Shown here: in pieces, positions 1 through 64,000 of the stretch | How positions within the stretch are numbered: position 1 is the stretch's first letter | How the letters are laid out: every line of letters starts with the position of its first letter | From: Mycobacteriales bacterium | GTDB lineage: Bacteria > Actinomycetota > Actinomycetes > Mycobacteriales > SCTD01 | Assembly: GCA_038230355.1 (NCBI GenBank) | Contig: JBBRNK010000022.1 | Location: 474-64,473 of the forward strand | Length of the DNA: 64,000 nucleotides | Reading direction: 5' to 3' | The notes under the pieces: generated by a model | Database searches by the model: none | The model's input: the letters and a program-made list of their open reading frames with translations, nothing else | Told to the model about the DNA's origin: nothing | Made by a program: the position numbers and the translations under genes

Positions 1-333
1 TGTGGGAAGCGGTGGTCAGCCACGTCGAATCTTATGGGGAGCCAGATCTTCCTGCAAAGTCGCGCCAACCAGTCTTAACTTCCGAAGTCAAACTAACCTT
101 GACTCGGTGAATTAGCGAGCGCCGAGCCTCTGGACGACGGCAGCCGGCGTCACTGAACTCGACCAGGGCGTATCGCGACAGTTCGCCAACGTGCGCTCTT
201 CGGCAGAAGCGAACGTTCTGGTCGAGCGCAGTCCCAGCCGGATTCGTGGCGTGTCTCGCGTTGATGGAGCAACTCGGCCTGTCGGGGTGGCCGCAGGATG
301 AGAGGGGTTGGTCGCTGACTCCTCGTGCGGTCT

Positions 334-507
334 CTAACGATCCATCGCCGCCAGAACGTCGGAGCGGACGCCCTGGCCATGCAGACCGGCAACGACGTCG
401 TCCAGCTCCCGCTGCATTCGGACGGCGCGGCGGTGAGCGACAAAGCGCTCGAGCACGCCGGCGGTGAGACGGGGGGTGTTGCGCATGTTGCTCATGTTGC
501 TCGTCAC
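334..507 (-). CDS. small hypothetical protein (57 aa)
   Basis: GTG at 507 just after CAGGAAG; in frame with ORF 334..786; helical, amphipathic C-terminal half (RRAVRMQRELDDVVAGLHGQGVRSDVLAAMDR). Confidence 0.45.
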   Translation of the reverse strand: MTSNMSNMRNTPRLTAGVLERFVAHRRAVRMQRELDDVVAGLHGQGVRSDVLAAMDR

Positions 508-587
508 ATCTTCCTGATCGCTGCTTCGTGTCACCTTGTGGAACGACCTGTGCCAGACATGCATGCCGTCTGCGGGAGTGACCGTGC

Positions 588-607
588 GCACCCCTGCAAA
601 GGGGTGC
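588..607. promoter_or_regulatory. perfect inverted repeat GCACCCCT-GCAA-AGGGGTGC, possible regulator site or hairpin
   Basis: 8-bp arms seen directly, upstream of the 57-aa ORF and adjacent to a C11 run at 607-617. Confidence 0.35.
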
Positions 608-639
608 CCCCCCCCCCGATCGCTCACGAGCGCAGACGC

Positions 640-763
640 GGACCCCGCGGTGGCGAGCCAGCGACTCCGGCCGAAGTAGCAGGACGACCTCAGCCCCCGA
701 CCGGGCCAGCGCAGCGCCCAACAGTCCCCCGACTGCACCCGCCCCCAGAATTGCGTGCCGCAT
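640..763 (-). pseudogene. N-terminal stub of a ketopantoate reductase (PanE/ApbA)-family oxidoreductase
   Basis: MRHAILGAGAVGGLLGAALARSGAEVVLLLR is a Rossmann GxGxxG start typical of PanE; similarity ends after about 40 codons. Confidence 0.55.
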
Positions 764-957
764 CCCGGGACCGTATGCCCGGCCACTTCACAGCACAGGC
801 GCTATCACAACACGCGTTAGAAGCGAACGTCCCTGCGGGGGTTGCACGCCCGGCTCATCCAGTAGCTGACCCTTCCCATTCATGGTCGGCGGTTCGGCGG
901 TCCCGCCCTGTCCCACTGTGGAGCTGAGGGCGCCATGGCCGTGCGTACGCTGCCGCT

Positions 958-2454
958 GTGACCGACGCGGAAGACCTTTGCCTGCTGCCCGCAGTCGAAC
1001 TGGCCCATCGGCTGCGCGCCCGTGAGCTATCGGCGCGAGAGCTGCTCTCGGCGTCGCTGGCTAGGGTCGACGCGGTGAACCCGGCGGTCAACGCGATCGT
1101 TACTCGCGACGACGTCCGGGCCCGGCAGCGCGCCGGTGAGCTCGATGAACGACTGATGCGTACAGGGCCGGTCGGCCCGCTGCACGGGCTGCCGATCGCC
1201 CACAAGGATCTGCTGCCCACCGCCGGTCTGCGAACCACCTGGGGATCGACGCTGTACGCCGACACGGTGCCGGCCAAGGACGCCGTCCTCGCGGCGCGGG
1301 TCTTTGCCGCTGGCGCGGTGCGGCTGGGCAAGACGAACGTGCCGGAGTTCGGCGCCGGTTCCCAGACCACCAACGCCTTGTTCGGCTCGACCCGCAACCC
1401 CTACGACCCGGCGCTCACCTCCGGCGGCAGCAGCGGCGGGGCAGCAGCGGCGTTAGCTACCGGAATGGTCGCGCTCGCCGACGGCAGCGACATGGGTGGC
1501 TCGTTGCGCAACCCCGCCAGCTTCTGCAATGTGTTCGGGCTGCGCCCCACACCCGGTCGGGTGCCGAACCTGCCGGCCAGCGACGCCTGGTTCGACCTGA
1601 CGGTGCTCGGCCCGATGGGCCGCTGCGCCGCGGACGCCGCCTTGTTACTCAGCGCGATCAGCGGCCCGGACCCGGCCGACCCCTACGCCGCGATGACCGA
1701 CGAGGTCGACTTCGGCGCGCCGCTCGACCGCGACTTCACCGGGGTCCGCGTTGCCTGGGGCGGGTCACTCGGCCTGCCGTTCGACCGGCAGGTGCTCGAG
1801 GCCTTCGACCGCACCAGGCCGGGTGTCGAGCAGCTCGGGGTGCACCTCACCGAGGCCGAGCCGGACGTACGCGGCGCCGACGAGGTCTTCCGCGTGCTGC
1901 GCGGTTGGCACCTGGCGACCACGATCGGGGACGCCGTCGAGGCGGCCGGCGATGAGGTGGTCGACATCGTGCGGGAGAACGTCGCCTACGGGCGCGCGGT
2001 CACCGCAGCGCAGCTGGCCGCCGCGTTGCAGCAGCGGACGCTTCTGCTCCAGCGGGCCCAGGAGTTCTTCACGCAGCACCAGTTCTTGCTCATGCCGGTC
2101 AGCCAGGTGCTGCCGTTCGGGGTCGACACCCGGTGGGTCCGGGAGGTGGCCGGCGAGCCGATGGCCGACTACCTGGGGTGGATGCGTTCGGCGTACCTGA
2201 TCACCGTGCTGCGGGTGCCGGCCGCGTCGGTGCCGGCCGGCTTCACCCCTGCAGGCCTGCCGGTCGGACTGCAGGTCGTCGGCCGACCGGGGGACGACCT
2301 GGGGGTGCTGCAGTTCTGTCATGCGCTGGAGCAGGTCTTCGCCGCCGGCGACCGGCGCCCAGACGTGGCCGCGCTGAGCGGCGCCGGCGGTCGCGACGGG
2401 GTAGCCGGGTTGCCCGACGGGGGCCGCGCCGTCCACGATCGGTCTCATGAATGA
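958..2454 (+). CDS. amidase (amidase-signature family)
   Basis: GPLHGLPIAHKD, GGSSGGAAAA and GSDMGGSLRNPA (Lys, cis-Ser, Ser triad); TACGCT -10 six nt before the GTG. Confidence 0.93.
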   Translation: MTDAEDLCLLPAVELAHRLRARELSARELLSASLARVDAVNPAVNAIVTRDDVRARQRAGELDERLMRTGPVGPLHGLPIAHKDLLPTAGLRTTWGSTLYADTVPAKDAVLAARVFAAGAVRLGKTNVPEFGAGSQTTNALFGSTRNPYDPALTSGGSSGGAAAALATGMVALADGSDMGGSLRNPASFCNVFGLRPTPGRVPNLPASDAWFDLTVLGPMGRCAADAALLLSAISGPDPADPYAAMTDEVDFGAPLDRDFTGVRVAWGGSLGLPFDRQVLEAFDRTRPGVEQLGVHLTEAEPDVRGADEVFRVLRGWHLATTIGDAVEAAGDEVVDIVRENVAYGRAVTAAQLAAALQQRTLLLQRAQEFFTQHQFLLMPVSQVLPFGVDTRWVREVAGEPMADYLGWMRSAYLITVLRVPAASVPAGFTPAGLPVGLQVVGRPGDDLGVLQFCHALEQVFAAGDRRPDVAALSGAGGRDGVAGLPDGGRAVHDRSHE

Positions 2455-3429
2455 GATGACGGTGCGGGCAGTGGTCGTGCAGGAGTACGGCGGACCTGAG
2501 GTGCTTGTGGTCCGCGACCGTAAGGCCGCCCGACCTGGCCCTGGCGAGCTGCTGGTGCAGCTGGCGGCCGCCGGCGTCAACTACATGGACGTCTACGCCC
2601 GGCAGGGTACCCGCCCCTACGCCGGCGATCTGCCGTTCGTGCCCGGCGGCGAAGGCGCCGGCACGGTGGTGGAGGTCGGCTCGGACGTGCGCGATGTGGT
2701 CATCGGTGACCGGGTCGCCTGGGCGGGTGTCGGGTCGAGCTACGCCGAGCAGGTCGTCGTGCCCGCGGACCGGGCGGTGCCCGTCCCGGAAGGGGTCGAG
2801 CTCCCCGCCGCCGCCGCCGTGATGCTGCAGGGGATCACCGCCCACTATCTGAGCCAGAGCACGTTCGAGGCACAGCCCGGCGACGTCGCTGTGGTGCACG
2901 CCGCGGCCGGCGGGGTGGGGCTGCTGCTCACCCAGCTGCTCGTCCGCCGCGGGGCGACGGTCGTCGCGACCACCTCCACGCCCGTCAAGGGCGAGCTGGC
3001 GCGCGGTGCTGGTGCGCAGGTGGTGACCGGCTACGATGGGTCGTCGATGCAGTTCGCGAGGCCAGCAGCGGGCGGGGCGCCGCGGTCGTCTACGACGGTG
3101 TTGGCCGCACGACCTTCAACGACGGGCTGGGCTGCCTGCGGCCGCGCGGCCTGATGGCACTGTACGGCGCGGCGAGTGGCCCGGTTGACGCTTTCGACAC
3201 GGCCCGGCTCGCAGCTGGTGGCTCGCTCTACCTCACCCGTCCGACGATGGGCTCCTACATCGCCACCCGCGCCGAGCTGCTGGCCCGTACCGGCGATCTG
3301 TTCGGATGGGTCGCGGCCGGAGAGCTCGACGTCCGCATCGGCGCGACGTACCCGCTCGCGGACGCAGCCCGTGCCCACGAGGACCTCACCGGCCGGCGTA
3401 CGACCGGCAAGCTGCTGCTCCTGCCGTGA
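2447..3429 (+). pseudogene. qor: quinone oxidoreductase (MDR/Qor), frameshifted near 3041
   Basis: ORF 2447..3154 is Qor-like up to VVTGYDG; the other frame continues VDAVREASSGRGAAVVYDGVGRTTF and runs into ORF 3154..3429, ending TTGKLLLLP; one base is missing (real lesion or sequencing error). Confidence 0.85.
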
Positions 3430-3475
3430 ATCTCCTCGTCACTGAGCATGCGCCGGACGGCATCGAGTGCTGCGG

Positions 3476-4849
3476 TTACCCGGCCTGAAGGTCGCTGCCG
3501 AGGGCCAGCCCGTCGAGAGCGTCGAGGTCAGCCAGCGTCTCGTCGAGGATGGCGCGCATCGGCACGTGGGCTCGCAGGGCGGTAAGCAGCGCGAACATCC
3601 CCATGACGGCTCGGTGCTCCAGCAGGTAGCTCGGGGGGAAGCGGATGACCCGCGCGCCTTCCATGGCCGCACCTGGGTTCGCCCACTTCTCCGAGGACGA
3701 GGCGATCCAGCTGGGGTCGAAGTGGAACATGCCCTCGTCGTACGGCGTGCGGCGCAGACCCGTCGGGTCGATGTCGAGGACGTCGATGAGCGCGTCCTCG
3801 GTTACCCCCTCCGTGGCCATGCCTGCCTCGACCCACACCTGCCTGAGCCGCGTCCAATCTTGGTGGTGGGCCAGGTAGGACGTCAGGACGAACATGCGCG
3901 TGAACGTGCCGACGCCCTGACTACCGGGGGCGTGAGCGACCGATCCGAAGTCCAGGACGCCGAGCCGACCATCAGCCAGCAGCCGGTAGTTGCCGGGATG
4001 TGGGTCGGCGTGCATCGCACCGACGCGGGTGACACTGCCCAGGCAGAAACGCGCCAGCAGCTCGCCGGCCCGGTCGCGCTCGGCCTCCCGGCTCACAGCG
4101 TCGGTAGCCGCGTTGCCGGCGGCGATCAGGTCCGCCAACGGGGTGCCGTCCATCCATTCGGTGACCAGAACGGCCTCCGAGGCGAACAGGACTGCCGGGA
4201 CGTGCACGTCATGGTCGGCCCAGGCAGCAGCAAAACGTCCCATCCAGGCGGCCTCGTTGCGGTAGTCAAGCTCTTCGACGAGCCGCTCTCCGTGCTCGTC
4301 GAGGAGGGCCCGCAGGTCCAGGTTCGGGAGCAGCCGAGAGATAAGCGGCAGCAGCGCCCGCAACTGAGCCATGTCGGACTTCGCGTTACGGCGGGCGTTC
4401 GGGTAGCGCAGCTTGACCGCAACCTCTGTCCGTTCTCCGCTGATCGGATCAGTCCACACGCCCCGGTGAACCTGCCCCAGGCTCGCAGCGGCCACGGCGG
4501 TGCTCTGGACCTGGAGGGCGCCTTCGGGCACGACTTGGAGCAGCGGGGCGAGCTTGGAGAACGGCTCCGGCTCGGCGTTTTCGTACAACTGCTCGAGGGC
4601 CCGGAACTTCTCGGCGAGATGGTCGGGGAGAACCCCGGAGAACACGGCAAGCGACTGCCCGAACTTCATCGCCGGACCCTTGATGCGCGACAGGGTCGCG
4701 ACGGCCGCATCGATGCTCGCAGCCGTAGCGGCGTCGTACACGGCCGTGCGGTTGGCGCCGAGCGCGGTACGAGTGGCAGCACCGGCCAGGCGCGCGCCGC
4801 TACCCAGCGGAATGCGCGCGAGCGCAGTGGCCCGACCGATCACCCCCAC
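3476..4849 (-). CDS. AarF/ABC1/UbiB-family atypical kinase
   Basis: AAASLGQVH, VAVK, HADPHPGN and LDFG motifs; GTG at 4849 after GAGGGAG. Confidence 0.9.
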   Translation of the reverse strand: MGVIGRATALARIPLGSGARLAGAATRTALGANRTAVYDAATAASIDAAVATLSRIKGPAMKFGQSLAVFSGVLPDHLAEKFRALEQLYENAEPEPFSKLAPLLQVVPEGALQVQSTAVAAASLGQVHRGVWTDPISGERTEVAVKLRYPNARRNAKSDMAQLRALLPLISRLLPNLDLRALLDEHGERLVEELDYRNEAAWMGRFAAAWADHDVHVPAVLFASEAVLVTEWMDGTPLADLIAAGNAATDAVSREAERDRAGELLARFCLGSVTRVGAMHADPHPGNYRLLADGRLGVLDFGSVAHAPGSQGVGTFTRMFVLTSYLAHHQDWTRLRQVWVEAGMATEGVTEDALIDVLDIDPTGLRRTPYDEGMFHFDPSWIASSSEKWANPGAAMEGARVIRFPPSYLLEHRAVMGMFALLTALRAHVPMRAILDETLADLDALDGLALGSDLQAG

Positions 4850-5063
4850 AACGTCACTCCCTCTCGTGCCGAATCTCTGACAAGGCGCCTCATCGTTCAG
4901 ACCACTATCTTCCCGGGTCGCCTCTGACGACGCATGTCGGCGGCGGACGCAAGCCCGGCAGGCCCCGGCGGTGTGCTTGCCGGCACGCCCGAGTGATGAT
5001 CTGTCGACGGGAGACGCTGGGCTGCGATCGCCGAGCAGAGCTCGTGACCTGGCTTCCTCGGGC

Positions 5064-5160
5064 TCAGTGCGACACGCGGTAGCGGAGGTGCATGACTGCA
5101 CCGTCGAACGTGTGGCTGCCGACGAGTTGCAGATCTGTGTCTTGCACCTCGTCGGGAGAG
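5064..5160 (-). pseudogene. C-terminal stub of a dihydrofolate reductase/RibD-C family protein
   Basis: PDEVQDTDLQLVGSHTFDGAVMHLRYRV resembles the L.L....F..G.V.LRY C-terminus of this family; no N-terminal part is present. Confidence 0.5.
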
Positions 5161-5193
5161 TGGCACAGCCGGCGGTATCGCCGTGACAGGACA

Positions 5194-5862
5194 TCATCGT
5201 CGGCGCCGAACCCGCTCCAGCCCGTCGAGCAGGAGGTCCAGCCCCCACTCGAACTCCTGGCCGAAGTCGTAGCCCGGCATGAGCACGTGGTCGCGCGAGA
5301 ACTCGACCAGGTGTGGCCACTCGTCCGTCGGCATAGCCGCAAGGATGTGCTCCACCACCTCGGTGCTGCGCTCCTCGGTGTCGAACGGGAGGGCCCTCTC
5401 CTGCATGGCGAAGCCGTAGACGTAGGCATCGACCGCCGACAGCGCGTGCGCGGTCAACACGATGGAAAAATCGGCGCCCCGCAGGACGCCGATGAGCGCG
5501 TTGAGGTGTCCCAGCGTGCGGGGTCCAGGATTGGTGCGGGACTGCATGAGAGGCACCGCCCACGGGTGGCGCTTGAGGACCTGGCGCACCGAGACGGCTC
5601 GTCTGCGCATCGCCACCCGCCAGTTCCGCTCGTCGGCGGCAAGATCGATCTCGGCGAAGACCCCGTCCACCATCGCGTCGATCAGGTCATCCTTGTTGGT
5701 GACGTGGTTGTAGATCGACATCGCCTCAACACCAAGCTGCTCGCCGAGCTTGCGCATCGACAGCGACTGGATGCCGGACTCGTCGGCGAGTGCCATGGCG
5801 CTCTGTAGCACCCGCTCCCGAGTCAGCCGTGGCCGTTCCCTCTTGTTCCCTGAAGCCACCAT
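5194..5862 (-). CDS. TetR/AcrR-family regulator with TetR_C domain
   Basis: LTRERVLQSAMALADESG...LSMRKLGEQLGVEAMSIYNHV helix-turn-helix; ATG at 5862 after GAGGA. Confidence 0.93.
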   Translation of the reverse strand: MVASGNKRERPRLTRERVLQSAMALADESGIQSLSMRKLGEQLGVEAMSIYNHVTNKDDLIDAMVDGVFAEIDLAADERNWRVAMRRRAVSVRQVLKRHPWAVPLMQSRTNPGPRTLGHLNALIGVLRGADFSIVLTAHALSAVDAYVYGFAMQERALPFDTEERSTEVVEHILAAMPTDEWPHLVEFSRDHVLMPGYDFGQEFEWGLDLLLDGLERVRRRR

Positions 5863-5877
5863 CGTCCTCACGATCGC

Positions 5878-5922
5878 TTGACGTACTTACGATGTAAGCG
5901 TACACCTTGCTTACATCGTAAG
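5878..5922 (+). promoter_or_regulatory. sigma70-type promoter overlapped by two TetR operators (CTTAC-N3-GTAAG)
   Basis: TTGACG (5878) -17 nt- TACACC (5901); palindromes at 5886-5898 and 5910-5922 are reverse complements of each other. Confidence 0.75.
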
Positions 5923-5945
5923 CGACGATCCTCGAGAGGCACCTG

Positions 5946-6962
5946 ATGACGAGACAACAAGGCGCGAGCGCCACGCAGGCGGCAGCACTGACCATGCGCG
6001 CTGTGGTGAGGGATCGGTACGGCGCACCAGCCCAGGTCCTGCGCGTCCTCCAGATGTCGGTGCCCACGATCGGCGCAGACGAGGTGCTGGTCCGGGTGCG
6101 CGCGGCCGGCGTCGACCGCGGCGTATGGCACATCGTGACCGGGCTGCCGTATCCGCTGCGGCTAGCCGGCTTCGGCCTTCGCGCGCCGAAGAACCCCGTC
6201 GTCGGCGGGGACCTCGCCGGTGTCGTCACGGCGGTCGGCAGCAGCGCAACCCGCTTCCACGTCGGGGACGAGGTGTACGGCACTGCCGCCGGCACCTTCG
6301 CCGAGTACGCCCGAGCGTCCCAGGAGAAGCTCTCGCTCAAGCCGGCGGGGCTCACCTTCGAGCAGGCCGCCGCCGTCCCCGTCTCGGCGGTGACCGCCCT
6401 GCAGGCAGTCCGCGACCACGGCCGGGTGAGGCCTGGGCAGCAGGTCCTGGTCGTCGGTGCCAGCGGCGGCGTCGGCTCGTACGCCGTGCAGATCGCCAAG
6501 GTGTACGGCGCCACGGTCACCGGCGTAGCCAGTCCCACCAAGCTCGACCTCGTCCGCTCACTCGGCGCCTCCACGGTCCTGGACTACACGGCGGACGAGC
6601 TTCCGGACCGCCGCTACGACGTCATCCTCGACGTCGGCGGCACCACCCCCGTGTCTCGACTTCGCAAGGCGCTCACCCGCACCGGCACGCTCGTCATCGT
6701 CGGCGGCGAGACCAGGGGGCGGGTGCTTGGAGGTGTCCAGCGGCAGCTCGGCGCAGCGCTGCTGTCGCCGTTCCTGCGCCAGCGGCTCTGCACGTTCTTG
6801 TGCAAGGAGAACGCTGGCGACCTTTCCGTCCTCGCCGATCTCATCGACTCCGGCCGGGTGACGCCGGTCGTCCATCGGGTTCTGCCGCTGGAGTCGGCAG
6901 CTCAGGCCGTCGAACTGCTGCTCGCCGGATCCGTGCGCGGAAAACTCGTTCTCTCTGTGTAG
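5946..6962 (+). CDS. NAD(P)-dependent alcohol dehydrogenase-like MDR (zinc-independent)
   Basis: GDLAGVVTAVG, VVGASGGVGSYAVQIAK and GKLVL motifs; divergent from tetR. Confidence 0.9.
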   Translation: MTRQQGASATQAAALTMRAVVRDRYGAPAQVLRVLQMSVPTIGADEVLVRVRAAGVDRGVWHIVTGLPYPLRLAGFGLRAPKNPVVGGDLAGVVTAVGSSATRFHVGDEVYGTAAGTFAEYARASQEKLSLKPAGLTFEQAAAVPVSAVTALQAVRDHGRVRPGQQVLVVGASGGVGSYAVQIAKVYGATVTGVASPTKLDLVRSLGASTVLDYTADELPDRRYDVILDVGGTTPVSRLRKALTRTGTLVIVGGETRGRVLGGVQRQLGAALLSPFLRQRLCTFLCKENAGDLSVLADLIDSGRVTPVVHRVLPLESAAQAVELLLAGSVRGKLVLSV

Positions 6963-7045
6963 AGGGCCCACTCATCGGGCGCGCCAGGGGCCGCGCATGC
7001 TGAGGAGGAGCAGACTGCCGAGAGTGCTCGCTGGCGCGCGCGTCA

Positions 7046-7321
7046 TCACCAGATGATGGTCAGTCCGCGCAGGTGGCCGAACGCTGCGTCGCGGGTCACC
7101 AGCGCGGCTTGGTGGAGTAGTGACTGGGCTGCAAGCATCCGGTCGAAAGGATCGGCATGGTCCCAGTCCAGGCTCCCCGCGCGGATCGCGTCGGCGGCGG
7201 AGATGTCGAGCGACTGCGCGCCGAGTCTGCTCGTCAGGTCGGCGTGCTGGGCCAGCAGGATTTCGGCTTCCGGCCATCCCGGCTCGCCGGTCCGTCTTGC
7301 GGCCGCGCTCGGGTGGGTCAC
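7046..7321 (-). pseudogene. 5'-truncated VapC/PIN-domain toxin
   Basis: DHADPFDRMLAAQS...LVTRD is a PIN C-terminal half; the N-terminal LLDT motif and an antitoxin gene are absent. Confidence 0.75.
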
Positions 7322-8052
7322 GACAAGAAACCCCTGAGCAGCGCGGACGTTCCGGAGAGGTGCTCCTCCATTGCAGCCCGGGCTGCTCCGGGATCGCCCT
7401 GCAGTACGGTGCCGACGATCTCTTCGTGTTGACGATTGCTGTGGACGATGTTCGGTGCCAGGAGTGGGATCGCGTCGAGCAGCGCGCTGACCTTCATCCG
7501 GATGTCGGCAACCGCGGCGGCCAGCGAGGCCGAGCCCGTCCGCTCGCTGATCGCCAGGTGCAGCCGCGAGTCAGCGGTGCGGTACCTCCGCGGGCCGGCC
7601 GCGGTGCAGTCCGCAAGTGCGGCGGTCAGAACCCTGTCGGCCTCGGCTTTCGTCCTCGTGGTCGCGGCGAGCTCGACGGCCCCGAGCTCGAGGACCCGGC
7701 GCAGCGCGAGGGTGTCCTCCAGAGATTCCGGCGTGAGCGGTGCACCGGGACGGACAGTCCGTGCGGTCGGTGGACGGTCGCGGACGAACGTTCCGCCGTG
7801 CCGACCCCGACGTACCTCGACCCAGCCTGTCTCGGTGAGGGAGCGCAGTGCGTCCCGCAGGGTGACGCGGCTGACCCCCAAGCGCACGGCGAGATCCCGC
7901 TCTGCGGGCAAGCGGTCACCGGGCAAAACCAATCCGAGCTTGACCGCCGACAGGACCCGCTCGACGCATTCCTCGTACACGTTGCCGCTGCGGATAGCCC
8001 GGAACGCGACCGCAGCAGGATCGACGGGCGCGGGCGATCCAGGAGCGGCCAT
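7318..8052 (-). CDS. FadR/GntR-family transcriptional regulator
   Basis: GDRLPAERDLAVRLGVSRVTLRDAL winged HTH plus FCD domain. Confidence 0.93.
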   Translation of the reverse strand: MAAPGSPAPVDPAAVAFRAIRSGNVYEECVERVLSAVKLGLVLPGDRLPAERDLAVRLGVSRVTLRDALRSLTETGWVEVRRGRHGGTFVRDRPPTARTVRPGAPLTPESLEDTLALRRVLELGAVELAATTRTKAEADRVLTAALADCTAAGPRRYRTADSRLHLAISERTGSASLAAAVADIRMKVSALLDAIPLLAPNIVHSNRQHEEIVGTVLQGDPGAARAAMEEHLSGTSALLRGFLS

Positions 8053-8054
8053 GG

Positions 8055-8849
8055 TCAGAGCGGCGTGACGTAGGCCCCGCAGATACCCCCGTCGACGAGG
8101 AACTCCGAAGCAGTCATGAATGAGGAGTCGTCCGAGGCCAGGAAAGCGACCGCCGCGGCGATTTCGTCAGCCTCGGCGAAGCGCCCCATCGGGATGTGCA
8201 CCAGGCGCCGGGCAGCGCGCTCAGGGTCCTTGGCGAACAGCTCCTGCAGCAGCGGAGTGTTGACCGGCCCAGGACAGAGCGCGTTGACGCGGATGTTCTC
8301 CCGGGCGAATTGCACCCCGAGCTCACGCGACATCGCCAGCACGCCCCCCTTGGACGCGGTGTAGGAGATCTGGGACGTGGCCGCGCCGAGTCGCGCCACG
8401 AAGGAGGCCGTGTTGATGATCGAGCCCCGACCCCGGGCCTGCATGTACGGAATCGCGGACTTGCAGCACAAGAACACCGAGGTGAGGTTCACGTCCTGGA
8501 CGCGGCGCCACGCGTTGAGCCCCGTCGTGAGGATCGAGTCGTCGTCGGGAGGTGAGATACCGGCGTTGTTGAACGCGATGTCCAAACCCCCGTACTTCGA
8601 TACGGCCGCGCCGAACAGCGCCGCGACCTGCTCCTCCGAGGTCACGTCCACCTGAACGAACAACCCCCCGACGGCCTCAGCGGCCGCGTTTCCCTTGTCA
8701 GGGTCGACGTCGCCTATGACAACATGCGCTCCCTCCGAGGCGAGACGTCGGGCGGTCGCGAAACCGATACCGCCCGCCCCACCGGTCACCACCGCGACGC
8801 GGTCGACGAGCCGACCGACCCCCTGGTTGTCCTGTGCGTTCACGATCAC
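8055..8849 (-). CDS. short-chain dehydrogenase/reductase (Rv2857c-like)
   Basis: TGGAGGIG, NNAG and YTASK motifs. Confidence 0.93.
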   Translation of the reverse strand: MIVNAQDNQGVGRLVDRVAVVTGGAGGIGFATARRLASEGAHVVIGDVDPDKGNAAAEAVGGLFVQVDVTSEEQVAALFGAAVSKYGGLDIAFNNAGISPPDDDSILTTGLNAWRRVQDVNLTSVFLCCKSAIPYMQARGRGSIINTASFVARLGAATSQISYTASKGGVLAMSRELGVQFARENIRVNALCPGPVNTPLLQELFAKDPERAARRLVHIPMGRFAEADEIAAAVAFLASDDSSFMTASEFLVDGGICGAYVTPL

Positions 8850-10219
8850 CCTTCCGTTGCCAAGAAGACGTTCTTCACATCCGTGAACGCATGCAGTGCA
8901 TCGGGGCCTAACTCACGCCCGAGCCCAGACTGCTTGAAGCCTCCGAAGGGGGTCGCGTAGCGCACCGAGGAGTGACTGTTGACCGACAAGTTGCCCGCCT
9001 CGATGCCACGTGCGACGCGCAGCGCACGACCGAGGTCACGGGTCCAGATCGAGCCAGCGAGCCCGTAGCTACCGGCGTTGGCGAGCCGGATGGCGTCGGC
9101 CTCATCCTCGAAGGTCACTACCGCCACGACGGGCCCGAAGACCTCTTCGGTGACTGCTCTGTCAGCGGCATCGACCGGGGCGAGGACCGTAGGCGGGAAC
9201 CAGAACCCCGGTCCGTCAGGGGCCTCGCCTCGGAAGGCCACCGGCGCTCCCTCAGGGACGTAGGACGACACGCGGTCCCACTGCCGTTTGCTGATCAGCG
9301 GCCCCATCTGCGAGGTGTCCAGTGCAGGGTCCTCAACCCGCATGCCCTTCACGGCCGGCTCGAGCAGCTCCATGAACCGATCAAACACGGAGCGCTGTAC
9401 GAGGATGCGGGACCTCGCGCAGCAGTCCTGCCCGGCGTTGTCGAACACCGCGTACGGCGCGGTTGCCGCGGCCTTCTCCAGGTCGGCGTCAGCGAAGACG
9501 ACATTGGCGCTCTTGCCCCCGAGCTCCAGGGTGACTCGCTTGACGTGCGCGGCGCAGCCGGCCATGACCGCCTTACCCACCGCGGTCGACCCCGTGAAGA
9601 CGATCTTGCGTACCTCCGGGTGTTCAACCAGGCGCTGCCCGACCACCGTCCCCTCGCCCGGGAGCACGATAAGTACGTCCTCGGGCAACCCGGCATCGAG
9701 AGCGAGCTCAGCCAGCCGCAGGGCAGTGAGGGGCGTGTACTCGGCCGGCTTGAGCACGACGGTGTTCCCTGCCGCCAGGGCGGGGGCGATCGCCCAGCCT
9801 GCAATGGGCATCGGGAAGTTCCACGGCACGATCACTCCGACCACGCCGAGCGGCTCGTGGAAGGTGAGGTCCACTCCGCCGGCGACGGGGATCTGTCGTC
9901 CGAAGAGCCTTTCGGGAGCCGCGCTGTAGTAGTTCAGGACGTCACGGACGTTCCCCGCTTCCCAGCGCGCGTTGCCAATGGTGTGGCCGGCATTGCCTAC
10001 CTCCAGCTGCGCGAGTTCCTCGAGGTGGGCGTCCACCTGCTCGGAGAACTTCCGCAGCAGACGTCCCCGATCCGCCGGGGACACTTGGCGCCAGGTTTCG
10101 AACGCCCGACCGGATCGGGCGACAGCCAGGTCCGTCTCGGCTGTACCGGCCATCGCCACTGTGGTGAAGACCTGCTCTGTCGCGGGGTTGACAAGGTCGT
10201 AGGAGGTCGAAGTGGTCAC
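8846..10219 (-). CDS. aldehyde dehydrogenase (AldC-like)
   Basis: PWNFP, FTGST, LELGGKS, AGQDC and EEVFGP motifs. Confidence 0.95.
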   Translation of the reverse strand: MTTSTSYDLVNPATEQVFTTVAMAGTAETDLAVARSGRAFETWRQVSPADRGRLLRKFSEQVDAHLEELAQLEVGNAGHTIGNARWEAGNVRDVLNYYSAAPERLFGRQIPVAGGVDLTFHEPLGVVGVIVPWNFPMPIAGWAIAPALAAGNTVVLKPAEYTPLTALRLAELALDAGLPEDVLIVLPGEGTVVGQRLVEHPEVRKIVFTGSTAVGKAVMAGCAAHVKRVTLELGGKSANVVFADADLEKAAATAPYAVFDNAGQDCCARSRILVQRSVFDRFMELLEPAVKGMRVEDPALDTSQMGPLISKRQWDRVSSYVPEGAPVAFRGEAPDGPGFWFPPTVLAPVDAADRAVTEEVFGPVVAVVTFEDEADAIRLANAGSYGLAGSIWTRDLGRALRVARGIEAGNLSVNSHSSVRYATPFGGFKQSGLGRELGPDALHAFTDVKNVFLATEG

Positions 10220-11580
10220 AGCCGCTCAAACCCTCGGTAACGTTCCCAGTCAGTGACCGCGCGGCCGAACGCCGCCAGTTCAACCGTCGCCATATTGGCG
10301 TAGTGGTCGACCACGTCGTCCCCGAAGGTGGCCCGTGCGAAGGCGCTGCCGTGCCACAGCTCGCGTGCCTCACCGAGGCTGGTCGGCACCCGCACAGCCT
10401 CGGCATCCCCGTAGGCGTTGCCCTCGAGGGCAGGCTCCAGCTCGAGCCCCTCCTCAATGCCCGCCAGTCCTGCCGCGATGGTCGCCGCGGTGGCCAGGTA
10501 GGGGTTGACGTCGCCCCCCGGGATTCGGTTCTCGAGTCGCAGCGAGGGGCCGTGCCCGACGAGACGGAACGCACAGGTCCGGTTGTCCCGACCCCACCGC
10601 AGGGCGGTCGGAGCGAACGAGCCTTCGACGTACCTCTTGTAGGAGTTGATGTTGGGTGCGAGCAGGAGCGTCAGCTCCCGGACATACTTCAACTGGCCGG
10701 CAACGAAGGCCTTTCCGACGTCGGACATCCCCTCCCCCTCGGCCATCACCAGGGAGCCATCCGTGCCGCGGAAACTGCAGTGGATGTGACAGGAGTTGCC
10801 TTCGCGCTCGTCGAACTTCGCCATGAACGTGAGGGCCATGCCCTCCTGGGCCGCGATCTCCTTCGCGCCGTTCTTGTAGACGACGTGACCATCGCACGCG
10901 GTGATCGCCTCGTCGTAACGGAAGGCGATTTCGTGCTGGCCAAGGTTGCACTCGCCTTTGGCGGACTCGACCGTGAGTCCTGCACCCGCCATGGCGTTGC
11001 GGATCCGCCGGAGCAACGGCTCAACGCGTGCCGTTCCCAGCATCGAGTAGTCCACGTTGTATTGGTTGGCCGGCGTCAGCGCGCGGTATCCCCCGGACCA
11101 GGCCTGCTCGTAGGTGTCGCGGAACAACAGGAACTCCAGCTCCGTACCCACAAAGGCCGTCATGCCCGCCGCGGCGAGCCGGGCGGTCTGGTGGGCCAGC
11201 ACCTGCCGCGGGGAGGCGACCACCTCGGAGCCGTTCTCCCACTCAAGGTCAGCCAGGACGAGCACGGTCCCTTCCTGCCAGGGGATCGGCCTCAACGTCG
11301 AAAGGTCGGGACGCAGGACGAAGTCGCCGTACCCGCTGGACCACGAGGACATCGCGTATCCCTCGACGGTGTTCATGTCGACGTCGACGGCCAGCAGGTA
11401 GTTGCACGCTTCCGTGGCGTGCTCGACGACAACGTCGAGGAAGTACGCCGCATGCAACCGCTTGCCCTGCAGGCGACCTTGCATGTCGGTGAGCGCGACG
11501 AGGACTGTGTCAACCGCACCGGAGTCGACCTGGATGCGGAGCTCCGCGAGAGACAGCGAACCAGAGCCGGGCTCAGGCAA
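10216..11580 (-). CDS. glnA4: glutamine synthetase-like gamma-glutamylamine ligase (GlnA4-like)
   Basis: DMQGRLQGKR, ELEF, KGECNLGQHE, GNSCHIH and WGRDNR motifs; TTG at 11580 overlaps the permease stop; gene context matches the Rv2857c-Rv2860c type cluster. Confidence 0.85.
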   Translation of the reverse strand: MPEPGSGSLSLAELRIQVDSGAVDTVLVALTDMQGRLQGKRLHAAYFLDVVVEHATEACNYLLAVDVDMNTVEGYAMSSWSSGYGDFVLRPDLSTLRPIPWQEGTVLVLADLEWENGSEVVASPRQVLAHQTARLAAAGMTAFVGTELEFLLFRDTYEQAWSGGYRALTPANQYNVDYSMLGTARVEPLLRRIRNAMAGAGLTVESAKGECNLGQHEIAFRYDEAITACDGHVVYKNGAKEIAAQEGMALTFMAKFDEREGNSCHIHCSFRGTDGSLVMAEGEGMSDVGKAFVAGQLKYVRELTLLLAPNINSYKRYVEGSFAPTALRWGRDNRTCAFRLVGHGPSLRLENRIPGGDVNPYLATAATIAAGLAGIEEGLELEPALEGNAYGDAEAVRVPTSLGEARELWHGSAFARATFGDDVVDHYANMATVELAAFGRAVTDWERYRGFERL

Positions 11581-13108
11581 GGTTCTCCAGCTCGCGCTCC
11601 ATCGCCGCAAGCTCCTCCGCCGAACCCTGGACCCTCGGCCCGGTGAACCAGTTCTTGGCCGAGACGAGCCACCAGATGCCGGCAAAGCCGACGACGACCA
11701 GCACCGCGACCGGGGTGTAGTTGAAGGTGAGCCGGGTGACCGGGCTTGCTGTCGGCAGCATGAACAGCACGGTGATGAAGACGACCCACAGCACGGCGAT
11801 GATCCCGATCGGCCTGCTCCAACGGCCCAGGCTCCACGGCCCGGGCTCGAAGGCGTCGCCCTGACGCAGCCGCAGGTAAGTCGGTGTGACGTAGGCGATG
11901 TAGAGCCCGATAACGGCGATCGAGGTGACGGCAGCATAGGCAGTGGCGTTGAACAGATAGGGGAGCCCCAGGAGGAACGCACCACCGGCGGCGAGCCAAA
12001 TTGCATTAGTTGGCGTACGGGTGCGCGGATTGATCTGGTGCCAGAGCGAGGACGCTGGCAGGGCGCCGTCGCGCGAGAAGGCGTAGATCATGCGCGAGTT
12101 GGCGGTCACCGACGCCATCCCGCAGAAGAGCTGGGCGCCGATCGCGATGAGCAGCAGCAGCTTGCCACCGGTGGAGCCCACCGCGTCGATGAAGATCTGG
12201 GCGGGTGGCACCCCCGTGGCGGTGCCGGTCGCGCTGTCATAGTTTTGGATCGCATAGGTGAGGCCGATGAGCAGCACCCAGCCAGCGACGATCGACACGA
12301 CGATGGAAAGCACGATCCCGCGGGGGCCGGCGACCGAGGCGTCGTGGGTCTCCTCTGTCATGTGGGCGGAGGCGTCAAAGCCCGTCAGCGTGTACTGCGC
12401 GAGGAGCAAGCCGAGCATCGCGACATAGAACGTCGAACCCCAGCCGGTGTTGTTGACGAACTTGGTGAAGACGAACGACGTGGACTGGTGCTTGTCGGGA
12501 CCGAAGGCCAGCACGGCCACGATGACGGAGACCCCGAGGACGTGCCACCACACGCTGATGTCGTTGAGACGCGCGACGACCTTCACCCCGAACTGGTTGA
12601 GCGCACCATGCAGGACCAGGATGAGGAAGAACAGCAAGATCGTGTGCCACGGCCGTGGGTCGAAGCCGAACTGCAGGTCCAGGAAAGCGTTGAGGAAGAA
12701 GGCCGCACCGAAGTCGATGCCCGCCGTTACCGCGACCTGGCCGAGGAAGTTGAACCACCCGGTAAACCACGACCACGCGGCGCCGTTCTGCTTCGCCAGC
12801 TTCGCCGACCAGTAGTAGAGGCCTCCGGCCGTGGGGAAACTAGAGCACACCTCGGCCATCGACAAGCCGACGAACAGAGTCATCAGGCCGACGAAGGGCC
12901 AGCCCCAGATGATCACCGCGGGTCCGCCTGTGTTCAGCCCGAAGCCGTACAACGTGAGGCAGCCTGACAGGATCGAGATGATCGTGAAAGAGACAGCAAA
13001 GTTCGAGAAGCCCGACATGTGACGTGCGAGCTCTTGCGCATAGCCCATTTGGTGCAACTTCGAGGTATCGCTGTCAGGGGCGGCGGGGGATATTGGCTGG
13101 CTGCTCAT
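11573..13108 (-). CDS. APC-superfamily amino acid/amine permease
   Basis: about 12 hydrophobic segments; GYAQELAR, PTAGGLYYW and GFDASAHMTEE motifs. Confidence 0.93.
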   Translation of the reverse strand: MSSQPISPAAPDSDTSKLHQMGYAQELARHMSGFSNFAVSFTIISILSGCLTLYGFGLNTGGPAVIIWGWPFVGLMTLFVGLSMAEVCSSFPTAGGLYYWSAKLAKQNGAAWSWFTGWFNFLGQVAVTAGIDFGAAFFLNAFLDLQFGFDPRPWHTILLFFLILVLHGALNQFGVKVVARLNDISVWWHVLGVSVIVAVLAFGPDKHQSTSFVFTKFVNNTGWGSTFYVAMLGLLLAQYTLTGFDASAHMTEETHDASVAGPRGIVLSIVVSIVAGWVLLIGLTYAIQNYDSATGTATGVPPAQIFIDAVGSTGGKLLLLIAIGAQLFCGMASVTANSRMIYAFSRDGALPASSLWHQINPRTRTPTNAIWLAAGGAFLLGLPYLFNATAYAAVTSIAVIGLYIAYVTPTYLRLRQGDAFEPGPWSLGRWSRPIGIIAVLWVVFITVLFMLPTASPVTRLTFNYTPVAVLVVVGFAGIWWLVSAKNWFTGPRVQGSAEELAAMERELENLA

Positions 13109-13207
13109 GCACGTCCTACCTTCGGTTGGCTCGCGGATCAGCGCAATGGATCAAGGCCGGACCATAGGGCGAAGATGTTGATGAGACAAGCCAATGCAGC
13201 CACGCAG

Positions 13208-13903
13208 TTACGTGCGGTTCGTCGCCGCCTCGACGTGCGCGATAAACAGGCGCCGGTCCGGGCCCGCCTCAGGGTGCCACTGGACCCCGAGGCAGAACCC
13301 CCGATTCGGGTCCTCGACCGCCTCGACCGTCCGGTCCTGCGCCCACGCCGTCGCGCTCAGCGTCGGAGCCAGACGCCCGAGGGCCTGGTGATGGTGACAA
13401 TGGACGTCGGCGCAACCTCCAAGCAGTCTCTGTAACCGACTCCCCGCGGCAATGCGGACCTGGTGCTCCGCGAAGAGTCCCGGGCCTGGGTCGTGCACGC
13501 CGGTTCCTGGTACGTCGGGAAGGTGCTGCACCAGATCGCCCCCGAGCGCCACGTTGAGCAGTTGCATCCCGCGGCAGATCGCGAGGACCGGAAGATCTCG
13601 CTCAAGGGCGACGTTCAGCAGCTCGAGCTCTGTCTTGTCACGGTCCACCCGGACGATCGAGGTGTGGGGTGAAGCTGTCTGACCGTAATGAGCGGGATCG
13701 ATGTCCGCGCCACCGGCGAGAACAAGTCCGTCAAACCGGGCTAACAGCTTCGCGTCGAACGCGCCCGTGGGAAGCACAACGGGGACGCCGCCGGCCTCGG
13801 TGACAGCGTCGACATAGGCTGCGTGGAGCAGGACAGCCGGGACGTCCCAGCTACCCCAGCGCGCCTGCTCGCGGTAGCTGGAGATCCCGATGAGCGGACG
13901 CAC
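13208..13903 (-). CDS. gamma-glutamyl-gamma-aminobutyrate hydrolase family (peptidase C26)
   Basis: RPLIGIS, GGADIDP, ICRGMQ and QWHPE motifs; GTG at 13903 after GGGGAGGA. Confidence 0.92.
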   Translation of the reverse strand: MRPLIGISSYREQARWGSWDVPAVLLHAAYVDAVTEAGGVPVVLPTGAFDAKLLARFDGLVLAGGADIDPAHYGQTASPHTSIVRVDRDKTELELLNVALERDLPVLAICRGMQLLNVALGGDLVQHLPDVPGTGVHDPGPGLFAEHQVRIAAGSRLQRLLGGCADVHCHHHQALGRLAPTLSATAWAQDRTVEAVEDPNRGFCLGVQWHPEAGPDRRLFIAHVEAATNRT

Positions 13904-14024
13904 CTGTCCTCCCCTGGTCTTGACTCCGTGCGAAAGGGTAGTCGCCAACCGAAACACCCTCGATCCGAGGGCGGTCTCTTCGGCAAGCAGCGGCTCGCAA
14001 CACCACTGGCCAGACCAGCAGTGC

Positions 14025-14163
14025 CCCTGGAGCGACAGCAAACTGCCTGCCACTCAGGCCTTTGAGCACGTTGAGGTGACGAGGGTCGAGCGTCGAGGAT
14101 GGTGCGGGTGTCGAGGTGCTTGGCAAGCACGACCAACGACGCATCCGCCATGCCGACCTCCTG
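14025..14163 (-). pseudogene. frameshifted C-terminal remnant of a second VapC/PIN toxin
   Basis: VGMADASLVVLAKHLDTRTIL / TLDPRHLNVLKGLSGRQFAVAP, joined by removing one base at about 14094. Confidence 0.65.
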
Positions 14164-14181
14164 AGCGCGGACCAGGTTCCG

Positions 14182-16371
14182 CTAGCTCGGGCTCATGTCG
14201 ACGAACCGCGAGTAGTGGCCCTGGAAGGCGACCGTGATGACGGCGGTCGGGCCGTTACGGTGCTTGGCGACGATGAAGTCGGCCTCCCCGGCGCGGGGGC
14301 TCTCCTTCTCGTAGGCGTCCTCGCGATGGAGCAGGATCACCATGTCAGCGTCCTGCTCGATGGATCCGGATTCGCGAAGGTCGGCGAGCATAGGTTTTTT
14401 GTCGGTGCGCTGCTCGGCGCCACGGTTGAGCTGGCTCATCGCGATCACCGGGATCTCGAGCTCCTTGGCGAGCAGCTTCAGGGCGCGGGAGATTTCCGAG
14501 ACCTCCTGCTGGCGCGACTCGGCCTTCTTGTTGCCGCTCATCAGCTGGAGGTAGTCGATGACGATCAGCTTGAGGTTGTGGCGTTGCTTCAGGCGCCGGG
14601 CCTTGGCCCGGATCTCCATCATCGTCAGGTTGGGCGAGTCGTCGAGGTATAGCGGCGCCTCGGCGACCTCGCCCATCCGGCGGGCGAGGCGGGCCCAGTC
14701 GTCGTCGGTCATCGAACCCGAGCGCATGTGGTGCAGCGGCACCCGCGCCTCGGCTGACAGCAGACGCATCGTGATCTCGGTCTTGCTCATCTCGAGCGAG
14801 AAGATGCACGACGGGTGGCCGTGCTTGATCGAGGCGCTGCGGGCGATGTCGAGGCCAAGCGTGGAGTTGTGGGTCGGCACCATCGCCTCACCGGCGAGGT
14901 AGAGGTGGTCGGCGTTGTCGACCTCCACGCAGCGGACCGGCACGGATGGCACGCGGGTAACGCTGACGATCGTGCGGCGACCGGTAAGCAGGACCTGCGC
15001 AGCCAGCGCCTCCTTATGGCTCATGGCATGGTCGTCGCGGCGGAAGACGCGCTCGTCGGTGACGATCGCGACCCGGTCTTCGCGGACTGCGGTGACGTGT
15101 CCCAGGCCGAGGGCGAGCTCGCGGGCCCACATCGGAAGGGCGACCGAGCCATCGACGTCGATCTTGCCGAGCACGTCGGTGATCCCTGCGAGCGCGTCGC
15201 GGCGCTGCGCCAGCGAGCCGCGGGCCAGCCGCGCCAACAGGGCGACCCGGTCGACGTCGGGCACGACCTCGGCTGCGGTGAGCATCTGCACCTGCGGGTC
15301 GGTTGAACCGCCGGCCAGCCACACTCCCAGCGTGTACGGCGCTGTCGGCAGGGCCACCTCCGGCAGGTCGAGGGCCTGCGTGGTCGGCACAGTGTGGCCA
15401 GCCCGGACGGTGGTGGCCAGCTCGGCCGTCGTACGGATGGAACGGCCGCCGGCGAGGGCGTCGGTGAGCCACTGGTGCTCGGCGTCGGCGACCAGGACGG
15501 TGCCGTCGCTGAAGGTCACGGCGAAGCACGGCCGGTCGAGCAAGACCTCGGTGGCCGCCACAACCCGGGTCGGCAGGCCGTCGCCACCGAACAGCCGGTC
15601 GCCGACGGCGACGGTGCCCATCGTGGTCCAGCCTGTCGGGGTGGGGAGCGGGGTGTCGAGCGCGAGGGCCTTTCCCAGGCCGGGACGGCCGGCGATGACG
15701 ATCAGCTGGCCGGGGTGCAGGCCGTTGGTGAGGGTGTCGAGGTCGACGAACCCGGTAGGGACGCCGGACATCATCCCGGCCCGACCGCCGATCGCCTCGA
15801 GCTCGTCCATCGTGGGCTGCATCAGCTCTTCGAGCAGCGTGTAGTCCTCCGACGTACGCCGCTCGGTGACGTCGTAGATCGTCTGCTGGGCCCGGTCGAC
15901 GATGTCGTCGACCTCCTGACCCTCCGCGGAGTACCCGAGCTGGACGATTCGGGTGCCGGCGTCGACCAGGCGCCGCAGGATCGCGAGCTCGGCGACGATC
16001 TTGGCGTAGTAGCCCGCGTTGGCGGCGGTCGGCACGGTCGACACCAGCGTGTGGAGGTACGGCATCCCACCGATCCGCCCGGCGTCGCCATTCTTGGTCA
16101 GCTCCGCGCCGACGGTGATCGCATCGGCCGGCTCGCCCTTGCCGTAGAGCTCGATGATGACATCGAAGATGATCTGGTGGGCGGGCCGGTAGAAATCGCC
16201 GGACCGGACGGTCTCGATCACGTCGGCGATCGCGTCCTTGTTGAGCAGCATGCCGCCCAGCACGGACTGCTCGGCGGCGTTGTCCTGCGGCGGCGTCCGC
16301 TCGAACTGGGGTGGCTCCTGTCGCGGGGTCTGTGGCGCTGGCCTGCTCAGCTCGACGACCCGCTCGCTCAC
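14182..16371 (-). CDS. dnaB: replicative DNA helicase with an intein in the P-loop (about 461 aa after splicing)
   Basis: PTAANAGYY, GRPGLGK/ST Walker A split by the intein, SLEM, IDYLQL and DLRESGSIEQDAD motifs. Confidence 0.97.
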   Translation of the reverse strand: MSERVVELSRPAPQTPRQEPPQFERTPPQDNAAEQSVLGGMLLNKDAIADVIETVRSGDFYRPAHQIIFDVIIELYGKGEPADAITVGAELTKNGDAGRIGGMPYLHTLVSTVPTAANAGYYAKIVAELAILRRLVDAGTRIVQLGYSAEGQEVDDIVDRAQQTIYDVTERRTSEDYTLLEELMQPTMDELEAIGGRAGMMSGVPTGFVDLDTLTNGLHPGQLIVIAGRPGLGKALALDTPLPTPTGWTTMGTVAVGDRLFGGDGLPTRVVAATEVLLDRPCFAVTFSDGTVLVADAEHQWLTDALAGGRSIRTTAELATTVRAGHTVPTTQALDLPEVALPTAPYTLGVWLAGGSTDPQVQMLTAAEVVPDVDRVALLARLARGSLAQRRDALAGITDVLGKIDVDGSVALPMWARELALGLGHVTAVREDRVAIVTDERVFRRDDHAMSHKEALAAQVLLTGRRTIVSVTRVPSVPVRCVEVDNADHLYLAGEAMVPTHNSTLGLDIARSASIKHGHPSCIFSLEMSKTEITMRLLSAEARVPLHHMRSGSMTDDDWARLARRMGEVAEAPLYLDDSPNLTMMEIRAKARRLKQRHNLKLIVIDYLQLMSGNKKAESRQQEVSEISRALKLLAKELEIPVIAMSQLNRGAEQRTDKKPMLADLRESGSIEQDADMVILLHREDAYEKESPRAGEADFIVAKHRNGPTAVITVAFQGHYSRFVDMSPS
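14866..15669 (-). mobile_element. class 3 intein (268 aa) with a degenerate LAGLIDADG endonuclease
   Basis: begins ALALDTPLPTPTGW (Ala1), block B DAEHQW, block F VRCVEV, ends PTHN/S, giving the W-C-T class 3 signature. Confidence 0.93.
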
Positions 16372-16501
16372 CGCGTCTGCTCCCCGCCCGGTTCTGACCT
16401 CCTGGGTGCCTGTTGGCCGCCCCAGATCCCTTGTGCCGCAACCTTTCTAGCGGCCGGACGACCTGACCGGGGCACGTCCCGGGAGTGTCGCCGCGCGCAC
16501 C

Positions 16502-16643
16502 TGTGGACCGACCTGGGGACAGGGTGGGGACGCACCGGCGAGCCGCTGTGGATGACCAGTGGGTTGCTGGGGAGGGCGGCCAGAGATCGGTCCGCTATCT
16601 GGCCGATCCTCTGCTCACACCGTTGTCCACCACCTGTGGACAA
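16502..16643. promoter_or_regulatory. DnaA-box cluster upstream of dnaB
   Basis: TGTGGACCG 16502, TGGGGACAG 16514, TGGGGACGC 16525, TGTGGATGA 16547, CTGCTCACA 16611, TTGTCCACC 16623 and perfect TGTGGACAA 16635. Confidence 0.7.
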
Positions 16644-16666
16644 AGAAACCGGAACGGTCGCGGCGC

Positions 16667-17242
16667 TCACCCCGCCTCCGGGAGCCTGCTGCCTGAGTCA
16701 CGGCTACCCGCGGCGACACGGGGGCCGTCCGGCACGCTGTCTGCCAGGACTGCGACGCACGCGCCGCAGAGCCGAACCTCGCGGGTGACGAAGTAGTCGC
16801 TCTCGGCCTCGCAGAGGGCGCACGACGGTCGGACCCGGCGCGTCGGCGCCTTCGGCGTCCGCTTGACGGTGCCGAGGTCGGCGCGGATCTGCTCGATCCA
16901 CCGCTGCCGACTCTGCTCACTGGCAGGCTCCTCACAGGCCGCGCTGCTCCGGGCGTGGTCACGAAGCGCCTTCTCCTCACGCCAGCGGGCGTCGGGGGGC
17001 ACCTGCGGCACGAAGCCGCGCAGGAGCGCCTCGACGGCGACGACCGGGTCCCGACCGGCGGGAAGTGCCCCGATCCGGGCGCTGAGCTGCCCGGAACGCC
17101 AGCCCTTGTCCAGCAGCTGCAGGACGAGGTCACCGACCTCAGGGGAGTGCAGGTCGGCGGCCAGACCGGCCGGGAGGTCGCCGAAGACGGCGGCGTGGGT
17201 CGCGGCATCGAGCCGCTGCAGGGGGAGGTCGAAGAGCTCCAT
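16667..17242 (-). CDS. hypothetical protein with C-terminal CxxC...CxxC putative zinc finger
   Basis: 191-aa ORF with host-like codon use; CALC and CGAC; ATG 6 nt after a -10-like hexamer. Confidence 0.75.
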   Translation of the reverse strand: MELFDLPLQRLDAATHAAVFGDLPAGLAADLHSPEVGDLVLQLLDKGWRSGQLSARIGALPAGRDPVVAVEALLRGFVPQVPPDARWREEKALRDHARSSAACEEPASEQSRQRWIEQIRADLGTVKRTPKAPTRRVRPSCALCEAESDYFVTREVRLCGACVAVLADSVPDGPRVAAGSRDSGSRLPEAG

Positions 17243-17248
17243 AGGACA

Positions 17249-17270
17249 AGGTCACCACGGACCACCGACA
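17249..17270 (-). promoter_or_regulatory. PafBC/RecA-NDp-like DNA-damage promoter motif
   Basis: TGTCGG-TGGTCCGTGG-TGACCT versus consensus TGTCGG-N10-TANNNT (one mismatch in the -10). Confidence 0.55.
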
Positions 17271-17280
17271 GTTTCCTGGG

Positions 17281-17308
17281 CTGTCCACACCCTTCGCGGT
17301 TGTCCACA
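17281..17308. promoter_or_regulatory. two DnaA boxes
   Basis: CTGTCCACA 17281-17289 and perfect TTGTCCACA 17300-17308. Confidence 0.7.
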
Positions 17309-17358
17309 ACCCCGGCCCCCGCGCGCGGAGGCGCGGTCGACCGACGTACGTTGCGCGC

Positions 17359-18300
17359 ATGCGTGCGATCCAGGTCACCAGTCTCGACGGGCCTATGGCG
17401 GTCGAGCTCACCGACGTCCCCGAGCCGGACGCGAGTGGCAAGGTGCTCATCGCCGTCCACGCCGCGGGGGTCAACTTCCCCGACGTGCTGATGACCCGCG
17501 GTGCCTACCAGATGAAGCCGGAGCTGCCGTTCGTGCCCGGCTCGGAGGTCGCCGGCACTGTCATCAGCGGCCCAGGCTTCGCCCCCGGCGCGCGAGTAGC
17601 CGGCTTCACGGTCCTGGGCGGGTACGCCGAGAGGGCCGTTGCCGACCCGGCCCTGCTGTTCACGCTCCCCGACCGGGTGTCGTTCTGGGACGGCGCGGCG
17701 CTGCCCATGAACTACCTCACCGTCGACTTCGCCCTCGCCCGAAGAGCGCACCTCCAGCCAGGTGAGACCGTGCTGGTCCAGGGTGCAGCCGGCGGGATCG
17801 GGGTCGCGACGATCCAGCTTGCCAAGGTCATGGGCGCCCACGTGATCGCAGTGGTGTCTACCGACGAGAAGGCCGAGACGGCTCGGACAGCCGGCGCGGA
17901 CGAGGTGCTGAGGGCGGACAGCTTCCTGGCCGAGGCCAAGGGCCGCGTGGACGTCGTCATGGACCCGGTGGGCGGTGACCGCTTCACCGACAGCCTGCGC
18001 TGCTTGAGGCCCGAGGGTCGGCTGCTGGTTGTCGGCTTCACTGCCGGCACGATCCCCGAGGTGAAGGTCAACCGGCTGCTGCTCAACAACGTCAGCGTCG
18101 TCGGTGTCGGTTGGGGGGCGTTCTGGATGCGCGACCCGGCGTACCTGCAGGAGCAGTGGGCGCGGCTGCTGCCCTACCTCGAGGACGGCCGGCTTCAGCC
18201 CATGCTGGGCAACACCTATCCCCTTGATATGGCGGATCTCGCCCTCCTTGAGCTCGAGGAGCGCCGGGCCCTCGCCAAGGTCCTTCTGATCCTCCCGTAG
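17359..18300 (+). CDS. NADPH:quinone oxidoreductase family protein (MDR)
   Basis: AAGVNFPD, GAAGGIG and DPVGGD motifs; TACGTT -10 six nt before the ATG. Confidence 0.92.
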   Translation: MRAIQVTSLDGPMAVELTDVPEPDASGKVLIAVHAAGVNFPDVLMTRGAYQMKPELPFVPGSEVAGTVISGPGFAPGARVAGFTVLGGYAERAVADPALLFTLPDRVSFWDGAALPMNYLTVDFALARRAHLQPGETVLVQGAAGGIGVATIQLAKVMGAHVIAVVSTDEKAETARTAGADEVLRADSFLAEAKGRVDVVMDPVGGDRFTDSLRCLRPEGRLLVVGFTAGTIPEVKVNRLLLNNVSVVGVGWGAFWMRDPAYLQEQWARLLPYLEDGRLQPMLGNTYPLDMADLALLELEERRALAKVLLILP

Positions 18301-18324
18301 GCACCCGCCGCCGCACAGCAGAAT

Positions 18325-18361
18325 GGCCCAGCACCGTCCCGCGAGGGACAGGTGCCGGGCC
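18325..18361. terminator. hairpin between convergent oxidoreductase and rplI genes
   Basis: GGCCCAGCACCGTCCC-GCGA-GGGACAGGTGCCGGGCC imperfect stem. Confidence 0.6.
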
Positions 18362-18377
18362 GTCCGGACGAGCAGAC

Positions 18378-18824
18378 CTAGCCCGCGACGACCGCCACGG
18401 ACAGGTTGACCTCGATGTCGCCGTGCACCTTGACGGTGACGGCGTGCGCACCCACGTTCTTGATCGCGTGCTTGATCACGATCGAGCGCTTGTCGAGCTT
18501 CGGACCGCCCGCCTTGGTGATCGCCGCGGCGATGTCCGCCGTGGTCACCGAGCCGAACAGCTTGCCGTTGTCACCGGCGTGCGCGGGCAGCGAGAGCGCG
18601 AGGCCCTGCAAGGCCTGCTTGATCTCGTTCGCATGCGAGACGTCGCGGACGACCCGGGCAGCGCGGACCCGACGGATGTTCGCCACCTGCTTCTCGGCAC
18701 CGCGGGTGGCAGTGATCGCCAGACCCTGCGGGACGAGGTAGTTGCGGCCGTAGCCGTCCTTGACCTCGACCGAGTCGCCGGGCGCTCCGAGGTTGGGCAC
18801 GTCGTGCGTGAGGATCAGCTTCAT
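18378..18824 (-). CDS. rplI: 50S ribosomal protein L9
   Basis: [13 protein letters not shown]...[10 protein letters not shown] and GKLFGSVT motifs. Confidence 0.97.
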
Positions 18825-18825
18825 C

Positions 18826-19062
18826 TCAGCGCGCCGTGGAGGTGTAGGGCAGCAGGGCCATCTCGCGGCTGTTCTTGACGGCGACGGCAACGTCGCGCTG
18901 GTGCTGGCTGCAGTTGCCGCTGACCCGACGGGCGCGGATCTTCCCGCGGTCGGAGATGTACTTGCGCAGCAGACCGGTGTCCTTGTAGTCGACGTAGGTC
19001 ACCTTGTCCTTGCAGAACTGGCAGACCTTCTTCTTCGGCTTCCTCGGAGGAGGCTTCGCCAT
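18826..19062 (-). CDS. rpsR: 30S ribosomal protein S18 (zinc-binding C+ form)
   Basis: [15 protein letters not shown] and GNCSQH motifs. Confidence 0.98.
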
Positions 19063-19089
19063 GTCAGTTTCCTTAGCTCAGAGTGGGGG

Positions 19090-19599
19090 TTAGAAGGGAG
19101 GTTCGTCGGACCAGCCGCCGCCACCGCCGGAGGACGCCGGAGCCGAGGAGGCCCAGGGGTCGCCCGCGGGAGCGCCGCCGCCGGAGGGGGCACCGCCGTT
19201 GGAGCCGCCGAAACCGCCCCCTCCGCTGCCACTGCGCTGGGTCCGGTTGACCTTCGCAGTGGCCCACTTCAGGGAGGGGCCGACCTCGTCCACGTCAAGC
19301 TCGTACACCGTGCGCTTCTCGCCCTCTTTGGTGTCGAACGAGCGCTGCTTCAGGCGGCCCTGCACGATCACGGCCATCCCCTTCTGCAGGGACTCCGCCA
19401 CGTTTTCGGCGGCCTGTCGCCAGATGGAGCAGCGCAGGAACAGCGCCTCCCCGTCCTTCCACTCGTTCGTGTTCTTGTCGAAGCTGCGAGGCGTCGAGGC
19501 GACGGTGAAGTTCGCCACGGCAGCGCCGCTGGGGGTGAAGCGCAGCTCGGGGTCGCCGGTGAGGTTGCCGACCACGGTGATGACGGTGTCGCCTGCCAC
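19090..19599 (-). CDS. ssb: single-stranded DNA-binding protein
   Basis: [15 protein letters not shown], Gly-rich linker and DEPPF tail. Confidence 0.98.
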
Positions 19600-19738
19600 G
19601 TGTAGCTCCAATGTCAGTGCCCGCTGGTGCGGGACGGTCCCTCCCCGGTCAGGGGAACGGTAGGTGTCGGTGCGTGCGGTCGTTGAGCGCACTTCTTAGC
19701 GGTGGGGAAGGACACAATGCGGACTGCGCGAGGGACGC

Positions 19739-20029
19739 CTAGCGCAGTTCGGGGCGAAGGACCTTGGTACGCAGCACGGCCTCGTTGAGGTTGAGCTGGC
19801 GGTCCAGCTCCTTCATCGTGGCCGGCTCGGCCTTGAGGTCGACGACGGCGTAGATGCCCTCGGCCTTCTTGTCGATCTCGAAGGACAGGCGGCGCCGTCC
19901 CCAGATGTCGACCTTCTCAACGCTGCCCCCGCCGGTGCGGATGACGTTGAGGAACGTGTCGAGGGACGGAGCGATCGTCCGCTCCTCGAGGTCGGGGTCG
20001 AGGATGACCATGAGCTCGTAGTGACGCAA
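19739..20029 (-). CDS. rpsF: 30S ribosomal protein S6
   Basis: [11 protein letters not shown] and WGRRRL motifs; TTG start after AGGAGGAGG. Confidence 0.97.
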
Positions 20030-20034
20030 GTGAC

Positions 20035-20088
20035 CCACCTCCTCCTGTGGACTCATCGGCCACGGACGTTCCGTGGCAGGAGGGTTGT
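20035..20088 (-). ncRNA. rpsF leader (S6:S18 autoregulatory RNA)
   Basis: CCCTCCTG-CCACGG-AACGT-CCGTGG-CCG...AGGAGG: hairpin followed by a CCG motif, with an outer stem sequestering the Shine-Dalgarno sequence. Confidence 0.7.
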
Positions 20089-20127
20089 TCGCGTCAGCAA
20101 ACATGACCACGCTACCAGCGCGGCGCG

Positions 20128-20919
20128 TCAGTCCGAGCTGTCGCCCGGATCTGTGGACACGCCCTCGGCCGACCCCCCGGACCAGGTACGACGACCCCCC
20201 GCGGCCGGCTGCGCCAGCAGGTAGCGGCCGAGGACCGTCACGACACCCACCAGGGCGACCACCGCGAGCAGCACGGGCAGCCCGAAGCGGTGCGTCGAGC
20301 CCTGCGTGAGTCGCCCGCGCGACGTTGTCTGGGCGCCGCCGGGGACTACGGACGCGGTCGGCCCGGGTGTCGCGCCGCCGGGGACTACGGACGCGGTCGG
20401 CCCGGGTGTCGCGCCGTCTGCGGGCGAGGCGAGGCTGGGTCGTGGACCCGCGGTCTGCCCGGGCGTCGTGTTCGGCGCCGCCGTGACCGTGATCGACCCG
20501 GTGTAGACCCCCATCAGAAGCTGCCTGGTGTCGGTGTAGGTGAATGTCCCGGCCCTCGTCAACCGGTAGGAGGCCGAGCCTTCGGCCGGGACCGTGACGC
20601 TGAGCTGCCAATTGGTGCTCTTGGCCTGGACGACGTGGTCGAGCACGTCCGCGTTCCTGAAGACCAAGCTGTCGCCGGCCTCCGCCCTGGCCGCGCCCGG
20701 CGAGGGGGCGGCGGCGGCCCGGAGGGTGACCGTCACGCTCGCGGCCGACGCGGGCGGCGCCAGCAGCAGCCCGACCAGCACCAGCCCGACCACCACCAGC
20801 CCTGCCAGCACCACCCCGGCCAGTCCGGCGAGCGCCACCAGCGGAGCCACCAGCAGGACCCGCGCCGTCGGTCGGGTGAGCGGGGCGCGCGCCTTCCGGT
20901 CATGCGCGGGCACGGTCAC
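20128..20919 (-). CDS. secreted or membrane-anchored protein with cupredoxin-like domain and Pro/Thr linker
   Basis: signal peptide ending [15 protein letters not shown]...GTFTY, C-terminal transmembrane helix followed by R. Confidence 0.65.
20333..20416. repeat. 2 x 39-bp tandem repeat ([13 protein letters not shown])
   Basis: exact duplication of GCGCCGCCGGGGACTACGGACGCGGTCGGCCCGGGTGTC. Confidence 0.9.
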
Positions 20920-21005
20920 CTCGTGATGGTGCCACTCCGCCTGCGCGGGGACCGGTGAACGAGTGGCCGGGCCGCAGGGGGAGGGGCCGTCGTACGGTGG
21001 GTCGC

Positions 21006-21755
21006 ATGCTCATCGGTGCGCACGTGGACAACGCTGACCCCGCGACGCAGGCCAAGGAGCGTGACGCTGAGGTCATCCAGCTGTTCCTCGGGGACCCGCA
21101 GAGCTGGAAGGCCCCGACGGTCACGGCGGTCGAGACCGGCGGGGTGCCCTTCTTCGTGCACTCGCCGTACGTCATCAACGTGGCCAGCACGAACAACAAG
21201 ATCCGCATCCCGTCCCGCAAGATCCTCGACCAGCACGCGCGGGCCGCCGCCACGCTGGGGGCGCAGGGACTGGTGGTCCACGGTGGGCACGTCGCCAAGG
21301 GCGAGGACCCGGCGGTCGGCATCGACAACTGGGTCAAGGCGCTCGAACGGATGGAGCTGCCGCTGCCGGTCCTGCTGGAGAACACCGCCGGCGGTGACCA
21401 CGCGATGGCCCGCCGCTTCGACTCCCTCGCCCGGCTGTGGGACGCGATCGGCCACCACGACAACGTCGGCTTCTGCCTCGACACCTGCCATGCGCACGCC
21501 GGCGGCGAGGCCCTCGTCGACGTCGTCGAGCGGGTCCTGGCCATCACCGGCCGGATCGACCTGGTGCACTGCAACGACTCCCGCGACGGCTTCGACTCCG
21601 GCGCCGACCGGCACGCCAACATGGGTGAGGGTCAGATCGAGGCCGACGTGCTGGTCGCCGTCGTCCGGGCCGCCGGGTGCTCCGCGGTCGTCGAGACGCC
21701 CCGCGACGGCCAGGCCGCCGACATCGCCCTTCTCAAGTCCCGGCTGCGGGCCTGA
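21006..21755 (+). CDS. nfo: endonuclease IV
   Basis: HSPYVIN, VVHGG, LENTAG, CLDTCH, VHCNDS and DRH motifs; leaderless after TACGGT. Confidence 0.93.
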   Translation: MLIGAHVDNADPATQAKERDAEVIQLFLGDPQSWKAPTVTAVETGGVPFFVHSPYVINVASTNNKIRIPSRKILDQHARAAATLGAQGLVVHGGHVAKGEDPAVGIDNWVKALERMELPLPVLLENTAGGDHAMARRFDSLARLWDAIGHHDNVGFCLDTCHAHAGGEALVDVVERVLAITGRIDLVHCNDSRDGFDSGADRHANMGEGQIEADVLVAVVRAAGCSAVVETPRDGQAADIALLKSRLRA

Positions 21756-21759
21756 GCGC

Positions 21760-23457
21760 TCACACCAGGACAGGGGTACGGCGGTCCGGCGCTCCGTCGA
21801 GCACCCCACCGGCCGGGTCGTCGACGCCGTCGGCGCGGACCACGTCCAGCTCCGGCCGCACGATGTCACGGACCACGAAGGCGGCGTACAGGACGATCAT
21901 CAGGTCACGGAGCAGGATCGCCGCGAAGAACCAGCCGATCGAGACGCCCTGGCCGGGCTTGTCGTTGCTGACGAAGAAGTAGAAGCGGGAGAGCAGCACG
22001 AGGGCTTCGGCGGCCTGCCAGGCGAGGAAGGGCCGCCACCGTGGGCGGGCCAGGACGGCGAGCGGGACGAGCCACAGGACGTACTGGGGGCTGTCCACCT
22101 TGTTGGCGAGCAGGAACCCCGCGACGGTGAGGAACAGCAGCTGCGGCACCCGCGGCCGACGCTTTGCGAGCAGGGTGAGCGCCGCGAGGCCCCCCATCAC
22201 GAGGACCTCGAGCCCCGCCACCCACTGGTTGAGGTGCGCCGGTGGGCTCGTGGTGTCGCTGACCCACCCGGCGACGGTGTTGCGCAGTCCCTTGAGGCGG
22301 CCATGGTCGGTGTGCAGGTGCTGCACCTGCAGGTAGAGCGAGTCCCAGTCGGCGCCGCGGGTCTGGTTGAGGTCGAAGAACCGGTAGACCGCGTTGGTCG
22401 CCTGCTCCTGGGTCGTGCCGGCCGCCTGCTTGGACGGGCACCGGCCGGTGACGTACCGGCTGGTCCGGGCCGCCGTCTGCGTGATCCTGCAGGCTTGCGG
22501 GAGCAGTGCCGACAGGCCTTCGGTGCCGAACCGGTCGACCGGCGAGGCGAGCACCTTGACCTGCCCGTTGGCCGTGTCCGCGAAGGACGGCGCCGTCAGG
22601 TAGACCGGCAGCGTCAGGGCGGCCGCGACCAGCGCTGTCGTCGCGGCAAGCGCACCCCACGACCTGACCTTGCGCGCCCGCAGGCACAGAGCCAGCAGAG
22701 GCAGCAGGAACAGCACCGGGTAGAGCTTCGTGGCCGTTGCCAGCCCGAGCAGGACCCCGGCCGTCACGGGGTGCCGGCGCGACCAGGCGACCAGGGCCAG
22801 CCCGGCGAAGGCCATCGCGACCAGGTCCCAGTTGGTCGTCGCGTGCAGCAGCAGCGCCGGCGACAGCGCGACCATCGCCGCGTCCCACGGCCGGCGTCCG
22901 GACAGCCGCGCCGTCGTGACCGTCACGACCAGCGCGCAGATTGTCACGAGCACCCAGGTCAGGTCGTAGAAGTGCCGTCCACGGGCGATGGAGGCGGCGT
23001 TGTCGCGACTGTTCCGGTTGGCCGGCGTCGGGCTCCTGTCGAAGGCCCGCTGCGCCTCGCTGGTCTTGTCGTCGGGGAAGGCGGCCGTCACCGCCCGGGT
23101 CATCAGGCTGCTGACCTGCATCACGACCCCGATCACCACGGGGTACTCGACGGGGTGGTCGTAATAGGGCAGGTCCCCTTGGGCGAGCCCCTCCGAGGAG
23201 TAGAGCGCGACCACGTCGCTGTAGCAGGCCCTCGTGTACTGGTGCTCGTGCACCCAGGTGCTGCCGTCCCGGCACGGGGCTTTCTGGGCGAAGCCGAGCA
23301 GGCTCGTGAGCAGGGTCAGCGCGAGCAGCACCCGCGTCGGCGTCCACAAGCGCTGCTCACCCAGCTTGGCGTGCCGCCCGGGCGAGCCTCCGATCGCCTC
23401 GACGGCACCGGCGACCACCGGATCGTCCTGCGACGGGAGGACGAGGGCTCGGGTCAC
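21760..23457 (-). CDS. glycosyltransferase family 87 membrane protein (Rv0051-like)
   Basis: CYSDV, VEYPV, NWDL, KLYP and SPQY motifs; immediately downstream of ponA. Confidence 0.88.
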   Translation of the reverse strand: MTRALVLPSQDDPVVAGAVEAIGGSPGRHAKLGEQRLWTPTRVLLALTLLTSLLGFAQKAPCRDGSTWVHEHQYTRACYSDVVALYSSEGLAQGDLPYYDHPVEYPVVIGVVMQVSSLMTRAVTAAFPDDKTSEAQRAFDRSPTPANRNSRDNAASIARGRHFYDLTWVLVTICALVVTVTTARLSGRRPWDAAMVALSPALLLHATTNWDLVAMAFAGLALVAWSRRHPVTAGVLLGLATATKLYPVLFLLPLLALCLRARKVRSWGALAATTALVAAALTLPVYLTAPSFADTANGQVKVLASPVDRFGTEGLSALLPQACRITQTAARTSRYVTGRCPSKQAAGTTQEQATNAVYRFFDLNQTRGADWDSLYLQVQHLHTDHGRLKGLRNTVAGWVSDTTSPPAHLNQWVAGLEVLVMGGLAALTLLAKRRPRVPQLLFLTVAGFLLANKVDSPQYVLWLVPLAVLARPRWRPFLAWQAAEALVLLSRFYFFVSNDKPGQGVSIGWFFAAILLRDLMIVLYAAFVVRDIVRPELDVVRADGVDDPAGGVLDGAPDRRTPVLV

Positions 23458-23492
23458 CCGCCGATGCTCTCAGATCGGCCAAGCGGCAAACC

Positions 23493-25577
23493 CTAGGGAC
23501 TGGTTGCCGGCGATGCCGGGCCGGTCGGCGGGGGCGGCGGGGAGGGCGGCTGGGTGGACGGGGGCGTGGTCGGCGGCACGACCGGAGGGACCGTGGCCGG
23601 CGGGCGCGTCGTCGGGACCACCGTCGGCGGCGCCGTCGTCGGGGCGGCCGTTGCCGTCGGGGTGGGAGTCGCCGTAGCGGAGGCGGACGGGGACGGGGAC
23701 GGGGTGGCGACCGCACCGACGTTGGCCCGAGACGGGAAGTTCATCACCGGCTGGCCTTGCAGGGCGGCGTCCATGAAGGCCTTAAAGACCTGGGCAGGCA
23801 CCGTCCCGCCGTACACGCCGCCGCTGATCCCGAGGACACCCTTGAGCGGACCGCCCTTGGCCCGACCGACCCAGACCGCGGTCGACAGCTGGGGGGTGAA
23901 GCCGACGAACCAGGCGTTCGTGTTCGACGTCGTGGTGCCGGTCTTGCCGGCGACGGGACGCCCGGCGAGCTGCGCCCGGCTCCCCGTCCCGCCCTGGACG
24001 ACCTGCTGCATCGCGTACGTCGTGTCGGCGGCGATCCCCTGGCTGAACGCCATCCCCGTGTCCTGCTTCGCGGCATAGACCTCGTTGCCGCCGTCGGTGA
24101 CCTTCTGCACGAAGTACGGGGTCGCGCGGGTGCCCTGCGCGGCGAAGGTCGCGTAGCCCGCGGCCTGGTCGATGACGTGCACCTCGTAACCGCCGGAGCC
24201 GAGTGCGATCTGGGCGCTGGGGGAGCCGGCGTCACCGTCAAGGGGGTCGCCGTCGGGGATGCCCGCCGCGTGCGCGAGGTCACGGACCCGCTTCGGGCCG
24301 ATGTCGCAGGCCAGCCGCAGGTAGACGGTGTTGACGGAGAACTTCAACCCGGTCGCGAGGTCGATCTTGCCGAAGGGCGGGTCGCCGGCATCGTTGGTCA
24401 CGTCCTGCTGCCCGCAGATGTTCTGGTGGTTGGACCCGTCGTACTGGGTGTCGAGGCTGATGTTCTTCTCGAGCGCAGCTGCGAGCACGTACGGCTTCAT
24501 CGACGACCCGGGCTGCACGCCCTTCCTGTCGTTGCTGGCGTAGTCGAAGCCGCCGGCGTCCCGGCCGCCGTAGTAGGCGACGACCTTGCCGGTCCCGGGC
24601 TGGACGGCGACGAGCGCGCCGACCGCCCGGTCGGAGTCCTTGCTGGCGGGGACAGCTCCTTCGACGGCCGCGATGGCAGCCGACTCGGCGGCGCGGCCGA
24701 TCGTGGTCTGGACCGTCAGCCCGCCGGCGGTGATCCGGTCCTCGGGGAAGCCGTGCTTCTCAAGCTCCGCCACGACCTGCGCGCGGATGAGGTCCAGGGC
24801 GCCGGGGAAGTTGGCCGTGCTGAAGCCCCGGACCTTCGGGTACGTCGCGGCGGCCCGGTCCGAAGCTGACAGCCACTTCTGCTTGACCATCCCGTCCAGG
24901 ACGTAGCTCCAACGCGCCTTGGCCTTCTCCGGGTGCTTAGCCGGGTCGTAGCCGGCGGGCGAGCGGATGCTCGATGCCAGCACGGCACCCTGGACCGGCG
25001 TCAGCGCGGAGGCGTGCACCCCGAAGTAGGTCGTCGCGGCGGCCTCGATCCCATACGCGCCGCGACCGAAGTAGATCGTGTTGAGGTAGTCCTCGAGGAT
25101 CTTGTCCTTGCCCACGGTCTGGCTCATCTTCAAGGAGATGAAGATCTCCTTCACCTTGCGGGTGTAAGTCCGTTCCTGGGTGAGGAAGGCGTTCTTGGCG
25201 TACTGCTGGGTGATCGTCGACCCCCCCTGCTGGACGCTCCCGCCGCCCTTCACGTTGGTGAACAGCGCCCGCAGGATGCCCTTGGGGCTGATGCCGGGCT
25301 CGGCGTAGAAACCCCGGTCCTCCGCCGCGAGGATCGCCTGCTGCGCCGGCTTGGAGATCTTGGAGATCGGGACGATTGTGCGGTTCTTGCCGATCCGGCC
25401 CATCTCGCTGCCGTCGGCGTACAGCACCCGCGTCGCCTGCGCCGTCGCGATCTTGTTCGGTTGCGGCACCGTGGTGAGCGCGTAACCGACCCCCACGAGC
25501 ACGACGAACACAAGCAAGAGGGACCCGGCGGCGACGCCGATCCGCTTCTTCCACGACAACCCGCGCAGCCAGTTCAC
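23493..25577 (-). CDS. ponA: class A penicillin-binding protein (PonA1-like)
   Basis: AAEDRGF and GGSTITQQ transglycosylase motifs; SSMK, SVN and KTG transpeptidase motifs; Pro/Thr tail. Confidence 0.95.
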   Translation of the reverse strand: MNWLRGLSWKKRIGVAAGSLLLVFVVLVGVGYALTTVPQPNKIATAQATRVLYADGSEMGRIGKNRTIVPISKISKPAQQAILAAEDRGFYAEPGISPKGILRALFTNVKGGGSVQQGGSTITQQYAKNAFLTQERTYTRKVKEIFISLKMSQTVGKDKILEDYLNTIYFGRGAYGIEAAATTYFGVHASALTPVQGAVLASSIRSPAGYDPAKHPEKAKARWSYVLDGMVKQKWLSASDRAAATYPKVRGFSTANFPGALDLIRAQVVAELEKHGFPEDRITAGGLTVQTTIGRAAESAAIAAVEGAVPASKDSDRAVGALVAVQPGTGKVVAYYGGRDAGGFDYASNDRKGVQPGSSMKPYVLAAALEKNISLDTQYDGSNHQNICGQQDVTNDAGDPPFGKIDLATGLKFSVNTVYLRLACDIGPKRVRDLAHAAGIPDGDPLDGDAGSPSAQIALGSGGYEVHVIDQAAGYATFAAQGTRATPYFVQKVTDGGNEVYAAKQDTGMAFSQGIAADTTYAMQQVVQGGTGSRAQLAGRPVAGKTGTTTSNTNAWFVGFTPQLSTAVWVGRAKGGPLKGVLGISGGVYGGTVPAQVFKAFMDAALQGQPVMNFPSRANVGAVATPSPSPSASATATPTPTATAAPTTAPPTVVPTTRPPATVPPVVPPTTPPSTQPPSPPPPPTGPASPATSP

Positions 25578-25778
25578 CGCCCCATGCTCCCCCCTGCCCG
25601 TCGACTCAACCCGACTTCAAGATCACAGGTCAGGCTCGGTTCAGACTGGTGGCCCCGGGGGCAGCCGGCAGCGTGGGTGACAGGGGTCCCGGGGCGGGTG
25701 TTGGGGCTCAGGTCACGCGCCGTTCACCCGCTGTTGCCCTCATGACATTCATGACGTAACGTCGTTCCTGACACCGCG

Positions 25779-25797
25779 ATGTATCGCCGCGATACAT
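25779..25797. promoter_or_regulatory. palindromic operator ATGTATCG-N3-CGATACAT upstream of padR-ino1
   Basis: perfect 8-bp inverted repeat, relatively AT-rich, about 60 nt before padR. Confidence 0.65.
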
Positions 25798-25858
25798 TAG
25801 GTCGATAGGTCACCCACGACCTTCGTGGTCCCGCCATCTGCAGACAGGAGAGGCCCCC

Positions 25859-26413
25859 TTGCTCGAGCTCGCCGTCCTCGGCCTGCTGCACGAGAGCCCC
25901 CTGCACGGCTACGAGCTGCGTCAGCGGCTCAAGGCCACGCTCGGCAGCTTCCGGGCCTTCTCCTACGGCTCGCTCTACCCGACGCTCGGCCGGATGAAGG
26001 ACGCCGGACACATCGCGGTCGACGAGGGCGACGCCCAGGTCGTGGCCGGTGCGCCGGCGCTGACCGGCCGCCGCGGCAAGGTCGTCTACAAGCTCACCGC
26101 CGACGGCAAGGAGCGCTTCGCCGAGCTCCTGGCCGAGGCGGGTCCTTCCTCCTGGGAGGACGAGACGTTCGGCGTGCACTTCGCGTTCTTCAGCAAGACC
26201 GACCCCGAGGTCCGCGTGCGGATCCTCGAAGGGCGCCGGTCGCGGCTGGAGGAGCGACGCGAAGGTGCCCGTACCGGGCTGGCCCGCACCCGCGAGCGGC
26301 TCGACAGCTACACCCTCCAGCTGCAGGAGCACGGGTTGGAGTCGGTCGACCGCGAGGTCCGGTGGCTCACCGAACTCATCGAGACCGAGCGCAAGAACCA
26401 CCCGTCCCGCTAG
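25859..26413 (+). CDS. PadR-family regulator (Rv0047c-like)
   Basis: LHGYEL and SYGSLYP motifs; directly precedes ino1. Confidence 0.93.
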
Positions 26414-26453
26414 CCCCCCCGTTCCACCCCCCCTCAAGAAGGAGACGCCCAGA

Positions 26454-27524
26454 ATGGGTTCCATCCGCGTAGCCATCGTCGGCGTCGGCAACTGTGCCGC
26501 GTCGCTCGTCCAGGGCGTCGAGTACTACCGCGACGCCGACCCGTCCGGCCGCGTGCCCGGCCTCATGCACGTCACGCTGGGCGCCTACCACGTCCGCGAC
26601 ATCGAGTTCGTCGCCGCGTTCGACGTGGACGCCAAGAAGGTCGGCTTCGACCTGTCCGAGGCGATCTTCAACAGCGAGAACAACACCATCAAGATCGCCG
26701 ACGTGCCCCCGATGGACGTCACCGTCCAGCGCGGCCCGACCCTCGATGGGCTCGGCAAGTACTACCGCATGACCATCGAGGAGAGCGACGCCGAGCCGGT
26801 CGACGTCGTCAAGGTCCTGCGCGACGCCAAGGTCGACGTCCTGGTCTGCTACCTGCCCGTCGGGTCCGAGGACGCCGCGAAGTTCTACGCGCAGTGCGCC
26901 ATCGACGCCAAGGTCGGCTTCGTCAACGCCCTGCCGGTCTTCATCGCCGGTACGCCGGAGTGGGCCGCGAAGTTCGAGGCCGCCGGTGTCCCGATCGTCG
27001 GCGACGACATCAAGTCGCAGGTCGGCGCGACCATCACGCACCGCGTCATGGCAAAGCTGTTCGAGGACCGGGGTGTCATCCTGGACCGCACCTACCAGCT
27101 CAACGTCGGCGGCAACATGGACTTCAAGAACATGCTCGAGCGGGATCGCCTGGAGTCCAAGAAGATCTCCAAGACCCAGGCCGTGACCTCCAACATGGAG
27201 CACGACATGGGCGCCCGCAACGTGCACATCGGCCCGTCCGACTACGTGCAGTGGCTCGACGACCGCAAGTGGGCCTACGTCCGCCTCGAGGGTCGCGCCT
27301 TCGGTGACGTCCCGCTGAACCTCGAGTACAAGCTCGAGGTCTGGGACTCCCCCAACAGCGCCGGCGTCATCATCGACGCGCTGCGCTGCGCGAAGATCGC
27401 CATGGACCGCGGCGAGGGTGGCCCCGTGCACCCCGCGTCGACCTACTTCATGAAGTCCCCGCCGCGTCAGGTCCGCGACGACGTCGCCGGCCCGGCCCTC
27501 GAGGCCTGGATCAACGAGAAGTAG
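26454..27524 (+). CDS. ino1: inositol-3-phosphate synthase
   Basis: [17 protein letters not shown] and WDSPNSAG motifs; AAGGAG Shine-Dalgarno. Confidence 0.97.
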
Positions 27525-27529
27525 CCCCG

Positions 27530-27602
27530 GGCCTCAGCGGCCTCAGCGGCCTCGGCGCCCTCAGCGGCCCGGTGCCCCTTTCGTGGGGGTACCGGGCCGC
27601 TG
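27530..27602 (+). terminator. 4 x 9-bp repeat running into a GC-rich terminator hairpin
   Basis: (GGCCTCAGC)-like x4, then CAGCGGCCCGGTGCCCC...GGGGTACCGGGCCGCTG. Confidence 0.65.
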
Positions 27603-27708
27603 CCGTGTCTGCCCCACCTTCCTGCGTCCTAGCCCCCACGCTCAGCGCGCCGTCCACAGATCCGCCCGAAGGCCACCACGAGCAGCCTCGCGGGCCTTGG
27701 GTGGGGCC

Positions 27709-28202
27709 ATGACGACCAGCGCCCTCCTTGCCCAGCTCGGGATGGCCCGCGCACGCCGGATCGCCGCCGAGCAGTGCGGCATCGCAGACCGACGCGCCCT
27801 GTACGCGGCGGGAGCGCCGGGGTCAGTGCCCTGCGGTACGACGGGGCGGACGCCCTCACCGACGAGGCGATCCACATCTTCGTCCCCAAGGGAGCCACCC
27901 GTCGACATCTGGCCGGCGTCGTGCCGCACGAGTGCCGACGGTGGGGGGCTGAGGACCTGGAGCGGGTCCGGCGGCACCGGTTCCGGCGCGAGCTGCAGAG
28001 TGTCGTGCTCGAGCTCGCCGGTGGGGTGCGGTCGGTCGGCGAGCTCGACGTTGCCCGCCGGATGCGCGAGCGGGGCCTGCCCGAGCCCTCGCGCCAGTCC
28101 GTGCGCACGAGGCCGTCCGGCCAGGAGTACCTCGACGCGGAGTTCGACGCGTACGCCCTGGTGATGGAGGTCGAGGCGTCCTCAGAACTCAAGGGGCGGT
28201 GA
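27709..28202 (+). pseudogene. internally deleted and frameshifted AbiEi-like/DUF559-type endonuclease-domain gene
   Basis: AAEQCGIADRRALYAAG, IHIFVP, GVRSVGELDV, GLPEPSRQ and YLDAEF..VMEVE fragments across two frames; ends before the DG..H motif. Confidence 0.65.
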
Positions 28203-28273
28203 GCGTGAAGGCGAGGACGCTGGGCGGTTCCCACGACGCAGGGGGAGTTGGGAGGCGCGCCTACGCTGGGGGG

Positions 28274-29581
28274 ATGGAGCAGCCGAGGACGCACGCGGTG
28301 CGCGAGCTGCTCGCCGATCCGGACTTCACGCGGCTGTTCCGGGTGCGGTTGGCCGGCCAGTGCGGGGACGGGTTGTTCCAGGGCGCGCTGTTCGGGGCGA
28401 CGTTCTTCAACCCCGAGAAGGCGACCAGCGCCACCGAGGCCGCCGCTGCCTTCGCGACCCTGCTGCTTCCCTACAGCCTCGTCGGCCCGTTCGCCGGGGT
28501 GCTCCTGGACCGTTGGTCACGCCAGCGGGTCCTCGTCGTGGCCAACGTCGCGCGGGCGCTGCTCCTGGTCGGCTTGGCCGGCTCGCTCGCTCAGACCGGC
28601 TCGACCAGCGTCGGGACGATCGGGTTGGCCCTGATCCTGGTGTCGCTCAACCGGTTCGTTCTGTCCGGGCTGTCGGCGGCGCTGCCGCACGTCGTCGTAG
28701 CGAAGCGACTGGTGACGGCGAACTCTCTCACCACCACCCTGGGGAGCGGAGCGGCGGCGGTCGGTGGCGTCAGCGCCCTCGGCTTGCGAGAGCTATTCGG
28801 ACGCGGCGACGTGGGTGCGGCGTGGATCGCGGTCTGTGCGGCTGGCGTCTACCTGGCGGCGGGAGCGCTCGCGGCCCGGATTGCCAGGGACCGGCTCGGG
28901 CCGGACCTCACGCCGCGGGAGGCGGTCGGCGTGGCGCTCCGAGCGGTGGCCCGCGGGTTCGGCGAGGGTGCCCGGCACCTGCGAGGGCACCCGCCGGCCG
29001 CGCGGGGCCTCGCCGCGATCACCGCCCACCGCTTCTTCTACGGCCTGTCCTTCATCGCGACCCTGCTGCTCTACACCAAGACCGGCTACCTCCACCGCGG
29101 CCTCGAGGGGCTCGGTCAGGTCGTCACCGCCTCGATCTTCGGCGGCCTCGGTGCGGCGGCGGTCACCCCTCGGGCGACCCGCCGCCTCGGGACACAGACC
29201 TGGATCGTGATCGTCTTTGCCGGCGCGGCCGCGGTCGAGCTCGCCTTCGGTACGCCGTACACGCACGCGTCGTTCCTGGTCGCGGCGGTCGGGCTCGGGT
29301 TCGCAGCGCAGGCCGCGAAAATCTGCGTCGACACCCTGATCCAGGAAGCGATCGACGACGACTTCCGCGGCCGGGTCTTCGCGCTCTACGACACGCTGTT
29401 CAACGTCGGCTTCGTCTCCGCTGCGGCGCTCGCCGCGCTCCTGGTGCCGAACGACGGCAAGAGCTACCCGGTCCTGTTCCTGATCGCCGGGGGATATGCC
29501 CTGACGGCCCTGCTGTACGGCGTCTTCGTCCGCCTCCGCGCTCCCCTCGAACCCGCCGAGCCGGTCATCACCTCAGCCTGA
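28274..29581 (+). CDS. MFS transporter (Rv0037c-like)
   Basis: 12 hydrophobic segments; GVLLDRWSR and DDFRGRVF motifs. Confidence 0.92.
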   Translation: MEQPRTHAVRELLADPDFTRLFRVRLAGQCGDGLFQGALFGATFFNPEKATSATEAAAAFATLLLPYSLVGPFAGVLLDRWSRQRVLVVANVARALLLVGLAGSLAQTGSTSVGTIGLALILVSLNRFVLSGLSAALPHVVVAKRLVTANSLTTTLGSGAAAVGGVSALGLRELFGRGDVGAAWIAVCAAGVYLAAGALAARIARDRLGPDLTPREAVGVALRAVARGFGEGARHLRGHPPAARGLAAITAHRFFYGLSFIATLLLYTKTGYLHRGLEGLGQVVTASIFGGLGAAAVTPRATRRLGTQTWIVIVFAGAAAVELAFGTPYTHASFLVAAVGLGFAAQAAKICVDTLIQEAIDDDFRGRVFALYDTLFNVGFVSAAALAALLVPNDGKSYPVLFLIAGGYALTALLYGVFVRLRAPLEPAEPVITSA

Positions 29582-29671
29582 GGGCCCGGGGAAGGTCCTG
29601 ATGGCTGCATGGACGTCACGCCGGTGGACCTGACCGCAGCCCTGGGGCTGATCGATGCGCCCACCCGGCGG

Positions 29672-31126
29672 CTATCCGGATGGGCGGCCTGCCCACCACG
29701 CCCTCAGCTCGGCAGCGGCAACGTCGGGTCCGAGCGGTCCTCGCTCCATCCGCAGGGCCAGCAGGTGCTGGTAGGCGTCCCCCACGACCCGCCCCGGCGG
29801 CACGCCGAGGATCTCCATGATGGCCACCCCGTCGAGGTCGGGGCGGATCGCCCGGAGCTCCTCCTGCTCGGCGAGGACCGCGATCCGCCGCTCGAGGTCG
29901 TCGTAGGCCGACGACAGGGCGGCGGCCCGGCGACGGTTGCGGGTCGTGCAGTCCGAGCGGGTCAGCCGGTGGAGGCGGTCGAGTTGGTCGCCGGCGTCGT
30001 GGACGTAGCGGCGTACGGCCGAGTCGGTCCAGGGGGAGGTCCCTGGCTGGCCGTAGCCGTGAAAACGCAGGTGCAGCTCGGTGAGCAGGAAGACCGCCTC
30101 GACGACGTCCTTGCCGAACGTGAGCGCGCGCAGCCGCTTGCGAGCCAGGTGCGCACCCTTCACCTCGTGGTGATGGAACGAGACCCCACCACCGGGCTCG
30201 TGCCGCCGGGTAGCCGGCTTGCCGATGTCGTGCAGCAGCGCCGCCAGCCGCAAAACCAGGTCCGGTCCGTCGGTCTCGAGCGCGATGGCCCGCTCGAGCA
30301 CCTGCAACGTGTGCTCGTAGACGTCCTTGTGCTGATGGTGCTCGTCGATCTCCAGGCGCAGCGCTGGCAGCTCGGGTAGGACGTAGGCGGCCAGACCGGT
30401 GTCGACGAGCAGCGCCAGACCGGCGCGGGGGAACGGGCCCAGCAGCAGCTTCTCCAGCTCGCCACGGACCCGTTCGGCGGACACGATCTCGATCCGGGCG
30501 GCCCGGTCGGTCATCGCGGCAACCACGTCGGGAGCCACCGAGAAGCCGAGCTGGGAGGCGAAGCGGGCCGCGCGCAGCATTCGGAGCGGGTCGTCGTCGA
30601 AGGAGTCCTCGGGCCGGCCGGGGGTGCGGATCACCCCAGCTGCGAGGTCCTCCATCCCGCCGTACAGGTCGACGAAGGCGTCGGGGGACTTCCAGTCGGG
30701 CAGCTGCAGGGCAAGGGCGTTCATCGCGAAGTCCCGGCGTACCAGGTCGTCGGCGAGCCGCTCGCCGAACACGACGGAGGGCTTGCGCGAGCTCCGGTCG
30801 TAGGCCTCGGCCCGGTACGTCGTGATCTCCAAGCGGGCACCGTGCTTCTGGACCCCCACCGTCCCGAACGCGATGCCCACCTCCCAGGTCGCGTCGGCCC
30901 AGCCGTCGACGAGCGCGAGGACCGCCTCAGGGCGGGCATCGGTCGTCAGGTCGAGGTCGTCGCCGAGCCGTCCGAGCAGCGCGTCCCGCACCGAACCGCC
31001 GACCAGGTGCAGCGCGTGGCCGGCGGCGGCGAAGCGCTCGCCGAGCTCGACGAGCAGCGGGGAGCGGACGACGAGCTCGCGGACGGCGTTGCTCTGCAGC
31101 TCGCTCAGCGGACGGCTCTGGGACAC
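29672..31126 (-). CDS. cca: CCA tRNA nucleotidyltransferase with HD domain
   Basis: [22 protein letters not shown] and LLHDIGK motifs. Confidence 0.95.
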
Positions 31127-31185
31127 GGGGACCAAGGGTACGGCGGCGGGCGTTCGCCGCGGTGGTCCCGCCGTACCCTGAGCGC

Positions 31186-31665
31186 ATGCCTCCCGTCCCC
31201 ACACCGCCGCGGCGACCGCTGCGCAGGGTGGACGAGACGAGTGCGGGCGGCCTGGTCCTCGACCACCGGGGACCGGAGGCGCGCGGCGCCCTGATCGGCC
31301 GGCTCGACCGCCGTGGACGCCTGCTGTGGTCGCTGCCCAAGGGGCACGTCGAGCCGGGTGAGACCGAGCCGCAGACCGCGGTGCGGGAGGTCCAGGAGGA
31401 GACCGGCATCCTCGGCGAGGTCGTCGGCAAGCTCGGCACCATCGACTTCTGGTTCGTCGCGGACGGCCGCCGGGTGCACAAGACCGTGCACCACTTCCTG
31501 CTGCTGGCCTGCGACCCGAGGGACGGGCTGGAGCTGTCCGCCGAGGACGTCGAGGTCAGCGAGGTCGCGTGGGTGCCCGTCGCCGAGCTGGCCGCCAAGC
31601 TGGCCTACTCCGACGAGCGGCGGCTCCTGGCGAGGGTCCCCGAGCTGCTGGCCGACACCGCGTGA
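31186..31665 (+). CDS. NUDIX hydrolase (MutT4-like)
   Basis: [24 protein letters not shown] Nudix box. Confidence 0.93.
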
Positions 31666-33875
31666 GGCTCAGGTGGCTGGCCGTGTCGGTGCTGCTCACC
31701 GGCCTGGCAGCCGTCCCGGCGACCGCTGACCCGTCGCCGTCGCCGTTGCCGAGCACACTCGGCTCGCAAGCTCCGCTGCAGGTCAACGTGACGGTGCTGC
31801 TGCCCCGCGCCCCGGTCGCCCACGGAGCCTTCGAGGTGTCCGGCACGGTGAAGAACATCGGCACCACCACGATCACGGACGTGCAGGTCCGCCTCAAGGT
31901 GGGCGAAGTGGTCGACAACCGTGGCAACCTCCACGCCGCCGACACCAACCGGCCGACCACCTTCAGCCGTGAGGGCGCCCGGGTCGTGCTGGCGAACCCG
32001 CTCGCACCCGGTGCGGCTGCGGCGTTCGACATCCGCACCGACCTCGACACCCTCCGGATCCGCTCGCTCGGCGTCTATCCGCTGGACGTCGAGGCCCGCG
32101 GCGACGCCGGCCAGGGCTTCCAGAGCCTGGGCCTGGCCCCGACCTGGGTGCCGTACTTCCCTGATGGTGCCCCCAGGCAGAACCGGGTCGCGGTGCTGTG
32201 GCCGCTGGTGGACCAGCCGCACCAGACGGTCACGTCCACCTTCGCCGACGACGACCTCGCCACGGGCCTGGCGCCCACCGGCCGGCTCGGCCGGATGCTC
32301 GCGGTGGCCAGGGGAGCGGGCCGCCGGGACTGCGGTGGGGGGGTCATCACGGCCGCGGGCCTTCACCAGCGCCCGCCGACGCGCTGCGAAGCGGTGGCCA
32401 TCACCTACGGCGTCGACCCCGACCTGGTCGCGGCGGCCGCGACGATGGCGTCCGGCTACCGCGTCGACGCGTCCCCCAAGGCCGTCGCCGGCAAGGGTGG
32501 CGCCGCCGCCGAGCGCTGGCTGGGCGCGCTGCGGGAAGGGCTGACCACGGGCAATGCTGTCCAGGCCGGCGGTGCCGCCCGTACCGTTCTCGCCCTGCCC
32601 TACGCCGACCCGGACGTCACGGCCCTGGCGCGCACGAGCGGCGGGCGCGAGGACACGGCCCTCGCGACCGACCTCGGCAGCAGCACGGTCAGCAGCCTGC
32701 TGCAGACAACGCCCCTGACCACCGTGGCCTGGCCGCCGGCCGGCCCGATCAGCCAGGGCGCAACGGACGCGCTGGCCCGCAACGGCGCGCGGGCGTTCGT
32801 GCTCGACGAGTCCGCGTACGGCCAGCCTGACAGCGAGCCGGACTCCACCCCGCAGGCCAGGACGATCCTGTCCTCCTCCGCCACGGGCACCGAGCTCGAC
32901 GGGCTGGTCGTCGACAGCGACCTGTCCACGCTCGTCCTCGGTCCCGAGTCGAGCACCTTGGGGCCACGGCTGGCCGAGCAGCGCTTCCTGGCCGAGACGG
33001 CGATCATCGCCGCGCAGCGCCCCGGGCTGGCCAGAACCTTCCTGATCGCGCCGGACCGGCGCAGCGACGTGTCGGTCGCCGCCAGCACCGCCGCGCTGCG
33101 CGACCTCGGCCGGGTCCCGTGGCTGTGCCCCGTCACCCTCGGGGCGGTCGCGGCAGGGACCGAGCGCTGCGCCGAGCAGCCGGAGGCACAGTCCGTCCCG
33201 GCCGCCGACCGCGGGGCGCTGCGCTCGGACCGCGCCAACGAGCTGCCCGCCTCCTACCTGAGCGGGATCGCCGCCGACCGGGACGTCGTCGCGCAGCTCA
33301 CCGACGCCGTGCTGAGCGACGCCCAGGACACGGCCGTCCGTGACGCCGTGGCCGCGACCAAGCTCCGCCTGCGTCGGGCCGTCGCGCGGGCCGAGTCGAG
33401 CGCCTGGCGCTCCGACGGCGCGGGTGGCCGGACCAGCGCCCGCGCACTGCACACCGAGGTCAACCGGCTCGTCGACCGCATCGTCATCCGGGGCGGCAAA
33501 GCCCTGCTGACCTCCAGCAGGGGCACGTTGCAGGTCAGCATCGAAAACACCCTCGACGTGCCCGTCGACGTCCGGGTCCGCTTCTCCTCCAAGACCGCGA
33601 CCCTGTCGAACGCCGAGACCGGCCTGGTCCAGGTGCCCGCCGGCCACGCCGTCCAGGCAGGCGTCAAGGCCGAGGCACAGCGATCCGGGCAGTTCGTGGT
33701 CTTCGCGCAGCTCGTCGACCGCGACGGCAAGCCGTTCGGCCAGGAGGCCGAGGTCATCGTGCGCTCCACCCGCTTCGGTCGGCTCGCGCTCGCGGTGACC
33801 GCCGGCGGGTTCGGGGTGCTGCTCGTCGCGGCCGGCGTCCGCCTCGCCCGTCGTGCCGTCCGCGCCCGCCGGTGA
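31662..33875 (+). CDS. DUF6049 / Rv3909-like secreted membrane-anchored protein
   Basis: signal peptide, GVYPL, LPYADPD, QRFLAET, C-terminal transmembrane helix; conserved position before murJ. Confidence 0.8.
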
Positions 33876-35464
33876 GCCTGCTGCGCTCCACGCGCACCAT
33901 GGCCCTGGGCACGGTCGCCTCCCGCGGCACCGGCTTCCTGCGTACGGCGGTGCTGGCCGCCGTACTCGGCCTCAAGGGCGTTGCCGTCGCCTTCAACGTG
34001 GCCAACACCGCGCCCAACATCGTCTACGACCTGCTCCTCGGCGGGATCCTCACCAGCATCGTCGTCCCGATGCTGGTGCAAGCCCACGCGCGCGGTGACG
34101 GGGCGGCCTACGCCCAGCGGCTGCTCACCCTGACGCTGCTCGTCCTGGGCGCCGCGTCGATCCTGTTCGTCGTCCTGGCCCCGCAGATCGTCGACCTGTA
34201 CGCCAACGCCAAGGTCGACGCCGACACCCGACACCTGGCAGTGCTGTTCGCCCGCTTCTTCCTGCCGCAGGTGCTGTTCTACGGGCTCGGAGCGATCCTC
34301 GGCGCCTACCTGAACACGCACGGTCGGTTCGGGCCACCGATGTGGGCCCCGGTCCTCAACAACGTCATCGTGATCGCCACCCTGGTCGTCTTCGCGCTGC
34401 TGCCGGGGCCGTCGGCGCTGACCAGCGCCAGCATCACCGACACCCAGGTCTATGTGCTCGGGGTCGGCGTCACCCTCGGGATCGTGGCCCAGACGGTCGC
34501 GCTGCTCCCCGCCCTGCGCGCTACCGGCCTGTCCTTGCGGCCCCGGTTCGACCTGCGCGGTACCGGCCTCGGGCCGGCCGCCCGGCTGGCCCGCTGGACG
34601 TTCTTCTACGTCGTGTGCAACCAGCTCGTTTTCGTCGTCGTCGTGCAGCTCGCCACCGGGACGGGCCGGGCCCGCGACTACCCGTCGTACACCTATGCCT
34701 ATCTGCTGTGGCAGCTGCCGCATGCGGTGGTGGCCGTCAGCATCATCACCGCGCTGCTGCCCGAGATGAGCCGCTCAGTCGTCGCGGGCCGCCTGGACGC
34801 GCTCCGGACCCAGCTCGACGGCGGGCTGCGGCTGACAGTCAGCATCCTGGTGCCGGCAGCTGTCGCCTATGTCGTGCTGGGGCACCCGATCGCCTCGCTC
34901 GTGTTCGGGCACGGCCGGGCCGCCGGGGCCGACGGGCGCTTCGTCGGGACGCTGCTCGCGGTCTTCGCCTGCGGGCTGGTCGCGTTCAGCAGCTACCAGC
35001 TGCAGCTGCGCGCCTTCTACGCACTGCAGGACACCCGCACGCCCGCTCTGGTCAACCTGGCCGTCAACGTCACCACCGTCGTCGTTGACCTGGTGCTCTA
35101 CGCGGTCCTCCCGGACGACCTCAAGATCGTGGGACTCGCGGCTGGCCAAGCCGGGTCGTACCTCGTGGGGGTGGTGATCTGCACGCCCGTGCTGGCCCGC
35201 CGGGTCCCGCGCGACCCCCGTAGCTTCGTCCTGCGTACGACCGTCCGGTGCCTGCTGGCCGCCGTCGTTCCAGGGACCCTCGCGCTGCTGCTGGTCAGCG
35301 CCGTCGAGGCCGTCCTCGGTACCAGCCTGCTCGGGGCCGTAGCCGCGTGCGCCGTGGCCGGCAGCGTGCTCGGGCTGGGCTACGTGCGCGTCGCCGCCTG
35401 GGTCCGGGTACCGGAGGTCGCCACCGTGACGGGTCCGCTGCTTCGCCGTCTGCGGCTGGGCTAG
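33872..35464 (+). CDS. murJ: lipid II flippase MurJ (MviN membrane domain only)
   Basis: SRGTGFLR, PNIVYDLLLGG and RAFYALQDTRTP motifs. Confidence 0.95.
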   Translation: MSLLRSTRTMALGTVASRGTGFLRTAVLAAVLGLKGVAVAFNVANTAPNIVYDLLLGGILTSIVVPMLVQAHARGDGAAYAQRLLTLTLLVLGAASILFVVLAPQIVDLYANAKVDADTRHLAVLFARFFLPQVLFYGLGAILGAYLNTHGRFGPPMWAPVLNNVIVIATLVVFALLPGPSALTSASITDTQVYVLGVGVTLGIVAQTVALLPALRATGLSLRPRFDLRGTGLGPAARLARWTFFYVVCNQLVFVVVVQLATGTGRARDYPSYTYAYLLWQLPHAVVAVSIITALLPEMSRSVVAGRLDALRTQLDGGLRLTVSILVPAAVAYVVLGHPIASLVFGHGRAAGADGRFVGTLLAVFACGLVAFSSYQLQLRAFYALQDTRTPALVNLAVNVTTVVVDLVLYAVLPDDLKIVGLAAGQAGSYLVGVVICTPVLARRVPRDPRSFVLRTTVRCLLAAVVPGTLALLLVSAVEAVLGTSLLGAVAACAVAGSVLGLGYVRVAAWVRVPEVATVTGPLLRRLRLG

Positions 35465-35509
35465 ACCGGACGGCTCAAGGGGAGGGGTCCGAGCGCCGAA
35501 TCACAACAG

Positions 35510-35905
35510 GTGACGCGTAGGGAGGGCGACGGCGGCTCGATCGTGCTGGGTTGGCTGATCAAGGTGACCCTGGTCCTGGGCGTCCTCGCGATGCTGGCGT
35601 TCGACGGCATCTCCCTGGTGCGGACCGAGTTCACCGCCGCCGACCACGCCAACAGTGCCGCGTCCACTGCCGCCGACGTCTACGCCCAGACCCATGACGT
35701 CCAGAAGGCGTACGACGCCGCGCTGGCCCTCGCGATCCCACAGAGCGAGACGATCGACACGAACACCTTCACCGTCCGGCCGACCGACGGGCACGTGCTG
35801 CTGACGCTGCATCGCGAGGCGCAGACCCTCTGGCTGTACCGGATCGGGCCGCTCAAGAAGTACCTCACCCAGAGCGCCCTCGGCGAGGGTGGTCCCCCGT
35901 CGTGA
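35510..35905 (+). CDS. TadE/TadG-like pseudopilin-type hypothetical protein
   Basis: MTRREGDGG/SIVLGW plus a hydrophobic helix and an A-rich AADHANSAASTAA segment, resembling a prepilin N-terminus. Confidence 0.55.
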   Translation: MTRREGDGGSIVLGWLIKVTLVLGVLAMLAFDGISLVRTEFTAADHANSAASTAADVYAQTHDVQKAYDAALALAIPQSETIDTNTFTVRPTDGHVLLTLHREAQTLWLYRIGPLKKYLTQSALGEGGPPS

Positions 35906-37053
35906 AACCGCTCGCCTCCCGACACAGCACGCACCTCGCCGCGCCTCACACCAAGCGGCTGGCCGCGGCGCTCGCCCTCGGCGCCCTGCTCTGCTCCGGA
36001 CTACCCGGGGCCGCGCACGCCAGTCCCGTCGGTGACGCCAAGCAACAGGCCGCCGCCCTTCGGGTCCGCGTCGACGCCTTGCGGATCCAGGCCGAGATCG
36101 CCACCGAGGACTACGACGCGGCCTACGCCCAGCTCGGGGTGGCCGTCACCGAGCACCTGAGCGCCCAGCGCGCCCTCCAGCTCGCCCAGCAGGCGTCCGG
36201 GCTGACCAGCAACCGCACGTCCCTGCGGTTCCGCGCCCTCTACATGTCCGGCGGCACGTCCGCGCTCTACGCGCGCGTCCTCCAGAGCTCCTCCGTCTTC
36301 GAGATGGCCGACCGCGTCCGGCAGGTCCAGGCCGTGCTGCGCGAGGACCGCACCGCCACCCGGGCGGCCGGTCAGGTCGTCGTCGGCCGGCAGGCTGCGG
36401 AAAGGCGCCTCGCCGACACGGCCGCATCTTCGGTCCGGCTGCAGAGGCAGGTCGCGGACCGGGGCGACGCCGTCCGCGGCCTGCTCGCCCAGACCGACGC
36501 GCTGCTCGCCGCGGCCGACTCCCGGGTGCGGGTCCTCGCCGAGGAGCAGCGCCGAGCTGACGAGGTCGCCGCCGCCGCGAGGGCCGCCGCCGCCCTCGCT
36601 GCCGCCACCGCCAGCGCCAGTGCCACGGCAGAGGCGGCCCTGTCCACCCTGCCGAACGTCCCCACCAGCTCGCGCGCCGCTGCGGCCCTCACCTTCGCGC
36701 AGGCCCAGCTCGGCAAGCCCTACGTCTGGGGAGCTGTCGGCCCGAGCTCCTACGACTGCTCCGGCCTCACCGGTGCTGCCTACGCGGCAGCCGGCGTGCA
36801 CCTGCCCCGCGTGGCGAGCCAGCAGTGGTCCTCCGGACCGCACATCGCCCTGGCCGACCTCGAGCCCGGCGACCTGATGTTCTGGGCGAGCAACCTCAGC
36901 AACCCCGACACCATCCACCACGTAGCGCTGTACCTCGGCAACAGCATGATGCTCGCCGCCCCGCACACCGGTGACGTCGTCAAGATCCAGCCGGTCTACC
37001 TCGACGGCTACATGGGCGCCGTCCGCCCCGGCGTGGCCGTGGCCGCGCCATGA
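35902..37053 (+). CDS. coiled-coil NlpC/P60 (C40) peptidoglycan endopeptidase
   Basis: signal peptide, long Ala-rich coil, GKPYVWG, YDCSGL and HVALY motifs. Confidence 0.92.
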   Translation: MKPLASRHSTHLAAPHTKRLAAALALGALLCSGLPGAAHASPVGDAKQQAAALRVRVDALRIQAEIATEDYDAAYAQLGVAVTEHLSAQRALQLAQQASGLTSNRTSLRFRALYMSGGTSALYARVLQSSSVFEMADRVRQVQAVLREDRTATRAAGQVVVGRQAAERRLADTAASSVRLQRQVADRGDAVRGLLAQTDALLAAADSRVRVLAEEQRRADEVAAAARAAAALAAATASASATAEAALSTLPNVPTSSRAAAALTFAQAQLGKPYVWGAVGPSSYDCSGLTGAAYAAAGVHLPRVASQQWSSGPHIALADLEPGDLMFWASNLSNPDTIHHVALYLGNSMMLAAPHTGDVVKIQPVYLDGYMGAVRPGVAVAAP

Positions 37054-37189
37054 CGGACCCCGGGCAATCAGCTGCAATCATCACAGGAGGTGACAAAACA
37101 GTACCTATCTAGGCGTTCTCCTGACAGCCCGACGAACGCCCCGCTAACGTCTTCCCGGCAGCGCCGCTGCCTCATCTCACTTGCCCGGT

Positions 37190-37372
37190 CGGAACGCCGA
37201 GTCCTGCCCCCCGACCACCTACGGGCACCCTCCTGATCTCCAGGGGCAGGGGCGGGGGACCCAGGTTCCTCGACGTACCCCTTTCGGGGGCGTCTCGGGG
37301 TGAAGCCAGCAGGCACGCGCTGGCCGGACACCTTCCCGTCCGAACCCGACAGCTGACCCCGCAGGCGTCCGG
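37190..37372 (+). ncRNA. cyclic di-AMP (ydaO/yuaA) riboswitch
   Basis: CGCCGAGTCCTGC...GCAGGGGCGGGGGACCCA...GGGGTGAAGCC...GGCCGG...CCGAACCCGACAGCTGACCCCGCAGGCG follows the ydaO pattern; upstream of a cell-wall hydrolase. Confidence 0.88.
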
Positions 37373-37384
37373 AAGGAAACCTCC

Positions 37385-37843
37385 GTGTCCCCGTTCAGCT
37401 CCCGCCTGCGCCAGCGCGCGTACGCACTCATCCTGATGGCCGTCACCTCGCTCGGGGTGGTCGCCACGGCCAGTCCCGCCCAGGCCGCCATGTCCTACCA
37501 GGCCCAGGTCGTCACGGAGGCATCCCGCCACCGTGGCGCTCCCTACCAGTGGGGCGCCGAGGGCCCGACCCGGTTCGACTGCAGCGGCTACACGCGCTAC
37601 GTCTTCGCCCGGTTCGGCAAGAGCCTGCCGCACAACGCCGCCAGCCAGTACGCGTCGGTGCGCCACATCGCCAAGAACCGCATGATCATCGGCGACCTGA
37701 TCTTCTTCCTCAACAGCTCCGGAAGGATCAGCCACGTCGCGATCTACGCCGGTGGCCTCACGATGTGGCACTCGCCGCATTCCGGGACCGTCGTGAAGCA
37801 CGTGGCCATCTACTCCAGCAACTACCTGGTCGGCCGTCCCTGA
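37385..37843 (+). CDS. small secreted NlpC/P60 (C40) peptidase
   Basis: signal peptide ending AQA; PYQWG, FDCSG, HVAIY and WH motifs. Confidence 0.92.
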   Translation: MSPFSSRLRQRAYALILMAVTSLGVVATASPAQAAMSYQAQVVTEASRHRGAPYQWGAEGPTRFDCSGYTRYVFARFGKSLPHNAASQYASVRHIAKNRMIIGDLIFFLNSSGRISHVAIYAGGLTMWHSPHSGTVVKHVAIYSSNYLVGRP

Positions 37844-37876
37844 GGCCAACCTGACCGAACGTCTGCTGGTCCGTCG

Positions 37877-37919
37877 ACGGCCCGGTCCGCGCCCCTACAG
37901 TGGGCAGGGACCGGGCCGT
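37877..37919 (+). terminator. hairpin after the NlpC/P60 gene
   Basis: ACGGCCCGGTCC...GGACCGGGCCGT 12-bp stem. Confidence 0.6.
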
Positions 37920-37921
37920 AC

Positions 37922-37984
37922 GCGGCCCAGGGAGCCGCTGCCGCAGGCGGCCCAGGAAGCCGCTGCCGCAGGCGGCCCATGAAG
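37922..37984. repeat. 2.5 x 25-bp tandem repeat in the pseudokinase leader
   Basis: GCGGCCCAGG(G/A)AGCCGCTGCCGCAG twice, then GCGGCCCATGAAG. Confidence 0.85.
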
Positions 37985-37991
37985 GAGTGAC

Positions 37992-39521
37992 GTGCCGACC
38001 GGAGCCCGCCGTCGTACGCCGGCCGGAACCGCGGGCGACGTCGTGCCCGGACCGCTGCAGGTCGGCGACTCCCTGGCCGGACGGTACGAGCTGCTTGAGG
38101 CCGTCGCCAGCTCCGGGCCGGCCGTGTTGTGGCGCGCGCAGGACGACGTGCTCGCCCGCGCGGTCGCGGTGAAGGTCATTCCCCTGCCCGACGACGCCGC
38201 CCGCGACGCGGCGCAGCCGTTCCTGGACGCGGCCGTCCGGACAGGGGCCATCAACCATCCCGGCCTGGTCCGCGTGTACGACGCCGCGCTTGAGACCCGT
38301 CCCGGACAGGGCAACGACGTGGCCTACGTGATCAGCGAGTGGGTCGAGGGGGAGCCGCTCGACGCACACCTGTCCGCGGTCGGTGCGCTGGCCGCACCCG
38401 ATGCCTGCGACGTGCTCCGGCAGGCCGCCGATGCCCTCACCGCTGCGCATGCCGGCGGGCTCGTCCACGGCCGGGTGCACCCGCGGAACGTGCTGGTCAC
38501 CCCCGCCGGGCGGGTCCGCCTCACCGACGCCGCCGTCGCTGCCGCGCTGCATGAGCTCCCCCCCGATGTGCTCACGGCCCACGGTGACACCGGCGACCTG
38601 GCCGCCGTCCTGTATGCGCTCGTCACGGGTCGCTGGCCCGGCGGGGCGAGCGCCCAACCGGCCGGCAGCCTCCCGACCAGCCCGCTCGCCGACGGCCATC
38701 CGTTGAGCCCGCGCCAGTTGAAGGCGGGAGTGCCACGGGCCCTGGACCAGGTCATCTCGCGCGGCCTGCTAGCCACCTCCGGCAGCTCGCTCGGTCGCGG
38801 CCACATGGGCCCCCCGCTGGGCACCCCCGCCGAGCTGGCCGACGCTGCCGAGGGTGCGGCGGCGGAGGCCCGCGCGGCCCGGGCGGTCGACAGCGCTCCC
38901 CAACCGCCCTCGAAGCTGCGCCGCTCCGTGCCGTGGGTCCTGACGCTGCTGCTGCTGGTTGGTGTCGGCGTGGCCGGTTGGCTGCTCGGGCTGGCCGTCG
39001 GCGACCTGCCTCGCAAGGCCAACGGCGTCGATGCCATCGTGACGACCACCGAGGCCCCCCGCCCTGGCGCCCCGGTCGCGACCGCCCTCAACCTGACCCG
39101 CCTGCCCATCAGGGACTTCGACCCGCTGGGCGACAAGCAGGAGAACCCCGACCAGGTCCGCAACGCCATCGACGGCGTACCCGACACCACGTGGGCCACG
39201 AGCTCCTACACGACCGCCGCGTTCGGTGGCCTGAAGCAGGGCGTCGGGCTGCTGCTCGACCTCGGCAAGCCGACCGCGCTGCACGCCGTCCAGGTCGGCT
39301 TCAGCGCCCCCGGCGCCAACGTGGAGCTGCGCGTCTCCCTCGACCCGCCGGCCGATGCGACAGCGGTCCGGACGGTGGCCGCTGCCACCGCGGGCGCCCA
39401 GGTGGCCACTCTGACACCCACGCCGGGCACGTCCGCGCGCTATGTCGTCATCTGGGTGACCAACCTGCCCAAGGACGGCTCGGGCTACCGCGTCGGCATC
39501 TCCGAGCTCCGCATCACCTGA
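37992..39521 (+). CDS. membrane Ser/Thr pseudokinase (MviN kinase-homology domain) with extracellular domain
   Basis: VAVK retained; HRD changed to HGR and DFG to DAA; transmembrane helix, then a DP.GD..EN...GVGLLLDLG domain. Confidence 0.85.
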   Translation: MPTGARRRTPAGTAGDVVPGPLQVGDSLAGRYELLEAVASSGPAVLWRAQDDVLARAVAVKVIPLPDDAARDAAQPFLDAAVRTGAINHPGLVRVYDAALETRPGQGNDVAYVISEWVEGEPLDAHLSAVGALAAPDACDVLRQAADALTAAHAGGLVHGRVHPRNVLVTPAGRVRLTDAAVAAALHELPPDVLTAHGDTGDLAAVLYALVTGRWPGGASAQPAGSLPTSPLADGHPLSPRQLKAGVPRALDQVISRGLLATSGSSLGRGHMGPPLGTPAELADAAEGAAAEARAARAVDSAPQPPSKLRRSVPWVLTLLLLVGVGVAGWLLGLAVGDLPRKANGVDAIVTTTEAPRPGAPVATALNLTRLPIRDFDPLGDKQENPDQVRNAIDGVPDTTWATSSYTTAAFGGLKQGVGLLLDLGKPTALHAVQVGFSAPGANVELRVSLDPPADATAVRTVAAATAGAQVATLTPTPGTSARYVVIWVTNLPKDGSGYRVGISELRIT

Positions 39522-39645
39522 GCCGGTCAGACCCACCCCCCTCCCCGATGATCTACCTCCTCTGGTGCCCGACACGCCGTCCGACACCGCCATCAGCGGT
39601 AGATCGGCCAGCAACCCGGGCCGGCGGTAGGGCTAGCCTGCGGCC

Positions 39646-40386
39646 GTGGCGAACGCACCCGACGACCAGGACGTCGCCGACCGCGCGCTGCTCGCCGCCC
39701 ACCTCGACGGTGACCCGCGCGCGTTCGACGACCTCCTTCGTCGGCATCGCCAGCGCCTGTGGGCGGTCGCCCTGCGCACCCTCGGCGACCCCGAGGAGGC
39801 GGCTGACGCCGTACAGGACGCGTGCCTGTCGGCGTACCGGGGTGCCGGGACCTTCCGGGGGGACGCCAAGGTCACCACCTGGCTGCACCGGATCGTCGTC
39901 AACGCCTGCCTGGACCGCGTACGCCGGCGGGCCGTCCGCCCCACCGTTCCCCTCCCCGAGCAGCCCACCGCCGACCCGCGCGACCGGATCGGCGAGCGCG
40001 AGACGTCGTTGGAGGTGACCCGCGCCCTCGCCGAGCTCCCCGACGAGCAGCGCCTCGCGATCGTCCTGGTCGACCTGCAGGGCCTGTCCGTCGAGGAGGC
40101 CGCAAACATCCTGAGCATCCCGGCCGGTACCGTCAAGTCCCGCTGCTTTCGCGGCCGAGCCCGCCTGGCGGTCACGCTCTCCTACCTGCGGGAAGGACCT
40201 CCCAGACCGGGTACGCCGAGCGGGAACCCAGACCCGGCCAGGCCCGTCCCACCTGTGTCAGCACCGCCGGTGACCGCCAGCCCCCTCACGGGCCCCCTCG
40301 CCAGCAGCCCTGTCAGCCCACCCACCAGCCCCCCTGTCAGCCCCGGCACCAGCCCCACCCCTGCCCCCGAAGGAGGACCGGTATGA
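39646..40386 (+). CDS. sigM: ECF sigma factor SigM
   Basis: WLHRIVVNACLD and GTVKSRC motifs; conserved position before trxB. Confidence 0.9.
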   Translation: MANAPDDQDVADRALLAAHLDGDPRAFDDLLRRHRQRLWAVALRTLGDPEEAADAVQDACLSAYRGAGTFRGDAKVTTWLHRIVVNACLDRVRRRAVRPTVPLPEQPTADPRDRIGERETSLEVTRALAELPDEQRLAIVLVDLQGLSVEEAANILSIPAGTVKSRCFRGRARLAVTLSYLREGPPRPGTPSGNPDPARPVPPVSAPPVTASPLTGPLASSPVSPPTSPPVSPGTSPTPAPEGGPV

Positions 40387-41417
40387 GCGAGCACCTCGAC
40401 CTCGACGCGCTCGCCGACATCCTCGCCGACGGTCCCTCTGGCGCGGGCGACCCGACCGACCTGGGCGCCCCAGCCGACCTGGGCCGGAGCCCCGCGGACC
40501 GACTGGCCCACCTCGCGACCTGCGCCGGGTGCGCCGGGCGGCTCGCGGAGCTCGAGGTGGCGGTCGGCCACGTCGCGGGCGCGCTGGCGTCCCTGCCCGA
40601 ACCCGAGCTCCCCGCCGGCCTCGCCGAGCGCCTCGACGCCGCCATGGCAACGCAGCGGGCCAGAACAGCCACCGATGGGACCGCCGGCCGAGGAACTGCC
40701 GGCCAGGGCACCGCCACCCAGGGCACCGCCACCCAGGCCGCGACGTCCCGTCCCGCCACAGCGGACGTCGTCCCACTGGCGGGGCGGCGCAACGGCTTTG
40801 CTCGCTGGCTGCCGATCGCCGGTGGGATCGCCGCGGCGGCCGCGCTGGTCTTCGGTGGCGTGCTCCTGACCCAGAAGAGCGGGACCAGCGGCTCGACGGC
40901 CTCGAAGGCGGCCGCCCGGCCGCCGGTCGCTGTCAACAGCACCGGGGCGTCGTACGGCAAGGACGGCAAGGCGCTCGCCGCCGCGCTCCCGACCCTGTTG
41001 AAGGGGAGCAGCACCGAGGCCTTCGCCACCCCCGCCGACGCGAGCGGCAAGACCACCCAAGCCACCCCGCCACTGCTCTCGGGCGGCGCTGCCGAACCTG
41101 ACAACACGGTGCCTTCCCCGAGTGTCGGTGCCCCGAAGGCCACTCCGCAACGGAGTGTGGCAACCGCTCAGGACGCCCTGGCCGCGCTGCGCGGTACGGC
41201 GGGTCTGTCGGCGTGCCTGTCCGGACTGACCGACCCCGGCGACCCCGGCGTACCTCTGGCCCTCGACTACGCGTCCTTCGACGGGAAGCCGGCGATGGTC
41301 GTGATCTTGCCGTCGGTGAAGGCGGACAAGGTCGACGTGTACGTCGTCGGAGCGGGATGCGTCGCCAAGGACTCCCAGCTCCTGTACTTCACCCGGCTCC
41401 GCACGCCCCAGCCCTGA
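40383..41417 (+). CDS. zinc-associated anti-sigma factor (RsmA-like)
   Basis: HLATCAGC (HxxxCxxC), transmembrane helix, C-terminal Cys pair; ATG overlaps the sigM stop. Confidence 0.8.
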   Translation: MSEHLDLDALADILADGPSGAGDPTDLGAPADLGRSPADRLAHLATCAGCAGRLAELEVAVGHVAGALASLPEPELPAGLAERLDAAMATQRARTATDGTAGRGTAGQGTATQGTATQAATSRPATADVVPLAGRRNGFARWLPIAGGIAAAAALVFGGVLLTQKSGTSGSTASKAAARPPVAVNSTGASYGKDGKALAAALPTLLKGSSTEAFATPADASGKTTQATPPLLSGGAAEPDNTVPSPSVGAPKATPQRSVATAQDALAALRGTAGLSACLSGLTDPGDPGVPLALDYASFDGKPAMVVILPSVKADKVDVYVVGAGCVAKDSQLLYFTRLRTPQP

Positions 41418-41511
41418 CGTCGCCCCTGAGGGACAGACGTTGTCATGACACGCCGGCGTGTCGTGCAAACCGGTGCTGATGATCTTGGGGAGACGGCTCA
41501 TCCCGCGGTGC

Positions 41512-41537
41512 GGAAGGACTCTCCCTACGATGGCGTT
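41512..41537 (+). promoter_or_regulatory. SigR/SigH-type promoter for trxB
   Basis: GGAAG-N18-GTT. Confidence 0.6.
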
Positions 41538-41567
41538 GAGCAGGTGACCACCTACGAGAGGCACGCA

Positions 41568-42500
41568 GTGAGCACCGAAGTCCACCAGTCCATCGTCATC
41601 GGCTCCGGTCCCAGCGGCTACACCGCGGCGATCTACCTCGCCCGCGCAGGTTTGAAGCCGCTCGCCTTCGAGGGCGCCGTCACCGCCGGTGGGGCCCTGA
41701 TGAACACCACCGACGTCGAGAACTTCCCCGGCTTCCCCGACGGCGTCATGGGCCCCGACCTGATGGACAAGCTCCGGTCACAGGCAGAGCGTTTCGGTAC
41801 GTCGTTCGTCACTGACGACGTGACCGCGGTCGACCTGACGGTCTCCCCGAAGGTCGTGACCGTCGGCTCCGACACCTACCTGGCGGAGACAGTCGTGCTC
41901 GCGATGGGATCGGGCTACCGCGAGCTGGGCGTGCCCGGGGAGAAGGAGTTGTCCGGGCGGGGCGTGTCCTGGTGCGCGACGTGCGACGGTTTCTTCTTCC
42001 GCGATCAGGACATCGTGGTCGTCGGCGGCGGTGACAGTGCGCTGGAGGAGGCGACGTTCCTGACCCGCTTCGCGCGGACCGTCACGATCGTGCACCGCCG
42101 GGACGCGTTCCGGGCCTCGAGGATCATGCAGGACCGGACCTTCGCCAACGACAAGATCAAGGTCATCTGGGACACCGAGGTGCTGTCGGCCAACGGCGAG
42201 ACCAAGCTCGCGTCGCTGAGCCTGCGCAACCTCAAGACCGGCGAGACCTCGGACCTGCCCGCGACCGGGTTGTTCATCGCGATCGGTCACGACCCGCGGT
42301 CGGAGCTCATCAAGGGCCAGGTCGAGCTCGACGACGAGGGCTACGTCGTGGTCGACGGGCGTTCGACGCTGACCAACCTGGACGGCGTCTTCGCTGCCGG
42401 CGACCTGGTCGACCACACCTACCGGCAAGCCATCACGGCCGCCGGCAGCGGCTGCGCGGCCGCCCTGGACGCGGAGCGCTGGCTCGCCGCCCACGAGTGA
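41568..42500 (+). CDS. trxB: thioredoxin reductase
   Basis: GSGPSG, CATCDG and GGGDSA motifs. Confidence 0.97.
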
Positions 42501-42530
42501 CCTGACCGTGAGGGCCCTCCACGGGGCCCT

Positions 42531-42556
42531 GGAATGGCAGCCGCACCGGCGAGGTT
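42531..42556 (+). promoter_or_regulatory. SigR/SigH-type promoter for trxA
   Basis: GGAAT-N18-GTT, exact consensus. Confidence 0.7.
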
Positions 42557-42616
42557 CTGGTCGGTACAACCCTGAGCCCGCGAGACCCGCGAGACCTGAC
42601 CCGAGGAGCAACCACC

Positions 42617-42943
42617 ATGGGCGCCAACACCAAGATCGTCACCGACGCGTCGTTCGCCGTCGATGTGCTGCAGAGCGACAAGCCGGTGCTCGTCGACTTC
42701 TGGGCTGAGTGGTGCGGGCCGTGCAAGATGGTCGCCCCGGTGCTCGAGGAGATCGCCGGCGACCACGCCGACAAGATCAGCATCGTGAAGCTCAACATCG
42801 ACGAGAACCCGGGCGCGGCGCGCGACTACTCGATCTTGTCGATCCCCACGATGGCGGTGTTCCAGGGCGGCAAGCTCGTCAAGTCGATCGTCGGCGCGAA
42901 GCCGAAGGCCGCCATCCTGCGCGACCTCGAGCCGTACCTGTAA
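42617..42943 (+). CDS. trxA: thioredoxin
   Basis: WCGPC motif. Confidence 0.98.
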   Translation: MGANTKIVTDASFAVDVLQSDKPVLVDFWAEWCGPCKMVAPVLEEIAGDHADKISIVKLNIDENPGAARDYSILSIPTMAVFQGGKLVKSIVGAKPKAAILRDLEPYL

Positions 42944-42953
42944 CCAGCTCGAC

Positions 42954-42985
42954 GAAGGCCGGGTCCACTACGGGCCCGGCCTTTC
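42954..42985 (+). terminator. intrinsic terminator after trxA
   Basis: AAGGCCGGGTCC-ACTAC-GGGCCCGGCCTT hairpin. Confidence 0.7.
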
Positions 42986-43127
42986 GCTGTGCGTCCCGGG
43001 TACCAGGAGGTGGGCTGCGAGGCTGGGTGAGCCCCGCCTGCGCCATCTGGGTGTGCCTGGCCCGCCAGGCGGGAAGATCACCCCGCACCCCGTTACGCTG
43101 GCCCCCCGACACGTGGAGGACGCTTCC

Positions 43128-44243
43128 GTGCAGCTGTTCCGCCGTGGTGACCGAGGTCCGGCCGTCGCCGAGATCCAAGCCAGCCTCGCCACCCTGGGTC
43201 TGCTGCGCGCTGCTCCGGCTGAGCCGGTCTTCGACCAGCCCACGGACTGGGCGGTGCGGGAGTTCCAGCAGAACCGCGGGCTGGTGGTCGACGGCATCGT
43301 CGGCGCCGAGACCTACAGCGCCCTGCAGGCGGCTCGCCTCTCGCTCGGCGACCGGCTGCTCTCGCTGGCCGGGAAGTACTTCGTCGGTGACGATGTCGCG
43401 GCCCTCCAGGAGCGGTTGACCGAGCTCGGCTTCGACACGGGCCGGCCCGATGGCGTCTTCGGCCCGCAGACCGAGCGCGCCCTCAAGGGCTTCCAGCGCG
43501 AGTACGGCCTGGTCAGCGACGGCGTCTGCGGGCCGTCGACCCTGCGCGCGCTCAAGCAGCTCGGTCGTCTCGTCATCGGGGGCCGACCACACGCGCTCAG
43601 GGAGACCGAGGTGCTGCACCGCTCGGGGGCGGCGCTGGCCGGCAAGGTCGTCGTGCTCGACCCGGGCCACGGTGCCGCCGACCGGGGAGCCGTCGGCCAC
43701 GGGCTGGAGGAGGCCGCCCTGGCCGAGGACCTCGCCGCCCGGCTCGAGGGCCGGCTCGCTGCGGTGGGCGTACGCACGCTGGTGACCCGCGGCCCGGATG
43801 GCTGCCCCAGCGACGCCGAGCGGGCCGAGCTGGCCAACGCCGCCCACGCCGACCTGATCATCTCGCTGCACGTCGACCGGGCCCGGTCCCCGCGCTGCCA
43901 GGGGGTCGCGACCTACCACTTCGGTACCGGCTCAGGGGCCACGTCGACCGTGGGTGAGCGCTTCGCCTCCCTCGTCCAGCGCGAGATCGTGGCCCGTACC
44001 CACCTGCTCGACTGCCACGTCCACCACAAGACGTGGCAGCTGCTGCGGCTGACCCAGATGCCAGCGGTACGCCTGGAGCTCGGTCACCTCACGCACCCGG
44101 GGGACGCGGCGCGGCTCGCGGACCCGGCCTTTCGGGACACGGTCGCCGAGGCCCTGCTCGTCGCGATCCAGCGGCTCTACCTACCTCTCGACCAGGACCC
44201 GCCCACCGGCGTACTCAGGCTGCCCGACCTCGCCAACTTCTGA
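43128..44243 (+). CDS. cwlM: N-acetylmuramoyl-L-alanine amidase CwlM (2 x PG-binding plus Amidase_3)
   Basis: two DG..G..T peptidoglycan-binding repeats; DPGHG, SLH and RLELG motifs; DPPTG tail. Confidence 0.92.
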   Translation: MQLFRRGDRGPAVAEIQASLATLGLLRAAPAEPVFDQPTDWAVREFQQNRGLVVDGIVGAETYSALQAARLSLGDRLLSLAGKYFVGDDVAALQERLTELGFDTGRPDGVFGPQTERALKGFQREYGLVSDGVCGPSTLRALKQLGRLVIGGRPHALRETEVLHRSGAALAGKVVVLDPGHGAADRGAVGHGLEEAALAEDLAARLEGRLAAVGVRTLVTRGPDGCPSDAERAELANAAHADLIISLHVDRARSPRCQGVATYHFGTGSGATSTVGERFASLVQREIVARTHLLDCHVHHKTWQLLRLTQMPAVRLELGHLTHPGDAARLADPAFRDTVAEALLVAIQRLYLPLDQDPPTGVLRLPDLANF

Positions 44244-44295
44244 CGCCCACCCCTCGAAGCACCCTGAGCAACGGCGGCGGTACGACGCGCTGGAG

Positions 44296-44913
44296 CTAGA
44301 CCGGGCGGAGCATCGGGTCGGGCGACATCGACCCGAGCAGGCGCTCGAGGGCGACCTCGACGTCCTCGCGCCAGGACACGGCGCTCTTGATCTCCAGTCG
44401 CAGCCGGGGGAAGCGGTGGTGCGGGCGGACGGTCTTAAAGCCGACCGCCGTGAGGTAGTCCGCGGGCATCACGCAGGCGGGGGCGTTGTGCTGCAGGTCG
44501 CCGAAGGCCTCGATGGCCTTCACGCCGCGGCGGGTGAGGTCCTTCGCGACGCCCTGGACCAGGATCCGGGCCAGACCACCGCCGGCGAAGTCGGGAAGCA
44601 CATGGCCGGTCATCAGCAGCACGGCGTCGGCCGAGACAGGGGAGGTGGGGAAGGCGACCGAGCGGGGGACGTACATGGGCGGGGCGTACATCACGTAGCC
44701 GGCGGGGACCCCGTCGACATAGACGATCTTGCCGCACGAGCCCCACTCGAGCAGCGTCGCGGACACCCACGACTCCTTCTCGAAAGCGGTGTCGCCGGCT
44801 TCGACGGCCCGGTCGTGGGCGACCGGGTCGAGCTCCCAGAACACGCACTTGCGGCAGCGCCCGGGCAGGTCGTCGAGGTTGTCGAGCGTGATGTTGACGA
44901 CCCGGCGGCTCAT
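44296..44913 (-). CDS. GNAT acetyltransferase (Rv3916c-like)
   Basis: CRKCVFWE, EWGSCG, AIEAFG and FPRLRL motifs. Confidence 0.9.
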   Translation of the reverse strand: MSRRVVNITLDNLDDLPGRCRKCVFWELDPVAHDRAVEAGDTAFEKESWVSATLLEWGSCGKIVYVDGVPAGYVMYAPPMYVPRSVAFPTSPVSADAVLLMTGHVLPDFAGGGLARILVQGVAKDLTRRGVKAIEAFGDLQHNAPACVMPADYLTAVGFKTVRPHHRFPRLRLEIKSAVSWREDVEVALERLLGSMSPDPMLRPV

Positions 44914-45032
44914 CGCGGGGACCCGCCCGGGCGCGGGGCGCGCAGCAGCCCGGCAAGCCAGCCCAGGGCAACACCTAGGAGCATGCCGACGCCGGCCAGC
45001 CCGAGAGAGGAGCGCCGGGGGGAGGTCACCAC
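44910..45032 (-). CDS. small (40 aa) single-pass membrane protein
   Basis: GTG 7 nt after TACCCT; hydrophobic LGLAGVGMLLGVALGWLAGLL; stop overlaps the GNAT start (ATGA). Confidence 0.55.
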   Translation of the reverse strand: MVTSPRRSSLGLAGVGMLLGVALGWLAGLLRAPRPGGSPR

Positions 45033-45135
45033 GCGCCCCAGGGTAGTTGCCGAGCGAACGGGCGAGAAGCCCCTGCGCGAAGGCACCTCATCCGTCCCGG
45101 GAGCCGGGCCGATCCGCCCCCGGTACCGTGAGTGC

Positions 45136-46455
45136 ATGGCTGGGGTGCAGGGTCCGCGGACCTTCGACGCGTTCACCGGCCGCTATGCCAGGCGCACGGC
45201 GGGCATGACCGCGAGCGAGATCCGAGCGCTGTTCGCGGTGGCCAGCCGCCCCGAGGTGGTCAGCCTGGCCGGCGGAATGCCGTACACCAGCGCGCTGCCG
45301 CTGGACGCGGTCGGAAAGCTGATGTCGGACCTGCTGGCGACGCGCGGGGCGCAGGCGTTGCAGTACGGCTCCGGCCAGGGCGACCCGGACCTGCGCGAGC
45401 TGATCTGCGAGGTCATGGCCCTCGAGGGCGTCATCGGCTCCCCCGATGACGTCACGGTCACCGTCGGGAGCCAGCAGGCGCTGGACCTGGTCACGCGGAT
45501 CTTCATCGACCCGGGCGACGTGGTCCTCGCGGAGGCGCCGTCCTATGTCGGTGCGCTCGGCACGTTCGCGTCCTACCAGGCTGAGGTGGTGCACGTCGCG
45601 ATGGACGAGCACGGGCTCGTCCCGGAGGCGCTGCGGGAGGCGCTCGCGCGGGTCGGCGACCGGGCGAAGTTCCTGTACACGATCCCCAACTTCCACAACC
45701 CAGCTGGTACGTCGCTGTCCGACGCCCGCCGCGACGAGGTACTGGCGATCTGCATGGCGGCCGGCCTGCTGGTGCTCGAGGACAACCCCTACGGGCTGCT
45801 TGGCTTCGAGGGCCCGCCCACGCCGGCGATCCGGGCCCGTGGCGGCTCCTCGGACGGCAACGAGCACGTGATCTACCTCGGGTCGTTCAGCAAGACCTTC
45901 GCCCCGGGCCTGCGCGTCGGCTGGGTCCTCGCGCCGCACGCCGTCCGCGAGAAGCTGGTCCTGGCGTCCGAGGCGAGCGTCCTGTGCCCGCCGGCCCTCA
46001 ACCAGCTGGTCGTGGCGGAGTACCTCACCACCCAGGACTGGCAGGGCCAGATCGAGGTCTTCAAGCAGATCTACCAGGAACGCCGGGACACGATGCTGTC
46101 CTCGCTCGAGACGCTCATGCCGGCCGGTACGACGTGGACCCACCCGACCGGTGGCTTCTACGTGTGGACCACCCTGCCCGAAGGCCTCGACGCCAAGATC
46201 ATGCAGCCGCGCGCGATCACCGCCCGCGTGGCCTACGTCCCGGGGATCGGCTTCTACAGCGACGGCCAGGGCAGGCGGGAGCTCAGACTGTCGTATTGCT
46301 TCCCCGAGCCCGCCCGGATCGCTGAAGGGGTACGCCGCCTGGCCGGCGTCATCGAGGCCGAGCTCGACCTCCTGGACACCTTCGGCCCCACCCTGACGGC
46401 CCGCACCGTCGGCCCGGTGGGCGGCGCCAGCACCCCCAGCCCCGGCCTCGCCTGA
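45136..46455 (+). CDS. PLP-dependent aminotransferase, class I/II
   Basis: SLAGGMP, HNPAG, EDNPY and GSFSKTFAPGLRVG motifs; leaderless after TACCGT. Confidence 0.93.
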   Translation: MAGVQGPRTFDAFTGRYARRTAGMTASEIRALFAVASRPEVVSLAGGMPYTSALPLDAVGKLMSDLLATRGAQALQYGSGQGDPDLRELICEVMALEGVIGSPDDVTVTVGSQQALDLVTRIFIDPGDVVLAEAPSYVGALGTFASYQAEVVHVAMDEHGLVPEALREALARVGDRAKFLYTIPNFHNPAGTSLSDARRDEVLAICMAAGLLVLEDNPYGLLGFEGPPTPAIRARGGSSDGNEHVIYLGSFSKTFAPGLRVGWVLAPHAVREKLVLASEASVLCPPALNQLVVAEYLTTQDWQGQIEVFKQIYQERRDTMLSSLETLMPAGTTWTHPTGGFYVWTTLPEGLDAKIMQPRAITARVAYVPGIGFYSDGQGRRELRLSYCFPEPARIAEGVRRLAGVIEAELDLLDTFGPTLTARTVGPVGGASTPSPGLA

Positions 46456-46465
46456 CCAGCTGCCC

Positions 46466-47374
46466 TCAGTCGCGGGGAGCGGGCCCCTGGACGATGTCGG
46501 CGATCCGCTGGAGGTCCTCGAGCGTCGCGAACTCGATCGTGATCTTGCCCTTCGCCCGGCCGACGTCGACCTTCACGCGGGTCTCGAGCCGGTCACTGAG
46601 CCGGTCGGCCACCTCACGGGCGGCCTCGGGGACGAGCCGCTTCTGCGACGCGCCCCGCCTCGGTGGCGCGTCGCAGGACGCGACCGCCATCGCGACGGCC
46701 TCCTCGGTGGACCGGACCGACATGCCCTCGGCAACGACCCGGTGCGCCATCGCGTCCATCGCCTCGGGCGAGCCCAGCCCCAGGATGGCGCGGGCGTGCC
46801 CGGCCGAGATGACCCCTGCGGCGACGCGGGACTGTACCGCCGGCGGCAGCCCCAGCAACCGGATCGTGTTGGAGATCTGCGGACGGGACCGGCCGATCCG
46901 CAGCGCCAGCTCCTCGTGCGTCGTACCGAAGTCGGCGAGCAGCTGCTGGTAGGCGGCAGCCTCCTCCAGCGGGTTGAGCTGGGAGCGGTGCAGGTTCTCC
47001 AGGAGCGCGTCACGCAGCATCGCGTCGTCCTGGGTGTCCCGGACGATCGCCGGGATCGTCGCGAGGCCCACCCGCTGGGACGCCCGCCAGCGGCGCTCGC
47101 CCATGATCAGCTCGTACCGGTCCCCACCCAGGGGCCGCACGACGATCGGCTGGAGCAGTCCGACCTCACGGATCGAGTGCTCGAGCTCGCTGAGCGCCTC
47201 CTCGTCGAAGACGGTCCGCGGCTGCGCGTGGTTCGGGACGATCGACGCGATCGGCAGCTCGGCGAACCGGGCGCCGGCGACGTCCGCCAGCTCAGGCGTG
47301 ATGTCCGCCGGGCCCTGCGGGATCAGCGCCCCGAGGCCGCGGCCGAGCCCCCCCTTGCGTGCGGGCACCGTCAT
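46466..47374 (-). CDS. parB: chromosome partitioning protein ParB
   Basis: [16 protein letters not shown] and ENLHR motifs plus HTH. Confidence 0.97.
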
Positions 47375-48432
47375 GACGCCACCTCCGGAACGGAGGCGGG
47401 AACAGGCACAGGAGCGGGGGCAGCCCCGCGTACGGCGATCTCGCGGGCCGCGTCGACGTACGCCATCGCGCCCCGTGAGCCGGGGTCGTAGGTCACGACC
47501 GACTGGCCGTAGCCCGGGGCCTCCGACACCCGCACGGAGCGCGGGATCATCGTGGCCAGGACGACGTCGCCGAAGTGCTCGCGCACCTCGTCGGCGACCT
47601 GGTCGGCCAAGCGGGTGCGGGAGTCGTACATCGTCAGGACGATCGTCGACACCGCGAGCTTCGGGTTGAGGTGCGCCTTCACCATGTCGATCGTCCGGAG
47701 CAGCTGGCCGAGGCCCTCGAGCGCGTAGTACTCGCACTGGATCGGGATCAGCACCTCGGTCGTGGCGACCATCGCGTTGACGGTCAGCAGCCCGAGCGAG
47801 GGCGGGCAGTCGACCAGGACGTAGTCGACGTCCGCGCCCGGCCCGGCGCAGTAGGCGTCGATCGCCCGCTGCAGGCGCGACTCGCGGGCCACCAGCGACA
47901 CCAGCTCGATCTCGGCGCCGGCCAGGTCGATCGTGGCCGGGACCACCCGAAGCCGCGGCACCCCGTCGGCCGGCTGTACGACGTCCGCGAGCGGGACCGA
48001 GTCGACGAGCACCTGGTAGACGTCCGCGACGCCCGCGTGGTGCGGCACACCCAGCGCGGTCGAGGCGTTGCCCTGCGGATCGAGGTCGACGACCAGCACC
48101 GTCGCGCCATGCATCGCGAGTGCCACCGCCAGGTTGACGGTCGAGGTCGTCTTGCCGACCCCGCCCTTCTGGTTCGCCACCGTGATGACCCGCCGCGCCT
48201 GCGGCTTGGGAAACACCTCAGACCCAGACCGCACGCGTACGGCGGCAGCGGCCTGTTCCCCGATCGGGGTGCTCGCGTCACTCTCGCGCAGCGACTCCCG
48301 CAACCGGTCGGCCGGATCCGCGGCCGGCTGCGGCGCGGACGTGGGCGCGGGCGCGGACGCGGACGTGGGCGCGGACGTGGGCTCGGGCGTGAAGCCGCGG
48401 GTGGGGACCGTGGGCGGGATCGGTGCGGTCAT
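47371..48432 (-). CDS. parA: chromosome partitioning ATPase ParA
   Basis: [17 protein letters not shown] and DCPPSLG motifs. Confidence 0.97.
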
Positions 48433-49151
48433 CGGCGGTTCTTCCGCTTGCTCGGGCCGCTGATCCCCCCAGGGCGTGGCGACGGGCGAGCGCCGGAGCG
48501 AGCCGTGGCGGCCATCGCCGTACCTCGCTCGACGACGACGATCCGGGCGTGCGTACCGAGCTCGACCGAGCCGACCTCGACCACCGACGACGCGGCGGCA
48601 CCGAGCCGGTGCAGGACGGGACCGGCGGCGGCGAGCTCGACGGCGGCCTGCTCGCCCTTCAACGCGAGCAGCCGGCCCCCGCTGCCGAGCAGCGGCAGCG
48701 ACCAGCCGGCGAGCCGGTCCACCGGGGCAACCGCGCGGGCGGTCACCACGTCGACCTCAAGCTTGCCCGCGAGCTCCTCGGCCCGGGCCCGGCGTACCAG
48801 GGTGTTGCGCAGACCGAGGGACTCGACCGCCTCGGACAGGAACGTCGCGCGGCGCTGGAGGGGCTCGACCAGCACGACCTGCACCTCCGGGCGCTGGATC
48901 GCGAGGACCAGACCGGGCAGGCCCGCACCGGAGCCGAGGTCGAGCACGACCTGACCGTCCTCCACGAGGCAGGACAGGCTGGCGCAGTTGAGCAGGTGCC
49001 GCTCCCACAGGCGCGGCGTCTCGCGCGGACCGAGCAGGCCGCGCTCGAGCGCGGGTCCGGCGAGCAGCGCGGCGTACGCCTCGAGCTGCGGCAGCGCCGC
49101 CCCGAAGACCTCCGCGGCTGCGGCTGGGATCTCGAGCGCAGGCGCCGTCAC
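48429..49151 (-). CDS. rsmG: 16S rRNA m7G527 methyltransferase
   Basis: DLGSGAGLPG and TARAVA motifs. Confidence 0.95.
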   Translation of the reverse strand: MTAPALEIPAAAAEVFGAALPQLEAYAALLAGPALERGLLGPRETPRLWERHLLNCASLSCLVEDGQVVLDLGSGAGLPGLVLAIQRPEVQVVLVEPLQRRATFLSEAVESLGLRNTLVRRARAEELAGKLEVDVVTARAVAPVDRLAGWSLPLLGSGGRLLALKGEQAAVELAAAGPVLHRLGAAASSVVEVGSVELGTHARIVVVERGTAMAATARSGARPSPRPGGISGPSKRKNRR

Positions 49152-49195
49152 GCCCGCGCGGCCGGCGTCAGGGGTACCACAGCAGCCGCGGGCAC

Positions 49196-49741
49196 TCAGC
49201 TGCTCCGCAGCACGACGACGCGGCGCTCGGGCTCGACGCCCTCGGACTCGCTCTCGACGCCGTCCATCACCGCGATCGCGTCGTGCACGATCTTGCGCTC
49301 GAACGGGGTCATGGGCGCCAGCTTGACCGGGGCGTCGCCGGACAGGGCGCGCTCGCCCGCGCGGGTACCGATCTCGGTCAGCTCGACCTTGCGCTGCGCG
49401 CGGTAACCGCCGATGTCGAGCATCAACCGGCTGCGCACACCGGTCTGCTGCACCACCGCGAGCCGGGTCAGCTCCTGCAGGGCCTCAAGGGTCTGCCCGT
49501 GCGGGCCCACCAGCGCGTCGAGGCCGTCCCCGACGATCGCCACGACGGCACGCGCGCTGGAGCCGCTGCCCTCGACGTCCATGTCGAGGTCGCCGTCGAC
49601 GTCGGCGATGTCGAGCAATCGCTCGAGGTAGTCGCCGGCGATGTCACCTTCCTGCACCAGCAGCTCCTGGCCGGACAGAACGGGCTCGTCGGTCACGTCC
49701 TCTGCAGGGCTCACAGCGGTCACGTCGTTGTCTGTCATCAT
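49196..49741 (-). CDS. jag: Jag/KhpB RNA-binding protein (KH plus R3H)
   Basis: EGDIAGDYLE, LVGPHG and ERKIVHD motifs. Confidence 0.92.
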   Translation of the reverse strand: MMTDNDVTAVSPAEDVTDEPVLSGQELLVQEGDIAGDYLERLLDIADVDGDLDMDVEGSGSSARAVVAIVGDGLDALVGPHGQTLEALQELTRLAVVQQTGVRSRLMLDIGGYRAQRKVELTEIGTRAGERALSGDAPVKLAPMTPFERKIVHDAIAVMDGVESESEGVEPERRVVVLRSS

Positions 49742-49784
49742 GATCTTCCAGTCCTGGTACGTCGGGTTGGTGAGCCGGGCGCTG

Positions 49785-50888
49785 CTAGCGCCGGCCACCC
49801 TTGCGGGACTTGTTCTTGCGCGAGCCTGCGGCGCTGCCCCGGTTTGCCTGTCGGTTCTGCTGGCCACCGGCCCGGGCCGGCTGTCCGCCCGCGGCGGCGG
49901 CGACCGGCTTGGTCAGGGAGATGCTGGAGCCGCTACTGCCCTTAGGTCCCTTCGGGTCCTTGCTGTCCGTGCCGTCAGGGCTGTCTGGGGTGCCCTGGTC
50001 GTTGGGGCCGGGGCCCCTGGCGCCCCTCCCGAACCGGGACTCCTTGACGGGCTTCGCGGCGGTGCCGGGCTTTACAGCAGCGGCGCCCGGGACCACCGGT
50101 GGCATCCGGGCGATGACGTACCGCTGCTGGCCCATGGACCACACGTTGGTCGTGAGCCAGTACAGCAGGACGCCGATCGGGAAACTGAAGCCGAAGATGG
50201 CAAAGGAGAACGGCAGGACGTACAGCATGATCTTCTGGACCTGCGCCTGCTGCGGGTCGGTGGCCGCCCCGTTGCGGGCCATCATCTGCTTCTGCGTGAG
50301 GAACGTCGTCGCGCCCATCGTGACGATCATCAGGGTCGCGACGACCTTGACGGTGGTCGCGTGGCCGTTGAGCGCGGACAGCGTCTGGGCGCTGCTGTTG
50401 AAGGCCGTCGAGATGGGGGCGCCGAAGACCTTGGCGTGCGCGCCCTGCTCGATCAGGCTGCTGGACAGGCCGTACTTGCCGGTGAAGAACGGCTTGCCGT
50501 CGGTGAAGTGCGGCTTGAACTCGTTCATCACCCGGAACAGCGCGAAAAAGATCGGTAGCTGCAGAACCAGCGGCAGGCAGCCCGAGATCGGGTTGGTGCC
50601 GTGGTCCTTGTACAGCTTCATCAGCTCGGTGTTGAGGGTCTCGCGGTCGCCTTTGTGCTTGGCCTGCAGCTCTTTGATCTTCGGGCTCAGCTCCTGCATG
50701 CGACGCTGGCTTTTGATCTGCTTGACGAACAGCGGGAACAGCAGCACCCGGACAGTGATCGTCAGCAGCACGATCGACAGGCCCCAGGCCCAGCCGCTGC
50801 CCGCGGGCAGGCCGATGTCGGTCAGCCCGGTGTGGATGCCCTCGAGCACGATGGCAACGGGTTGTGCGAGGACGTCGAACACGCTCAC
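49785..50888 (-). CDS. yidC: membrane protein insertase YidC
   Basis: [12 protein letters not shown] and LYWLTTN motifs. Confidence 0.96.
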
Positions 50889-51241
50889 GGGTGGGCTCCT
50901 GCGCGGCTGCGCGGCTCGGTCTTGCTGGTGCTGGTCAGGTCAGGGGACGCTGCGCTCGTGTCCATTGTTGCCGATGTTCGCCGGGGCGCTGTCGGAACGG
51001 GGTCGTGACCCCCGGGGTTCCAGGGGTGGCAGCGCACCAACCGGCGGGTCGCCAGCCACAAGCCGCGGACCGCGCCGTGCCGCTGGAGCGCCTCGACGGC
51101 GTACGCGCTGCAACTCGGCGCGAACCGGCAGTGCTGCCCCAGAGCGGGAGAAACCCAGCGCCGGTACAGCCGCAACGGCACCAGCATCAGCCACACCACC
51201 GGGCCCTGTACGACGGACCTCTGTACGCCGGGGTGGTTCAT
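50885..51241 (-). CDS. yidD: membrane protein insertion efficiency factor
   Basis: [10 protein letters not shown] and RCHPW motifs. Confidence 0.95.
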
Positions 51242-51609
51242 CGGGCGAGCCCACTGTCGTGCGGCCGGCCGGTGAGGCGTTCGAGGGCGCGGTCGAGATC
51301 GGCACCGAGCGCCGCGCTGGGGGCTGTCGCGGCGGCCGGCGCCGCGCGAACCACGAGCAGCGTGCCGTCGGCGAGGCCAGGCAAGCGGTCTCGCAGCAGG
51401 TGCCTGAGCTTGCGGGCCACCGCATGCCGGACCACGGAGCCACCCACCGCTTTGCTGATCACGAGCCCTGCCTGGGGCGGCAGGCTGACATCGGGGTCAG
51501 GGCGTAGCAACAGGTGCACGGTCAGCGTCGGCCGGGCAGCGCGGCCTCCCCGGCGTACCACCTCGGTGAAGGCCACCGAGGACCGCAACCGATGGGCGGC
51601 GGACAGCAC
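51238..51609 (-). CDS. rnpA: ribonuclease P protein component
   Basis: [22 protein letters not shown] motif. Confidence 0.93.
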
Positions 51610-51641
51610 CGGCGCCGCCGACGAGCTTCGCGCCCCGCCGG

Positions 51642-51779
51642 TCAGGCGGAAAGCTCGGAGCGGCCCTTGCGCCGCCGGGCCGACAGGATCGAGCGTCCAG
51701 CGCGGGTCTGCATGCGCAGCCGGAAGCCGTGCGTCTTGGCGCGACGGCGGTTGTTCGGCTGGAAGGTGCGCTTGCTCAC
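51642..51779 (-). CDS. rpmH: 50S ribosomal protein L34
   Basis: [19 protein letters not shown] motif. Confidence 0.98.
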
Positions 51780-51987
51780 GAGGGGTGCTCCTGGCCTATC
51801 GGGAAGGTCGACCGCGTCACGTCCGGAGGGAGTCCACAGGACGAACGGCGCTACGCCCAAAGGGGCGGGGACCTGGTCACGGTACGGATGGCGTGCGCGC
51901 GGGTCAAACGGACCTCCGCTCACGACGGCTCGGCGCAATCGTGTCAAGCATCCTGGCATCGACACGCCGGTGGACACTTCTGTAACC

Positions 51988-52222
51988 TGTGGACAACTGC
52001 TTGCTCGTCCTCCATGGGTGCTGTTAGCGTCCCGTCGCCGGTTCTTCCCCACCAGCACCTGGCCCCCGCCAGCTGACCTACCCGTCGGTGTGGCCGGTCG
52101 CCCGCCCGACCTGATCCACCCCGCTTTGCCGTGCCCATCTCGCGCCCGTCCGGACGCCTCCGACCCTGGTCGACGCGCCTCGTGTCACACGCTCCACAAG
52201 GTGTGGACAACTTTGTGGACAA
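51988..52222. promoter_or_regulatory. DnaA boxes in the dnaA promoter region
   Basis: perfect TGTGGACAA at 51988, 52202 and 52214. Confidence 0.85.
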
Positions 52223-52271
52223 AGGACTACTTCCTGCTCGACCCCGCTCCACCGACCGATCGAAGGACTGC

Positions 52272-53843
52272 GTGACCGACTTCCAGCCCACCGTCCTGAC
52301 AGCCACCGGCCCCGACGGGACGGGCGGGGAGGCGGGACCGGCCGGCGCGCCCCCCAGCCTGGAGCTCGATGCGGTCTGGCACCGGGTCGTGGCCGGGTTG
52401 TCTGACGGGGCGCTGTCGCCTCAGCACCGGGCGTTTGTGAACCTGACCCGCCCGCTTGGTCTGGTCGAGGACACGGTCCTGCTCGCCGTCCCCTACGACC
52501 TGGTCAAGGACGTCATGGAGAACCGGCTCCGGCCGGTGCTGACCAGCGCCCTGTCCGCGGCGTACGGCCGGGAGATGCGGATCGCGGTCAGCGTGCACCC
52601 GGTCGAGCCGGCGGAGGCGTCCTACCGGGAGGAGCCCGGCTACCAGGAGGTCCGGTACGAGCCCAAGCCGTACCAGAGGGACGCCTTCGACAGTGCGCAC
52701 GACGTACGGGCGCTGCCTGGTACCGGTCGGGACCGCTCGCCGGGGCCGGACAACCTGGTGGACCTGCACGACTTCAACGCCCGCACCCACCGCAACCGCG
52801 ACGTGGAGCCGGCCCGGCTCAACCCGCGGTACACCTTCGAGACGTTCGTCATCGGCTCGTCCAACCGCTTCGCCCATGCCGCGGCGGTCGCCGTCGCCGA
52901 GGCGCCCGCCAAGGCGTACAACCCGCTGTTCGTCTACGGCGAGAGCGGGCTGGGAAAGACCCACCTGCTGCACGCCATCGGGCATTATGCCCAGCACCTG
53001 TTCACCGGCGCGCGGGTGCGGTACGTGAGCTCGGAGGAGTTCACAAACGACTTCATCAACAGCCTGCGCGACGACAAGCAGCACGCCTTCCAGCGGCGCT
53101 ATCGGGACGTCGACGTCCTACTCGTCGACGACATCCAGTTCCTTGAGAACAAGGAGCGGACGCAGGAGGAGTTCTTCCACACGTTCAACACGCTCCACAA
53201 CGCCAACAAGCAAATCGTGATCACCTCCGACCGGCCGCCGCAGCAGCTGTCGACGCTGGAGGACCGGCTTCGCACCCGCTTCCAGTGGGGCCTGATCACC
53301 GACGTGCAGCCACCCGACATCGAGACCCGGATCGCGATCTTGCGCAAGAAGGCTGCCAGCGATCGGCTCACCGCCCCGCCGGACGTGCTGGAGTTCATTG
53401 CGAGCAAGATCGCGACCAACATTCGGGAGCTCGAGGGCGCCTTGATCCGGGTGACGGCGTTCGCCTCGCTCAACCGGCAGCCGGTCGACCTCTCGCTGGC
53501 CGAGATCGTGCTGAAGGACCTGATCCCGGCCGAGGGCGGTCCGGAGATCACTGGCGCGACCATCATGGCCGCGACCGCGGAGTACTTCGGGCTGACGATG
53601 GAGGACCTGTGCGGGTCCTCCCGCAGCCGCGTTCTGGTCACCGGCCGGCAGATCGCGATGTACCTGTGCCGAGAGCTCACCGAACTGTCGCTGCCCAAGA
53701 TCGGGCAGATGTTCGGCGGTCGCGACCACACCACCGTGATCCACGCCGACCGCAAGATCCGCGGTCAGATGGCGGAGCGGCGCGCGACGTACAACCAGGT
53801 GGCGGAGCTCACGCAACGGATCAAGACCCGGTCCCGCCAGTGA
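52272..53843 (+). CDS. dnaA: chromosomal replication initiator
   Basis: [13 protein letters not shown] and GGRDHTTV motifs; GTG after GAAGGA. Confidence 0.98.
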
Positions 53844-54296
53844 GACTGCGCGTGACGGCGGTCACGCCCACAGCGGGTCTGCACAGGCTGGGGACAACGG
53901 TGTGGACGGACCTGATGGGTCGTGGACAGGGAGTGAACGCAGGTCGACTGTCCACTGCCGTCCACCGGTCGTGGGGGTGGACGTCCACAGGGGACCCACA
54001 ACGCACCACCCCCGCTGACCTGCGAGGACGGCGTCTGTCCACAGCTCTGCACACCCCTACGACCACGACGGGTTCTTTCTCCTCCAAAAACCCTCTTGGG
54101 GTTCTGACGGCCACTGACCTGTGGAACCAGCCCAGAACGACCGGGACGACAACCGCAGCGGCCAGGAGGTGCCGACAGTGGGCGGCACTGTCGGCTCGAT
54201 GCGGCACACTGACCGGCCCACCTGCATGAGCAGCTTCGAGAGGCCACGACCACACATGGCACTGACATCACGGACGACCTGGACGGGACCGCTCGC
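53844..54296. other. oriC with DnaA boxes, DnaA-trios and an AT-richer unwinding element
   Basis: many (C/T)(C/T)GTCCACA-like boxes; tandem boxes at 54035 and 54045, then CCCC, TAC-GAC-CAC-GAC trios and TTCTTTCT...AAAAA. Confidence 0.9.
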
Positions 54297-55433
54297 ATGG
54301 AGCTAAGAGTCGAGCGCGACGCCCTCGCGGACGCCGTCGTCTGGACCGCCCGGTCCCTGCCTACCCGGCCACCGATGCAGGTGCTGCTCGGGCTGCTGCT
54401 CGAGACCAGCGACAACCAGCTGACGGTGAGCGGTTTCGACTACGAGGTGTCCTCGCAGATCACCGTCGACGCCGCCACCGCCGACGACGGCCGCATCCTG
54501 GTGCCCGGCAGGCTGCTGTCCGACATCGTCCGGTCGCTCCCGACCCAACCTGTCGACCTGCGACTGGAGGGCACCCGCGTCGTGCTGACGTGTGGCGCGG
54601 CGCGCTTCACGCTCCCAACGCTCCCGGTCGAGGACTACCCCGCGCTGCCGGCGATGCCGACCACAGCTGGGTCACTCGAGAGCGATGTCTTCGGTGCCGC
54701 GGTGGCCCAGGTCGCCCTCGCCGCCGGCCGCGACGACACGCTGCCCGTGCTGACCGGTGTGCGGATCGAGATCGAGGGCGAGCAGATCACGATGGCCGCG
54801 ACCGACCGCTACCGGCTCGCTGTCCGCACGCTGCCGTGGAAGCCCGAGCACTCGGGACTGTCAGCAACCGCCCTGGTTCCGGCCCGCACCCTCGCCGACA
54901 CAGCCAAGGCCCTCACCAACGGCCCCGAGGTGCTGCTGGCACTGTCTACCGGCGGCGCCGGCGAGGGCATGATCGGTTTCGAGGGTGGTGGCCGCCGGAC
55001 CACCTCGCGGCTGCTCGAGGGCGAGTTCCCCAAGTACCGCTCCCTGCTGCCGAGCGAGAGCTCCGCCGTCGCCGAGGTCTCGACGGCGCCTCTGGTCGAG
55101 GCCGTCAAGCGCGTTGCCCTCGTCGCGTCGCGCAACGCTCCGGTCAGGCTGAGCTTCTCCGCCGACGGCGTGGTCCTCGAGGCAGGCGGTCAGGATGACG
55201 CGCAGGCCTCCGAGCGCATCGAGTGCGGCTGGGAGGGCGAGGCCATGTCGATCGCCTTCAACCCGCAGTACTTGCTCGACGGCCTCGGCGCGGTCGACAG
55301 CGACGTCACGACCATGTCGTTCACGGGTCCGACCCGACCAGCTGTCCTGACCGGTAAGCGGCACAGCCCCGACGAGCCGACCCACACCGCGGACTACCGC
55401 TACCTGCTCATGCCGGTCCGCCTGTCCGGATGA
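54297..55433 (+). CDS. dnaN: DNA polymerase III beta clamp
   Basis: ATDRYRL, IAFNP and LLMPVR motifs. Confidence 0.98.
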   Translation: MELRVERDALADAVVWTARSLPTRPPMQVLLGLLLETSDNQLTVSGFDYEVSSQITVDAATADDGRILVPGRLLSDIVRSLPTQPVDLRLEGTRVVLTCGAARFTLPTLPVEDYPALPAMPTTAGSLESDVFGAAVAQVALAAGRDDTLPVLTGVRIEIEGEQITMAATDRYRLAVRTLPWKPEHSGLSATALVPARTLADTAKALTNGPEVLLALSTGGAGEGMIGFEGGGRRTTSRLLEGEFPKYRSLLPSESSAVAEVSTAPLVEAVKRVALVASRNAPVRLSFSADGVVLEAGGQDDAQASERIECGWEGEAMSIAFNPQYLLDGLGAVDSDVTTMSFTGPTRPAVLTGKRHSPDEPTHTADYRYLLMPVRLSG

Positions 55434-55554
55434 CCGGGTGAACGGGTGAGCGCCACCTGGCCCACGTCACGGGTGGCCTGGTGACCCGCGTCGAGGAGCA
55501 GTTCGTACCGTAGGGGCCAGACATCCGGGAACAGGACCGACAGGAGCACATGCC

Positions 55555-56487
55555 GTGGGCACGCTGGGGATGATCGGGCTGGGCCGCATGGGCGGCAACA
55601 TGGCCGAGCGCTTGCGACGCGGAGGGCACACCGTCGTCGGTTACGACCGGGCGCCAGGGACGCGGGACGTCGACTCGCTGGAGGCCCTCGTGGCTGCGCT
55701 GCCGTCGCCGAAGCTGGTCTGGGTGATGGTGCCGGCCGGCGAGCCGACGTACCAGACCGTCGAGGCGCTACGTGGGTTGCTGAACGCGGGCGACGTCATC
55801 GTCGACGGTGGCAACTCGCGCTACACCGATGACCAGAAGCACGCAGAAGCCCTGGTAGGCAAGGGAATCGGCTTCGTCGACGCGGGTGTCAGCGGCGGGA
55901 TCTGGGGCCTGACCGAGGGCTACGCCCTGATGGTCGGCGGTGAGAAGGACGACGTCGCGAAGGTCCAGCCCTTCTTCGACACCCTCAAGCCCGAGGGCGA
56001 CAGCGGCTTCGTGCATGCCGGCGCCGTGGGCGCGGGGCACTTCGCCAAGATGGTCCACAACGGCATCGAGTACGGCCTGATGCAGGCCTACGCCGAGGGC
56101 TGGGAGCTGATGGAGGCGACGCCGCTCGTCACCGACGTGCCCGCGGTCGTCGCGAGCTGGCAGAAGGGGACCGTCATCCGGTCCTGGCTGCTGGACCTGA
56201 TGGTCCGTGCCCTGGACGAGGACCCGCACCTGGAGCAGCTGCGGGGCTACGCGGAGGACTCCGGGGAGGGTCGGTGGACCGTCCAGGCCGGTGTCGACCA
56301 TGCCGTACCGACCCCGGTGATCACCGCAGCGCTCTACGCACGGTTCGCGAGCCGGCAGGACGACAGCCCGGCGATGAAGGTCGTGGCGGCGCTGCGCAAC
56401 CAGTTCGGGGGCCATGCTGTGACCAAGGAGTCGAGCCACAAAGGCGCTGACGCACCGGGTGCCGACGTCGCGGCGCCGCCGGTCTAG
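55555..56487 (+). CDS. gnd: 6-phosphogluconate dehydrogenase (decarboxylating, short type)
   Basis: GLGRMG, DGGNS and [10 protein letters not shown] motifs. Confidence 0.95.
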
Positions 56488-56501
56488 GCAGCTTTGTCCG
56501 C

Positions 56502-57669
56502 ATGTACGTCTCCGCTCTGTCGTTGACCGACTTCCGGTCCTGGACGCAGCTCGACCTCGAGCTGGCGCCTGGCCCGACCGCGCTCGTCGGAAGCAACGGG
56601 CAGGGCAAGACCAACATCGCCGAGGCTCTGATGTACGTCGCGACCCTGAGTTCCCACCGCGTCAGCGCGGACGCCCCGATGGTCCGCCAGGGAGCGGAGC
56701 GGGCGATCGTCCGGGCCCGGGTGGAGCGCGACAGCCGGACGACGCTGGTCGAGATCGAGCTGAACCCGGGACGCGCCAACCGGGCCCGCGTCAACCGTGG
56801 CGCGGTCCCGCGAGCCCGAGAAGTGCTGGGGTTGTTGAGGACTGTGCTGTTCGCACCCGAGGACCTCAATCTGGTCCGCGGTGACCCGAGCGCCCGGCGC
56901 AGTTTCCTCGACGACCTGCTGGTGCTGAGGACGCCCCGCCTCGCAGGGGTGCGGGCCGACTACGAGCGGATCCTGAAACAGCGCAACGCACTGCTCAAGA
57001 CGGCTTTCCTGGCTCGCCGTAACGCAGGAGGTACGGCCGCGTCCAACGCCGCGAGGACCTTGGACATCTGGGACGCCCACCTTGCCTCGACCGGTGCGGA
57101 GCTGCTGTCGGCGCGGCTCGGCCTCGTCGATGACCTGCTGCCGCTCGCGGACGTGGCCTATCGGGAGGTCTCGAAGGGCCAGGGCGAGCTGTCCCTTGCC
57201 TACAAGAGCTCGCTCGGAGAAGGGATGCCCGTCTCGACGCCCCTGTCCCGCGTTGCGGGGGGAGACCGGGAGGTGCTGTCCGCAGCGTTGCTGTCGGAGC
57301 TGGCCCGGGTCCGGCAGAACGAGGTCGACCGAGGGGTGTCGCTCGTCGGCCCGCACCGTGACGAGCTGGTGCTCACGCTCGGGTCGCTGCCGGTGAGGGG
57401 CTACGCCTCGCACGGGGAGTCCTGGAGCGTGGCGCTCGCCCTGCGGCTCGCGTCCTACGAGCTGCTCAAGGCCGACGGTGCGGGGGGTGACGGTGAGCCG
57501 GTGCTAGTCCTCGACGACGTCTTCGCCGAGCTCGACACCGGCCGTCGGGAGCGGCTCGCGTCGCTCGTGCAGGGAGCAGGACAGGTCCTGGTCACGGCGG
57601 CCGTGCCCGGTGACGTCCCCGAGCAGTTGCTCGGCGGCCGGTACGACGTGCACGACGGGACCGTCACCC

Positions 57670-57680
<11 letters not shown>
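56502..57680 (+). CDS. recF: DNA replication/repair protein RecF
   Basis: [14 protein letters not shown] and LDDVFAELD motifs. Confidence 0.97.
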
Positions 57681-60560
<2,880 letters not shown>

Positions 60561-60562
60561 CC

Positions 60563-60608
60563 CGTTCCACGTGGAACGAACGACACCGGTGTCGTTCCAC
60601 GTGGAACG
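60563..60608. promoter_or_regulatory. two parS sites
   Basis: CGTTCCACGTGGAACG at 60563-60578 and 60593-60608. Confidence 0.85.
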
Positions 60609-60654
60609 CCTCAAGATCGCCACCGCACCGCCAGCCTGATCGAGAGGACCCTTC

Positions 60655-63264
60655 GTGGTCGACGTCGTACCCCCGCCCCCGCCGCACGACCGCGTCGAGC
60701 CTGTGGGCATCGAGGTCGAGATGCAGCGCTCCTACCTTGACTACGCGATGTCGGTCATCGTCGGCCGTGCCCTGCCGCGGGTCGAGGACGGCCTCAAGCC
60801 GGTGCACCGGCGCGTCCTCTACGCCATGTACGACGGCGGCTACCGCCCGGACCGCGGCTACTTCAAGTGCGCTCGTGTCGTGGGTGACGTCATGGCCAAC
60901 TACCACCCGCACGGCGACAGCTCGATCTACGACACCCTCGTCCGCCTGGCCCAGCCCTGGTCGCTTCGCTATCCCCTCGTGGACGGCAACGGTAACTTCG
61001 GGTCACCAGGCAACGACCCGGCGGCCGCCATGCGCTACACGGAGTGCCGGATGGCGCCGCTGGCGATGGAGATGCTGCGCGAGATCGACCAGGAGACGGT
61101 CGACTTCACCGCCAACTACGACGGCCGCAGCCAAGAGCCGGACATTCTCCCTAGCCGCATCCCCAACCTGTTGGTCAACGGCAGCAGCGGGATCGCGGTC
61201 GGCATGGCGACCAATATCCCACCGCACAACCTGCGCGAGGTCGCCTCCGGCGTGCTGTGGTCACTGGAGCACGCGGAGGCGAGCAGCGAGCAGCTGCTCG
61301 ACGCGCTGCTCGCGCGCGTCCAAGGCCCGGACTTCCCCACCGGCGGACTCATCGTCGGGCGGCAGGGGATCGAGGAGGCCTACCGCACGGGTCGCGGCAG
61401 CATCCGGATGCGCGCCGTCGTGACGGTCGACGAGGATGCCAAGGGCCGCACCATCCTGGTCGTCACCGAGCTGCCCTACCAGGTGAACCCCGACAACCTG
61501 GCGCTGTCGATCGCCGACCTCGTCAGGGACGGGCGGATCGCCGGGATCGCCGACGTCCGCGACGAGGGCTCGCTGCGGACCGGCCAGCGTCTGGTGATCG
61601 TGCTCAAGCGTGACGCTGTCGCCAAGGTCGTGCTCAACAACCTCTACAAGCACACCCAGCTGCAGTTCACCTTCGGCGCCAACATGCTGGCGATCGTCGA
61701 CGGCGTCCCGCGCACCCTGCGGCTCGACGAGTTCGTCCTCTACTACGTCGCCCACCAGGTCGACGTCATCGTGCGCCGGACCCGCTACCAGCTGCGCAAG
61801 GCCGAGGAGCGGGCGCACATCTTGCGCGCGCTGGGCAAGGCGCTGGACCAGCTGGACGCGGTCATCGCCCTGATCCGCGCCTCCGAGTCGGCCGACGCCG
61901 CACTGTCCGGGCTGCAGGCCCTGCTGGACATCGACGAGATCCAGGCACGGGCCATCCTCGACATGCAGCTGCGCCGGTTGGCTGCCCTGGAGCGGCAGCG
62001 GATCCTGGACGAGCTGGCCGAGCGCGAGGCCGAGATCGCCGACCTGACGGCGATCCTCGCCGACCCGGGACGTCAGCGCAGGATCATCGCCGAGGAGCTC
62101 ACCGAGATCGTCGAGAAGTACGGCGACGAGCGGCGTACCCGGCTGGTGCCGTTCGAGGGTGACATGAGCGCTGAGGACTTCATCGCCCAGGAGGACGTCG
62201 TCGTCACCGTCACGACCGGCGGCTACGCCAAGCGCACCAAGGCCGACCTCTACCGCAGCCAGCGGCGCGGCGGCAAGGGCGTCAAGGGTGCGCAGCTGCG
62301 CCAGGACGACGTCGTCCAGCACTTCTTCACGACCACCACACACCACTGGTTGCTGTTCTTCACCAACCAGGGCCGGGTCTACCGGGCCAAGGCGCACGAG
62401 CTGCCCGAGGCCAACAGAGACGCCCGTGGCCAGCATGTCGCGAACATCCTGGCGTTCCTGCCGGATGAGAAAATCGCTCAGGTGATCGATATCACCGACT
62501 ATGGGGTCTCGCCGTACCTCGTGCTGGCGACCCGCACCGGCAAGGTCAAGAAGACCGAGCTGGGTCGCTACGACTCCAACCGCGCCGGCGGGCTGATCGC
62601 CATCAACCTCGACGACGCCGACGAGCTCATCGGGGCCGCCCTGTGCGGCGCCGACGACGACCTGCTGCTCGTCAGCCGCAAAGGCATGGCGGTGCGGTTC
62701 ACTGCCGACGACGGCCAGCTGCGCCCGATGGGACGCGACACAGCCGGCGTGCGGGGCATGTCGTTCCGGGGCGAGGACGAGCTGCTCAGCATGGACGTGG
62801 TGCGGGCCGCCGACGAGGACCGGTTCGTCTTCACCGTCACCGACGGTGGCTTCGCCAAGCGCACCAAGGTCGAGCAGTACCGCGTGCAGGGTCGCGGGGG
62901 ACTGGGCATCAAGGCCGCGAAGCTCAACGACGACCGCGGCTCGCTGGTCGGCGCGCTCATCGTCGGGGAGGACGACGAGGTCCTGTGCATACGTTCCAGC
63001 GGCAGCGTGACGCGCAGCAGCGTCGCTGAGGTTGCCGCCAAGAACCGCGACACGATGGGCGTGAAGTTCGTGGCCCTCGACGGCGGCGACGCGGTCGTCG
63101 CGCTGGCGCGCAACGAGCCCGACGAGCCCGACGAGCTGGAGGTGACCCTCGAGGGGGTCGAGGCCGGGGACGCGACCCGCACCAGCGTGGACGAGGTCGC
63201 CATCCCCGACACTGAGGACGAGGGCGCTGACGAGGTGGCCCCTGACGACGGCGAGGACGCGTGA
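60655..63264 (+). CDS. gyrA: DNA gyrase subunit A
   Basis: [14 protein letters not shown] and AAMRYTE motifs; GyrA box QRRGGKG. Confidence 0.98.
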
Positions 63265-63887
63265 CCCGGCCCGGAGGTGACCCTCCCGAGGACAGTTCTT
63301 CGCGCGGCACTGCCCGTCCCCGCGGTCCGAAGCGCCCGCCGGCAGCCCCACCGTCCAGATCCCCGTCCGGCCCGGCCGGTTCGGCGGCCGAACCCCCGGT
63401 CACCGGTGCGGCCTCGGCGACCCAGACAGTCGTACCGGAGCGGGCCACGGGCATCGGAAGGCCGACACCACCCCGATTCGCCCAGGGCGGACCCGGTGCG
63501 TCGGCGGCCAACACCGCAGTGCAAGGAGCCCGGCCGGTCCGGACCCGGCGGGCCAGGCTGTCGCTGCGCCGCCTCGACCCGTGGTCGGTGTTCGTGATGA
63601 CGCTGCTGCTCTCCTTGTTCCTCGCGATCATCACCATGGTCGCGGCCCTCGTCCTGTACGCGGTGATGGACGGCCTCGGCATCCCGGCGAGCATCAACAA
63701 GGCAGTGACCGACGTGCAGGGGGGAGGGGCCATCCTGACCCGTGGACGTTTCCTCGGCGCTGCCGCGCTGCTGGCCGCCGTCAACGTCGTGCTGCTGACG
63801 CTGCTCGCCACCCTCGGGGCGGTTCTGTACAACCTGTCCGCGTCCTTTGCAGGAGGCCTCGAGCTGACCTTGGCCGAACGCGACTGA
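63261..63887 (+). CDS. DUF3566 membrane protein
   Basis: [14 protein letters not shown], two transmembrane helices, YNL..F.GG; conserved position after gyrA. Confidence 0.88.
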
Positions 63888-63957
63888 CGGCCTCGCCCCG
63901 GGACGGGCGTCGCCTCGGTTCGTGTAGGCTCGCCGACTGTGCCGCTCCCGGTTCACC

Positions 63958-64000
63958 GGGCCTGTAGCTCAGCTGGTTAGAGCGCATCCCTGATAAGGAT
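63958..64000 (+). tRNA. tRNA-Ile(GAT), 5' part, truncated by the window end
   Basis: GGGCCTGTAGCTCAGCTGGTTAGAGCGCATCCCT-GAT-AAGG; usual position after gyrA-DUF3566. Confidence 0.93.

Follow-up and report, generated by a model that had tools for sequence, protein, structure and literature searches.

PafBC is a WYL-domain activator that acts by sigma adaptation, and the actinobacterial DnaA box has the consensus TTGTCCACA. YabA and Hda, both of them small regulators, bind DnaA as well as the sliding clamp and are connected with DnaA-controlled loci; YabA carries a zinc-binding C-terminal part and Hda an N-terminal clamp-binding peptide, and the consensus of peptides that bind the beta clamp is QL[SD]LF or QxxLF.

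The PafBC motif is given as tGTCgg(N10)tA(N3)T in the accessible portion of a study of RecA-independent DNA-damage promoters of mycobacteria, where PafB contacts positions -23 to -28 and the GTC triplet is the most conserved part (PMC8635444). According to the accessible portion of a second study, dnaB of M. tuberculosis is induced by mitomycin C in a manner partly dependent on PafBC (PMC8151990), and a third lists, in its accessible portion, "Rv0057 (upstream of dnaB)" among the five strongest DnaA sites of M. tuberculosis and M. smegmatis (PMC7738170). The accessible parts of the literature on Rv0057 describe no molecular function for it. Our literature searches for "upstream of dnaB" in Actinobacteria and for a PafBC regulon with a zinc ribbon found nothing. 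To our knowledge, it is not settled which factors connect the replisome of Actinobacteria with the PafBC damage response.

Here we describe a locus from a stretch of 64,000 nucleotides of mycobacterial-order DNA, referred to as the window, that unites a PafBC-type promoter, a DnaA-box cluster and the gene of the replicative helicase, with a strongly conserved, predicted zinc protein encoded between them.

An uncharacterised gene upstream of dnaB

A preliminary description of this DNA placed an ORF of 191 amino acids directly upstream of dnaB. We confirmed this position: dnaB is the next downstream gene on the minus strand and a spacer of 295 nt separates the two.

16667..17242, minus strand: uncharacterised protein gene (P0001), 191 aa, stop codon within the coordinates
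14182..16371, minus strand: dnaB, 729 aa, with Pfam DnaB and DnaB_C

Along the minus strand the gene order is ssb (19090-19692), rplI (18378-18890), the 191-aa ORF and dnaB, and a quinone-oxidoreductase-like gene at 17359-18300 lies on the opposite strand. The P-loop of dnaB is split by an insert of 268 codons (residues 235-502, window positions 14866-15669, ending HN|S), a putative intein; the DnaB of relatives that lack the insert is 457-466 aa long. The window also carries dnaN (54297-55433, named from gene order) and, as described earlier, a gene for DciA (57610-58197; Pfam DciA, E 1.3e-23). The GC3 of the 191-aa ORF is 0.88, resembling that of the adjacent genes, and its dN/dS against relatives was 0.16-0.42 in 8 of 8 pairs; on account of these two sequence measures, we consider that the ORF is a genuine gene under purifying selection.

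The encoded protein had no family match in Pfam (E <=0.01), NCBIfam or PHROGs. A word-indexed search retrieved 162 relatives, of which those with a name were hypothetical proteins and those with an organism label came from MAGs tagged Frankiales or Mycobacteriales, and a profile search of 1.84 billion cluster representatives yielded only 41 clusters at E <=0.001. Matches in the ESM Atlas were all unnamed actinobacterial clusters, and tblastn against 50,697 phage and 72,556 plasmid records gave no match. Within the GTDB family to which the window belongs, 34 of 46 genomes carry a member (by genus: g1 16/17, g176 1/1, g177 6/11, g178 6/6, g179 0/2, g180 1/1, g181 0/1, g182 1/2, g183 1/1, g184 0/1, g185 0/1 and g186 2/2). 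Among 354 genomes from 18 further families of the order two had a match, both marginal and partial; the family profile gave a single marginal partial match among 46 genomes of family f2 and matched none of the 33 genomes of genus g2. Sampling 401 genomes across the class gave a single full-length match, that in the window's own genome, the five others being partial (E 1e-6 to 2e-4). The protein family is essentially restricted to one GTDB family, and this single uncultured lineage sets the scope of the finding.

A variant PafBC-type promoter

The sequence TGTCGG-N10-TGACCT, which had been reported six nucleotides before the ATG, is present exactly so on the minus strand: TGTCGG (17270-17265), 10 nt, TGACCT (17254-17249), 6 nt and the ATG (17242).

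17265..17270, minus strand: TGTCGG, PafBC-type -26 element, at -28 to -23 from the A of the ATG (sequence; 32-locus comparison)
17249..17257, minus strand: extended -10 TG (-15/-14), one base, hexamer TGACCT (-12 to -7), without an A at -11

We compared this region across 32 loci, comprising the window, 18 loci of named MAGs and 13 loci of more distant genera, and this comparison gave the firmest of our results. A GTC precedes the ATG in all of them, at a distance of 28 nt in 25 loci and 29 nt in seven, and the exact TGTCGG occurs in 23. The last hexamer position (-7) is T in 32/32 loci. An A at hexamer position 2 (-11) was found in eight loci and is missing in 24, the window included, while an extended -10 TG at -15/-14 is present in 28/32, and the four remaining loci all have A at hexamer position 2. 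Beside the -26 element a CGTGG block is conserved. No promoter with a -35 hexamer emerged from a scan for the sigma-70 consensus, and no LexA box (CGAAC-N4-GTTCG, up to 2 mismatches) lies between 16300 and 17400.

Thus, the 191-aa ORF has the -26 element of canonical PafBC promoters and lacks their tA(N3)T -10 feature, and for the latter reason we label the promoter PafBC-type rather than a canonical member of the class. The extended -10 TG appears to stand in for the A at -11 in what would be a variant PafBC-class promoter. The distance from the hexamer to the ATG is 6-7 nt in all 32 loci, and no AGGAG-like Shine-Dalgarno sequence was visible by eye upstream of the ATG; from this geometry of promoter and start codon we infer that the mRNA is most likely leaderless.

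Sites of the same kind elsewhere in the genome are few, and the motif class marks genes of DNA repair. The pattern TGTC[AG]G-N10-TANNNT occurs at only 10 sites in 3.5 Mb, six of which precede uvrB, uvrA, lexA, a PD-(D/E)XK nuclease gene, a DEDDh/GIY-YIG exonuclease gene and an 83-aa Cys-rich ORF; of the other four, one lies before a fused ABC transporter gene and one before the gene of a ribosomal protein, while no ORF is within reach of the remaining two. The element stands exactly 28 nt before the first start codon only at uvrB, rmuC, a second PD-(D/E)XK nuclease gene and the 191-aa gene, and uvrB has a leaderless-type layout that matches that of the 191-aa gene. The genome further encodes pafA (equivalog match, E 8e-224), followed by two adjacent WYL-domain genes which are presumed to be pafB and pafC; neither of the two matched an NCBIfam model.

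The earlier proposal of a PafBC-type promoter was therefore upheld in part. The GTC element in all 32 loci, the sites at repair genes and the pafA-WYL gene cluster speak for it, but TGACCT is not TANNNT. Taken together, these findings make the 191-aa gene a very probable member of the PafBC damage regulon, in which it would be controlled through a variant promoter, and we regard this regulatory part of our reading as well supported by sequence comparison.

DnaA boxes and the control region of dnaB

DnaA boxes had been noted on both sides of the ORF, and a scan for TTGTCCACA allowing up to 1 mismatch found them there, enriched and conserved.

17281..17308, plus strand: DnaA-box pair upstream of the promoter, 17281-17289 (CTGTCCACA) and 17300-17308 (TTGTCCACA); box scan
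16502..16643, no strand assigned: DnaA-box array in the dnaB spacer (box scan; blocks conserved in a 17-locus alignment)
16443..16450, minus strand: CTAGAAAG block, candidate -10 region of dnaB's own promoter (CTAGA conserved in a 17-sequence alignment)

The 64-kb window holds 16 boxes against a shuffle mean of 6.19, and 0/100 shuffles reached 16. Four of the 16 flank the ORF (16623, 16635, 17281 and 17300), whose two flanks, together with the dnaA-dnaN spacer and the region upstream of dnaA, make up the four densest box clusters of the 64 kb. Within the dnaB spacer the box at 16635 is perfect (minus strand), that at 16623 has 1 mismatch (plus strand), and those at 16547, 16514 and 16502 have 2 mismatches each. 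Across 17 loci the spacer reads as a string of DnaA-box-like blocks followed by the conserved CTAGAAAG block. Of the 23 loci of the dnaB-linked type, 22 have a box between -120 and -30, versus 2 of 9 unlinked loci, where the boxes have 2 mismatches each, while the pattern of GTC, TG-or-A and T at the last hexamer position (-7) is kept in the nine loci unlinked to dnaB. Because the boxes stay with dnaB while the promoter travels with the gene, we assign the flanking boxes, at which DnaA binding is predicted, to the control region of dnaB.

The region upstream of dnaB was also compared in three genomes of other families. In one of them (locus L059) dnaB is preceded by DnaA boxes, by TGTCGG-N10-TACAGT at -67 and by an SOS-box-like palindrome; in the second (locus L060) a near match, TGTCGG-N10-TAGACA, lies before dnaB; the third has DnaA boxes alone. 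None of the three carries an ORF related to the 191-aa gene before dnaB, and the ~460 nt between rplI and dnaB in genome G124 contain no comparable ORF. A damage promoter that elsewhere lies directly before dnaB therefore stands here before a new ORF.

A simple pattern scan found, right behind the stop codon of the ORF, two weak terminator-like hairpins with a T run. The 71 nt spanning the stop codon had a z of +1.65 against shuffles, 196 of 200 of which fold at least as well. Since this segment folds no better than its shuffles, read-through from the promoter of the 191-aa gene into dnaB would be plausible.

Linkage to dnaB and its exceptions

The preliminary description had treated separation from dnaB as an argument against its reading, and the survey of loci met with such separation in two genera. 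In 18 named loci dnaB follows the gene directly in 16, and the other two loci end too early. An order-wide search gave 29 loci, of which 19 have dnaB within 1.5 kb, one ends early and nine lack dnaB, five of these coming from genus g178 and four from g177. Of the seven genera examined, five thus have the gene immediately before dnaB; in four genera besides the window's own the order is rplI, gene, dnaB without the oxidoreductase gene. In two genera, with 9/29 loci, the gene is away from dnaB. In two g177 genomes, viewed with 6-kb flanks, the homologue lies directly upstream of a gene for a HelD/HelR-like ATPase, at a gap of ~33 nt in locus L062, where a single junction was read. In one g178 genome the homologue is flanked by marR on one side and an M23 peptidase gene on the other. 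Given that two genera keep the gene elsewhere, its function need not be tied to dnaB.

These exceptions would suit a damage-response protein that has no role in replication, whose place at dnaB is a historical accident and whose partner is RNA polymerase or a repair enzyme. HelD/HelR-like ATPases recycle RNA polymerase, the neighbours in g178 are again different, and it is the promoter that travels with the gene and not the DnaA boxes. However, in the genome of the window the helD homologue lacks both such a promoter and such a neighbour, and the gene has been kept at dnaB in most genera examined. We consider this explanation unlikely.

Architecture and predicted fold of the protein

The segments quoted in the preliminary description, LLDKGW, PASEQSRQRWIEQIRADL and CALC-x14-CGAC, were all found in the translation. 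An AlphaFold2 model built from a 30-sequence alignment (mean pLDDT 81) divides the protein as follows.

17222..17242, minus strand: N-terminal LF peptide MELFDLP, codons 1-7; low-confidence, likely disordered tail (mean pLDDT of residues 1-10 = 62)
17003..17212, minus strand: five-helix N-terminal domain, residues ~11-80, with the motif LLDxGWRxGQLxxR (AlphaFold2, block pLDDT 93-96)
16757..16822, minus strand: C4 zinc ribbon CxxC-x14-CxxC, residues 141-162 (invariant Cys and models)

The modelled helices of the N-domain span residues 13-20, 25-30, 34-45, 50-58 and 66-77, and two further helices (85-103 and 109-125) are joined by a conserved EEPAS turn. After residue 125 the model continues with a basic proline-rich linker, the zinc ribbon (141-170) and a disordered C-terminal end. 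C141, C144, C159 and C162 are invariant in 30/30 and in 22/22 aligned relatives, and between the CxxC knuckles short strands form in both models, that of the whole protein and that of the C-terminal half alone. With weak zinc-ribbon Pfam matches in 9 of 22 family members at lax thresholds, the invariant cysteines and the models indicate that the C-terminal part is a C4 zinc ribbon, for which zinc binding is predicted.

Searches for relatives of the fold gave little. Pfam at lax thresholds, applied to 10 distant relatives and 22 members, returned just the weak zinc-ribbon rows and single weak rows, and Foldseek with the whole model against PDB and BFVD found nothing at E <=0.001. A wide VIA-align structure search of 48,161 chains with the whole model reached a best Z of 6.0, in the N-domain. 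The C-terminal half (residues 82-176), folded alone (pLDDT 86), reached a best Z of 4.0, with generic zinc-finger rows only. Two rows from a comparison of the profile with PDB sequences, a MYND coiled-coil segment (E 5e-4) and uS14 type Z (E 0.06), were set aside as composition or generic-knuckle matches. Overall, the sequence-family and structure searches found no sequence or fold link from the 191-aa protein to any replication or repair protein.

The preliminary description had likened the helical part to the DnaD-like half of phage or plasmid initiators and had proposed a helicase (re)loading factor. According to this proposal the N-domain would be a DnaD/DnaB_2-like module derived from such an initiator, and the protein would (re)load DnaB after damage. 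The position directly upstream of dnaB in five genera and the damage-type regulation agree with it, and for residues 13-87 two DnaD-like structures rank among the best-scoring rows (2zc2_B, Z 5.2, rmsd 3.7, 66 aligned; 2i5u_A, Z 5.0, rmsd 2.9, 67 aligned). These rows, however, are tied with AAA+ lid domains, SYNCRIP and other, unrelated bundles at Z 4.7-6.0, under the tool's meaningful range for helical bundles, and Pfam DnaB_2 was unmatched in 22 members at E up to 10. Further, two genera have the gene apart from dnaB and DciA is present, and since the family is confined to one bacterial family the protein cannot be a general actinobacterial loader. With structural rows this weak and no DnaB_2 match, the DnaD-like or phage-Rep origin was not borne out; nothing was found that ties the protein to helicase loading, and we hold the proposal to be very improbable. 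A complex prediction with DnaB (natural pair of locus L004, insert-free DnaB, without controls) scored 0.06 and 0.01 versus a mark of 0.32 and is evidence neither way.

A DNA-binding regulator of its own promoter or that of dnaB, acting through an HTH-like part of the N-domain and the zinc ribbon, was also considered. Profile positions 33-61 weakly match (E 1.1e-4) the repeat protein P0161, whose repeats score as HTH_7, GerE, HTH_23 and GcrA; one member gave a weak match to GcrA (E 0.03) and one to HTH_23 (E 0.19), and the CGTGG block by the -26 element could be an operator. The extended -10 element, though, explains the CGTGG block equally well, and there was no significant match to any DNA-binding fold. 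By sequence count, moreover, the N-domain is net acidic and its third helix is hydrophobic and acidic, unlike a recognition helix. A regulator of this kind therefore seems to us quite improbable.

The architecture also bears on the possibility of a damage-response protein acting outside replication. Two charged helices with an acidic EEPAS turn, followed by a C4 zinc finger, are reminiscent of the DksA/TraR arrangement, but zf-dskA_traR was not matched in 22 members and the Cys spacing is 14, versus 17 in DksA/TraR.

The N-terminal LF peptide is conserved in the aligned set, L3 and F4 being invariant in 30/30 sequences. It reads MELFDLP, MDELFDLP or MDLFGQ in the window's genus and QTPLFE, QDPLFD, ERPLFD, EPALFS, AAPLFE or GLFPDPP elsewhere. 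The peptide occurs in all five dnaB-linked genera and is absent from both unlinked genera, a distribution drawn from few and related lineages. Such a peptide could belong to a sliding-clamp regulator which binds DnaN and slows or redirects replication in the manner of YabA or Hda. A conserved, disordered N-terminal peptide, its presence where the gene is linked to dnaB and its absence where it is not, and the location of dnaN in the same window are in line with this idea, and three variants fit QxxLF (QTPLFE twice, QDPLFD once). On the other hand, the motif is short and the window's own protein has no Q position, M1 being its first residue. Together with the small number and relatedness of the lineages compared, this makes a clamp regulator rather improbable, and we treat the peptide as a lead.

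Discussion

The explanation that we favour, and consider probable, is that of a lineage-specific, leaderless, damage-induced gene which took over the damage promoter of dnaB and which encodes a zinc-ribbon adaptor. The product would be a small cytoplasmic protein made of a disordered LF peptide, an acidic five-helix domain, charged helices joined by the EEPAS turn, a basic linker and the C4 zinc ribbon. Transcription would start without a leader from the PafBC-type damage promoter, using its GTC-bearing -26 element, the extended -10 TG and the T at -7. The promoter class found directly before dnaB in sister families would now drive the new ORF and, with no convincing terminator after the ORF, would probably feed dnaB too, and the DnaA boxes on both sides of the ORF would form part of the dnaB control region. 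The protein itself would probably be a damage-induced adaptor that contacts proteins of the replication or repair machinery; a role in replication is possible.

A bolder form of the same idea joins the LF peptide to the rest of the locus. The protein would then be a PafBC-induced checkpoint factor whose LF peptide docks on the beta clamp while the zinc ribbon and the acidic domain engage DnaA or the helicase, and the gene would have arisen in the dnaB leader and captured the damage promoter of dnaB. If true, damage signalling would be wired directly to the replisome in these bacteria; we judge this, like the clamp regulator, to be rather unlikely.

Two points concerning the 191-aa gene hold whatever its protein does. 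The new gene appears to have appropriated a promoter by which dnaB is elsewhere driven directly, and this promoter would be a naturally occurring PafBC-class variant with an extended -10 TG in place of the A at -11.

The DnaD/DnaB_2 domain (PF07261; Firmicute primosome proteins) resembles the N-domain in being small, helical and of ~70 residues, with weak rows at Z 5.0-5.2; it differs in having no sequence match to the 191-aa protein, in which a zinc ribbon is added. YabA and Hda share small size and layout alone with the protein, as no sequence or fold match to them was found. The uS14 type Z protein and the zinc-binding domain of ClpX have similar CxxC...LCxxC knuckles followed by a helix, yet neither uS14 (E 0.06) nor the ClpX domain (2ds8_B, rmsd 2.1, 33 residues, E 2) gave a significant match, and Pfam zf-C4_ClpX matched neither the window protein nor any of the 22 members.

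As in the Rv0057 region, described in the accessible portion of PMC7738170, a DnaA-box cluster lies before dnaB and downstream of rplI; here this interval holds the 191-aa ORF, which has no detectable relative in genus g2 (0/33 genomes). The box clusters that flank the ORF rank with oriC and the dnaA promoter as the densest. The promoter shares with the PafBC promoters of mycobacteria, as set out in the accessible portion of PMC8635444, a GTC element at -28 to -23, a spacing of 10 nt from there to the hexamer, and T as the last hexamer base (-7). Whereas those promoters have an A at -11, this base is missing in 24 of 32 loci of the present family, which have the extended -10 TG instead.

Promoter region shared with the oxidoreductase gene

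Between rplI and the gene of the 191-aa zinc-ribbon protein, and on the opposite strand to the latter, we found one further gene:

17359-18300, + strand, PIG3-type quinone oxidoreductase gene

The oxidoreductase gene occupies this place in the window's own genus and is absent there in four other genera. Its start lies only 116 nt from the ATG of the zinc-ribbon gene, so that the promoters of both genes and the DnaA boxes all share one short spacer.

DnaA boxes at dnaA and dnaB, and a damage-type site before dnaB in another family

At the start of dnaA (window 52131-52377), the longest ORF begins at 52131, but the DnaA family match sets in only at residue 83; two perfect DnaA boxes are found at 52202 and 52214 (window 52202-52222). 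The true start of dnaA is probably later than 52131, in which case both boxes would fall in the dnaA promoter. In a genome of another family (locus L059, G124), the 500 nt upstream of dnaB carry DnaA boxes and a canonical PafBC-type site, TGTCGG-N10-TACAGT at -67, followed by TCGAATGCACGTTCGA, which is similar to the LexA box. If these sites act, dnaB would there be under triple control by DnaA, PafBC and LexA.

Further candidate members of the damage regulon

Exploring the window's genome, we found that a strict TGTCGGTG-N8-TAGGTT site precedes an 83-aa ORF with CDAC...CGDC (L068, contig C24:15584-15835, - strand) that has no match in either Pfam or NCBIfam. This protein is a second small, uncharacterised Cys-rich candidate of the damage regulon. 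A TGTCGG-N10-TACCGT site lies 10 nt ahead of the start of a 1162-aa fused ABC transporter composed of a membrane domain and two ATPase domains (L069, contig C5:107040-110528), an unexpected candidate member of the same regulon.

Homologues away from dnaB and a possibly related module

At two loci of genus g177, the homologue is positioned directly upstream of a gene for a HelD/HelR-like RNA-polymerase recycling ATPase (L062:5979-8712; L064 about 5960-8796), with a gap of about 33 nt read at a single junction, in L062. At both loci the homologue lacks the N-terminal LF peptide, and its promoter is still of the TGTCGG type. In the genome from which the window comes, the helD homologue (contig C29) has neither such a neighbour nor a TGTCGG-type motif. 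An 820-aa metagenome protein (P0160) carries about six repeats of the motif L..L....L.YGW...Q...YIGQ, matching positions 30-68 of the family profile (E 4.7e-6); this match suggests that the GW..Q helix pair may be a small module of wider distribution.

An insert in DnaB

The dnaB gene itself carries an insert of 268 residues (window 14866-15669, - strand) that splits DnaB at the P-loop, between GRPGLGK and ST. DnaB of some relatives is insert-free (457-466 aa), and in others a second insert lies near residue 670. Pfam returned no intein match for the insert in the window; its first residue is Ala and its last two, ahead of Ser, are His-Asn, and we take it to resemble an intein of the class without an N-terminal Cys.
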